A stretch of 62,677 bases of DNA, counting the filler, from Rhabdomonas costata (lineage: Eukaryota): NCBI GenBank assembly GCA_019059605.1. It is 24 parts of 24 records of this genome, joined end to end, with 100 filler letters (N's around TTAATTAATTAA, not from the genome) between each part and the next. Parts side by side here need not be neighbours in the genome. Positions count along the whole stretch, not along the records: positions 18,322 to 20,838 come from JAHMHO010003052.1; positions 20,939 to 23,455 come from JAHMHO010003053.1; 22 more parts are not named here. The stretch is one strand, 5' to 3'. Position 1 is the stretch's first letter, and each line of letters opens with the position of its first letter. A model generated the notes under the pieces. It saw nothing but the letters and a program-made list of their open reading frames with translations, had not been told where the DNA came from and ran no database searches. Positions 1-62,677 of the stretch are shown piece after piece. Position numbers and translations under genes: made by a program.

Positions 1-8
1 GGTTGGGG

Positions 9-902
9 GTGTCCACGGTAGTGCGAGACTTCGCGTCGAACTTCACCACGCACTTCGTGACGGACCGCACGCAGTGCAACCGGGGGTGTCCGAAGGTGGG
101 GATCCGTCCCGGAGATGTCCTGGACGTGTGCTACCAGTGCAATGTCGGTGTGCCCCCTGTTCGGCTCGGCCGGTAGGCGTTAGTGCATTTATGGACCGAC
201 CCTTTTTCAGCTGTGAACTAGTGCTTTAATGGGGGGGGAGGTGCTGTACGCACCCCCTGGAATCCAAGAGAAGAATTTGCATGGGGTTAGGCGGTGATGC
301 AAGCGTCCCCAATGACTAGCAAGAACCTTTTGCAAGTAGGAAGGAGGCGATGGACGTGCTCCATGGGACTCTTTCCAGGACTGACGAAGCTCGATTTGAG
401 AAAGTCCTATCATACGTAAAAGAATGGCTGAGAATTCGCTTTCTCTTGGCACCTTTGTCACCATTACCCCGGTTGCCAACCCTGATGCGAGGTCACCACT
501 TAGTAATTTTCTGTGGCATCCCCAACATAAAATTTACTGAAAATTACACAGCGTCATTTTTTTCTGCTAAAACCTACAACGTCGCTGAAACTACATGTGC
601 AGCTATCCAAGACAAATCTTGCGCTTAATGTGGTGCAGTCATGCAATATCTTGCATGCACCCACCCACCCCGTTGTTGTTCCGGACACCCTATCGCCGCC
701 AATGGTCGTCGTAAAGTAGCATGCACGTATCCCTTCAGAGGAAGTAGTGCAGCGCGGCACGACCTGCACCAACGTGGCCGACCAGTACGGCATCCTGGCC
801 GCGCAGATCCTGAACATCGACGACGGCAACAAGACGTGCTACCAGAGCCGGCAGCTCCCCCATGACCGCCTCCTGATCTGCATGAACCCTATACCGCTGT
901 AA
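9..902 (+). CDS. Cys-containing LysM-repeat protein, 3' part (exons about 9-147 and 739-902)
   Basis: A phase-1 GTGTGC..CAG intron (148-738) joins ...CPKVGIRPGDVLDVCYQCNV to EEVVQRGTTCTNVADQYGILAAQILNIDDGNKTCYQSRQLPHDRLLICMNPIPL*. This matches the eukaryotic LysM pattern V..G.TC..IA..YGI....L...C..L....IC. Confidence 0.7.
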
Positions 903-2518
903 AACCACTCCAGTCCACGCGTGCGATGTCTCTCTCAACAGCTGACGGAAGGATTGATTCACAGACACACTATCATACTCCCAGTCTCTTGCATTTCCAC
1001 CTGACGAATGAGTTCCGTTCCATTTGTGAGGGAAGGGAGGATAGTGAATAAATGGATTGTTTTCCGCCGCATCGACGGAGCTGTTTAGCTTCCTTTCCAG
1101 TTTGCCTCGATAATGTTTTCTCGCCACTGCACAATGCACACATACACACTATTCATACATTCATACATACTATTCAAGGGCTCCTTGTCGTATTTATTGA
1201 AGGTAACACAGTCAGCGGTGGGTTGGGTTGTCAGCGTTTTTCTGTTTGTTCTTCCCGTGCTCATACCATTTTACGTCATTGCCCTGTGCGTGCAGACGCG
1301 CATTGGATTGGTTCGTTTCGGACCCACCCCTCGGACACCTCTTGCCATCTTGCTTTGCCAACTGTAAATGGGTCGAGCCACTGAGGGGTGTGAGCATGCA
1401 AACAGTATTCTGCTTTCTGAGCATCCTGTTCGCATCGGTCCCCTTGCGTGGGGGACGCATCCCAGTGGTGACATTTCTTGCAACCTTATATCTCTTATAG
1501 CTTATGTGCTCAGTATGCATTTGTGGTTCTCGGGAGTGCCGCTGTGCGAAGTATAGTTCTATAGGGTTGGATTTAGAAGACTGGGGGAACTTTTCCCCTT
1601 CTGTGGCGCAAGTTTTTTAGTCTGTGTTTTTGTGAGGATGGATTCCTCGATGCAGGGCATTGCATCCATGCATGGATTTGGGCATGTGGCCTCATTGTCA
1701 CTTGCTTTTTTCTCCCCGAAGTTCAGCACTTAGTTGCCTTGTGTTTGTTTGCCTGATTTCGGTTGCGTCTTTTTTCTGAATTTGTGCAGGGAATCCTGAA
1801 ACCCACACATGTTTTTGGTATACCGTATCCGTTTCACAAGCAACATTTGAAACGATGATGGAGATTAAAAACCGCAACCCGCTACACTGCCCTCAGCTTC
1901 TGGACGCTGCTACATGCGGGTGTGAAATTAGAGCACACCTGTTAAAACCCATATGCTTTGCAATCGCCACCACGGGAACAAGGTAGAAAATAAAAGAGTC
2001 CATATCTAACTGCCCTCCATTGGTCGTGTGCCTTTGCATTCGCCCTGCTCTCTCCTTCGGTGTTCGGGGGCCGCCCTGCGGAAACGCTGCCGATTTTGAA
2101 GAGCCACGCGCGCCGTCGGGCATTGGAGGGGAATGCGTTAGGTTGTTCCGTTTCTTCCGCATGTTTTTTCCAGGTTGCTATCGGCCCCATTGGCCCAGCC
2201 CAAAAGCCCGTAGTATCTGGAGGTAATGCTATATCTCGAACCCTTCAATGCCATATGGGTGTGGGGATCCCAGCCTATGGGCGTGCAGATGTGCTGGCCC
2301 CGCCCATAGGCTGGGACCGTAATACCCAATACCTCTATATAGGAAAGAGCCGGATCATGAAGCTCAAGAAGCCTAAACTGAAACCGAACCCGCTGAAGCA
2401 GCCCAAGACCGCAGCAGCAGAAGACTTACCACCCCGAAGGTTTGGCTCCGACCCCATCCACAACGCATGGTGGCAAACAAAAAAGTTGCAACACACACCC
2501 ACCCAAACACACCAACAC

Positions 2519-2618
2519 NNNNNNNNNNNNNNNNNNNNNNNNNNNNNNNNNNNNNNNNNNNNTTAATTAATTAANNNNNNNNNNNNNNNNNNNNNNNNNN
2601 NNNNNNNNNNNNNNNNNN
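2519..2618. other. Artificial contig spacer (N44-TTAATTAATTAA-N44), first of 23 such spacers about every 2.6 kb
   Basis: The same 100-nt N-flanked linker, with stops in all six frames, recurs at 2519, 5136, 7753, 10370 ... 60064. ORFs running into it are artefacts. Confidence 0.99.
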
Positions 2619-3735
2619 GTGTTGTGGTGTATGGATGAATATCGTTGTACAGAGAAATAGAGAAGGATGTAGGAGCGGGATCTGTCCGCCTGGAAGAACG
2701 CCCTTTCCTTGCATGCACCGCCGGTGCGTAACGTCTCTGGCACTCTTTGTGCAGCGTTGGCTCTGGCGGAGTTGCGCGTCCGTCGACGCGAGTCGCTGGA
2801 CGTCGGCCCTTTTGCTTCGGCTTTGGTAGAGTGGGCGTGTTTTTGTACGTCACGGGGACGACCATTGCGTTCGCCCCCTCCTCAGAGAGATCGGCCTTGC
2901 TCCCTCCCGTTGATTACTTTTTGGTTGGTATGCGCGGACGGTTCGAATCAAATGGGCAGTTTCCGGACACCGTGAATTAGAGTAAAAGATGGGGAGTGTG
3001 ATTTTTCTTCGGGACTTGCGCATTGGAGTTGAGAGCCATGTAAGTGTGTTTTATGCTCGGTTTTTATCAGAGAATGGGAACCTGTTTTCCTAAAAAAAAA
3101 ATCTAAGGCAACGAATTCGCAGGAAAAAGTCCTTCCACAAAGTGCAGAGCACTAACGCTGATCTCGTAAGCAGTTGGGGCGTTCGTAAACACCCATGGCA
3201 GGGAGGGGGTCCAAGGAAGAAAATTAAAGAAGGACGATGAGCTTGAAATTCGGACATTAGGGAACCGAGACAGTCGCCAAATGCCAAATGACTGCTTCAA
3301 GTCGGCGGCGATTGCGTCGCGACGTTTCCTGCTTTTTTTTGCTATGTAGTTTGGAAACTGGCGCTTACCGGTTCACTCCAGCCCAGCCCTTTTAATTTCA
3401 ATTTTTGCAGTTCTGGACAAACGTTCAGTCACAGCCGTGGATAGAGCTGAAACATTTTGCCAGTCTGACATTATCAGTACTTACGAGAAAAGAAAAAAAC
3501 CTGAATCGGACCTCATTACACACTATTCAATCAAAGTGATTTAAGGAACCACAAACAACAAACTGGATTCGGCAATCAGTGGTTTATCTCTCGGTTACGT
3601 TTCCTCCTTTAAGCTCTTCACTGTTGACAGTATTGGTCTTGCACTTGCTGAGCTTGTGTTTTGTGCTGCTGTGTGGCATTGCCGAGGTAGGACTTCTGTT
3701 CTGCTGTTGTTGGCTTCTCCCCGGAACAAAGCCCT

Positions 3736-4411
3736 ATGAGTCAGGACGACGAGATATGCGCCTATTTACGAAAGAATGAGGTCTGAGCTTTCCGCCCACG
3801 CTCTCTCTCTATTTGCTGTTTGGTGTGGCTTTCTTGTGTGGTTTGTTTGAAACCGTCTGAAAAAAGTTGACCCACTTAGATCTTTATGTGGGGGCTGGTA
3901 TTTGGAAGTGACTGTAGTAACGGGCATTTTCGGTAAACCACTCTATTTGACAAGATCTTGAGCATCATGGGCCCTTTTCAGGGCTGGTTACAAACTGAAG
4001 AAGAATTTTTCAAAGAAGCCCGCGATCAACATCACTTTATTTCCCACCCATCCTCACGATTTCCCACACTCAAGGAAAGAGCTTTGCAATCGAATGAATT
4101 CCTTTGTTGTGTATCTGTGTTATACTGCAGAATCACTTTCTGATATATGTGATTATTTCGAGTACCACACCACATGTGCAAGTTCGCGCAAAGTCAACAA
4201 CACAAACGCCTGCGGCGAAACAAATTTTTACATGACATTCTCCATTATCGAAGCTCCCGCAACTTGTGTGCTTTGTCGGGGCTGTTGCCTGTTGTCCAGT
4301 GGCTTGCATCTATTTATGCGTGAATGCTCAGGTTCACAAGCTTTTTGAGGTGCTGACGGGGCAGCTGCTGTACACCAAGCCGGAATTTCCCTTGCAGTTC
4401 CTCATCGAGCG
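3736..4411 (+). CDS. N-terminus of an EFCAB10-like / RIIa-Dpy30-type dimerisation-docking domain protein (exons 3736-3780, 4332-4411)
   Basis: Spliced product MSQDDEICAYLRKNE/VHKLFEVLTGQLLYTKPEFPLQFLIER fits YL....LFE.L...LL...P..P..FLI. The GT-AG intron is phase-consistent. Confidence 0.7.
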
Positions 4412-5653
4412 GTGTGCTGTGGGACGATTGGCTTGTGGCAACCAGAATCACTCCTGTGTGTGCACACTTGGCCGAGCCCGTTCACAAAATGACTGCCAAG
4501 TTGTCCACGGAGACATTGACCCTACACCCCGCTCCCCACCCCGTAAAAAAAAAGAAGCCACAATCGCACAAGAATAAGAGCTACAATGCCGCAACTCAGC
4601 ATTGTCACCGTGCATGTGACTCCGGATTTGTGTTTGGGACGGTGCTTTATTTCTCACAGAACAAATATCCGGGTCGTTGGACAGCGGTGATTTTCATGAA
4701 CTCCCGGTTTGTTCGAATCTGGATGAAAATGAGCATTGTCCAATGATTTGTACATGGGTGGGTGTTCTGGTGGAACCAGACTGTGAGACGTTTCGTCACC
4801 CTAAGTCAGCCCTTAACCCAATTTCCTTAACCTCATCAGCATCCTGCCATTCCAACTCCCTGATTCTAACCGCCAGAACTCTCGGTGCCGATGACACCTC
4901 ACTTTGATTCTGGACTCCTTCCAGCGGGAAGCCCAACCTGAGCTCAACCCTGGGCCCCGTCGCTGTACCCCTTGACTCCTTTGTGATCTGCCTCCTGATC
5001 GGGGTCGAAGTTCTCGTAACCCCCTGCCTATCAAAGTTCCATGGGTTTCCGCCAGCTTCACTTAACCTCATCTAACATCTTCGTCGACCGAAATACAGCC
5101 GGACACCACCACACCCAAACACACACACACCCCACNNNNNNNNNNNNNNNNNNNNNNNNNNNNNNNNNNNNNNNNNNNNTTAATTAATTAANNNNNNNNN
5201 NNNNNNNNNNNNNNNNNNNNNNNNNNNNNNNNNNNTTGGGGGGGGTGGTAATGACGCACCCAATTTTGAAGGGTTTTATTAGGGAGGGGGAGCAGTGCAC
5301 AAACGAAAGAAGCCAAACGACAAAGCACGCAATTCCGTCATGAAAAAACAAAGGAAAATAAACTGCAGAAATTGTGTGAGAAGGGGCGGGCAGGCGGCCA
5401 GGTTTACAGCTTGGACGCCGCTCAGAAACTTTATTTGTTTGCCGACAATCTGTCTTGCCGCTTCTGCTTTTGCTGTAAATTGTTGCCTTTTCCTTTCGTA
5501 CAAACTGTGAACATTTGCTGAGACAATTCTTTATCGACCTGGCATGACTGATTTTGGGTTTGATTTGCAAGCATGACGCAAAAGCTTAATACTATGGTAC
5601 CAATTTGCAGTTATTTTTTATGATGGTCAGAATTCCGCACTCGCACTGTTCAG

Positions 5654-6676
5654 GTGGAGCAACTGGCGCAGAAATTGCAGCATAGTGCTCCTCCGGGCTC
5701 GGTTGCCGACAACGCGGCCCCGCATCCTTTGGACAAGGACAAGCCCCCATACGGCCTTCGCAGCGCAGAGTACAAGGGGTTTGTCACCGCAGTCACTCAC
5801 GAGCTGACTGCAACCCGAGGCATGTGCGCTGTGCTTGCCCTCCACCCCTTCTCTGGCTGTGATGCTCTAGAGCTTCAACCGAAGCTCGCGACCTCCAGTT
5901 TTCATCCCCTGACTGATTCAACCTTGGCTAACTCAACGCGGTCAACGCATCTAGTTTTCCTATCTTTGAGGATATGTCCTCTCCAAAAGGCTTCGCTGGA
6001 AAATGCGCTTCTCATTTTTGTTCATCACCATAAGAGAGATTGAGCTTGAGTGAGATGAGTGAGAACTGCGAGCCGATGAGGGGACCCTCTTTACCCCTTG
6101 ATTTAGAGAGCATCATGCTATGGATCCTGCTCTAGCTGTACCCGACCTCCCATGCTGCCACTCCTTTCAACATTCCGCATCCAAAGAGAGGAGAGAATAA
6201 ACAGCACCGGAATACCACACGGCTTGTTCACAGCCGAAGGGGGCAGGAGAGAATAATTGTCGCGAGAAATGGGGGCTGGGAGAATGTGAAGCCTTGCGAT
6301 TTGGTCCAGCTGCCTTTCCAATGACGAAATTTCGATATATTTTTTTCTTTTTTTTTTCGTTTCCTTGGGTAACACACCGGTTCGCGGAATGCGGAGGAAC
6401 ATACAAAGAAAAGGAAATCTCCCCCGCTGGTATTTGTTTTCTTTCCTCGCTTCACTCGCTTCACTCGCTTTTGCTGCTGTTCCGCCTTTTCTCGAGCACT
6501 GCCGAGCATTGCCGGCTTTGCCTGCAGGTTGGGTGAGAGCCCTCTGATAATGGTAGAAGTTTTGCTTGGTTGATCGCAGGTGTGTATGTACGTGTGAAAA
6601 AGGTTGACAACATCCTAGAAGCTGCCACAACGTCGAAAGAGTTTGAAGCCCGCCACAGGAGCACTTCCAAACGAAG
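5654..6676 (+). CDS. Hypothetical protein, two internal exons (5654-5819 and 6580-about 6676)
   Basis: CAG acceptors precede the open frames VEQLAQKLQH...GFVTAVTHELTATR and GVYVRVKKVDNILEAA. In-frame joining requires a GC donor at 5820. Confidence 0.4.
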
Positions 6677-6724
6677 TTTTGTCTTTCTGCAAGCAGTGTA
6701 TGGGTGTCTGAGTGTGTGTTATGA

Positions 6725-6748
6725 GTGTGTGTGTGTGTGTGTGTGTGT
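6725..6748. repeat. (GT)12 microsatellite abutting the retroelement remnant
   Basis: Direct reading of the sequence. Confidence 0.95.
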
Positions 6749-7752
6749 TAAGGCGATGCCTGTGCGCCCCTTTTCTTCTCTGTTGCCGCCCATGACATAG
6801 CGCTTGCAGCTGACATCCCGGGTCTCTCATGGTCACATTGGTATCTTGATGACGGAGTGCTGGCCGGCCCGGTAGAGGCGCTGGCTGCTGCTGTGGAGGT
6901 CTTCGAGCCGCTAGCGGCCGCGGCGGGTTTGCGGCTGAATCGCGCTAAATGTAAGCTGTGGGGGCCCACCGGAGACCTTGGTGAGCTTGGAGACATCACC
7001 CCTGCGGCTCTAGCTGGCATTCCTTGGGCTTCGTGGACTTGTCCTCGGAACCCCCATTGGGCGTACCCCGTTTGTCAAAACGATCTGGATCTGGCCGACG
7101 CTGCTTCGCGGCTATCCAACATGTTGGAGAGGCTCCAGTCACTCACATGCCCCCAATCCGCCTCACTCATCCTTTTGAATTGCCTGCAGAGTGGTTCACC
7201 TCCTGCGTACTGTCCCATTTGAGGAAGGGAGTTCGCGACCCAGGTGCGTGACGCCATCAAAGCAGCCTGGGGAGTCATCATGGGGGTCCCCTTCGCCGAA
7301 GTGCATTGGAAGTTGGCTTCGTTGCCCGTCAGGATGGGAGGCATCGGCGCGACGGACCCAATGCGCATTCAGATTCCTGCAGCCCTCGGGGCCTTAATGC
7401 AAGCTGCGCGTGGCCTCACGGGGACTTCTCTCCATCGCTTACTTCCTGACTTTGGCGAGTGCTTTTCCCAGATCGAGCATGAGCTGCCAGAGCTGGTTGC
7501 CCCACTCTAGCAGACCTGGAGTCAAGGTTCGCTTGGTGATGCTGTGTCTTGTGCGATGATTGAGGTCCGGGCCAGTCAGAAAGACTGGTCAGCTGCCCTG
7601 GACGACGTAGCCTCCAGCTGGCTGGATTCCAACATCTCGTGCCGCCTCTCCGCCCTAAAGCGGCTGTAGTCAGGAGCGCACTCAGTCGCTTGGCTTACAT
7701 CCCTGCCCTTGGAGCGGCAGGCTGTTGGCATTCCCCCCCTCGGAATGTGTGC
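6749..7752 (+). mobile_element. Decayed, 5'-truncated non-LTR retrotransposon reverse transcriptase (CRE/SLACS-like RLE type)
   Basis: Motifs occur in order: (*)GDACAPLFFSVA, WYLDDG (YLDD at 6842-6853), GLRLNRAKCKLW, HLLRTVP, LASLPVRMGGIG, SGAHSVAWLTSLP. The frame is broken by frameshifts and stops at 6749, 7508 and 7667. Confidence 0.85.
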
Positions 7753-9385
7753 NNNNNNNNNNNNNNNNNNNNNNNNNNNNNNNNNNNNNNNNNNNNTTAA
7801 TTAATTAANNNNNNNNNNNNNNNNNNNNNNNNNNNNNNNNNNNNNNNNNNNNGGTTTGTTGGTGTAGAAACACCTGTAAATGTCCTTTTTGTTGACTAAG
7901 GCTTGCGGGGTGCGCCGTCCCATTGGTACCCCGTTTGTGCAGGCATGCCCTGTTCCGATTTCCGTTAGTAGTATACCCGTGATTCAGGTGATTCACGCGT
8001 CATTTGGCGTGATATAGCGTGATTTTGGTGCACATTTCACTGCGGCACTCCCGGAATGGTTTTGTTTTGGATAATCGCTGGTGATGTTTTCAGGGAGGAT
8101 GAGTTTGGCAAGAAAGGTGGTGTGTGGACTTTCAAAGTCGACAAGACCACTGGGTGTGCCCTTGAACATGCTTGCCTTTTTATTCCGGAAAGCGCAGCCT
8201 AACCTTGTGACTGCAACACAAGCTTGTCTTCGATTTGCTGAGAGCCTTTGGAGGCCCATGTGGGAACTTTGGCAATTGCTCATAAAGCACAAACCGATCA
8301 AACCGAAGGCATTTCAAATTTGAACCATTTGAGAGCATGTCAGCCCATTTAATTCGAGTTTGCTGGACAAATGTGCCTTAGAACCTTGTGACGGCCCACA
8401 ATAAGACTGACGTGCTTATCCTTTTTGGATTCGAAACTTTTGCAGGACAGATGGAGCAGAGTGAGCTCGGTAGGGAAAGGTAGATTCATACAACATTCAA
8501 TTTGTACAAAGAATTGGAGCTGAAGAATTAAATTCTTGCCCTTCGAAGGGCCCCTTTTTGGTCTCCTGCTTCCTGCATCTGGTGCTGTAAAAATTAGCTG
8601 GAGAAAACTTAGGTGGGGAAAATATACAAAGAGTGAAAATGGTCTACGATCTCTTCGCTTCCTGATCTCGTTGCCCCGGACGGCAGCTGTAGGTGCACTC
8701 TTCAGGCGAAGTGCGAGATGCGTGTGGTTGAATTCCGCAGTCTGGTTTCTGTTGGTTCCTTTGTGTGCGCTGGTAAGCCGTGGCTTCCACGCGTCCTGCA
8801 CCCGTTGATTACATGCTGTTTGGGTCCCAGTGCTCTGCTTGTTGTCCCCTTTCCAGGGAGGACGTTTGGCTGTTGCTACTGCTTGCGCTGATTGGGGAGC
8901 AGTTTACGTGCGTGCTGCCACGCTCCGACGAGATTCTCGGAGTGACGGTGCCTTTTTCATTGACTCTCACCTCCCCACACTCAATCGATCTGACATTCCT
9001 GGTGGAACTATATCTATCTATCTATATCTCAACCATATTTACAGTTTGATAAGTTGCAGCTCACTTTTTTTGGGGTATTTTTGGTGGTGTTGGTCTCCAG
9101 TCATGGTGCTTAAACTCGATCGCTCAGGTGGCGTGGTTCCATGCTTGCAAACCTGAAGCCTTAGGAGAACTTTTTTCGTTATACCCTCCATCTGTCTCCA
9201 TCTTTTCCTTTTTAAAATGCAAGGAGCTGGAACCCGTTAACCGTCTTTTTGTTTTGGCGCTGCGCAGCCTAGTAATGTATTTTGCACGGTGCAAAAAGGT
9301 CGTGATTGCCAACGCTGTGGAGTGGCCAGCTTTTCCCTGTGGCGTGCGTTTTTCTGCAGACCTTCACTTCAATGAAAAAATTCAG

Positions 9386-9961
9386 GTGAAAGCAGGTCCG
9401 GCGACAGCCACGCAGCTGACGTTCCAGGTGTGGCATAAGGAGGAGGACAGCCGGGGGCTCGTCTATGACAAGCTGAAGAGCGTGCTGATGAAACTCACGG
9501 ATCTCAGCAACAGCTTCTACCGCTGTACGTCACACCCGCGCTCACAGTCACAATCGCTGAGGGCTCGCTTAGACATACTAAGCAGTACCGGCCGAAAGCT
9601 CAAGCTGCAAAAGAGCTTGACCATTCCAAGGTCCGACGGGGTCACCCATATATGGTCACCCCAGCCTTAATGCGTGGGAGTAAAGCCTCAAATTCAACGA
9701 AATACCTTCCCCTATTCATGAGGGAGCCCGGAAGCCCTGCACGCCTCCGAGGCCCCGGTGGTGAAGACCAGGTGGTTGGGGGACCTCAGCGGTACCTACA
9801 AACCGTTGCCTGTTTCCTGCCCTTGGCCGTGTCAAGGAAAAGCGCTTCCTGCAAAAAAATGTTTTGCAATCTTTTTCAGAAGAAACTCCGGCGCGGCGTC
9901 ACAGGCACAGGAGTTGTGCGGTTGGTGCAGTACTACACAAGAATTTACAAGAAGGAGCGCA
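9386..9961 (+). CDS. Probable C2-domain-like exons (9386-9524 and about 9880-9961)
   Basis: QLTFQVWHKEEDSRGLVYDKLKSVLMKLTDL...KKLRRGVTGTGVVRL loosely resembles the C2 pattern L.F.VWD.D...D.LG...I.L..L...G.V.L. Codons are GC3-rich. Exon joining is unresolved. Confidence 0.35.
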
Positions 9962-10642
9962 GTTCCTTTTTTCTTTTGAAAATGTACATTTCTGCAAAAT
10001 AGTATTTTCATTGCATTTTCCAAAAATAAGTAATTTTGGGTTGTGTAATTTTTTTCGCACTTTTTTGATTGGCATTATTGGCCGCTTTTTTGTACGCATT
10101 GCATTTTTCGGAACCGGTTTGTGGATTCCCACGGTCGTTACGGCCAGTGGCCACTGCTGAAAGAGACCGAAATACTTCTGATGCTTGCACCTTCTTAGTA
10201 CACTTTTTTGTGTCGCATTTTTCGCGATTTTGCACTTGTTTTCACACCCCCACATCCTTTTTCACAGCCACAACAGAGGAGTTGCGCCGCTCGCAGCAGT
10301 CACGGGGTGAAAGCCGAGAGTAGGGCCCCCACCTTCCGAGCTTGCCGTTCCCCCCCCCCCAAACAAAAANNNNNNNNNNNNNNNNNNNNNNNNNNNNNNN
10401 NNNNNNNNNNNNNTTAATTAATTAANNNNNNNNNNNNNNNNNNNNNNNNNNNNNNNNNNNNNNNNNNNNGTTTGTTATTTTACTGCAAATACGAAGCCGC
10501 GATATGTATAACAACGAAACCTCCAGAAACAGCGACAGGGAGACAGAAAAACGGAACGCGGAAGGACTGATTCTGCACAAAGACTGCCAACCCCATTAAA
10601 GTGGATTCTATAACTATCAGTAGCACCGTTGAAATTACACCT

Positions 10643-12478
10643 TTCCAAGTCTTGCCTCCGCTGAAGCACTTCCCACTCACGCTGCCGAGCTTTTGCGAGC
10701 TTGGAGGTCCTCTCCTGATCCACCAAAGCAATACTCCAAATGCAGCACTAAAACCTCAGACAAGAAAAGAACTCAAAAGATTAAACAACATGAATGCTAA
10801 TAGGCGAAACGCAACAACCTGCTCTCTTTGCGAGGAACCAGCGCTCACTGCTTCAATGTTTCGACAAACTATGTCACAAGAGGGGATCGCGCGACGAACT
10901 TTGGGTCGAACACTCACCTGAAAGTGGGGAGGGGCAAACGGTGCACATGACTTTCGTCATCGCTTAACTGTAACATACACAGAGCAGAAACGCTAGCAGG
11001 TTGCAATGAACGTGCTTCATCTGAGAAAGAGATTTGTCAGGCTCCCAAAAAACTCACCGAAACCATACCCACGATGCAGAAGCCCGCGACGGGCTGGCGG
11101 TCTAACAACAAGGTCTCAACAATAAGCCAAAACGAGAAACAAAAACACGAATCTCGACCTCTGGAGGTGCAGCGGTATTGTTGCCGTCTTCAACGGCCTG
11201 CGGAAGGTCCTCGAGAACTACTGTATCAGCCGCAATCGCATCTTTCCCGCTAAACAAAATGTGAAAATGTGAAAAAATGTGAATGTTAAGAATTGAACGG
11301 CACGGGGGCCGGGTGGGAGGGGGGACATACACAGTATCGGTGCAAAGAAACGTCACTTTCGGATGAGAGATAAACGAACAAATATGGAGGGGTGGTAGAG
11401 TGGCGGGCAATTACATCTGTGCTAGGCTGGAAGCGCGCGGGTTTTCGTGCGAAGCTCGGCTTCGAAACGAAGCGGAGGGGTTCTGCTGTCCTGCAAGATC
11501 TGGACGAGAACCTTCCTGTCATCAGAAAGGTTCGCACATGGACAAAGTCTACAAGCAAACAAATATTGTGTGACTTAGCAGGCATACATATATACAATGT
11601 CGACTGAGTCTTTCTGATTCCAAACAAGTGCGAAACTGCTTGCGATTATTCTTGCAAAAAGCCAAACTGGCGAGACGGCTGAGGTGAACGGACTCAAAGA
11701 AGTTTTTGAAGCAATCATATGTTCAACAAAGCAGCAAAACCTTCGCATGTATAAGCGGGACTCGTATATAGAGCCGTGTAGGTCGTGGAAGGAGAAAGAA
11801 AACATGTTTTAAAGTCCGCAATCGCATTCTTTGATGGTCAACAAAAATCACCTGAAGAAGAACAGAGAGGAGCTTGTTAATGTGAGCCAGGTCTCGGTCG
11901 AACTGCTCCGGGGAGACCCTGCATTCGGGGCTGATCTGCGGCGGAAGCGGAAGAGCTCGTGATAAATATGCAAGCGGGGGGTGTGGGAGGGTGCGTAACA
12001 TTCCAAAAAGAATAATCAAATCAAATCATACCACTGCCCGTGGAACTCTGCTGCTGCGTGAAGAGTCTCGCTGCTTCGCCCTGCACATGTACACCGCCGA
12101 TTAAAACCGGTTAATAAAAATACCGCCGAAACGCTAGGCGAACAGCACAAACGCCTCTAGAGGAATGGGGGCAACGTCCAGGGTAATAGGCCAAATTATG
12201 GGTAATGTATCGCATTGGGCAGAATTCCAAACCCTTGGACTGGTAGCGACCCATAAACCGACCGAAAACAAACCCGCTGTTCCACTGCAGGTCCATGGGA
12301 TGCCGTGGCGCATACCTATACGCACGTGAATCGCCCGCAAGCACACATATACGCGTGGGAAGCGGGAATATCATCCTGGGCAATGCCCAGGCACCACTCC
12401 ACCTCCGCGTTGATTCGGGCTGTGCTTTCACTCACCGAGGCGGCCGGAGCGGAAACAGCTGCAGACTCTTCAGCAACC
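10643..12478 (-). CDS. Multi-exon hypothetical protein (several short candidate exons)
   Basis: AG/GT-bounded open blocks such as VAEESAAVSAPAASVSESTARINAEVEWCLGIAQDDIPASH, ISPECRVSPEQFDRDLAHINKLL and GKDAIAADTVVLEDLPQAVEDGNNTAAPPE. No family was recognised. Confidence 0.35.
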
Positions 12479-15400
12479 TGCAGAAGAGTCCAGTGATACC
12501 TTGTTAACAAACATTAAACCCATGAAACTCAATGCGAAGCAACCTGAGAGAGTAAGAGGGGGGGTGGTATGGAAAGAGGTTTGTTTGTCTGCTCGCCACG
12601 TGGGCACACCTCGCGCACCGACTTTCGGCGGGCACTGCCCCGCTTTCGAAGCGCAGAAGGCACGGACATCGATATTGAAAAAGATGGTGAAGGAAAGTAG
12701 CCAATTCAAAAAATTCTAGTGAGAAAAGGAAACAAACGGCAATTATAGCCATATTAACATCACCAACAAACTCAGCAAAGGAGCTACGCCCTTTCTAAAG
12801 GTGCGACGGCATCCATCAGCACAGTGACTTGCTCAATTCCCCCTCCAAAGCACAACACCACGCCAGCCTTGGAGAAGAATAATCCGAGGTGGCGGTGGCG
12901 GGGTTTTGTTTATTTTGAATGATATTCAAAAACAATTGTGTTCGGGAGACAATGGCACCTGTTGACCGGATCTCACACGGGCTCAANNNNNNNNNNNNNN
13001 NNNNNNNNNNNNNNNNNNNNNNNNNNNNNNTTAATTAATTAANNNNNNNNNNNNNNNNNNNNNNNNNNNNNNNNNNNNNNNNNNNNAGGATTACCACCAA
13101 GTAACTTTTTTGTGTCGTTGCCACCCGCTCATCAGCGTGTACTTGTATTTTGCTTCTTTTTTCATCAATTTTGGCCTAAAACCCATCGTTTTATCCCTGA
13201 CTTTGGCCTTTTTAGCTGGAAAAAGCCGATTTGGGCACTTTTGCAGTTGCTGTGCAAAGTACACGTGCCCCCATTCACCATGTATCAATGTTGTTTCACA
13301 ATGGGACACCCAGCCTACCATAAAAGTCAACATTGACCCAATGGGGGAAAAGGGGTAGCGGTTTGAGCTGGGTAATTATTGACCCTAAAAAGTGCGTTTT
13401 AAAATCGAGCTCTGTCAGTTACGACATTTTTATCACCTCATTTTCCAGACTGCCACAAAAGGTTAGTGGTCAATAATAATAGACATTATGCGACAAAACG
13501 TTGGGCGCGCGCGCTCACATACAACACGCTTGTCCGTATAGATATCACAAAACACTAATTGATCAAGTTTTTAATAAAATAAGTCCGTTTGCAGTTAAAA
13601 TATGGGGGGCATTGACAAAGCAGTTTGTTTTGGACGATGTTTCATGGAGTAAGGCAAGATAGCTGTTGCACCTGACTTGCATTGTCAATACCATGGTGGT
13701 GCCACCAGCTGAGTTGCCACAACCAGTGGATTCCAATTGTGCCAGTTTTTATCAGGCTTTAAATTAGAATAAATGGGCGAGCGATGTAATGAATCATGGA
13801 GCCTGTTTCCACCCTGAAAAAACTTGAATATAGAAAATTTGGAATTTTATTGTTTTTTGAATTGACGAGTAATCTTTTTTGAGACTTTTGATATGCCTTT
13901 ATTGTACTTGACGATATTATTCTGATCACCAATCCTAAATCAGTGATATTATATCAATACGAGGAATGATGCACGGAGTATAGTTGGTTTTTGACATAAG
14001 CAACGGTTAAGTTGTCGTGGAAAAGCGGGAGAAAATTAATAGCATTTAGCGTGTTGTACTGTGCATTTAGGTAGCTCCAGCAGCGGAACTTTTACAAACA
14101 AGCTGAGAATGCTTAGCTAACAATAAGGTTGCCGTCCAGGTTTGACAAAACCAGCATTTGCGTATTTTGACAGCTCTAAATGAGGAAGATGTTTCTTAAA
14201 AACGGTTTGTTTGTTTTCACCAGCGGGTAGTTTCTTGCATGCTTGGTGTACAGATTCAGAGGGGCCAATGTGCACAACCTGTTCGCTGGGGTCCTTGGAT
14301 TTTGTTTGCTGTATTTGAATTTTTGACTGGATAAAAACTGCTATTAATGCCGACCACACCATTTACTCGCATTGACATATTTGTCATATATTGTGTTATA
14401 CCATACGTGTCAAATGACCGTAAAATAGGATGCTAAAGAAGGCAAAATTCAAAGATTTCGAGAACGTGATAGATTAGAAAAGACGTATCAAGAAGTTTCA
14501 GGCAATTTTTGTCATTTTGTATACCATTTGTTGATTTGCTCACACATAAATGCCGCACTGGTGCGGATCAGTTCACAAGTTGTTTTGAAGTAGAAATTGT
14601 ACTGTAAGGTTGATATCACACTTCTATTATTCTTGACCACACTAGCCATTGAACTGAATGAAATGCATCCTTGAGCTGAACTGTTGCAGGTGTTGATATA
14701 AGAGATTTGGTAAAGTCTAGTGAGATCAGTGAGGTTCCGATGTTAAATGTCAAGGTGAATGCACGCGTGTTAAAGTTGCAAAGAGACACCAGAACTGAGG
14801 CTCAAAAGCATGGATTTTAAAAACGTTTCTATCTAGATTGGAATACACTTTCAAATAGCTGACATGTGATGACTAAGATGTGGCAAGTGATCGTTGTATA
14901 AGCAAGCGCTAAGAATTGAGAAAAGAATGTACAGAGTGAAGGTCGGGGACGACATTGCCTGAGAGCGAAGCTGTAGATAAAGCTGCTAAAGAGAGTTCTT
15001 ATCCATTATCGGCTGGAGATTTTGATAAGAAGTGTGCGTGAAATACTGGTAACATACCTGGAGGGCATGAAATGATAGCAGAACTAGGAGAAGCAAAAGA
15101 GTGTTTGTTGATAGGACCACCCACACGGGAAACTCAGGGAGAAGACGTGGATGTACCAGAGCAAAAGCAAAACGATGAAAACGAAGAGAATGTAGCGCAT
15201 AAAACTTTGCAGGAAAAAGTTGGAAAAAAAACCACGTTGCAGAGTCAAAATAAAAATGTTAAAATGTAATGAAAAGATCTGGGTAAATATACAGAAAGTC
15301 GACAGCAGTTAGGTCACGGAATCCTCAAAGATCGAAGTGTCGTAGCGAGTGAAAAGCAATACGAGCAGACAGGAGTCTTGAGTTTCACGCTTGGATGGTG

Positions 15401-16280
15401 TGTTTTTGTGCGATGTTTTTAAACAAGAGAGTTGCTGTAAAATCCTAGATCAGGAGAAGAGTTTCGAAAATGTCCGAATTCACTTAAAGTTGGCTAATTA
15501 AAGGTACCGCTATGTACACACTGACACTGTTTTAAACATATTTGGACCAGTTTTCTTTTTCAGCGTTGTTCATTTGCAGTGTTAAAGTTCTGTGCATACA
15601 AAAGNNNNNNNNNNNNNNNNNNNNNNNNNNNNNNNNNNNNNNNNNNNNTTAATTAATTAANNNNNNNNNNNNNNNNNNNNNNNNNNNNNNNNNNNNNNNN
15701 NNNNCCGGATCCCCCCGCCTCTTACCTCAGAAGCAGGGCAGGCTTCACCGGTTGAAGCTTCTGCTGATGGGCTGCAGAAAGAGAGTCTCGGGGGCATAAA
15801 GGGGCAAAGGCGCCTCTGAAGCTTCCCGTTCACCAAAAAAAATTCTTTGAGGTAGCATTCTGCCCGAAGCGCTTTACGTTCCTTTCTTTCTGTTTTTTGT
15901 CCTTCATGCTCTCACTTCTCTTGTTGCCCCTTTTCTTTACCAACACGCCAACCCCACCGCCCCAACGCTCGGGGCTCCTCGGGACTGACTTGGAAGACAA
16001 CTTGCTGAAGCCCATGTATCCGTTCGTGATGCAAACCTGGATAGCATAGCTCTCTTTGGTTGACATCTACGGAGTGGATACACGGACGCCACACACATTC
16101 ACAGCACAAGAGTCCTTCACAATTTGCACACAACCCCTTTTTCATTTTGCCTGAGAACTACCCTTTGCCCTTTTGTGTATTGCAATTCACTTATGTTCCT
16201 GGAGGAGTTCACCTGGAGTTCACCTGCACCCTGGTTCAGTTCCTCCCTTGAGCTTCTTTTCAGCCTCTCTTAACGCTCAG

Positions 16281-18109
16281 ATGCCGCTCAACACGCTCGT
16301 ACCAGTAGAAATGCAGCAGCCCGTTTGGGTGGGGCAGTGCCCGCTGCCGCAACTCTCCGCTGCAGTTGGCTTGACCGGGAATCAGTTCTTCCTGAGCTTT
16401 GTTGAGGCTGCAGGCAACACGTGCACAGGTTTTTATATGGCGAAGGAGAACCCGTCTACAATACCAGGGTTTCATGGGGTGCGTTGGTACGGTGGGTGTG
16501 TGTGCATCGGTGTTCTCCTTAAGTCTAATTCCTGCGATTGGGTGGAAACGCAGAGGAAAGTCTTTGCTGTGACCTTTTGATTCTGGAAAAAATCTGCTGT
16601 TTCAGAGGGATGAGGTGCAGTAAACTTCCATGTTCTGCGCTGCGGGCTTTTCACGTCACTCTCACTGTTCTCCACGACGGGAGAGTCTTTTCCTTTGATG
16701 ATGATGATTCCTCATCGGTGAATGTGGTTGGAAACCTCTTTCTTTTAAATTAATCTTGGGCACATGGCAGGCGTTCTTCTGGAAATGTCCTTTGCCGTTG
16801 TGCGGGGGCAGTTTTTTTGTGCGATTCCGGTCAAATGCCCAGAAACATGTAAGCACTCCCCTATAGATGGCAACAGACAGAAGTATTTTTGAATAGGTAT
16901 GAGTGTAGACAAGTTCCTTTCTTTAGATCCATTATTCATGGGGTGGGGACTTCTTGGCACTGACTCGTCTACGAATTTTCGAATTTTTCGAGAGAGAAAA
17001 CTTACGGGGCAAAAAAATTACGAAATTGTGGGCGAACCCTGTCCCGTTTTTCTTTTGGCACAGCCGGAGTGACGCTGGGGCAAACCGTGTATGGCGCCCT
17101 GATATCCGTCATCTCTTTGACGGTCAACCCAGTACAGATTTGGCCCCTGAGCAACACTACCTCCGCCTTCAACGGTGTGGGCACGCACGCACGCACGCAC
17201 CCCCCCCCCCCCCCCCCCACCCTATCTGCTTATCAGTTAAACGTTGCCGCAAAAAGGCCTGTTTTAACGCATGCGATGCGAAATGGCTGCACGGCTGTCA
17301 CGAAACACTGTCTTCCGAGTACACTGCACGCCCAGGGTTACGTCACGGTGAAAAAGGCCAGTATGCCCTGTGCAAACCATAAACACAGGTCTTTGGAACC
17401 TGCAGTTCACCAAATGCGTAGCACCCGTCGTTGTTGCTCGTGCATCGCGGTATTCGCCATTAAAATGGGCTTCCGACAAAGTGCGAACCTCTCACTGATG
17501 GCGTTGTGGTTGATGGCCCTGTATCCACTGTAAGAGTTGCTCAGTCATATTCTTTGCCTTCATATTTGTCGAGTTGTTTGGTTACTGTTGCGTGCCTCTG
17601 TGTGAGCAGCTTCGTTCTCTCGGCCCTCGATGGCGCTGGGCAACCCCCCGGAGTTCTTCGCAATGGCGTGGAGCCAGGACCAGCACGTCCGCCTGGTCGC
17701 GTTGCACTCCACGTTCTTCTCTGTCCTCCTGGCCTCCGAGGTCGAGCGTGTACCCTATGTGCATCACGTACTTAAGTGAAAAGGTTCCAGTTTTTTCCGC
17801 TGAGGCTGGTTTAAATACACCATCTCCATGTTGCATCACATGGCAGCACTTCAGATTGGCGGCGGCAGTTGGGTGGTGGGGGACTTTTGGTTTGGGTGAC
17901 TGGGACAGTGTGACTTGCAGGCCATGTCATGTGCCCGTGCCCCCCCCACACACACACTTCGGGTTTTCTCCTTGCACGCACCTCTCCTTGCAAAGGAAAC
18001 GCCCCGTTTCTCCAGTTCCCAGGGTTTCGTGGCGTTGTTACGTGCACACCCACTCCAGTTCTTCCTCACTTCTCCGTTCCTCGGCACCGTGCTGGACTTT
18101 AGACGCTGA
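16281..18109 (+). CDS. Hypothetical protein, four exons (16281-16413, 17064-17174, 17610-17749, 18023-18109)
   Basis: Phase-consistent chain MPLNTLVPVEM...FVEAA/AGVTLGQTVYGALISV...AFN/ASFSRPSMALGNPPEFFAMAW...EVER/GFVALLRAHP...DFRR*. The first donor would be GC. Confidence 0.5.
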
Positions 18110-18321
18110 ATTGTGAACTGCACTGTCCTGTTGATGCAAAAATACTCGAATTAGGACGTACTGTGAGGCAGGAAGAGATGCGTGAGAGCGCGGACCCAGC
18201 ACATCCTGGCCCAAAACAAAANNNNNNNNNNNNNNNNNNNNNNNNNNNNNNNNNNNNNNNNNNNNTTAATTAATTAANNNNNNNNNNNNNNNNNNNNNNN
18301 NNNNNNNNNNNNNNNNNNNNN

Positions 18322-18590
18322 TTTTGTGGTTGAGATTGAATTGATTGTATTTGTTGACTATTTTCGATGAGTTGTTTACTTTTTTTATTTATTTTTTGTG
18401 TAGTTGCTTTATTATTTAATTTACTAGATTGTGCAGATACTTTTTTAATAATTTTATCTGCTTTTGCATTTAATTGTTGAACTTCAGATTTTCCATCTAT
18501 TTTTGACGGCTTTTTACTTGTTGTTGTTGTTTGATCAGTACGTAATAACAATTTACAAGGAGTAGTAAAATCTATACGTGTAGTACTCAT
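18322..18590 (-). CDS. Hypothetical K/Q/S/T-rich viral-type protein, truncated by the contig end
   Basis: ATG at 18590 opens a frame running to the contig edge, with AT-rich codon usage. Confidence 0.6.
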
Positions 18591-18653
18591 TATATATTTA
18601 TTATAGGTTTTATTGGTATTAGTGACATGTATTTTATATATCTTGATTATAAA

Positions 18654-18661
18654 AAAATTGA
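18654..18661 (+). promoter_or_regulatory. AAAATTGA Mimiviridae-type early promoter motif
   Basis: Exact octamer about 110 nt upstream of ATG 18770, in an AT-rich intergenic region. Confidence 0.7.
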
Positions 18662-18769
18662 AATAATTAATTATTGATTGTTATTTCTTCTATAAATAAA
18701 TCAACTATAACAGCTACAAATCTTCAGCAATCTACAAATCTTGCGATCTAGAGATCTTCAAAAAAAAGA

Positions 18770-19339
18770 ATGTCTTCGACACAGCCGGCATCTTGGAGAA
18801 CATCACATATGTCTACTTATCATGCATCTAGGAACACAATGACACCGACAAACAAATCAACTTTTAGACCATTTGCAAACTTTCGAAATGACAATTGCAC
18901 GAACTGCGGTCGTTTTTGTGAAAAAAAAGATGTTACACTTTGTAATATCTGTTACACGGAATTACTCAAGAAACGACAAACAGAATCAGTTTGTGCGAAC
19001 TGTAAAAGACCGAAAAGTTTGAAAGCACTTCATCAACGTTATTGTGTTTCATGTTCAAGTGCTTACATCTTCAAGAAGTATCAAGAACAATCATGGGACA
19101 CAACTAAAATTAAGGTTGAAGACCTTAATAAGATGTTCAATATTCTTATTTATGTGTGTTTCAATGACTGTTCAGTGACAGTTGAAGATTGGCTGATCTT
19201 GGCAACAAAAATGAAGATCGAAATGACAGATATACAAAAAATAGCTGAACACAAAAAACAGTGTGCTTTATCTTCTCAGCACGATCAAGAAGTGAAAATG
19301 TACAATGATTTCCTGGCCTGCATTGTTTGCTTTGAATAA
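18770..19339 (+). CDS. Viral-type protein with four CxxC pairs (double zinc ribbon-like), 189 aa
   Basis: Intronless ORF containing CTNC, CNIC, CANC and YCVSC, followed by a helical C-terminal region. Confidence 0.8.
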   Translation: MSSTQPASWRTSHMSTYHASRNTMTPTNKSTFRPFANFRNDNCTNCGRFCEKKDVTLCNICYTELLKKRQTESVCANCKRPKSLKALHQRYCVSCSSAYIFKKYQEQSWDTTKIKVEDLNKMFNILIYVCFNDCSVTVEDWLILATKMKIEMTDIQKIAEHKKQCALSSQHDQEVKMYNDFLACIVCFE

Positions 19340-19400
19340 GCTCATAGCCATTGGCTATAATATTTTTTTAATTTCTTATTTTGTAATAAATTAAAAAATA

Positions 19401-19408
19401 AAAATTGA
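19401..19408 (+). promoter_or_regulatory. AAAATTGA early promoter motif
   Basis: Exact octamer about 90 nt upstream of ATG 19498. Confidence 0.7.
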
Positions 19409-19497
19409 AAGAAGTAACACCTGTATATCTCATGTATACTGTAATATTAGAGTATGACCGATAAGCTCATTCGATCTTTACTACAATTTGCAAAAGC

Positions 19498-19854
19498 ATG
19501 GCCCAGATCTGCGAAGCATGCCTCAAGCGGAATGCTGTGGAGAACTACACATTTTGCTTTGTCTGTTTCGCAAAACGTCGCCTGTCAAAGAAACAAATCA
19601 GACAAGACAAGGCCTGCGTAAAATGCGGCCAGACAAAGACAGGGACAGCGGAAGGCAGTCCTTACTGTGTTGACTGCGCAGTAATCCATCAGTTCTCGGA
19701 GCTGATGAAGCGGCCAGTCATCAGGCTACTTGAACAGGCTGACATTGTCAGCTTGTTCAAATTTTTCGCATTGACATGTTGTCGGATGAATCAACACATT
19801 CAGACACTGTCAACAACAAAAACAACATTTTTACATATTTCTATAACACGATAA
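19498..19854 (+). CDS. Paralog of 18770-19339 with four CxxC pairs, 118 aa, possibly C-terminally truncated
   Basis: CEAC, CFVC, CVKC and YCVDC have similar spacing to the upstream gene, and ADIVSLFKFFALTCC aligns with EDLNKMFNILIYVCF. Confidence 0.7.
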   Translation: MAQICEACLKRNAVENYTFCFVCFAKRRLSKKQIRQDKACVKCGQTKTGTAEGSPYCVDCAVIHQFSELMKRPVIRLLEQADIVSLFKFFALTCCRMNQHIQTLSTTKTTFLHISITR

Positions 19855-20639
19855 TATACTTCTATAGCAGTAGTATATCTCTTTAATTTTTTATATAGAT
19901 TTCCCAATTTACTTAGTAATGTACAATCTTCACTTTGTAAGCATACATTTTTTACAACATTAAGACGATGATCTATTATTTCTGTTTCCAAAACACAATC
20001 TATATAATAATTTGATATTGATCTATCATGTAAATGTTGTGAACTTATCAATTCCAATGCTTCTATGTATTTACCACAGTACAATACATATGACATAAGA
20101 ATCACACCAAGTTGTTTTGTTTTTAGACCTAAATGATCTTCAAGAAATTGTTTTAATTGTCTATCATAATATGTATCAAGATACAAATTTGTTAAATCTA
20201 ATAATTTTGATTTGTAATGTACTTTATTACATTGTGTAATTTCATAACAAACCATGTCGATTAAAGATAAATGTGCAGGCCAATAATTATGCATTATACG
20301 ACTAATAATTGTTTTGTATATAAAACTATTTTCATTAAAAAGAATATCTTGTACACCATTTTTTGTGCATATATCTACACATTTTTCCCATTTTTGATCA
20401 TTGATATGCAATTCATAACACATTATTCCTTTTTTATAAGAAAGATCACAAATGTCTATTATCTGTTTTACAAGATATTTAAAATGTTTATTAACATACG
20501 TTTTCATAAAATTTTCATTACTAAATATTTTATAGAATTTGTGATTGACAAGTGACAACTGTAATATTGATTCAAAATTAAAATATACATAGAATGGTGA
20601 ATTATAATATTGACCAAATAAATTCAATAATGTGTTCAT
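19800..20639 (-). CDS. F-box-like N-terminus plus C-terminal TPR protein (viral type). Likely start 20639, although the ORF extends to 20687.
   Basis: YFNFESILQLSLVNHKFYKIFSNENFMKTYVNKHF is F-box-like and LLSKLGNLYKKLKRYTTAIEVYYRVIEI is TPR-like. AAAATTGA lies 55 nt upstream on the minus strand. Confidence 0.75.
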   Translation of the reverse strand: MNTLLNLFGQYYNSPFYVYFNFESILQLSLVNHKFYKIFSNENFMKTYVNKHFKYLVKQIIDICDLSYKKGIMCYELHINDQKWEKCVDICTKNGVQDILFNENSFIYKTIISRIMHNYWPAHLSLIDMVCYEITQCNKVHYKSKLLDLTNLYLDTYYDRQLKQFLEDHLGLKTKQLGVILMSYVLYCGKYIEALELISSQHLHDRSISNYYIDCVLETEIIDHRLNVVKNVCLQSEDCTLLSKLGNLYKKLKRYTTAIEVYYRVIEICKNVVFVVDSV

Positions 20640-20656
20640 TGTTGATAATGATTGTA

Positions 20657-20833
20657 TTTTTATATTTATATTACTTTTAAAATACATTAAAAAATCAATT
20701 TTTATTTTTTTTTTAAATTCTAAAAATTTGTTATAATGAGTTGTGAAATTAGGATTTTATAAATTTTTAGAATTTAAAAAAGAAATAAAAATTGATTTTT
20801 TAATGTATTTTAAAAGTAATATAAATATAAAAA
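20657..20833. repeat. 73-bp inverted repeat (one mismatch) with a 31-nt spacer
   Basis: 20657-20729 is the reverse complement of 20761-20833 except at one base. Confidence 0.95.
20695..20702 (-). promoter_or_regulatory. AAAATTGA early promoter motif (mirror copy on + strand at 20788-20795)
   Basis: TCAATTTT on the + strand upstream of the F-box gene. Confidence 0.65.
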
Positions 20834-21332
20834 CACCCNNNNNNNNNNNNNNNNNNNNNNNNNNNNNNNNNNNNNNNNNNNNTTAATTAATTAANNNNNN
20901 NNNNNNNNNNNNNNNNNNNNNNNNNNNNNNNNNNNNNNTTTGGGGTCTTTCACGCTTGTTGCATGTTGGGAGTATAACTGCTTGCTGCTGGTGCTTGGTG
21001 GGAATATCACTTTATGGCAGCTAAAAAACGCTGTGGCGCAGAATAAGAATAACGTTTCTTGTTGCGGTTGTCTTCACTATGGGGGGGGGGGACAACCCAG
21101 GCCACTGGAATCCAGGAAACATGTGTATCGCACCACCCTTCCACCCTCCCTCCCTTAAGCCGGTTGGAATCAGGGATCATTGGCACACGCACGCACATTG
21201 GGTTTAAGCCCTAACACATTATTCGTCGTGGCATGTAGGTATGTCGGTATGTCGGAATGTACTTTACCACAGATAAAGTGGCACAACCAACGCCGACCCC
21301 TCCCTCCCACTCGCTTTTTTCTCGGCACTCAC

Positions 21333-22312
21333 CTGCACGGCCCAACTGTAGCTCAGGTCGGCCGAGCTGGGGCTGGCCGTCGCCACCGCGACCACACTTT
21401 GCCCAACAGGAACACTTCCGCAGGTCGCCGAGAGCGTCGTGGCAGTCGACAGCTTCGCGTCCACCGCCAGCGGCGTGGTGGTGGTACTGGTGGTGTTGGA
21501 CAGGGACAGCACATACACCGTGGCCGTGGTGGTAGCCGTGGGGGCAGAAGTTCGGGTAAGGCGTAGGGTGAAGCGGTGCCACCCGGGGGACAGTGGGGAG
21601 GCTGCCGTGAACGGCAGCTGCAGCACCGCACGGGAGCCCATCACGGACAAGTTGGCTGTGGGGGAGCAGAAGAAGAGGAGGAAGTAGCAGAAGGCTGGGA
21701 AGGTGTGATTGGTGTCCTGGGATCCTTGGCCCTTGGGCCGATCAGAATTTCCACTGCAATTACGAAGCCGGTGTGGGGCGACCTGGTACATTGCTTCCAT
21801 GAATGAGTGAGTGAGTGAAAGTTAGTTACTCCTTGAGGGAGATTTTGTTCATGAGTTGCTGTGATAGGCGATGGCTACCAACAGGGCTGCACAGCAGGCC
21901 CCATTGACTGCCGGATGGTATTGAGACAGACAGACTGACACAGAATACCCGCGCTTGACCGAACAAACGCCAACGGTCAATGTTTTCGGAGCCACGTTAG
22001 CCTCCATGTCCACGAAAGAGACAGCGAAAGAGAGGCTGGGTGGCAGCGCCTCGTACCGGCAGAGAACATGGGGAAGTCCGCGGTGGCAGTAGCCACCAGG
22101 GTGGGGGTGCACCCCCCAATGGTGTCCGTGGGGTCGGGGAAGTTCCCCTCGAAGCAGTGTGACCACTGGAAGGCCAGAGCCGCGGTGGCGTTGGTGTTGG
22201 GGTCGGAGGAGGCGGAGGCGTTCAGGGTGAGGGTCTGGGAGCCTCGTACGGTGCGCTGGCCCGCCCCCGCAATCACCGCCACCGGGGGAAGCACCCCCAC
22301 GTCAACCGCGAC
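21333..22312 (-). CDS. PKD/REJ-domain protein, internal exons (22312-22057, 21655-21333)
   Basis: PPVAVIAGAGQRTVRGSQTLTLNASASSDPN...LAFQWSHC and ...DLSYSWAV are REJ/PKD-like repeats, joined by a phase-consistent GT-AG intron. Confidence 0.85.
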
Positions 22313-23555
22313 CTGGAGAGATAAGGAGCGGGGGGGCTTCGTGAGAATAAAAACTGAAGCAAATCGGATGTGGTCAGGAAAGGGGTCCTTCTTCCTCCGC
22401 TGCATCGAGCTCGTTTCGCCCATTGCGGATGATGAATGGTGGTGGTGCTCATTTTGAGTGGGTCACTGTAATGTGCGTCGCAGTGGCCATTTGGAGTGAA
22501 CATGGGCACAAGCACTGGAGAGAGGGAATTGCAGCTGCTTGGGAACAAAAGGGAGGCCAATGACCTCTGGATATTCAACACCAACGGCTATTGGTTCTAA
22601 ATACGGTAAACGAAAAAAGATAAGCAGAAAAAATAGGCGGGGCCTTTCATCTTTACTCTGCACACCAGAGGCAAAATTGAAGCACAAGTACATCTTCGTC
22701 GGACTTGGTGAAGCCTCTGCACCCCACCAAAATCCACAAAATTGTTTTTTGTCAACCTGAAACAGTTCGGTGCCATGCTCGTGTTTACGCATCAAAACGG
22801 GTCGGTCAAAGCCGTCGCTAACACCACCTGGTACTTGACCCAGGGTATAAAAGCTGAGATAAAGGAGAGTAGATTATCTTTTTGTTCACCTTCACGGTAA
22901 CACGTGAGTGTTGAATGAGGGTGGCAGGTCCGCCTCAAAGGGTTTTCTGTTTCCAGTCTGGTTCAATTTACTCTTTTTGAGGAGGACGAATATAAGCAAG
23001 CACGTTGCGCGTGAGATGATGGTTACTTCCTTCCTTCCAGGTTGAAAGCAGGCGCCGCAAGACCTCGGCTCGGGGACGCCGCAAGACAGTCTCCTCTGCC
23101 GCGTACGACGAGAAGGCTGCCCGAAATTTCAAGGCGGAGGTTCGCAAAAATATCCCCGCACCCCTCTTTGGCTCTTCCCGTCATATTGTGTTGCTCCTAA
23201 GCTGCCCTGCTTGTGAAACACAGAACAATGTTCGCAGTGCGGCTGGAAGCAGGCGAAGCAACAATATCGGTCAGTAACTTACAGAAAGAGAAGTAGAATG
23301 GTCATTGTCAACGAGAAACGTGCAAGCTGAGAATAAACCACAAAGAGCAAGAGGGGTCGTGCAGCCTCTTGAGGGAGTACCTCGACAGACAGCATGCGTC
23401 TTGTCCCTTTTTTTCCCCTCAGGTTATCCCGAAGAGCCCCCAGGAGCATCACAAANNNNNNNNNNNNNNNNNNNNNNNNNNNNNNNNNNNNNNNNNNNNT
23501 TAATTAATTAANNNNNNNNNNNNNNNNNNNNNNNNNNNNNNNNNNNNNNNNNNNN

Positions 23556-24563
23556 AGCGGCGGGTGGAGCTCCTGCTGCTAGTTGTGGCCCGGGGGGCAG
23601 ACCTCCGGAGCGCGTGGGACCGAGGCCGCACCACCGCCCTGGCCTACATCCGCGAGCACTACGAGTTGCCGGTGCAGAGGAAGGTCTGCCTGGATGAACG
23701 TGAATTCCTCGCCGTCCATCTTCCTACGCCCGCCTCCGGATCTGCACACCAATTAGTCAGAGGGGGAACCGCTTACTTCGGCTCAAATCTTCGCCCCAAA
23801 CTGGAAGTACCACCTTCGGGCATCAACTCCGATCAGAAATCAGTCATGTCTTCCGACGCCGATTGATGAAAGTGGCCACGTCTTGTTCCATGTCAACACA
23901 TCTATCTGGGGTAATGTGCAAAGTTTGGGACACGTGAAAGACGGGGTGAAAACGTTTTCCTGTGGGAGTAGTGGTATTTGGAGTTCGTAAGCGTTTGAGG
24001 AAACTCCTCGATATCGGCTTTACAGGGACCAGCGAAATATGAGAAAACGAACTTTAAGTGTTGCATTTGAAAGCTTTGACATTCACCAACACTTCATCTT
24101 CAACTTTGAATTCCATTGGACGGCGAGAGGAGTTTACGGACGTCTCAAGTCATTTCTTAAACATTTACATGTTGGTGTGAAGAAATGACTTGCGGCGTCC
24201 GTGTCGGGAATGGAATTCGAACAGGAGGTGAGGTGCCTTCTTTGAAGTCCCCGGTTGGCGTTTGTTCACAGCACTATGAATCTCACCATGTTTGACATGA
24301 AGGTCCGAACGTGTCAGGACCCACATCCGCGCCAGTTTATCACTCCTCCGTGGCCACACACACAGGTGCTGGAGCAGTGGCAGCGCAGCGAGTTTGAGCG
24401 CTCCCGCAGCGAACAGTACCGGTTTGGGCTGCTGAAGAAGTCGGTCTCTCGACAACCCGGGAGCTCCGCCGCCCCGGCCCCACCTCCGGCATCGGCCGTG
24501 GAGGAGGCGGAAGCCATTGCCGTGCGGCCCTTCAACCTGAATGCCCCTCTGGAGGTGGCGTAG
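23556..24563 (+). CDS. Ankyrin-like repeat protein, last two exons (23556-23683, 24366-24563)
   Basis: VELLLLVVARGADLRSAWDRGRTTALAY is ankyrin-like. A phase-0 GTCTGC..CAG intron leads to a terminal exon ending in TAG. Confidence 0.6.
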
Positions 24564-25222
24564 AACTGCCGAACCTTCAAGCCGTGAACCCCGAAATGGA
24601 TAGGGTGGCCACGCTCTGTTGGGGGGTGGGGGACGCTGGCACTGCCAGCACTGTGTGCTGGTGCAGGCCATTGCGCTCCTTCTTTCCCTCCCTCGCCTGC
24701 CTCCTTGCTGCTACCATCTGTACCATTCTGATAGTGTGATTGATGTTCGTTTGCTGTTTGGAATGGGATTTTCTTTATGTTGTGATGTGTGTGCACGTTT
24801 GTGTGTGTCCGTTGCATAAGAATGCTTGTACTTCGGGGAAGCTCTCTGTTATTCTGTGTTATGATTGCCATCCTGTTTTGGTTTCAGAGGAAATCCTCTG
24901 GGCAGGTCTTGACGGGAGGGAGCCTGTCGTTGCTGAGGTTAAAAAGAAGACAAACGCAGCAGAGCTGTCGGTCAGCCGTTAGGAAGCACGAAGTCGATCC
25001 ATTGGAAAGAAGTTCCTTCTTGTTATTTTGGGGGGTCTTCTTCTGTTGTGGAAAGCTAGTGCAGGGCTCGACGTGCAACCAACGCAAAAACTGGGCGCGA
25101 GGTGGATGTGGGGGATATGGGAGGAGGATTTGCTGTGCCTTTTTGCATAGTGCTCTTTGATCTCTGGTCTGGTCTTTTTTATTGCTGTTGGTTTACTTTG
25201 TCGTTCGTTCGTTTGTCCAGCA

Positions 25223-26071
25223 ATGTCGGTCTCTCCCTCTGCGGTTCAGAAAAAGCGCCAAGGTGTGCCTGATGGTGGTGGTGGCGGCGGCGGTGTGCAT
25301 TGCTGTAAGTACAGTCAACATTCACGTATTTTGGCAATCTGCTGTTAAACTTTTGGCAGTTGTAAGAAAAATCGGCACTCCGAGGTCAAAAGTTTGGCCA
25401 AAATTGTTCACCCACAGACAAAATATCTGGAAAAAAAATAACCACATATTTGGCGTGGAGGACTTGCTCATCGCTTGAGCCCATGAGCCTTTTGAGCCAT
25501 CAACCTTCAAGCATTGCTGACGAATGAAGTTATGTGCGATTAGAGTTCGTCTGTTGGGGCCACGGGCTGTGCAGCGCAGTGCCTATGTAGTGCTCTCTGA
25601 TTTCTCCCTCCGCGCCTTCCACCGATCAGATGGGTATGAGTCCAGGATACTCTGCATCGGGGCGGGCTACGTCGGAGGCCCTACCATGGCTGTCATCGCG
25701 TACAAGTGCCACGATGTGAAGGTGTGCCCCCGCTTTTCCTCCTTTCCGTGACTTTCTTTCACACCCACCCAAGTATTTTTGAGGGACTGTGCTTTTGCGA
25801 GTATAACGTCGTAACGCCTCAAACTTCTCTTGTTTTGAGAAAGAATAAAACTGAGAATGCATGCCCTCTGCTGCAAACTTACATGCACGCACACTTCGTT
25901 CCGTGTGTCGCTCCGTGTGTTTTGTTTTCCGAAGTACTCCACGCACGCAGTCCAGTCCGACCCCGTACGCAGGGTACATCAGAAACACTCGCGTGTGTGG
26001 CGGGGTTTGGGCACAGGTCACGGTGTTTGACGTGTTCAAGCCTCGGATCGACGCCTGGAACTCCAACAAAA
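25223..26071 (+). CDS. UGDH: UDP-glucose 6-dehydrogenase, N-terminal exons (25223-25262, 25630-25721, 26017-26071)
   Basis: Spliced product [61 protein letters not shown] contains the diagnostic [11 protein letters not shown] and RIDAWNS motifs. Confidence 0.95.
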
Positions 26072-27142
26072 NNNNNNNNNNNNNNNNNNNNNNNNNNNNN
26101 NNNNNNNNNNNNNNNTTAATTAATTAANNNNNNNNNNNNNNNNNNNNNNNNNNNNNNNNNNNNNNNNNNNNGGTGTTGTGGTAATAAGTCCCTAATGTCA
26201 CTCTTTTGTTGTCAGGAAATGCTAGTGCGAGTAAAATTCCGAGCATTACGCAAACTAGTTGGGGTCAAAAATTCACAGATCTCAATACACGTTAAAGGTT
26301 TATAACGCGTTACGGTCATATGTTTTCTCTTTGAGTTCGATTTTGACCAAAATGCCAATAGGCTCGGCCTCATTTTCGATTGGACAGCTGTGAACATGAC
26401 ATGACTGTGCGAGTAGAGGAGTTGATGTCTGAAAACTGAACAAGAAATGGGTGATAAATGAGTTTGAGTGAGGATTGTGGGTGAGTTTACGGCAGTGTTG
26501 TGAAATGGTGGTGGATAAAAACATGATAGCTTGTTGCATATGTTTTGGTTTGATATGGTAATGGTAAGTTAGCTAGTGCTCACTGGCGTGTTTTTTACTA
26601 ACATGTATTCCGCAACAACGCGTTCCACGGCGTAGTATGCTTCCCGCACACTGGCACGTGATATCTTTGGTAAAAATGTGCTCGGTGGTGTATGGAAAAG
26701 TGCCCAAAATTCAAGCATTAAAGCCTCATCATCACTTGAGTCTGTGAATGTTCATCATGGTTTAACCCCTTGAAAGATGCATCATGGATCAGTCAAAAGA
26801 TTTTATTAAATCCACTGGAAGCGTGCATTGCCACCCAACTACATGCAAAAGATTCTAAAAGAATTCCTGAGAATAGTGCATTGCCTCCTAATACCGTTTA
26901 AAAGCTTCTGTTTGAATCCAATGGAAGCGCGCGTTTATTGGCAGTGTTCTTCGGTCATGGTGGATCCATGATGCACTTGAAGTGGTGGATCCAGGATTCA
27001 CCAGCGCCTTACTGAATTCTGACTTTAGTGTTTTAGTCATGCGGGATACAGTGTCCATCACGATATTTTGAATAAAATCGAATCGCGTTCTTTTTGGGTG
27101 GGTGGGTTTTGCCCTTTTAGTTTTGTTCCTATGACTTCACAG

Positions 27143-28096
27143 CTGAACGAGATGTCCTTGGAGGACCGCAGTTTTGTGGACACAAAGTATGATGAGCGTG
27201 CGCGTCGTGTGACTAGCGCGTGATATTTGTTCACAGTTTTTCAGTTGCCAGGTGAATCATGCGTTCAATAGTGGAGAAATTGAAGAAAAAGTTGGGACCT
27301 TCAAAGGGGATTCAATTGGACGAAATGATAAACTCAGTGTCAAACCTTTTCGTCATTGCAATCTTTATCTGTTTTTATACGGAGAAAACTGGCTTTTTGT
27401 CTTGATTGCCTTGACACCGAAAACGCTTCCCAACTATTTTTTATCTAATATTCTTTGAAGCAGTCACTGCACTCCTTTTTTGATTATCACTAGTCTTCCT
27501 TCGTGGCAGGGAGGGGGTTACCCCTGAGAATCAACGTTCTTCAAATATCCCGATATGACTCTTTTCGTTGGAGAGGCTTTTAGTCTAAATCTTTCTGGCA
27601 AAAAAAAAGGAGCATCTTATTCCATGGGGAAAGTCCCCGCTGTGCTGCAAATGAAGTGGCGACTCCAATTTTGGCATTGTTTGTGTGACGACGATCCCCT
27701 CTCCATCCGGCAAGCGGTGAATCCCCTGGCACATTTGTTTGGTTGTATTCATCGTGAACTCCATGCTGGCATTTTGCGCTGCGAGGGATTGGGGATTGGG
27801 ACACGTTGTTTCTCCCTGTTTGGTGGTTTTTCCATCACCATCCATCACCATTCCTACCTTCACTTCTGCGATGGTGGTGTTCCGCCCCCTGCTTGCGCAG
27901 CATTGTGGTGTGTGCGCCTGAGCTGCTGGGGCTGTTCAAGGAGAATTTTGACTTTTTCGACCTCAAGCACGACTGCGTGCAGGGGATCGTGGACGGCAAG
28001 CTGCTGGGCAGCAAGGTCGTGGTGGATCTGATCCAGGTGCCCTTCCTGGAGCGGGTGTGCTCGCCCAGCCACTACGCCAGGATCTCCCACGCCGTG
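27143..28096 (+). CDS. Translation initiation factor eIF2B epsilon-like, internal exons (27143-27186, 27901-28096)
   Basis: RSFVDTNIVVCAPELLGLFKENFDFFDLKHDCVQGIVDGKLLGSKV...ERVCSPSHYARISHAV matches the eIF2B-epsilon (GCD6) segment D..I.ICSPEVL.LF.DNFD...DFV.GIL...LG.K...RV....Y..VS. Confidence 0.75.
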
Positions 28097-28434
28097 GTAC
28101 GCCGCAATCCCCTCCCATCCTGCCCACCCTCCTGCGGACAACCCCTTCGCTCACCTCTTTCCCTTTTGTTATCAATAGGCGTTTTCAAATCTTGTTACTT
28201 GGGGGGGGGGGGCTACTTTGCAGTGGTCGGTCACAACGAGTATTCGAACAGTGATTATCATCGAAAGTGATTCGTTTCAATTGATTGTTGGGGTTCCGTC
28301 CGTTTGGTGACCCCCCCCCTACGATCTGGAAAGTGGGGTGGGGTCACCAAACAGATTAAACCCGTACCTCTTGTGCATCCATTTGCGACATTGAAGGGAG
28401 AAAACAAATGAAGGAAAGAGGATCATCTGCTGAC

Positions 28435-28560
28435 CTCCCTGCGGGGTAAGCTTCAGGCTCGTCCCGAACAGCACCAGCACCAGGTACCGCACCACGGTGC
28501 CGTCCAGAAGCCACACCGTGTGACCGATCTGGTGGCGCCGGTAGTAAACGATCATCTCCC
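28435..28560 (-). CDS. Isolated internal exon of an unknown protein
   Basis: CAG acceptor, GTCAGC donor, 126 nt, strongly GC3-biased frame EMIVYYRRHQIGHTVWLLDGTVVRYLVLVLFGTSLKLTPQG. Confidence 0.55.
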
Positions 28561-28786
28561 CTGCGTGCCAAAACAACCACCAGCACGGAGGGCAGAGCCA
28601 TGGCAAAAAAATAAACACAAAGACCACACACACGCTCACATCGATGGAGTTGAGGGCAACAGAAAATCGACTGCCAACCCCACCACNNNNNNNNNNNNNN
28701 NNNNNNNNNNNNNNNNNNNNNNNNNNNNNNTTAATTAATTAANNNNNNNNNNNNNNNNNNNNNNNNNNNNNNNNNNNNNNNNNNNN

Positions 28787-29800
28787 GCTGCAGCCTTTTT
28801 GTCTTGTGCTTGCTCTCGTACCATGCGACATAAGCTGCAAGATTTCCCCAAAATTCGGCCATGACGGCTACCAACGTGGCTTGAAACCGGAAATTTCCTT
28901 TCTTGTGGAGCGCTTGCAGGTATGTCCACTTCAACGCGCTCAGCTGCGACGTGCAGAGATGTCCGTCTTGGCAGTGGTTCTCGACGCCCACTTCTTGTCT
29001 TAGTGCTTTCCTGCACGGGCAGGTTTCCCCGTTACCTGCAGCCGGCACCTCTTGCAGGCTCCTTGACACGGGTGTATAATTGAAGAGCTTTTGTGACACC
29101 CGGGGGCCGTAGCACTCGGCCACTCGCAGCTGCGCTGCTACTTGGGGTTCGGGATGCAGCGCGTAAATTTGCGGGGACCGGAGAACCTCCCGTACTCTGC
29201 ACTCTTCTGTGGCTTCCAGGAGGAACGGGAACCGGATGAATTGCCTTGGTTGTGCTGATGGCTTTTTCTTCAAGATGCTGTGTATAATTCGTCTCATTGC
29301 ACCGTACACTCCGGGCTGTCTTCCTTCCTGCTCCTGCCCGGCTTCATCAGCTCCCGCAGCGCCTCTCGGCTCTAATCTTCTAATCGGTTAGCCTTATTGT
29401 ATTTGCTATATTCGCTGAGCCAGGCTTGCAACTCAGCCGTGGTCCAGAGGGGTTCTCGGGACGGATTACAATAAACAATAAACCTTTGGGCTGGTTGCTC
29501 GCACACCCACGGGCTTTCAGGGCCACGCACTGTTCCATCCTCTCGGCCACATGGTCCCCAGCCTTTTTATCGACTCTGGCTCAAGTGTTTCACCAATGTC
29601 TCCAAAGCAGGCCGCTTCATATAGCCGACCCTTTCAACCCTTTTCGTCCACCTTCTCCAGGGGCAGCATCACGAAAGAGAAGGGGTTGAGGTCTTTCTTG
29701 AGCACGTGTAATGCGTGCAAGAAAAACGGAGATAGACGTAATATGTTGATTACCCTGCGTTTGATTAACTTGAGTCTTGGCCTGGCTTGGAATCACCCAG
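28787..29800 (-). mobile_element. Decayed Penelope-like retroelement, region N-terminal to the RT
   Basis: Intronless frame with KLFNY...CPC...GHLCTSQLSALKWTYLQALHKKGNFR resembles the CxC...GH(V).T.DL...L..KG.KFR segment preceding the RT in Penelope-like elements. The upstream part is frameshifted and the RT core is not in the contig. Confidence 0.6.
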
Positions 29801-32338
29801 GTCTCTCATCCAGGAGAAAGATTATTAATAAAGTTTGTTTCGTACCCCCACCCCTTTTGAGCAGGGGCGTTGCTCATGACGTGAGTAGCGAGCACAATGC
29901 AAAATGTCAAGGAGGCTTTATAGTACGGTTTTAATGATGAATCAATAGAACAGATTGTTTGCGAGCGAAGGTCACGTCCCCGGCGCGGCCCGAGCCAACA
30001 CCTGAGCGGGATGTAAGATATAAAAGGGTGAGATACGTTAAACCGGCAACTTGGGTCTTGGCCTAGACCCATAATCCTTTGCTTTCTTTTGTATAACGGC
30101 ATTATATGTTCAACAAAAAACTTAAACAACCCATGGCAACGTTATTCGCCGGCCAACGCACGCTTTCGCTGCGATTCCCTCAGGCGCTTTTGCAAGGGTT
30201 GGGTGGCGATGCTCATGTCCGGAGGCTGAGGTTCTTGGTCTGCCAGGGAGTCTTAGTCCTGAAAAGCAACCACCGGCCGGCATACACGTTGTCGCGCACG
30301 TATAAAGTTGTTACACTAAAACCCTGCTTTCGTCGTTGTTATACGTGTAACTGCGCCCCCCCCCCCCAAAGGCGTCCCACTAGCACCAAATCCCAATTCG
30401 GTAAATATTTCCCTTTGTTTTCTTGTCTTCGCGAGCGATTGCGTGTGTGGAACCTCAAAAGCAATCACACGCTTCAGAAAGCACAAAAGGCACAATCGTC
30501 AGACCCGCCCCCCATCCCCAGACTGAAATTCAGGGTGTTGACACGTTTTTCTGTGGTGGTTGCTCTTCCTCAAGCGACGCGAAGCAAGAAGGGACGTCCT
30601 CAGCGCAACACAAAAACCTGCACACGACAGTAATTGGGTGCTGGTAACGTTCCCCAATCGTTTTTGTGTGATAATATCGTCACCTTTTGGTCAAATTCCA
30701 ATTTTCCCCTCCCCCTCCCCCAATCTTAATTGGGCCGATGCAAGAATAGACGCCGATGACCAAAAAAGGAAAACCCAAAACCATAGGACTGAGATAGAAA
30801 GGAAAGATTGGCATCAACAAAAACGCAGGAACAGCCCCCGCAAAAATTGAAAGGAGTGGGGAGAACACCACAAGGAAGAGCACGAAAGCAACGCAAAAGA
30901 TTGTTTGAAGTCGAGCAGAAGAAGGAAAAGAGCAGGCAAAAGTTGAACGAAGTGCCCGAAACGAGACATGAATTGAGGTGGTGGTGGTGGTGGTATGAAT
31001 ATGAGGCGAGGGGCACACCCCGAAAGTGCCGAAGACTCCAAAGGTTGATCTTCGACAACCGCGAGGACCTTCTGGCTGAGCAGCGGAATGGAGCGGATTC
31101 TCTCAGCTAGCTGTCGTGCAACCCACCGCCCACAACCAAAAGCAAACCACCTCTCAACCCACCACACCTTTTTATCACGCGGTCCAATGGCAAAAGTTAT
31201 CGAGCATAACAGAACGAGTCCAGAACGAGCGTTGGTACAAGCTTGTTAGCCCTCCCCACAACACCATTCCATGGTACCCAACTCACCCAGCACNNNNNNN
31301 NNNNNNNNNNNNNNNNNNNNNNNNNNNNNNNNNNNNNTTAATTAATTAANNNNNNNNNNNNNNNNNNNNNNNNNNNNNNNNNNNNNNNNNNNNTGTGTTG
31401 GTGGGCCATGGCGGCGCTCGTGTATCGTGTACTCGTGTACTTGGCATTTTTGCGCTGACTGGAGGCCATATCCGGTTGGGCTTCATTGATGTGGTGTCAG
31501 TGTAGGCGCAGTGCGGGTAGGTTAGCTTGTGGGTGTAATCTGTGATATTGGGTATGTAATGTGTTTGTGTCTTCTTCTTCATACTGCGAAGCTGGTTGGG
31601 TGGTGACGGGGGGAGTGTGAGGCGGGGGCTCCTCGAATGAGTAGCTGAAGTACTGAGCATTGTAAGCTTGGGGAGTGGTGTCCACAGGTTCTGTACATTC
31701 ATGTTGTTACTGAACGGTCCGCAAAGTATGCTCTGTACGAACCAGATACGCCATTCTTTCTGGGTAGTGTGTGTCGAATCTCGAAGCGTCGGGCGTAGGA
31801 TTGTTATAATTAGGCGTGCCAGTGGTTGGCTGTAGTTAGGAGATTGGTGTGGTAGGATCCAAACATCTTTTGACTTTTTGGTGGCTTCACAAGTCTGCTC
31901 GCTACTTACTGGCGTTTATAAAAACCAGAAGCGTATGTTTTAAAACCGCTGAATCAGACAATATCTCACAAGAAAACCCACACGTAGATTGACTAGTATA
32001 TGGTTTTTCGGCGTATCTACCTAAAACCACAAACCAGAATGAATGGCCAAGAAAAGCTTCCGCCTTTTGAGTAAGACTTAATTATTGCTCGTGTTTTTGT
32101 CACGGAAGATTGGTGGACCGAACCGTTTTCAACCACAAAGTGAGAACGCAAAGGCGCGGTCAAATCTGGTGTGTTTACTGAAAACCCGTATGAAACCAGA
32201 CGTAAATCATGAATGGAATGCCAAAGAATGACAGAGAAGACAAGATAATGGTAATACCGATCAAATAGACCGAATTTAATGTACAAAGGAAGTTGGCGGG
32301 GTAAAATTCGGGTTTTTGAAAATAAAATGTCGGTTCTA

Positions 32339-32590
32339 GTTCGGCTATGGCACCCCCCCAAGCAGTTCGGCTGATACAACCCACATCCACATTAGTTCGG
32401 TTGAGTCACACCAACCATCCCAAGAGGGAAAGTAATGCACTACACCATCATCATCATGTTTTAGTCACACCTTCAGTTGGATTCTGGTATTGCCTCAGCA
32501 GGGGGTAAGGAATCGATGCTTAGTGTAGAAGGCGAGTAGCGGTGGGGGGGGTGCTTCAGCCAAACTTCTGGGGGGGTGCCATAGCCGAAT
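32339..32590. mobile_element. MITE-like element, 252 bp, with about 50-bp imperfect TIRs (21-bp perfect core) flanked by TA
   Basis: TTCGGCTATGGCACCCCCCCA (32340-32360) pairs with TGGGGGGGTGCCATAGCCGAA (32569-32589). TA occurs at 32337-38 and 32591-92. Confidence 0.65.
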
Positions 32591-34546
32591 TATTGCCCAA
32601 AATGTCTTGTTCAAAATTATATCCAGATGTCACAAGGACAAAAAGGTGTGGAAGAAAAGGAGCCAAACGGGAAATAATCTGTATTTGTGCGTGTGGATAT
32701 CAATTTTTGCAAAGAAACTTTTGGGGTCCCGAGGTCTCGAGAATGTGAATTAGGTGTGTTTTTAGCAACTACATCCTGATGCGAAAGATGAAACATGCAT
32801 TCTTTTTTACTATCAAAAATGAGTGACAGCAATCACATAAACGCAAGTAACTTATGAGTAACACACGCTCTCAACAGCTCTGGGTTTAGATTACACTGCG
32901 TTGTAATCAGATGTTCCGTGGCGTCGCTTATCCATGCTCCACGGAGTACGGGATTCACGGTGCTCTAATACGCACATTTCCATGGCTGCTGGTGTTTTTG
33001 CAGATATTATCCTGAATGCGTAGATGAAATCGTCTGATAAGCTCCAAGGAATTCTGTCGGAGAGTGGTAGGTGTTGATTGATTCCGCTTGATGGTGTTGA
33101 TCACCACTCAAGAGGTCTGCTCTCAAGTTGCTGTTTTCGTTTTAGAGGCGTCAGAAATAAATCAGTTGTCTTCTGATACTCCACAAAGACTCTGGGTGTT
33201 CCGAGAAGTATGGATCAAAAACTCAAAAACAAAAATAAACATGTGTAATGTGACGACAAAGTGCGACAGAGATGTACACAGAGTGCTAAAGTGGAATGTA
33301 GCCTGTAGAGGTGAGCGTGGTGGTAGTGATGGTTTGGATGGCCTTGCGTGTATTTGGCAACGCTGGTGCAACACAGAAGTAGCCGATCATGTTAACAATC
33401 GATGTCTATTGAGCAAGAATCGGGGTAAATTTTCCAACGTTTAAGTTGACCAGTTGGTGGATGCAGTTCGAATAATTAACTCGATTTAATTTCTAATGTT
33501 TTGAATTCACATGCTCCGTACAAATTACGAAAGCAATAGAATTCCCACATTTCTGAATTTTTAACACTGCGAACACCGATGCAACGTGTTTCCTTTTCCT
33601 AAACACTGCGCTCTGGAACTTTATCAACCCGCTGCTACCACCTGTCACGAAGTGCAGGTGCTACTTCGGTGCGTTCCACCGCACTTGTGAAGGAAACAAA
33701 CCACCACCTGTCAGACGGCACGGAGAGCCAGGACCAATTACGTGGCTCTTGCGACTCCCCGCGTTGCGCACTCCGCTCCCCTCTGTGGTCCCTGCCGACA
33801 AAACGTTCGCTTTTCGGGCGCTGTCAACTCACATAGGTGAGGAGGCTTTCTTTCCCACGGGCTGCCCGCGCTTTCGCCAGGGGCGGTATAGAGCCTGACC
33901 CCAACCATCCNNNNNNNNNNNNNNNNNNNNNNNNNNNNNNNNNNNNNNNNNNNNTTAATTAATTAANNNNNNNNNNNNNNNNNNNNNNNNNNNNNNNNNN
34001 NNNNNNNNNNTTTTTCTGTGGTGGTTGCTCTTTCGTTTTACTCGAAAGAGCAAAAATGCACGTCTTCAGTGGAAACCTGCACATGACAAACGTGTAGCAA
34101 AGCGTCACGTACGGCCGGTTTTTGTCCCCGATCCACACACCTCGGCCTCTGCTTGAAGCCTTTTGCATGGAAAAAAGTGCCGTCGCCAACACTTGCTTAC
34201 GTCGAAGAGTCCATTACACGGCCTTTGTAGAGGAACTAGCGTTACACACAAAAAAACTAAGGTGATTACAATAAGGAAATCTGTGTTCAAGGTAGTATTG
34301 TCACCAAAACCCTTTCGTACGTTTTTCAGGCAAAACCTGAAGTTTCCCAAAGACCTCTCTCTCACTTTCTCTTGCTGTGTTTCTCAACTTCTGCTGAGGA
34401 CAACAGAAGAATAAACCCAATCGGGTAGGTGCCCGCAGAAGCAAGCCCCCCTCCCCCAAGTCGATTGAGAAAGGTACCTTCTGGACTGGCTTGGCATCAT
34501 CTAACAAAAGCCGCCTACAGAATGGTGTCTGGGGCGCGACACTCAC

Positions 34547-35191
34547 CTTGGCCTGGACCTGGGCGATCACTCGGCAGGCCGACAAAAAGGTCGGCCAGTT
34601 GCCCTGCTGCTCGTGCTGCACGGTGTGCAGCGCCAGGGTGAGCGCCCCCGGGTGGTCACACAGATCCGTCCGAACCGATTCTGAGCGCCAGCGTGTGGGC
34701 CACCCAAATTCCCATGCTCATATTTTCCGCCCTTTCTGGGGGGTTTTTGCTGGAAAAAATAGGACGAACGATAGCTCGCCACTCTCTTTAAAGTCTTTAA
34801 AGTCGAAGACACCCCACACACACACACACCAAAACATTCAAATAAAAATCGTAGTTGGAGTAACTTCTCAGAGGCAGCAATTATCAATATGAAAAATACC
34901 CCACCTATCTCCTCTCACAGACTCCGTAGCAAACAAGAGGAAAACAAAAAATGACAAAAGCGCAAATGGTGCTGCGGCGACGAATACATTGCCAATAGGT
35001 AGCGTGTGCGCTGGTGATTGGAGAGCGGAAGGGTCAAATGCATCACACACACACACGCACAGCTCATGCACTTTTCTATCTCAGAAAAATAAAGAAAAGT
35101 GACACAAGGCCCTGTTAGGGCTGCTCAGCATCTCCCTCTCTCTTCCCACCCACACGAAAAGCTCATAAGCCCCCCAGCGTGCTGTTTTCAG

Positions 35192-35230
<39 letters not shown>

Positions 35231-35421
35231 AACGGGTGACATAGACAGACACCGGATTGGCTCGCCAGGGAGGCCAGCACAGACATCACCGAGGAGAGCA
35301 AAGCGGAGTTGGTAGGGTGCCGCGAGCACACCCCAAGCAGGACGTCAAGGTATTCATACGAAAGCAGCCCGTGCAGGACGAAGTCCCGCGTCTCCGCTGA
35401 GACCCCCATCCCCTTGTTCAT
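34547..35421 (-). CDS. Armadillo/HEAT-like helical repeat protein exons (35421-35253, 34680-34547)
   Basis: Phase-1 join gives YLDVLLGVCSRHPTNSALLSSVMSVLASLASQS/ESVRTDLCDHPGALTLALHTVQHEQQGNWPTFLSACRVIAQV, an ARM-like pattern. Confidence 0.6.
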
Positions 35422-36626
35422 CTAATCAGTTTCTTCAACCAACCTTCCTCCGCACAGCCAGAGGGGAAAGCCATTAACAATGTATGAAAATAAAAGCTCT
35501 CCTCGCAAATTCTTCAGTCTGCTTCTCTAGGGCACCCACTGCTTTTTCTTGGTGGGCCAACTTGCTGCGCAACCACCGCAATAGAAAGGTGGGCCAATTT
35601 GCTGTGGGACTGAACAAGAGATCCTTCACGTAACCACACAAAAGACCCATAGATGAGAGCTATTCATGAGATTTCATACCGGAACGGTTAAAGTGGATAT
35701 TTGAGCTCCCACGTTGAGAGGTGTCTGGAAGATGGTTTCGGTGAGGAGGTTTAAGGGTTACCCGACTCTGCATAAAACTCCTGTGGATCGGGGGCTACTC
35801 ATGACGCTCGTCACTTTTGCTGCAGTGCGCAGTTTTGGTTCGTTGAAGAAGTCCCAAATTGTCTCTTTCCTGAAGGCTGAGCCGAAGAAGACCTCGGGTT
35901 GTTTGTACCTACACCAGGCATTCAAAAAAGCTGCGGGGCCGGTCCTTGGAGACAGGGTTCCTAGCCCTTCACCCTCGGCATGTCGGGATACCCTTGGTTG
36001 CGTATCTCTTTTGCGCCACTGTTTGCCCCGCGCGTATGTTGAAAAGCCGAAAGCAAGCACACCACAGAAAGATCAGGAAGGACGACAGCAACGGCGGGGC
36101 ATGCGGAGGAACAAAGAAGGATGAGGGGTGGGGACAGAGGGAGAGGCGCCTGCGTTGATGAACGGCAGAAGGGCTTGGCAGCTCACCACAACGGTCTCCT
36201 CTGAGGACTCCGGGGCCATGATCCCTGGTTGGCAGTTCACCGCAGAGTTTAGATTTACATCCCCCCAAACCTATAAAATCGAAACCACATTCTTGTAAAA
36301 AATTCGGCTGAGCAGGTTGATAACGGACTCTAGTGGACTCCACTGCATGCAATTCTTGCCAAAATGTCTTTGACAGTTCATCTGATCCGTTCTTGCGGAG
36401 TAACGGTTGCATCTGAGAAGAATTCCACCCTAGGAAAATAGAAAAGCAAAAAAACGCCTTTAGAGGATAGTGGGAAAGAATAGAATTCCCATACTTAACT
36501 GGGAGGGCAAATGGTTAAACCAACCCNNNNNNNNNNNNNNNNNNNNNNNNNNNNNNNNNNNNNNNNNNNNTTAATTAATTAANNNNNNNNNNNNNNNNNN
36601 NNNNNNNNNNNNNNNNNNNNNNNNNN

Positions 36627-39139
36627 GTTGGGGGGGGTGGGGGATGAGTTCTGCATTGCGGTGCGCCATGGAGGAGGAGGAGGAGGAGCTCCTGTTGCGG
36701 TAGGTACGCTTCCAGGAAGGCTGAGGTGGGGAGACGAGGGAAGGGAAGGCTCCACCTCCGCAGGGGCTTGGACGCAGAGCGGGACCTGGCCGTCACCCAG
36801 CAGAGTGCACGGCGAGGAGGGCGTGGGCGGAAGGGCGGCGGGTGCACCGGACACGCCGGGGACGCCGAGCATAGAGCCTGGACCCAACCCAGAGGATGAA
36901 GGACAGAGGGAGCAAAAGGGAGCAAAAGGGAGCAAAAGTGTGGCAGGTTCCATTTTTTTCTGCAACCTTCCATATACTTTGGTCTCTCCTCGAGAACCAG
37001 GCTGGTATGGGGACGGCAGATCAGCAAAAGACATGCGCACAGTCAAATTTAAAAGATCAGCGATGAGGTGCGCAGTACAACCACTCAAGAACATGAAGCC
37101 AATGCGTCAGGGTTGCGTGACACCCAAAAAATCTTCATAACAAAAATACAGCAAAATACATTCCGCCACCGAAAAGAAACTAAAGCTAAGATCGTACAAA
37201 ACACCAACTCGAACACACCTGGCCGACACTCGGTGGCACCAGCAGCGCTGCGGCCCATCGTGGGCAGCGTCACCTCCACTACAAACGTCGCCCCTCGACC
37301 CACCGCAGTCCCCTCCGGGTCCACGAAAAGCCGCCCACCCATCAGCTGCACCAGCTTCGCCGCGATCACCAGCCCAAGCCCGCTGCCCCCGTACTGCGCC
37401 CAGGTCTCCGCCGTGGCCTGCCCAAAGGCCTGGAAAAGCCGCCCCTGCTGCTCCGCGCTGAGCCCGATCCCCGTGTCCCGGACCTCCACCCGGACCGTGG
37501 TAAGGGGAAGGCTGCTGGCCCGGGGCCGTGTTAAGGGGGAGATGTTTGGGGTGCAGCCGTCGTCGGCGGAAAAGCCGGAGAGATAGAGCCCTACCGACCC
37601 CTTCTCGGTGAACTTGATGGAATTGGAGAGTAGGCTGAAAAGGAGGGAGAGGGGTTCGGGGACCGAACAGCACAGAAAGCTTGCAGGAAGGAACACGTGC
37701 GCAGGAGCTGCATTTCTCGTGTTGAGTGTGGCAACGGCAACATGTTTTGAAAGACGGTCAGGCTCCATGATAGCAGATGGCGAGCTGGAGAGCGCGAAGG
37801 AGCGCGAAAAGGCACCACACCAAAAATCATCCCGCAAAGATAGTAATACTCGTTTGACAAAACTCGGCACTTTTCGTTGAACCTACACTCAATAGCGCAG
37901 CATTCAAAGACAAGACTGACAAAAAATACCCACAAGAAAAGGCAGCAAATAGTCGCAAAAACAGTGCAGGACTGCCACACTTCAGCAGCGCCTGGCGAAG
38001 CCGGCTGGCATCCCCAAGGAACATAGGCAGGTCCTCCCCGCCTTGCAAAAAGAGGCTCAGCCCCTTCTTCGTCGCCTGGTGCTGGACCATCTGCAGCGCA
38101 TCATGGCAGGCCTCCACGAGGCTGAAGGGCTTGGACTGCAGCACCACGCTGCTGGCTTCCAAGCGAGCGGTCTCCTATTGTCCACAGTGGGAGAAAAGGC
38201 AAGCGCAACGAGCATGGAGCGTCGTATATACGTATTTTCTGAACTGTTTTTGCACACATCCGCATTCAGGTTGCATTTCGGTGACAAAAGAAGTTCAAGA
38301 CTCAGCTTCCATCCTGATGCTGTTTACGACCCCCCTTGTGTAGGGTACAGGTCAAAACTGATCACATACAAGGGACGAATGTGACATAACAGCAGAACAA
38401 GCCACTAAAGAATGGAAGTGCGAAATACAGAGTGGAAGTCGAATTTTTTTTTTACGTCAAAAACATGGTTCTTTTTCACAAAAGGGCAATCCAATTGATA
38501 GACACGAAGCCAAAGGGAGTCTTCAAGTAGTGTCAGCTGGATGGGGCTTAAGCCGAAGCACAGTACGTGTCACAAGGTATATAATAATGCGTTGGACAAT
38601 TTTTTTTTTAAAATTTTAATCTAGCGAATCAAAAAAGGGAACAAAACACAGGATTGCGAGCAATCTGATGCACCTAACAACAGCATATCGAAAAGAAACC
38701 TCCTGCAAACCCATCGTCTGGCCAAAAATATTAGAAACAGATTAAAATAAAAATACTGGCACGACTCAGGTGCCTTGAGCTATCAACCAGCTCGGTCGGC
38801 GACGTTGCTGGTGGTACACTACCGAACTCAACGAGATGTCTACTTGATTTGCTGCACACGTAGATTTCCCAGTCCGAAGGAGTTTGACTTTTTTACCCAA
38901 AAAGGCACAAAAAGAAACAGCGTCATAAGCTCGCCAAATAGTGACCACCGCGAGACAACCGAGAGGGTTGAAAGAATACCAGTGCACATGCGCCTAGGTT
39001 ACGGGTGCAAGAAAAAGCCAGCCAGGAGGCAACGCGCACGTACCAGCACGTAGTCCACGTTGTTCGTGATCTGTGAGCCGCAGCTCAGGATCAGCTCAAG
39101 AAGCTCCCGCTGGCCAGCCTCCAGGGCGGTGTCCCACAA
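36627..39139 (-). CDS. Sensor histidine kinase, probably hybrid type: end of HisKA plus HATPase_c (exons 39139-39044, 38174-37981, 37634-37219, 36877-36627)
   Basis: DTALEAGQRELLELILSCG, GDASRLRQALLNLLSNSIKFT (N box), VRDTGIG (G1), LFQAFGQA (F box), YGGSGLGLVIAAKLVQLMGG (G2). All three GT-AG introns are phase-consistent. Confidence 0.93.
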
Positions 39140-39239
39140 NNNNNNNNNNNNNNNNNNNNNNNNNNNNNNNNNNNNNNNNNNNNTTAATTAATTAANNNNN
39201 NNNNNNNNNNNNNNNNNNNNNNNNNNNNNNNNNNNNNNN

Positions 39240-40552
39240 CAAGCCCGCGAGATTGGGCTGGTGATCAAGGGAAGCACCACCTTCGAAGTAGATCCCAGCG
39301 CAGGGGGTCACACCACGACAGCGTCGTCGTCATCGGGCTCGGGGTCCCCTGCAGGGGGCCAGGGTAGCTCTGTTGCCTCGGTGTTCCGAGCAATGGTGCA
39401 AGACTCCGAGCGCCACGGCATCGCCGACTGGGTAACGCCCTCCCTCCGCCCGCCAAAATTCTTTTTCTTCCTTTCTGTTCTTTTTCCTCGTCGTGTTGTC
39501 TTTGCCGAAGGCGGGGGGATTTCATGACGAAAGGCTGCAGTGAAATAAAATCATCGAAGCTGTATAACCCAGGTTGTATAACCGGGTTTGGACAATGGAA
39601 TCTTCTGATTTGGGTAAATTCCACGAAATATCTCTACCCGTTCAGCTCAAATTTCGTTGTTTACCAAACACTTTGGCACCATTATGCTTGCTGAAAAAGT
39701 ATTCTGTATTTTTTTTTGTAAAGTCAAGGAAGTTTGATGGGTTTTTTGATGTCGAGGCCACGGACATGGGACCCCTATCAAAAAGTCCTGTTCAGCGTGA
39801 CATTAAATGCTTAGCTTCCGCCTAGGTATTGGAGAGGGGATTCTCGCATGAAACGGGGAAAAGGGATAAATTGCCCACGCTTTTATGGTTGCGCAAACCT
39901 ACACTTAAATGGAAGTTTAAGTTCGGGAGCCACGAGTGAAGAAAGAACGACACAGCTCAGCTCAGCTCAGCTCAGCACGTTAAGGAATCGGAGAAACGCG
40001 GTGGTTCTGGCGTTTGGGTTGAGCTTTTCAGAAAAAAACACACGATAGTCACAAGAAGAACCCGAAATTACAGGACTGTGGTGTGGAGGTTGTCCGCGTC
40101 TGCACTGAAACCTTTCTTCTGCGGGCAGGACAACCCATTACTCCCGGCAATATCTCGCTCTGTGAGACTTGCGACGAAAGCGACCCCCGGGTGGTATCAG
40201 ATTGGGCTCATTAAGATAGGAAGAACGAATTTACTTTGCTCATAAACTGACGAACGTGATAAAAGTGAAGCGCCTTTTCATCCATAAGTGAGAGCGAATT
40301 TTGGGCGAAAAATCAAAGTTACGTGTGAACCTGTTCCATTTGTTTTCTTTGAACAGAGATGGTAGCATTAGCCTACTATCGCAACCACTGCAAAAACAGA
40401 GAGAAAGGGGAGGGGTTGGGGTGGTCTCTCAGGGGGTCAGTCAGACCAGCATGGAGGACGTGTTCCTCCAGATCGTGCAGCTTGCGGAGCAACAGGACAC
40501 CATTGTCACAGGGATTCCCGCTGTAGACCAACCGCCCTCCGCACCGAAATGA
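39240..40552 (+). CDS. ABC transporter subfamily A, C-terminal exons (39240-39431, 40433-40552)
   Basis: Spliced VASVFRAMVQDSERHGIADW/GVSQTSMEDVFLQIV matches the ABCA terminal motif GI.DW.VSQTTLE.VFL. Confidence 0.88.
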
Positions 40553-42086
40553 GAAGGAAAAAACAATCCCTCGGAAGGAGAAAAGTCTTCTGCTTGTCTG
40601 TGTACAAGATCGAGTGCCATTCCGCCAGGTCCGTTTGCACCCATCATGACTGGCGCGCTGTGTATATGTGTCCGGGTGCGTCGGGGTCCAAGCACAGGCT
40701 TCTTTACATCACCTTGCTCGCAGTATCGGGTTCCCTTTCCCACTCTCCCACTCTCTCTTTCTCATCCTGAAGTTCTTCGCTGTCTACCTCTCCTTCTTTC
40801 GTTTAGTACCATGCCATTCTTTGTTCCTCCGAGCCCTAACATCTCGAACCGAGCGATGAGCGACGGATGCAGGTAGCCGCATTTATGCATGTGTTCCTGT
40901 GGTGAGTCTGTGCCGCCTCCTTCTGAGCCGCGCTGACTTACATTCAGTTATGTACCGTGTACTAGTTTCATCGCTTTGTTTTCTCCATTTAGTGTTCCGC
41001 GATTATGTAATGGATAACTGGTGGTGCTGGACAACATGTAAGCTAAGCCTGAATTGAATTTTATTCCCACAATCCGGTTGTTTTTTCCGGGATGCGCACC
41101 TTGAGTGAGGACTCTGGTGATGGTTAGAGATTAGAGATCCTCCATGTGCATTTCCGGACTTTTTGGTTCGAAGATCCCCCGTTTAGAGGTGGGTTTAAAA
41201 TCGCCCTAAGGGTTTTCTGATGCCGCTGAATCTTCTTTTGTCAAAATGCATTTGAGACAACTTTTCGAACGGAGGCGATGCACCACGCTTTGATCAGGTT
41301 CCGAAAGAGTTCACTAACATATGTTCCACAGAGAGTGGGGAAGACCGCACCTTACTCTCTCGGTTTATGCGCGCTGTGATCGAACCCATTAAACACTCTG
41401 GAATTATTTTGCGGTATACAATCAACACGATATTAGAGTAGCCTTGCGATCATCAGCAAAAGTGATGGACAGAAGGATGGTGATGAGGGAAAAAGTAGGT
41501 GTATAACCGAAGACAATTTCACAAGTTGGAACGTGAGGTCGTGCGATGAATGTTGAATGGAGGTCTTTTCGGAAAGAAACGAAAGTCCGCGGCAGAGACT
41601 GTGGGGACCTACAGACAGAAGAAGCAGAGTGGGAAGGTGAGGAGTGGTGCCGTTGAGGGAAGGGAAGGGTGGGAAGGGATGGGATGGGCACTGATTCAAC
41701 AATCATTAGGAACATCCTTGATGACTGGATGTGTCCAATCACAACACCCCCCAAANNNNNNNNNNNNNNNNNNNNNNNNNNNNNNNNNNNNNNNNNNNNT
41801 TAATTAATTAANNNNNNNNNNNNNNNNNNNNNNNNNNNNNNNNNNNNNNNNNNNNGGAAAGTCCCAGAATGAAGAAAGCGAACAAATGGTGACGGACCGG
41901 TTTGATAACAATGCATTTTAAACGTTTGGTGGCGGACTTATGCGCTCTTATTGTGTCTTTTTGTCCGAAAAATGAGACACTTTGTGACACTTAATACAGG
42001 TTTCTCGGGGAGGGGGATCCTCAGTGTGCAGATTACGGAGGCCGGGCCTTAAGAAGGAGCTTTGTTTGCGTTTCACGTCTGCTCAG

Positions 42087-42348
42087 GTGTGCGGTGTACC
42101 AAGTCCAAGACGGGCTGCTGAAGCCCAGCGCGGTGAGTGGGATGCTTCCGTCCGCGGCGAAAGCAGAGGCTATCGCTCTGCAGTCCAGCGTTGCAGCGCT
42201 GGTGTTTCCTGGGTTTCTGCAGGCCGTCACCTTAATGGCAATGGTTCTGTCTCCCCACCCGTGGCTGGCTCTGGACTGCAAGCTGAGGCACTTGCTCGTC
42301 AGGATCCGGGCCTCTGGGCTGCGCCTCGCCACACAAGCAGTAGCCTAG
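42087..42348 (+). CDS. Terminal exon of a hypothetical protein
   Basis: CAG acceptor, then frame ...LVFPGFLQAVTLMAMVLSPHPWLALDCKLRHLLVRI...* with a protein-like L.F..FL.A...A motif. Confidence 0.5.
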
Positions 42349-43189
42349 CATCTCGTGTTGTGGTCTGTATGTTAGTTGATGTGTAATTGTTAGTGCTTCG
42401 TTTGTGCATGTGTGGGTGTGACTTCCAGCGCCAGTGTACTTGTTGTACATTCGTTCGGTTTGCCTTTGGCAGAATTGTCCACCCCCCCCCCCTTGCAAAC
42501 GATATTTTTTATGCGGGAGTTATGAAAGTACTTAGCATCAAGACATTTTGGGCCTGTCAAAGCTTCTATTCGAATCCCAGGAAGCACTTGAAACCTTTTG
42601 ATGGTTTCCAGGGGACACTTGAATCGCCACGTAACCACTACGAAACCTTCAAATTGAAACCCGGGGAACGTTTGTATTGCCCTCAAACCGCCTGTCAGTC
42701 GGATTCAATGGAAAAATCAGTTAAGAGAGGGCAATACCAAAAGAACACAGTTCACCCGGGGAGGGGTTGGGGGGAGAACAGGTCTTCCGCCTGTTGAGGT
42801 GCTGCAAACCTTCCGCAGACAGGGAATTGACAGATTTGCACATGGAACAGTGTGTATGCGGATAATTTTGGTTTGCCGCTTGCAGCTGAGCCGATTCAAA
42901 ACAAGAGTTTTTTATACGCTCTGGATTGAAAAGGTCTCAACCGATCTTGAATGAGATCAACTGCATTCAGAAAGGGATGAGTGTCCCAACACCGTTGTGG
43001 GGCAATGCATGACAGTAGGTGTTCTGTTGTTGGGTTTCATCAGTTAATGATTCCTCTCGACAGTTGGTGATGTTGTTTCTGTTTTATTCGCATGGGCTTT
43101 CTCCACTGCTGTATGCTCGCCACCTGTTTGGGTTTCCTCCCCTGCTCACATCGACCGAACTTATGCTTGCACTTTCTGGCCGTAGTAGT

Positions 43190-44260
43190 ATGACCACTGA
43201 GCTCAGCAGGGCCCTCAGTCAGATTCGGGTGCAGCTTCCTGCCGCGTTTCTGATTAAAAACTCAAACACTCTGGGCCTGCCCCCACGGACTTTGGCCGCG
43301 GTCCGGCACATCAGCAGTTCTGCGCACCTGTCCTTCCTGGCGTCTAGGGAAAGTTCTCAGCCGTCCACGTCGGGTGATCCCGCCAACGAGCCAGGTAATA
43401 TTGATTTTTTGAGGTGAAATGGACGTTTTGTTTCTCCTGCATTCTTTGTTTAGTGGATCGGGGTGGGAGGTACTTAATGCGCGGCCTCGACTCGGCTTTG
43501 ATGCCCACTTTTGCCATTTTCGCCTCAATCTTGGAGGTGCCGGACCCACTGTGCCTGTATGTTTGTGTGGTAGGGGTGTGTCCTAAGACCCTGGAGTGAC
43601 TCTCCACTACTGCTGACATTATCGGTTGTTTGAGAGTAAATGGATTATCAATAATTTTGAAATAAGGTTAGCGATGGGCTCGAGCCTCCCTTGGGCATCC
43701 GACAAGTTTTTCAAAGGATGTTATATTTCTCCCCTTCGTGAACTGGTCAGCAATTTTCAGCATCAGGAATTTGCCCCCCCCTCTCAGGCGGTTTACAGCC
43801 GAAGGTTATGTCCTTTATCTATGTCTTCCATGTCCACCCAAGAAAAGCACGGTACAAAAAGTTATTAAGATATTAGGTCGCTTTTGAAGTTGGCTTTCTC
43901 CCCGGACCCCGTCATATGGGAGCCACGCGTGCAAATTACATCGAACATGCACACATACAAATCGCATGTGCATTGCAACCAGAGACGCTCTTTGGGGGCG
44001 GGAATGGGGAGAGAATCTTCAGCTCTCCTACCAGGTCAGCTAGCCAGTGGCCTGGAAAGTGTTTTGGGACGGGGGCATCTGGTGGGCATTTTTATCACCT
44101 GCGGCTGACATTCTGTATTTCCCAGTTTTTCAGAGCGTTTCGGGGTTACTCCTTATTTCAGGTTTTTCCGACCTGGAGGTATTATTGGACAAAGGGGAGT
44201 TCCACAAGGCATGGAAACTCCTGCAGTCCCTCCGAAAGGACAAATCTCAACCTCGGAGGA
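43190..44260 (+). CDS. N-terminal exons of a hypothetical, possibly organelle-targeted helical-repeat protein (43190-43394, 43454-43536, from 44162)
   Basis: The first two exons join in phase across a 59-nt GT-AG intron. The N-terminus is R/S/L/A-rich, and a later exon LEVLLDKGEFHKAWKLLQSLRKDKSQP is PPR/TPR-like. Confidence 0.5.
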
Positions 44261-45145
44261 TGACTCCGTTTCAAGGTCTGCGGTGCCCTCGCGGTGTCAT
44301 GAGCTCTGCGATTGCCGGCTTCTGGGTCGAGATGTCGTCCCCTGTTTCGACGAGAATATCATCCCCCAACCACNNNNNNNNNNNNNNNNNNNNNNNNNNN
44401 NNNNNNNNNNNNNNNNNTTAATTAATTAANNNNNNNNNNNNNNNNNNNNNNNNNNNNNNNNNNNNNNNNNNNNTTTTGGGTGGAATCCTCTACCTTGCAG
44501 CCTCTGACCGCAGGAAAGAATTCAGCAAGACTCCCGTGGTCAGAGGCTGCAAGGTAGAGGATTCCAGGCAAAAAAAAATGAGACGACAAGATAGGCCGAG
44601 CCACCGGAACTATGAAATTCCGGTGATGAATAGAGGATGGAAATGAGGGAAGCCGGGAAACCAGCGAACAAGGAGAAGTGTGAGGAGCCAGCTGTAGAGG
44701 CCAGTCTCGAGGAGCCGCTCGAGCCCAAGAAACTGAAGCCTGACGAGATCTGCGAAGGCCATAGAGAGCAGCAGATGAGGATTCAAAAAGGTCCCGAAGT
44801 CCGTGCCCTGACGAAGAGCGCCAGGGACGGCTCCACAGTCGTGCTCTCCGTTGTGGGAAGAACGTGACCTCAGGATCCCAAGCAGAAGTAGAGACCACCG
44901 AGCGATAAGCAGACTGGGCGAGCGTAGAGGGTTGGAGCTCCCTAGAACCGTGGTTTAAAGCAGCATTGGGGTTTCCCCAGAACCTCCGCCCAGCAGCACA
45001 CGGGTGATCCCCGATAACTCGAGGCATACCCCGAGAAGCGGCCAGGCAGCGCGAGAGCATTGGAAATCCCGCTGGATGCAGAAAAGACTCCCACCAAAAC
45101 AATACTCTGCAGTGTGTGTGTCTGTGTGTGCGTGTGTGTTTGCAG

Positions 45146-46563
45146 AGGAGGATGAGGAGGTGGAGTTCGCGCCCTCGGAGGAGACCTCGGACAGCGATGG
45201 CTGCCTGCTCTCCACCCGTCGTGCTCTGGAGTACTACCGTGTGATGGACATGATCCGCCGCAACGACCCCGCACTGAAGTCCGCTGCAGAGCCACTGTAC
45301 AACAGCGAGGGTTCTTGTGTCGCATGTGGCTGGCGGAAAGGGAAATAGCTGTGCATTGAACGCGTACATACCAAAACAATTAAGAGAATCCCAAATACAC
45401 ACCCGGCCACTGGCAACCCACGAAAGTAGACCCAGCGGTCACCACCTGCGCGCCTATATCCTTTCCAAAATAAAGAACCAAAACAAGGAGAAAGCCTTGC
45501 TCCCTTGGGGGCAGCGTGAGGGCTTTAACGCGACTTTTCTGTCGTTCGTTCGTTCGTTCGTGTCTGGGTGGCTGTTTCATTCCGTTTTTTCCCTCGGCAT
45601 TAATTATAAACTACCAGTCTGTATACGTGGGCTGGTTGTTGTGAAAGCCGCGCGTTCCGGGACGCACTGAGTTGTTGTTTGGTCAATCGCTATATGCAGG
45701 GGTGCAGGGGTGTCCTATCAGAACCTAGAACCTAGCAGAACCGTCACGAAATTTTGTGCAGGACAGGGGCAGGGCGATGATATTGAAGGTAGCAGCACCC
45801 ATTTGGCCAGGCCTTCCTAGTATAGAAATGCACGCACCCACCACCTGGAGCTCGTGAGTAGATGTTTAGTGTTTTTGCTTTGGTCTGCAGATCTGAGGAT
45901 CGGTTTTTTCTGTTTCGAGGCGAAATGGTCTTCCAATACCAGTAGGTTCAGCCCTGGACCTATGTGCCAGTTTGTTATTGTTATGGCCTCAATGCCCGTG
46001 CTTAGCGCAGCGACAATTGGCAGATTCCCTGCCAGGGATTTCTACGCTGACGTTGTGTGCCTCTTCGCTCAGAGACAGGCAGCTCTTCTGACGAGGGGGA
46101 GGCATCCCGTGCGAGTGGCAAGAAGCCCTACACCTTGCTCTCCCAGGCAAAGGAAAAGCTTGACACTTTGGTACAACAGTTCCCTCCCATCGTCCATTTT
46201 TTTCGGAAGTATGGTTCTGAAAATACCTCTTATCTTAGTCTCTTGTGCCCTGCGCACCGTTTTGGAATGAACTCATTGACCGCGGTTGTCAGTCTCCCTG
46301 ACCGTAGGGACTGGGAATTGGCCGGGTTGTCTGTTCTGTTTTGTGCCACGTGCTGCAGATGCTGCTGAATCAGATATGACGAGTTGCAGCAAGAGGGTGT
46401 TGTCTTCTCTGTCTAGGACTTGGAGCATGTGGACAAACTCGTCCAGCCCGAGGCGCTGGACGAGCTCGATGATGGTAAGAAGAAGGACACCCCCGCTGCC
46501 AAGGTTAAGGCAGCCCGGGAAGAGTTCTTGGCGGTTGCCAGTGAGTTCACGGACGGGAACTGG
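45146..46563 (+). CDS. Hypothetical protein exons (45146-45278, 46073-46170, 46417-46563)
   Basis: GC3-rich AG/GT-bounded frames. MIRRNDPAL resembles the N-cap of tropomodulin/RNI-type LRRs. The last two exons join in phase 0. Confidence 0.5.
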
Positions 46564-49500
46564 GTGTGCCTCGCCGTCGTGCAGAATTTCCGATTTCTGT
46601 CAGTCTCGGAAACCACCGCGTAAACGATGTACAGATTACCCGCGACGCTCGGTTGTAAAGGACTCGGGACTCGTAGGAGTCGGATAAAGACCTCTACACA
46701 CCTTTTGGCACATTGCTTCGGACACACTTTTATCGCCGATATGCTTATATCGATGAACCGAACAACCCAGTCGGCTTCCTATTTCGAAGGCAATCCCTTT
46801 CCATCGTGGCTCCAAGTATCCGTGTTCATGGTTGTATTTTAGAGTTGGCAACATTTCTCGTAGTTTTGTACCGGGGACACAGAATATGGCTGGTGGGATG
46901 GTTGGAGCTGGTTGACAGCGGTAGAGAGTTGTAGTTGTTGTTGTTTTCGCTTGATGTTCAGTCTTTTTTTTTTTGCACTTCGTCTCTTNNNNNNNNNNNN
47001 NNNNNNNNNNNNNNNNNNNNNNNNNNNNNNNNTTAATTAATTAANNNNNNNNNNNNNNNNNNNNNNNNNNNNNNNNNNNNNNNNNNNNGGGGTGGTGGTT
47101 GATACTCATGTTTTCATGCGCTCATTTTGGAAGACATTATTCAGATTACTGGACATCAAAACATGAGTATCAACCACGTACCATCCACAGACAAAAGTAC
47201 AATCTTTACTAACTAATCAGACACTAAAGCAGATCCTCCGCCGTAATGCAGATTCAACGCCATACCGTTTGCTTGTTTTATAACACACCATTGGCGGAAG
47301 TCGCAATTAACAACGCTCCAATTGCTAGCACGAAGTTTAGTCACTAATACGTGAACTACGGATTTCATGTTCTCTTTGGTGATGTACCAAATGCTACAGA
47401 ACAGTAGCAGTTCTGCGCAGAGACAGTCATGGAGTTTGTGGTGCGTTTGAAACAAGGTTGGAAGTTCATGCCACCTTTGAAAAGAACCAAGCAATCATGT
47501 TAGCTCAGTCCAATCTAAAACGACGGGACTACAAGTTCCTCGTAGACTATATGGTCAACCAGCCCAAACACCAGAGAGCCTACATGGTCCCCAGTTAGCC
47601 CTGTAACGGAGAGCAGTATGATCGTTTCCGACTGAAAATGTAATGAACCGCACGTCTGTGCGTATCGAAATCACCTTCGAAATCATTGCACACGAGACAC
47701 TTGTCCTCCGCAACAGCCAACTCATTCCCTACCACCCACAACTCCTGGACCCTGTTGGTTTTGTACCGTAAGAGGACGACGAAGATGACGCCTACGGCAA
47801 TCCTTCTCAACATGGACTGCCGCCTCCGCCATCCGATGATCAAAGTGTAGATCTACTGCACAACGCAGTTATAACAACGAATCGGACATGCAACATTCGA
47901 ACATTACAGTGTAACAGCCTCTAATTCGATTGAGAAACAACTCACTCTGAGCCGTCTGCCATGGAGCATTTCACTACAACTGGGGGCGGTTGGCCCCTCC
48001 GTTAATAGCTAACTACTACATAGACAAAGACCCCTGTGACTACGCACGTGTGAGTACGCAAGTAAACGGTTCCGAACTCTGCAACCCCGTTGTCTATAAG
48101 GACACCATCAGTTCCACACAAACATACTGAGTAGCCCGCACGGGATTATCTTACCTAACGCGCAACCAGTGTACTAACTAACGGAATCAGAGCCATTGCA
48201 ACCTGTTGTTTCTGAGCCTCTAGGCACACTACTTTCGGAGGAGTTTCCTCCTAACTGATGAGGATGACGATTAACACACTGTGCGTGAGCTGGATTCAAC
48301 GTCTATCCCAGGCACAACCACATACAATGTCTCGTTTTGGGTTTGTACGGCTAAGAGACTCAACCAATAAAGATGCCGAAGAAGATGCGCTTGCCTCCGC
48401 CATCCATACGTCAGTGGTTTCTGTACCAAGTCCTAACGCCTTGACTCACCTTCAAGTCTCGTTAAATGCAGTCACTAACGGTTCACCAGAGGGTTCACCC
48501 CGACGTGGAATGCCACCGCCCACCACCACTCATAGTTTTGAGCAACAGCATTGCCGTTTTTTCTTGCCTAATGGTTGCTTCCACCGCCTCGCAAACCGCG
48601 TGTAAGCGGACAACTGCAAAAGCACATTGCCCATTCTGTTAATCTACCGCATTTAGTTGCCATCTTTTCATACAGAAGAGGATGTCATGTTAGCACACTA
48701 CATTTTCCATGCGATCTTTCAAAATTTCTCATTTTTCCAGAAGATGACCTTTTTGCTTCTGCTGCACACCTTAAGCTTCCATCGTACGTTTGCAGCCATG
48801 AAACTGACATAAGTGCTGCCAGTTTCAGTGATTTTAATTTCTACTGGTACCATGGCGTCTCTCTTTACTCTAACCACACATGTCATTCATACCACTTGCT
48901 TTGCATCAAATTTTTTTTACACCAGATTCGCCTCTTGTGTCTTGGGGGGAAAACCTAGACGCCTAAACAAAACAACTTTACGTCGCCACGTCAGGCTGTC
49001 TAATTACACATCACATTGGCGCACTCATTTCTCTCTTGTCGACGGTGCGTTATCTCAGAGCTTTTGATTGCTTTTTCTGTTGTTCAGCTGCCATTCTTTA
49101 TGAGACCGGCCGCCACAACGAGTTTATTGTGCAGCTGCTGCGCAACTCAGTACCTCAGTACCATTTTTTCTCTTAAATCGTGCGCAAAATAACGGGTTTC
49201 TTTTTTCGCTTGGTTTGCCATTCGAAAAGCAATGTCATTCGGCGCTTTCATGGCAATCTTGCCTCACTAGCGGACTGAAAAACCACAGAGCACACCAACC
49301 TCCTAGAGTAGTTATCTAGGCCTTGGTGTTCAAATTTGTTGCCCTTTTACCCAAAAAACCACCACCTCCACTACATGCCCACAATTCAAGCATAGCACTT
49401 GCAAATATTTACACGCATTATCGCAGCCTGTAACTTTTCACTCTTTTTGCATTACCACCGGTCGTGCTCAAGGCACCGCAGAAACACCGCACGAACCACC

Positions 49501-50545
49501 AATCGACAAAGTCGTGAAGTTGCTGAACGGTTAAACCCAGATACCAGTGGTAAAAATTTGTTTTCGTCGTGTGGTGGTTTTGAAGGCTACCACTGATTAA
49601 AGNNNNNNNNNNNNNNNNNNNNNNNNNNNNNNNNNNNNNNNNNNNNTTAATTAATTAANNNNNNNNNNNNNNNNNNNNNNNNNNNNNNNNNNNNNNNNNN
49701 NNAACTTGGGACCCACGCCCACGTCCAAACATTATAAGGCTGGCTGAGTCTTTTTACCCTGTTTTTATGCCGCTGGTCTCAAAATTGTAGTGTACGTGGA
49801 GATGACCGCAGCCCGTAGATGAGTTTTTGACCTGGGAGGCAAAATACGGTAATGGAAAGGAGCTTTGCGATTTTTAGTAGTAAATCTTCAGTCCTTTCAG
49901 GCTTTTAGGTACAGAGTGCAAAGGCGAAGTTTCGGCCTCAGGAACAGTCGTTTTGAAGATGGAATAGACGTGTTTTGGGTGGACGGCGTGCACCTTCAAC
50001 GCCAAACATCAGCCGACACATTGACTGCCCTGATTTAGTGCCGCTCAGCCCTAAACCCAATGCTTGAACTGCTCCGACGAAGGTCTCAGTTTGCGGTGGA
50101 GCCTACTGTATATACGAGGGGAAGGGAGCGCTGACATTCCGCTTTTTATTTCGAGTTTGTCACGGATTTTAAAGCCCGTTGAAAGATTACTTTTTACAGA
50201 ATCCCTTACCGCCACAAGTTGGGTTCCTTGCCAATGGAAGTAGACTATTTTCGCCAATTTTAGTGGAGGGGGAAGTGTTTACGTGCGGAAACTTAAATCC
50301 ATTTTTCTACACTGATGGCCCTTTTAAACTGAGCGTGTCAGTTGTTTACAAACAGTGCCTGTGACGCCGACTCGCTCTTCCTTCTCCACATGAACCAACA
50401 TGAACCAAGAGTCCGCTGGGATGAAGCTTGCCCCCGTTTTTGAACTCTGAAGCAGAAAGGCAATTGTCTCGCCATCGTCACCGCCTTTTTCGCTGAATTT
50501 ATCTCCGTTTCTTCATATCCATCTCACTTGCCGTCTTTCCTGCAG

Positions 50546-52217
50546 GATTGGGGCAAGCCTGCAGTTTTGAACCCATACCGCCAAAATATGGGAAGAGTGT
50601 CGGGTCCCCCTCCAGGAGGCCCCGTCTGTCTTGGGGTCTGCGGCGAGCCAGGGCCGACCAGTTTAGAGCCTTCCCTCCGCAACTTGGCGGAGAACCTCCC
50701 GGACAAGGTTGTGTTTCTTTCCGTGACCTCGGCGATGCGGCAATTTTATTTGGAAGTTGCTTAACCCACAATCTTTAGAGCTCAAAAGCCCCAACCTCTG
50801 CTTTAGTGCCCGGAACTGGCGTGCTGGGGGGGGGGGGCGCCAGATCTCCGCCTTAATTGCAGCGTGTTCGTATCCTTCACACAAACCTCTAATTTTTTCA
50901 TATTCTTTGCCTTCTTGTGAAACTACTTGTCACGTTGCTTGCGTATCCGTTCAAAGAGTATATCCATAAGACTGTCTTTCCCTCCGGTTTGTGATTACAG
51001 CCTGTACGAGAGAAGTTGCATATAAGGGGGCCTTTTTTCCTAGCTGCATTTTAATTTGCTGTGCCGAAAAGGCCACATAATGACATATTTTTCTATTGCG
51101 TTGGTTTGGTGACATTTTTCACCATTTTCAAACATTAAAATCACTTTCTGAGCATCAAGGTTCGCCCTTGAAGTTCGCTGGTGACTTTTTTTTGCAGAAG
51201 AATGCAACTCCAAATCTCACTTTTTACATGACCCGTGCCATATAACTCCTGCCATTCTCCCTCTGCCCTCTTTCGGAGTTCAGGTTGTCCCGCGGAACCC
51301 ATACAGCAGGGGACGTGGGCCACAGCTTCGTGGCGGCTACGATACGGGGCCATCGCCAGTGCCCCTTCGCCCTGCCGTTCCCACAGGACTCGAGATGCAT
51401 GCGGATGAACCCAGGCCAACGGGCCCTTCCTTCGCTGCAACCGCCTTGGGCCGTGAAGCAGGGGCTCAGCCGTGGACTTCCTCCGCGTATGCCGAGCTAG
51501 ACGGAAGGCCTTATTCATCTTCTCCATCACAGCCAAGAGAAGCGTCCTTGGGTGATGAGGTGCAATGTTTTTGTGTATGTGTTTGTGTGTGCCTTGACGG
51601 TACCTGCATACTTATCTTTAGCTCCCTCTATAACCGTTTCTGCTTTTTTTAATGGTTCTATGGTATTTGAAGTGAGTGGAATTTACACCCTAATGGGACG
51701 CATACTTTGTAGCGAACCCTTCACGTTTCACTTGATCAGTCGCGCTGACTCATCTCGCAAGTGCTATGTTTTTATCCACACTGGTCGTGCATTGAACAGA
51801 AGCACAGCGCGACATCCGTCCACGTTCAAACCGTAGCAACCCTGCATTCTGAGCCTAAGTTATCCGCTCATTAATAGGGCCCAGAAGTCACACGTGCACT
51901 GGAGTGGGCCGGGATGCTTCTTGTTGTGAGCTTTGCAAGAGTATCCAACTATCAAGAATCCTGAGTATTTCAGCATTCGTGCCTAATTGGTAATTGGTAA
52001 GTGAAAGAGCCATTTCCAAGCCCCTTCAACTTGATACATAGCCTGACGAAAAGTGAATATCGGGCTTGTGTGTTTTGTGTACTTTCCCTTATGGTTTTGT
52101 GTGGTTTTCCTTCAGCCGCCAGGAAAGCTGGAGGTCCGCAATCCATATCGCCACAGCCCCAGCAGCCCGAGGGCACTTCCTTCTCAAAAGCATCTCCCCG
52201 GCCACTACCCCACCCCC
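50546..52217 (+). CDS. Low-complexity Pro/Gly-rich protein with a repeated NPY motif (exons 50546-50707, 51284-51559, 52116-end)
   Basis: Three phase-0 exons join without stops and each starts with an NPY motif: PAVLNPYRQ, VVPRNPYSR, LEVRNPYRH. Confidence 0.55.
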
Positions 52218-53248
52218 NNNNNNNNNNNNNNNNNNNNNNNNNNNNNNNNNNNNNNNNNNNNTTAATTAATTAANNNNNNNNNNNNNNNNNNNNNNNNNNN
52301 NNNNNNNNNNNNNNNNNTGTGTTGGATGTGTTGGCTGCATGTCGTGACACCACTGTGCTGATGTTGTGTGCCGGACTTTGAACACTGGACAATTGAGGCT
52401 TGGAATAAAACTCGTGACACCATTGATTTACAGGTCTGAGATGAAATCGTAATCTAACTTCTGCATTCCTTTCTTGAACATGCATACACCACTATGCAGC
52501 GTGTGAATGGTGGCACTATTCACTGCTTGTGCAGTGCTCACTATTCACTATTCACTGCTCTGCTGAATAGTGAGTACTACTGAGCAGTATAGCAGAGCAG
52601 AGCAGAATCGGCACTTGGTTTTCGGCGACGCACTTGCCCACTCCGTATGGCTCGCAGCAGGATCCTTGGCTTGGGTAATTGGGAAAAGTTCACGTGACTT
52701 GGCTCTGTGAGGGGGTTATTGCAAAGTAGGGCATTTGGCGAGTAAAATTTTTGTAATTGATGTGTTGAGCACTCAATGTCTTGAGGAGAAATTGTGCCAA
52801 TGAATGCAGAGGAAGTTTTGCCCGGTTGCATCCCTTGTGTGTGTTTGGGTCATTGCATTATAAACGCAATGGATGAGGGTTTGCATGCCACTCGAGACTG
52901 AAAGCCCTGAGTCCTGAAACTGTTTCCTTCACCCTCATCGGCCGAACAATCAGCCGCGGGTGTAGAAGACCGCCGCCAAGGTCAAAGGTTTCTTCTGTAG
53001 CTTTCCAAAAGTATGTGCAATTGCAATTATCTTGATGGGACTTCTGAGAACAGCAGGTCGCCAATGCCCTCGAGACAGTTTTTGAGGACATTTTGCATGT
53101 TCTAAATTTTGTGGGTTGCGCGGACAGCGCAACTATTCGATGACAGTGCATGCAAGCATCAAGAAGGCAAGACCCATCGCTCGTTCATGTGTGGCGCAGG
53201 TCCGTTTTGACTCCTTTCTGGTCAGTTGGTGCGGTCGCATCGGTTTAG

Positions 53249-54271
53249 GGTCGCTGACCCCGCTGGAGTTTCGGAAGTATCTCTTCTCCGCGTCGGGCGT
53301 CACTAGCCCGGCGAACAGCTTGGTGGTGGGGCTGGCCAACGGGGAGTTCTTTGGGCTAGACCGGGTCCCCACCACAGGGGAGCTGCGGTGGGCCCTGTGC
53401 AGCAACCTGACCGGGTTCGAGTTCAGCACCTTCCCTGCTGTGGGGTGGGGCGAGGATGTGTGGCTGAAGGGCCTGGGCAACATCACCACTGTCCCGGGGC
53501 GGTTCAACTCCACGACGGGGGTATTTTGTAGCCCTGGTGTTTTGGCATGCGAGGTCTTGGGAAACGAGAGGGGAAAAAGGCCAGTGGGAGAGTCGCACGA
53601 GACTTGACCTGACCTGAAAGCCCGCACAGTTTTTTGAAACGAGGAACGAAGAAAAGGTTGCACTGGAAGAGCGGCACCTGGGGTTTGCTGAATAAGCGAA
53701 ATAAATATTCACGTGAAGCGCTTATCCCGAGTCCTCACCGTTAAATGGATTCCAAACAAATGCTGGGATGATGTAGATGAGAACAGGGAGAAGTACAGGA
53801 GCCAGGTGTTAAGTCCATCCTGAAGATGCTAGGCAAGCGCAGTTGGTTGAGCACCCATTAAATCGTGCTTGTAATACCCCAGTGAGGTTTTCTAAGAAGC
53901 TCCCAGCAGACGAGGAAGTGGTGGTCCCCCCAAAAAAATAAATAGCAACGGAAGTGAACTCCAAAAGGTGCAAACATTGTGTGCGTTTTCTTGTGTGGGG
54001 GGGTCCCAATATGGGGCATCGCGGGAATACTGCCGGGCTGTGTCTCCCGGCACTGCGTTCTTGGATTTGGTCCTAGAGCTGGTACCATGCTGCCGCGGCC
54101 GCTCCCGAAGTGGTGGTCTCCCCGGTGTATTACGCCTACTTCCCGTACCTCCCCTCTGGCGGTGCTCTGGCACTGACCGTGGTAAAGGCTGGGCGGGACC
54201 CCGGGGGCACGGTGCAGTTCGTGGCCTCTTCAGTGACCACCCTGCTGCACTTCGACGACTTCCTTAAAGAG
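53249..54271 (+). CDS. dCache-type extracellular sensor domain (receptor cyclase/kinase-like), exons 53249-53520 and 54077-54271
   Basis: VVGLANGEFFG...RFNSTTG/SWYHAAAAA...SPVY...LALTVVK...LLHFDDFLKE corresponds to the Cache motifs G..NG.F, YDP..RPWY, WS.PY and L..L..FL. Confidence 0.75.
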
Positions 54272-55123
54272 GTCTGCCCCCGCCCCGCGCCTCGCTTTGC
54301 ACAACCGAAGTTTTTTCAGTGTTGGGTCGGGAGGAAGTCGTCCAAGTTGCATTGTCGGGCCATTCGGTCCAACCAGTTCTTCAGTTTCCTGTCGCCTTCG
54401 TCTTTGCGCCGCTCATAATCAATGAGAGGGCGGAGGTGGGGAGTCTTGGAGATCTCACTGACCGTCGTTGGAGCGTTGAAGGTGCTTGGTTATCGTCTAT
54501 TGCTCCCATTCCATTCCCACGAAGGTACCCCCTTTGCCCACACGCATGTACACACACGCAACCCAACACGCACACACACACACACGAGCAAAGGAGCCAG
54601 GGCAGGAAGATCTGACAGTTATGCAGTGGCGGTGAGCCGGTACCCTGTGGCGACGCTGCAGCTGGAGTTGGCTGGAGGTGAGCACCCTGACAATCTATGA
54701 GAACATGCTCTGCACCGGCCAACTCCAGGCAGCTTATGAGTGGAAGTCAGGGGATTAGAGAACTGAAAACTTGAGCTTCATCTCACCGCCAACACGCACT
54801 TGGACCTCCCAGGTAGGCGCGCCCCAACCCCNNNNNNNNNNNNNNNNNNNNNNNNNNNNNNNNNNNNNNNNNNNNTTAATTAATTAANNNNNNNNNNNNN
54901 NNNNNNNNNNNNNNNNNNNNNNNNNNNNNNNGGGTGTGTGGGGGAGAGAAACGCGAGTCTTCCCCAGAAAAAAGTCATCCCGGCCAAGTGCACAAAGTGT
55001 GCGTGTGCGTGTGCGTGCACGTATGTGGCCAAAAGCGGCAAAAACGATGAAAATGCAGGACGCACGCACAATGAATTTTCACAAGTGCAGATTTCCCTGG
55101 AACTTTATTGATACGTATTCCAG

Positions 55124-55766
55124 ATATGGTTTGCCGGGAACGTCCGCCTGTCCAAGGTGTTCCTCTCGTTGGGGTGCTGTATTGGCTGGCATTTCGTTTC
55201 AAAAAAAGCCCTTTCCGAGACGGAGGTTTTTCACGTGTGGCGGATTACCCCCAAGACGGAGCTTGATGCCCTGACGCATGCCTACGAAATGGTGCGGTGC
55301 CCTGCTTGCTTTCTTGTCCTTGTGAATGATGCTTGGGTAGATACGGTTTAGCCGAGGCGTTCTCGTGTGCAGATCTTTTTCCGGCTTTATTTTTCGGGGG
55401 TGGGGGGTCACGGCTCGTTCACCGTGCCCCCCATCCTTACACCCCACCCCGACTAGTGGGTCAAAGACTGATTGATCGAGATATAGGTATACTGACCATT
55501 GTGACGAAGATCCTAATTTCAGGGAACACGAGATCCCGGCCGAGGGTGAAAGAACGGGCTTCGCAGCGTTCGATAAGGCCTCCCATTTCTCCATTTCTCG
55601 GGCACAGGGGCTGCGTGCCTTTATGGCTGGAGATTTGGAAGCCGCGGAGCAGGCCCTGGTCAGGGCCACCAGAATCGCAGCCGATGATGGCCCCACAAGG
55701 CTTCTGCTTCAGCTATGCAGATCTGGATCTAGTTGGGATGGCGTGATCCGATTGCAGCACAAGTGA
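55124..55766 (+). CDS. C-terminus typical of class III adenylate/guanylate cyclases (exons 55124-55296, 55487-55766)
   Basis: QGLRAFMAGDLEAAEQALVRATRIAADDGPTRLLLQLCRSGSSWDGVIRLQHK* matches the tail GL..Y..GDW..A......DGPS..YL.RC...WDGV..L..K. Catalytic motifs are not visible. Confidence 0.7.
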
Positions 55767-58438
55767 TGCAGTTCCGCCCAGTAACGTTGGACAGAGGTGG
55801 GTACCTTCCATCTTCAGTCAACTGCACTTGTATTTACGTACGTATCTGTGTATGTGTGTGCGCGTTTGCTTGTGCATTTCTTATCAGTTTGGCTTTGCTT
55901 CTTCCTCGCATGGTTGTATTCCCCCTCCCCCACCCCTCTCCGAACTTCCTTGTGCACCTTGTGTACGAGTCCTGCTAGTGCACGAGTCATGCCACATTCT
56001 GGAAAGCTTGTATTTTCGGGCGCTAAATCCGTTGCCTATGGTAGGTACACCAACTTCTTCATGCATGTTCTTTTCATTTTGGATGGTCATTCGAGCCGGG
56101 GATCGGTGTGCAAGTGTCAGAAACTCGCTCTTCTTCGTTTATCTATGCAAAGTCTGCTCCAATCAACACGCGTTGACAGAAAAACAGATGCAGCAGCTAG
56201 CGCTCAGCGCAGTGCCTGGGAATTGCTAGTGAATGTGTGGTTTCCCTGGGGTTATCACGAACTCTGTTCCCACCACGTGGTGCTCGTAGCTCTTCTCGCA
56301 CCCCTCCGCAAGTCTCTATTGTACGTGTGCGCTTCTTCCCGCTTTCGGTGTGCGCCCCTTCTGCTCCGCTGTGCTCCGCTAATTCAAAAACCCATTCCCT
56401 TCTCAACACTTTACCCCTCCTCCCCCCGGCACAGCAATTTTGTATCTGCACACTCCACTCCAAAAATACAACAGACCGCCGTCCAATAGTACGTCCAATA
56501 GTAGGTCACACTCGGTTTGGGTTCGGATCCCACCGCAGTCCTTGTATGCAGCGTGTTCTTTATGGCCTGCTAGCTGGGACGTTTTCCAATCCTATGCGCT
56601 GTACATCGAAGGACGCGAAGTTGGCCCTGGAACGTTTTCTGGTGGAGTGTGCATTGGAGACGACCTTCCAAGCCAGCAGCCAGTTAGACTGTCGTGAAGG
56701 AGCCAATGGACGAATGGGAAAGGGGCTGCGGAAGACGAAGTAGTTTGTACTTCTTGACAGCAATCTCCCACATGGCCCGCTGCTTGTTTATCCACTTGAA
56801 ATGTCGATGTGGAACAACGTCATGGACGTGTTTATAATCAGTGACTGGTAATCCGACCCAAGAAATGTGGAGGACCCAGCAGGAGAATATCCGGTTAATA
56901 CCCAGAAACCCATTTACTTTAGGGTAGTCATGCTTCAAAATTAATTGGTCATTGCTTCTTTTTGCTTGCCGTTTCGGCATGTATGCGCACCCTCCTTTTA
57001 ATGTGGAAGTAAGAGTCTTCGAGTTTTTGAAGTGGAGGTTACAGTGAGACACCGTGTTCCGTGCAGTGACAATGGTCGCTGTGGTAAGCAACTCACTCTG
57101 GCTGTCGCCGATCGGTGGGGCACTAAGGAACAAGCTGGGGCTGGTATCAGGTGATATTTCTGATTGTGCCCGCACATCCGACCGAAGCGGTTCCTTGTTC
57201 GCGCCAATGTGCTTCCTCCGATTGTATGTTCGTGAGGGTCGCCACGTGCACCCAGTAAATCAACGGTATGTGTCTTGCTAGCCTGGCGTTCTTGCTCAGA
57301 ACCTTTGTGTTCAGAACAACGCACCAAAAAGTTAAGGTTTGGGTTCCCTTTCACCCCACCCGTTGCACCTCACCATTGTTTCGTCCTCCCATCTGCAATA
57401 ATGCCTACCTCAGAGTGTATGGTGGTTTTGGAGTGGAGCATGATCNNNNNNNNNNNNNNNNNNNNNNNNNNNNNNNNNNNNNNNNNNNNTTAATTAATTA
57501 ANNNNNNNNNNNNNNNNNNNNNNNNNNNNNNNNNNNNNNNNNNNNGTGGGGGGTGAGAGTGTGCGCCGTCGCCCATCCCCACCCCTACCGCACAATTCTC
57601 GGGGTGCCATCCGGCCCCCAAGAAAGCACACGGCTCCCCGTGTGTTTGGGGGGAGGATGGGCACGGCGCACACTCTCACCCCAACGCCCGCCGTGTTTCC
57701 CAGCACGAACAGCAGCACCGTAAACGCGCCAAAAAACCAACAGGTGTGCAGAACAAGCAGCACAAGGACACGCCACAGCACACCGCGCCAAGGCGCTCTC
57801 TGTGTGTGTGGGGGGGACCCGCCAGCAGGTGGTGAACACGGAAACCACTTGATGATTCATAGGGCCACTGGCAATAGCTTGTTGTATGACTTTCAGTGCC
57901 TTGCATATTCCCGCTTAAGTGTAAAATCGCTTTATATTGGTGAACTCTTTCAATCTTTATAAAGAAGTTAAATACTCTGAAGTGGTGTGTAGGCGCACAT
58001 GGTAGCGAGCAAAACAGACATGCGTGCCGGATCCTCCGAAGACCTGGGGTTGCGTATGTTTGATTGCGTTGGGCGCGCGATGAAGGATGGAAATACACAA
58101 AACGCACACGCAGGCAGCAACACGTTAATTACCCACCACCGTCGGTCCGGGGCAAGTTCGCGGCTCCGTGCAGCATCGCTATTTTTCCTCGCCAGCTGCT
58201 GCGCGCTGCCCGCCAACAAATGCCTGACAAAGTCTTCAGTTATTTCTCCCCCACCCAGATCATTTATTGCTCATATCCACTCAACCGCAAAGAATGCGAA
58301 TGGTGATACCCATCCACCAAGGAAACGTTCCAACATGCCATTTAGTTGCAACATGCCAGCCTGTTTACATCAGCTCAGCAAGAAGCCACTGGGTTGGGCT
58401 CCATTCCACGTGGAGATGCCGAGCTACACTATACTACA

Positions 58439-59912
58439 CTACAGCTCAATCACCTGGGTCCCTCGACCATGCTCGGGACGGACGGGAGCAGCTGCGGCTG
58501 TCCGCCCGCGTGGCCTGCGCCAGCTCAGATTTGGGAGAATTTCCACGTCCTTCATGGTGGCTGGGACATCCCTTAGCAGCCGCTTGAAGAAAGGGCTGAC
58601 CACAAGGTCTGTGGGGCGGAGGCTCTTGCGGCAGATAGGGCACTGCCAGGTGTTCACTCCACCCTGACAGCCAGCGAAGCAGGAGAACTACCGCCGCCAA
58701 TGGCGCAAATAAGGCCTCCCACTGTTTGTTGCGCAGAGTGTTGGAAATGGGATATGTCTCTCTCAGCTGTGCAGTGGTGTTTCGAGTGCTCTAAAATCTC
58801 AAAGTACTCAAAGTCAAAGGTCACTGAAATAACTATTCATGGTAACTACGGGGTGTTTCCTAACATAAGCAGTCACCTACACACAGTCCCGTCCACGGTA
58901 TCAACGTGAGATTTGGCCAACCTTTTCTCTCGAAGTCTTTCAAAGAAGGCATGTCCGTCAGCCTACGGAAATGGTAAAACTGAATCCGTAATGGGGGCGG
59001 GGGAGCACACGTCGATGTTGCTTCGGGCGTCTCCTCTGCACGCCATGACGAGGTAGGTTTTCAGGTCGAAGCATTGCAGGTGCTGGCAGCGGATCCCACG
59101 TGCCGGAATGGATATCCTAGTCAGCGTTAGAGGACAGCTCAAGCTGACAGTTAGGCAGTCACAGCTCACTCCTTCCTGGTCAGCCATCATGTCCTTGATC
59201 AACTGAGCCTCCTGAGCGGCAGCGCAGCAAGCATGCAGGCATCAGGGCTGTTGAATACTTCGAGCGACTCTCTATTGTGTGTTCTATTGTGACGCCACCA
59301 TGTGGCTTCAACCGACACTATAAAGGGACAACGAAGGAAGAAGTGCCCGAGGGTTGCAGATCCGAAAAGAGCCACCCCGTACCCGTCTTTTTCAAAGCCC
59401 TTAAAAGGCCAGAATGTACCTTGATGGCGCCGCACACCCGCAAAGAAGTCAGGACCGAGAGAAGCCGCTAACTTACTCTGGAGTGCGAACCAAGGTATAC
59501 CCCGATTCAAAGCAGGTCTCTGTCTTTTAACCAATTGTACAATGGCCCCGAATCTCAGGCGAGTACTCCCAGTAACATGCATTACAAACCAACGTTCCAT
59601 CTGCGAAGGCGTTGCAAACGGTGTGTGTGGAGTGAGGAGTGCGACCTGAGAGTGGTCAAATGGGGAGGACAGACAGTACTCCACGAGCTGTTCCACCAGG
59701 AGGGCCTGTTCTGCGGGGTCAATCACACCCTGGCCCACGGTCTTGCTCAGCAGGGCGGCTGGGAACAGCGCTGGGTCCCGCCCCGCGCAGAGCAGCACGG
59801 TGCAGGTCAGCTTGTCCCGGACCTTGCGGAGATACGCCGCCACGCTGGCCGTGTAGACCTTGGGCGGGAGTTTCCGGAACGACTCAATGCGCTGCTCCAC
59901 TTCGTCAATAAA
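58439..59912 (-). CDS. SP-RING (MIZ zinc finger) SUMO E3 ligase, PIAS/Siz-like, 3' exons (59912-59646, 59211-59011, 58663-58439)
   Basis: VSLSCPLTLTRISIPARGIRCQHLQCFDLKTYL...TWQCPICRKSLRPTDLVVSPFF...VEILPNLSW. Introns are phase 0, and the protein ends in SIM-like VIEL*. Confidence 0.92.
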
Positions 59913-60744
59913 CTACGAATACGAAAAGAGTAGGGTAAATTAGACAGCCCCCTTCCAGGGCATGCAGTGAGACGTACTGGTCATCCTGGTGGAACCGTCA
60001 GAAACGGAAAGGTATAACACGGAATCCAGAGCGCATCATAGGAGTTCCGGGAGTGTCCCAACANNNNNNNNNNNNNNNNNNNNNNNNNNNNNNNNNNNNN
60101 NNNNNNNTTAATTAATTAANNNNNNNNNNNNNNNNNNNNNNNNNNNNNNNNNNNNNNNNNNNNGTTTTTGGGTCTAATGTGACCAGGCATTCAAGGGATG
60201 CCGACCGCTTACCGGGGAGCTGATTGCGCTGATGACGCGGGTATTTCATCTGCATTTCAAGGTGACATTTTTTTTGGGAGAAACGTATATTTTTCTTGAA
60301 CCTCCAGACGCAACGGATACAGGAGCGAGTTCGTGTCCACCAGTTTGGGGAGCACAGCAGGGTGAGAATAAACAACTGAAGAATGCCCAGACATGTGCGG
60401 AGAGCCCATGAATGATGGGAAAGCCATGGTTGAGATCTAGATTTGGAGTCACCATGTTCGCTTGGGGTCCTGCTCTCCTTTATTGTCTGCCGCCCTTTCT
60501 CGTGGCTTCCACCTCTCTTCTTTTTCCTCTCCTTCCCTTTCACTCTACGCAATCAGCTCCCCGGTAAGCGGTCGGCATCCCTTGAATGCCTGGTCACATT
60601 AGTTCTGACGCTACCCCATTCCCGTTCTGCGCCCCTCCGACCTCCATTTGTTCGTGTTTGGGTGGGTTGTACGATCATGGACCGGACTTACAGGGAGGGT
60701 TCACTTCCATTCCCCACAGTATGCAATTGCAAAAACCCTACCAG

Positions 60745-62309
60745 GTGCGGACCGTGTACGCCCACGGCAACCTCCCCAAGGGCTCCACCCCTCTGTTGGT
60801 CGCCGTGCACTCCCAGAACCTGAAGGCCGTTCAGCTTCTGCTTGGGGCCCGGGCCTCCCCCCACACCAAAACCGACCCCACTCCGTGTGGAGCCACCCTG
60901 ACCCCTCTCTCCCTTGCCGAGAAGATGCTCAAGGAGCATGAGAGCTGCCAGCTTTACCCCGACAGCGCGCAGATCCTGCTGCTGTTGGTGCAGGCGCAGG
61001 TCATCCCGGCCTCCGTGAAGCCGACTGAGAAGCGGCACCCCCTTCTGTCCATTCTGTGGATCTCCACCTCGTCGAACTTCTCGCCCAGCACGCACCACCT
61101 GCGGAGGCTAATCGAGAAGTCGGGCTCGTTGTGCCTGCGGACGGTGAGCTGCCCGGCGTGGGCCTGCCAGTGGGGGTACGAGGACAACCGCAAGCGGCTG
61201 GATCGCCAGCGCCTCGAGGAGTGGTCCGCCGAGGTGTTCGACATGTTTCTGAGTGACCTCGACGACACCGCGACAGAGCCCTTGACGTGGCTGCAGACCG
61301 TGGTGCTGGAGCTCGACGACCCGGAGAGGTTGCAGGTCTGGGACTTCCTGGTGAAGAAGCTGCAGCGGCACATCGAAAGCCGGCGTGGGGACTCCGGGGC
61401 GCCCTGGCTGAAGATCCTCACCTTTGGTGCGTAGGCTGCCCCCCCCCCCTCCGGGAGATTTAAGTTGTTTGTGTAGTCGCCTAAGTTTTCGATATTATTT
61501 AGGCGCGATTTTTTTTACACCACGTAAGAAGTTCATGTGGTTTTGTGGGTTGTATCCGCTGTTTTTAAGGGCCCCATAGGGAAGAAGCGTGTGCAGCCGC
61601 GGGTAGGGAAGTGGGTGGATGCATCCTTCTTGAAAAGAGCCTAGTTCTGCAAAAGTTGAACACCACCACCACTGCTGCTGCTACTACAACTGCCACCAAT
61701 TGATCAATATCTGTTCACTGGTGCAGATTAGGGCAGTTTTGGCTGGCGTCAGCTTTTCCTTTTTGTTCATTGATACCCGTCATGAAATGCTGCATTCCCT
61801 GTTGCAGTTGCGTCATCATGCCTTTTCGGTTATGAAGCGTTGGTGGCGGAACATTCTTTCCAACAGGTTGTCGACCTGCTGTGGTTGTGTCTTTTTGTGA
61901 TTTTTTTTTGTGTTTATTCGCCATCCTTACACATCAAAATGGTTTGGGAGGGACATCACGGCGGATGACTAACAAAAACGTAATCATTGGTGGGAGGCAG
62001 ATTGGTGTCACTTGGTTTCCTGCCTCCCCCCTCCCTCCACACGGTCTCCTTTACCTCAGCGTTCGGCTTCAAGGGGCACCCCTTCACGAAAGACCTCGAG
62101 GAGAAGCTCTACATCTGCGACCGCGCCAGCGAGGACGACCCGGAGAGCACCTTCATCCTGTTCAACACGGCGATTGCGAAGCACAAGAACATGCACGTCG
62201 TGCCCGCTGAGCACGAGATCCCTCACGGCCAGGATGACCCCACGGAAACGGACTGTGTCCCGCCTGTGATGGCGATGCACACCCTGCTGCAGGAGAGCGT
62301 GCGCCACTG
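60745..62309 (+). CDS. Ankyrin-repeat-containing protein, internal exons (60745-61426, 62060-62309)
   Basis: GSTPLLVAVHSQNLKAVQLLLGARASP...TPLSLA is an ankyrin motif. A phase-1 GTGCGT..CAG intron joins LKILTF/AFGFKGHPF. Confidence 0.75.
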
Positions 62310-62677
62310 GTGTGACCGCCCTCTTCGTTTGCTGGCTTTTTTCCTCCGCTTTTATGTGTGATATGACATGCCTTCAGCTGTGAATCTTTTTCTAGGGAAC
62401 ATGTGGATCGCCCTCTAACTCCCGGCGAGATCAAATATCTTGTCCTGGAGGACACGTGCATCCTTGTGGACAGATTTATACTTCCACTCTGTTTTTCAGT
62501 TGACTCCCACACAAGATTGCATCACCTTGTTTCCTTTTACTTGCACTTCCCCCAGACGTTTCCTCTTGTAAACCGTAACACTCGGGCAAGTCTTTGGACC
62601 AGTCATTGGTTGGCCTCCTCTCCATTCCGCTCCTTTTCTCAGCTTTTCCCCTGTTCCCCCAAATATCCCACACAACC

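Follow-up and report, generated by a model that had tools for sequence, protein, structure and literature searches.

An AT-rich contig of orphan genes in the Rhabdomonas costata assembly carries giant-virus-type promoter and hairpin signals

One contig in the genome assembly of the eukaryote Rhabdomonas costata (GCA_019059605.1) resembles DNA that is read by a giant-virus transcription system, a conclusion supported by an octamer, AAAATTGA, that is both enriched in its intergenic DNA and correctly placed relative to its genes. The contig (positions 18322-20838 of the window, i.e., of the whole 62,677-nucleotide stretch of DNA that was analyzed) probably comes from an undescribed giant virus or from an element that depends on one. 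Between these, we favor, with modest confidence, a genome fragment of a large DNA virus (Nucleocytoviricota) that is undescribed and very rich in A+T and whose transcription apparatus is of the mimivirus type and is encoded by the virus itself. Since the contig has no virus-affiliated gene and no relative in IMG/VR or in the JGI metagenomes, the viral assignment depends wholly on regulatory signals and architecture within 2.5 kb.

The window is made up of 24 contigs of 2507 to 2518 bp, separated by spacers (N/TTAATTAATTAA). The contig of interest (2517 bp, 81% coding) has a GC content of 28.5%, compared to 39.5 to 54.9% for the other 23, and is thus the most AT-rich of the set, as a previous reading made from the sequence alone had stated; the next-lowest value is 39.5%. 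Local GC varies from 12 to 54% per 100 nt. Introns are absent, intergenic spacers are approximately 115 to 180 nt long, and the assembly breaks at both ends of the contig. Among the other 23 contigs (about 58 kb of assembly), none is AT-rich or ORF-dense, and no tRNA, rRNA or Rfam match was found in the window.

When ORFs were called under the standard code, the four intronless ORFs described in the sequence-only reading were recovered, together with the start of a fifth. These are ORF1 (18770..19339, plus strand, 189 aa), ORF2 (19498..19854, plus strand, 118 aa), ORF3 (20687..19800, minus strand, 295 aa, or 279 aa from Met17 at position 20639), ORF4 (minus strand, from 18590 to the contig end [18322..18590], which cuts off its 3' end and leaves at least 89 aa), and the start of a fifth gene (20803..20838, plus strand) that lies head-to-head with ORF3 and is truncated by the contig end. 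Stop-free frames of 318, 195, 129, and 119 codons were present, and the longest frame in 500 shuffles of the contig averaged 76 codons, with a maximum of 157; the frames of ORF3 and ORF1 exceed that maximum, so both are real by length alone. The status of ORF2 as a likely gene rests on its paralogy with ORF1, and that of ORF4, which encodes a basic protein rich in K, T, S, and Q, rests on codon-position bias (GC1, 35%; GC2, 37%; GC3, 7%). ORF1 and ORF3 have five Trp codons in total, all TGG, as standard-code frames require. Moreover, ORF3 ends at a TGA stop, and reading TGA as Trp would add 46 codons and run the frame into ORF2, which argues against the TGA=Trp code of an organelle or mycoplasma.

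The octamer occurs at four sites in the contig (18654+, 19401+, 20695-, and 20788+). The last two are mirror copies within a 76-nt inverted repeat, leaving three independent occurrences; all are intergenic, with one independent site in each of the three intergenic regions. With distances measured from the end of the motif to the ATG, the site at 18654..18661 (plus strand), which has the extended form AAAAATTGA, lies 108 nt upstream of ORF1, and that at 19401..19408 (plus strand; AATAAAAATTGA) lies 89 nt upstream of ORF2. The site at 20695..20702 (minus strand) is 55 nt upstream of Met17 of ORF3 and just 7 nt from the first in-frame ATG (20687), and because of this short distance Met17 was assumed to be the start. 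These values agree with the distances of about 110, 90, and 55 nt given originally. The fourth site (20788..20795, plus strand), in the outer arm of the repeat, lies upstream of the fifth gene. Hence, three of the four genes with a complete start and upstream region have an exact octamer within 150 nt upstream, as does the cut fifth gene. The ORF4 side of its divergent intergenic region has none, and ORF4 may consequently be a late gene or a gene of some other class. The orientation of the motif is informative in one region of the three, because the other two are divergent.

Whether the octamer is more frequent than base composition predicts depended on the DNA considered. Over the whole contig without the second repeat arm, the expectation was 0.91 occurrences and three or more were obtained in 206 of 3,000 shuffles, which is not significant; with all four sites counted, four or more were obtained in 77 of 5,000 shuffles. 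Enrichment beyond composition thus fails over the contig as a whole but holds in intergenic DNA. The 2029 nt of coding DNA contained no octamers, versus three independent ones in the 410 nt that are intergenic. When the three intergenic regions were dinucleotide-shuffled, the mean number of octamers was 0.19, with a total of three or more in 3 of 10,000 and an octamer in each region in 1 of 10,000. Among 168 8-mers of equal base composition, 156 were missing from the intergenic regions; AAAATTGA and AAAAATTG, which overlaps it, were the only ones with three occurrences. The one-mismatch variants of the octamer (11 of 11) fell in coding DNA or in the spacer of the inverted repeat. The 9-mer AAAAATTGA, which we take to be the form that the early motif has in CroV, was (with its complement) the sole 9-mer common to all three intergenic regions.

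A second type of signal was found at gene 3' ends, where hairpins follow the stop codon within 75 nt at two of the three visible 3' ends (ORF1 and ORF3), a proportion drawn from three genes only. Two hairpins follow ORF1 (19344..19398, plus strand): the first (19344-19358) has a 6-bp stem and begins 5 nt past the stop codon, and the second (19364-19398) has a stem of about 15 bp, begins 25 nt past the stop codon, and ends 2 nt ahead of the octamer at 19401. Folding after the ORF1 stop gave a z score of -2.7, with 0 of 200 shuffles equal, and these hairpins are a candidate 3'-end or polyadenylation signal. A palindrome (19730..19760; stem of about 14 bp, loop of 3 nt) located, on the minus strand, 40 nt downstream from the stop codon of ORF3 and within the coding sequence of ORF2 is a candidate 3'-end hairpin of ORF3 (z = -4.2; 0 of 200 shuffles equal). 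No hairpin was found after the ORF2 stop (z = +0.6). A scan for short-loop stems of 9 bp or more gave three in this contig (15, 14, and 11 bp) and 10 in total in the other 23 contigs, all of the latter 13 bp or shorter.

Sequence comparison within the contig indicates two local gene duplications, namely, the ORF1/ORF2 pair and ORF3 with a head-to-head copy, the promoter having been duplicated along with the latter. The arms of the inverted repeat, each 76 nt long, are complementary at 74 of 76 positions (two mismatches) and are separated by a 31-nt spacer. The inner arm (20654..20729) extends over the promoter of ORF3 and its first 11 codons, numbered from the ATG at 20687, and the outer arm (20761..20836) holds the octamer at 20788-20795 (plus strand). 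The repeat is a local head-to-head duplication of a promoter and gene start and not a terminal repeat pair. The first 10 residues of the fifth gene are the same as those of ORF3 and the sequences diverge afterwards; the fifth gene is probably a paralogue of ORF3. In the other pair, ORF2 is a weak paralogue of ORF1 (E = 2e-4), with eight of eight Cys residues aligned. ORF1 has two CxxC...CxxC zinc-ribbon-like units, and both products are predicted to be small zinc-binding proteins that may bind nucleic acid or protein. The two genes also stand out in composition: ORF1 has a GC3 of 33%, and ORF2, at 45% GC and a GC3 of 50%, is far richer in GC than the rest of the contig. The 3' ends of ORF2 and ORF3 overlap by 55 nt.

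ORF3 (GC3, 13.5%) has one clear predicted TPR unit, at residues 258-287, in a protein predicted to be all helical. The match to Pfam TPR_1 (PF00515; E = 5.9e-6) scored 26.3 bits, slightly below the cut-off of 27.8. An exhaustive phmmer search returned 62 TPR-type proteins at E <= 1e-3, with the best stretch within residues 180-293 in 61 of them, and the four top matches that were checked are multi-TPR proteins. The proposal that an F-box gene is present was not confirmed, as the match of ORF3 residues 35-61 to the F-box profile (PF00646) was not significant (E = 0.094; 13.1 bits, below the cut-off of 20.5). F-boxes are usually near the protein N terminus, as is this weak F-box-like stretch, and on this point Atlas scores of 0.78 to 0.83 serve as leads only. 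Both structure models were unusable, the fold model of ORF3 having a pLDDT of 37. ORF3 may be a helical-repeat (TPR) adaptor, and possibly an F-box-type hijacker of a host ubiquitin ligase. It resembles the F-box/TPR (or Sel1) adaptors of eukaryotes and giant viruses in its one TPR unit and its helical prediction but differs from them in the nonsignificant F-box and in having no orthologue.

Relatives of ORF1, ORF2, and ORF3 were absent from 5.8 billion protein clusters, and a set of 1.84 billion representatives yielded none apart from generic TPR proteins matching ORF3. GTDB genomes, plasmids, phages, and the JGI metagenomes likewise yielded no relatives, and IMG/VR gave 0 confirmed loci with ORF3, ORF1, an ORF1/ORF2 profile, or an exact 37-mer. 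For ORF4, the search covered two profile libraries, Pfam and PHROGs, and gave no significant match. Scans of all four ORFs against the same libraries found no capsid, penton, packaging ATPase, protease, or integrase match, and hallmark or virus-affiliated genes, including those for MCP, PolB, the A32 ATPase, VLTF3, and RNA polymerase subunits, were not found on the contig. ORF3 was matched through its generic TPR repeat alone. Since the contig has no core gene, it cannot be placed phylogenetically.

Both regulatory signals are familiar from the Mimiviridae. In mimivirus, whose early promoter it is, the octamer is reported within 150 nt upstream of 45% of genes, the intergenic mean being 157 nt, and CroV is said to have the same early motif (PMC5294985); in moumouvirus, the motif is reported at 37.7% of genes and 3' hairpins at 78% (PMC3542560). 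The prevalence of the promoter and the 3' hairpins have been described as keys for recognizing Mimiviridae even from partial sequence (PMC6163669). The contig is like Mimiviridae/Imitervirales in its exact octamers within 150 nt upstream of genes (a feature not exclusive to that family), in the hairpins within 150 nt of the stop codon in two of three genes (too small a sample to establish the "hairpin rule"), in its GC content of about 28% and intergenic regions of about 160 nt, and in its ORFan genes and local expansion of paralogues. It differs in that its proteins have no similarity to Imitervirales or other viral proteins in IMG/VR and the protein collections, that it has no core gene, and that one of its palindromes lies inside a coding region. 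The sequence-only reading had taken the contig for an Imitervirales virus fragment, and of this claim the giant-virus-type signals stand but the placement is not supported: it had the motif alone, and the motif does not assign the contig to the Imitervirales, because pacmanviruses, ASFV, iridoviruses, a polinton-like virophage, and transpovirons are also reported to have AAAATTGA. Specifically, the octamer is reported for 44% of pacmanvirus genes as well as for ASFV, certain iridoviruses, and one transpoviron (PMC11788076) and as an early motif upstream of five genes of the polinton-like virophage PgVV-14T (10.1101/2022.07.28.501842), and hairpin 3' ends are also known from pithoviruses and iridoviruses (PMC11814242). 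The likeness to pacmanviruses and the extended Asfarviridae, as far as these are described in the source, lies in AAAATTGA promoters, multicopy zinc-finger genes, and a 2-kb episome whose genes are paralogous ORFans, each with the octamer in front (PMC11788076). There, however, the zinc fingers are described as C2H2, compared to CxxC...CxxC ribbons here, the 3' motif is reported to be T-rich (WWTTTATTTTTTAWW) (PMC11788076), and no sequence similarity to the contig was found.

These parallels bear on an alternative that we consider unlikely but not negligible, namely, that the contig is a small element dependent on a giant virus, whose promoters it borrows: a polinton-like virus or virophage, a transpoviron-like linear episome, or an excised multicopy episome, either free or integrated. 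PgVV-14T, the pacmanvirus transpoviron, and the 2-kb episome are all reported to carry AAAATTGA promoters, and PgVV-14T is described as a small dependent virus with such early promoters at several genes, belonging to a type of element that integrates into algal genomes; the contig differs from it in that genes for a capsid, ATPase, polymerase, or recombinase are missing and no similarity was found. Mimiviridae transpovirons, as described, are small AT-rich DNAs that use the promoters and hairpins of the host virus and have a core zinc-finger protein with a paralogue elsewhere on the element (PMC7031253), comparable to the adjacent zinc-ribbon paralogues ORF1 and ORF2, a likeness by description. 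Their helicase, linear form of about 7 kb, and terminal inverted repeats were not seen on the 2.5-kb contig. All of the contig's genes are ORFans, and one of its ends has an inverted repeat, as might be expected of such an element, but that repeat is local, with a 31-nt spacer, and not terminal; genes for a helicase, capsid, packaging ATPase, integrase, or polymerase are missing, though the element could continue past the contig; the scans of IMG/VR revealed no related locus; and the comparison with transpovirons and virophages is by description only. Furthermore, a 2.5-kb piece of an ORFan-rich giant-virus genome would look the same.

Least probable of the origins considered here is AT-rich cellular or organellar DNA (a protist contaminant, a microsporidian-like parasite, a bacterial symbiont, or a mitochondrial DNA or plasmid) in which the octamer is a by-product of A/T-rich intergenic sequence. 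Compact AT-rich genomes rich in orphan genes exist, the contig has no viral gene, its overall octamer count is unremarkable, and architectures of the TPR and possible F-box kinds are mainly eukaryotic (Atlas matches of 0.76 to 0.84, leads only). Composition, however, makes the observed placement improbable (the 3-in-10,000 and 1-in-10,000 results, with AAAAATTGA as sole shared 9-mer); hairpins follow stop codons; the 1.84 billion representatives held only generic TPR proteins and GTDB held no relative; tRNA, rRNA, and Rfam matches are absent from the window; and the standard code fits where TGA=Trp does not. A separate question from identity is whether DNA of viral origin has been endogenised, and is possibly decaying, in the nuclear genome of the eukaryote, which we regard as possible though doubtful. 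Insertions of giant-virus DNA are widely reported in protist and algal genomes, and the contig was coassembled with contigs of its own length class that look eukaryotic. Nonetheless, it has no host-like flank, its GC-rich stretch being the intact ORF2, a paralogue of ORF1; the ORFs are all intact; and the strong codon-position bias (GC3 of 7 to 13%), exact promoters, and hairpins give no sign of decay.

Fragments of giant viruses within protist assemblies are already a known phenomenon, and a 2.5-kb orphan fragment on its own, without a hallmark gene or a link to a host, adds little. Should the rest of the assembly bear this reading out, the contig would point to an AT-rich giant virus not yet sequenced, or to a satellite of one, associated with this eukaryote and would provide a candidate virus-host pair found without protein homology. 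Regulatory grammar, here the combination of an octamer per intergenic region, stop codons followed by hairpins, and spacers of 115 to 180 nt between genes, can flag viral DNA even when all of the genes are orphans.

If the contig is a fragment of a large DNA virus as favored above, its genes would be separate transcription units, with transcription beginning shortly past the octamer, carried out by a viral RNA polymerase together with an early factor, and transcripts ending or being polyadenylated at the hairpins. ORF1, ORF2, ORF3, and the ORF3 copy would be early genes, and ORF4, which has no box, would belong to a different temporal class. ORF1 and ORF2 may be more recent acquisitions behind early promoters, given their GC3 values of 33% and 50% compared to 7 to 13% for ORF3 and ORF4. 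A more speculative version, which we hold to be improbable, has the contig represent a lineage without a sequenced relative, either a giant virus or a small episome of the transpoviron or "PLE" type that borrows promoters, in which the GC-rich, host-like ORF1 and ORF2 were captured behind AAAAATTGA modules in a backbone of 7 to 13% GC3 and modules of a promoter plus a gene head were duplicated head-to-head, so that the early promoter would act both as an expression signal and as a joint for capture and duplication. The presumed 5' leader of ORF1 also contains an 11-nt direct repeat, CTACAAATCTT, in two copies 18 nt apart (18714..18742, plus strand).

The contig at 18322-20838 (2517 bp) has a GC content of 28.5%, compared with 39.5 to 54.9% for the other 23 contigs of the window, in agreement with the sequence-only reading that it is the most AT-rich of the set. 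Under the standard genetic code, the four ORFs ascribed to it were recovered together with the start of a fifth: ORF1 (18770-19339, plus strand, 189 aa), ORF2 (19498-19854, plus strand, 118 aa), ORF3 (20687-19800, minus strand, 295 aa), ORF4 (minus strand, at least 89 aa), which starts at 18590 and is cut off by the edge of the contig, and the first 12 codons of a gene that begins at 20803 on the plus strand. Coding sequence makes up 2029 of the 2517 nt (81%). Alternative codes (4, 6, and others) were rejected; they yielded just overlapping frames or extended ORF3 into ORF2. Stop-free frames of 318 and 195 codons exceeded the longest frame of any of 500 shuffles (maximum, 157). ORF2 was accepted as a gene because it is paralogous to ORF1 (BLASTP E value of 2e-4), with 8 of 8 Cys residues of two CxxC...CxxC units aligned, and ORF4 was accepted because of its codon-position bias (GC1, 35%; GC2, 37%; GC3, 7%). 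GC3 is 13.5% in ORF3, 33% in ORF1, and 50% in ORF2, a strong contrast in codon composition inside 2.5 kb (19498-19854 versus 19800-20687); the GC-richer genes, ORF1 and ORF2, are a paralogous zinc-ribbon pair, each located behind a copy of the octamer AAAATTGA.

This octamer, a mimivirus-type early promoter motif, occurs on the contig at 18654 (plus), 19401 (plus), 20695 (minus), and 20788 (plus). The distances of about 110, 90, and 55 nt upstream of three ORFs that had been proposed from the sequence were measured as 108 nt (ORF1), 89 nt (ORF2), and 55 nt (ORF3) from the end of the motif to the ATG. The first in-frame ATG of ORF3, at 20687, lies only 7 nt from the motif, and the 55-nt figure therefore assumes a start at Met17 (20639). 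Since the sites at 20695 and 20788 are mirror images inside a 76-nt inverted repeat, the four sites count as three independent ones. For the contig as a whole, a count of three is unremarkable (0.91 expected; three or more in 206 of 3,000 shuffles). Their placement is unusual: the coding DNA (2029 nt) has no site, and the three intergenic regions, which total 410 nt with the second repeat arm removed, have one apiece. Of 10,000 trials in which each intergenic region was shuffled, 3 reached a total of three or more sites, and 1 placed a site in all of the regions. A search made without prior knowledge of the motif returned its 9-mer form, AAAAATTGA, as the sole 9-mer common to all three regions, and of the 168 8-mers that share the composition of the motif, just AAAATTGA and an overlapping neighbor reached three copies. 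One-mismatch variants were dispersed through coding DNA. These results confirm that the octamer is enriched in the intergenic DNA and that its placement is beyond chance. The presumed 5' leader of ORF1 also contains an 11-nt direct repeat, CTACAAATCTT, present twice at 18714-18742 with a spacing of 18 nt, followed by extra GATCT(T) copies at 18746-18758 and an A8 run directly before the ATG.

Potential RNA structure lies past two of the three visible stop codons. Two hairpins at 19344-19398 begin 5 and 25 nt past the ORF1 stop, and the second, whose stem measures about 15 bp, ends 2 nt short of the next promoter box; the folding of this segment (z = -2.7) was equaled in 0 of 200 shuffles. A palindrome with a 14-bp stem at 19730-19760 (z = -4.2) lies 40 nt past the ORF3 stop on the minus strand and within the coding sequence of ORF2, with which ORF3 is convergent, the 3' ends of the two genes overlapping by 55 nt. 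No hairpin was found after the ORF2 stop (z = +0.6). When the window was scanned, stems of 9 bp or more numbered three in the AT-rich contig (15, 14, and 11 bp) and 10 in the other 23 contigs together, all of the latter being 13 bp or less.

The inverted repeat has arms at 20654-20729 and 20761-20836 that differ at 2 of 76 positions, and it duplicates the promoter and head of ORF3. As a consequence, a second gene begins at 20803, its first ten residues being those of ORF3 and the remainder divergent. Fold-back during assembly was rejected as the origin of this terminal repeat, given the 2 differences between the arms and their divergence at the outer end.

Protein searches left ORF1, ORF2, and ORF3 as orphans. 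No relatives of the three turned up among 5.8 billion protein clusters in a word-indexed search that covered candidates near the query length. Nothing was found in IMG/VR with ORF3, ORF1, an ORF1/ORF2 alignment, or an exact 37-mer, in JGI metagenomes with ORF3 and ORF1, in GTDB genomes with ORF1, in phage records at the DNA level, or in plasmid records with ORF3 (tblastn), and PHROGs gave no match below an E value of 0.01. Exhaustive phmmer comparison of ORF3 with 1.84 billion representatives produced 62 matches at an E value of 1e-3 or less, to generic TPR proteins only, with the best stretch within residues 180 to 293 in 61 of the 62; the 4 top matches checked were long multi-TPR proteins. 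This is similarity of a repeat motif and not orthology. Against Pfam TPR_1, ORF3 scored an E value of 5.9e-6 (26.3 bits, slightly below the cutoff of 27.8). An F-box in ORF3 was not established (E value of 0.094; 13.1 bits against a cutoff of 20.5). Weak Pfam matches to a Death domain, an XAF1 zinc finger, TAFA, a double zinc ribbon, and spectrin, each under its own cutoff, were set aside, and the best PDB matches obtained with ORF1, with ORF2, and with a profile of the pair (E values of 0.15 to 0.6) were taken as noise. AlphaFold2 single-sequence models were unusable (pLDDT of 37 for ORF3 and 42 for ORF1), and ESM Atlas feature scores of 0.76 to 0.84 served as leads only.

In mimivirus, 45% of genes have AAAATTGA in the 150 nt upstream and the mean intergenic length is 157 nt; in CroV, the octamer precedes 35% of genes (PMC5294985). 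For moumouvirus, the corresponding share is 37.7%, and 78% of genes are followed by 3' hairpins (PMC3542560). A review treats the motif and 3' hairpins as keys for recognizing Mimiviridae, even from partial sequence (PMC6163669). With the motif, and with 3' hairpins at two of three visible gene ends, the contig behaves like Mimiviridae DNA, and we lean toward the view that it comes from an AT-rich giant virus not yet described. What stands of the sequence-only reading is that an AT-rich piece of orphan DNA bears transcription signals of the giant-virus type; the Imitervirales placement, the F-box, and a virus-host link are not yet supported. AAAATTGA is not exclusive to Mimiviridae. The motif is reported before 44% of genes in pacmanvirus and also in ASFV, some iridoviruses, and the pacmanvirus transpoviron (PMC11788076), a one-mismatch variant is in use in AaV (PMC5917014), and hairpin 3' ends are likewise reported for pithoviruses and iridoviruses (PMC11814242).

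The signals might instead belong to a dependent element that borrows the promoter; a polinton-like virus, a virophage, a transpoviron, or an episome would be examples. AAAATTGA is reported upstream of five genes in the polinton-like virophage PgVV-14T (bioRxiv 10.1101/2022.07.28.501842) and on a 2-kb episome made of paralogous ORFans (PMC11788076), and Mimiviridae transpovirons are described as carrying a core zinc-finger protein plus its paralogue (PMC7031253), which resembles the ORF1/ORF2 pair in general type; we regard such an element as unlikely. An AT-rich cellular or organellar contaminant bearing the motifs by chance would agree with the unremarkable whole-contig count; the shuffles of the intergenic regions speak against it, and it appears quite improbable. 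The contig might also be an endogenised copy within host DNA, a reading that cuts across the question of identity and is less likely than not. Contigs near the AT-rich one contain few ORFs and have a GC content of about 50%; since the 62,677-base window joins 24 separate contigs (each 2507 to 2518 bp, with N runs around TTAATTAATTAA between them), such adjacency is not physical context.

If the contig does derive from a giant virus, each gene would constitute a separate transcription unit. ORF1, ORF2, ORF3, and the ORF3 copy would be early genes, driven from the AAAAATTGA box by virus-encoded transcription machinery, with transcripts terminating at the hairpins; ORF4, which lacks a box, may belong to a different temporal class. 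We infer this timing and polymerase from the signals and architecture that the contig displays. ORF1 and ORF2 are putative zinc-binding regulators, and ORF3 is a candidate TPR adaptor, perhaps of the F-box type.

Elsewhere in the window, the next most AT-rich contig (13087-15604, 39.5% GC) carries one AAAATTGA, has no ORF larger than 82 aa, and does not look viral. In the contigs with a GC content near 50%, an open frame at 37085-37882 (minus strand) encodes a histidine-kinase/HSP90-type ATPase domain (HATPase_c; E value of 3e-16), and another at 60586-61434 (plus strand) encodes a single ankyrin repeat (E value of 1.8e-4); the four further long frames tested gave no Pfam match. The contig that follows the AT-rich one in the window contains a run of about 11 G residues at 21081-21092, for which low sequence complexity or an artefact of sequencing is the probable reason.
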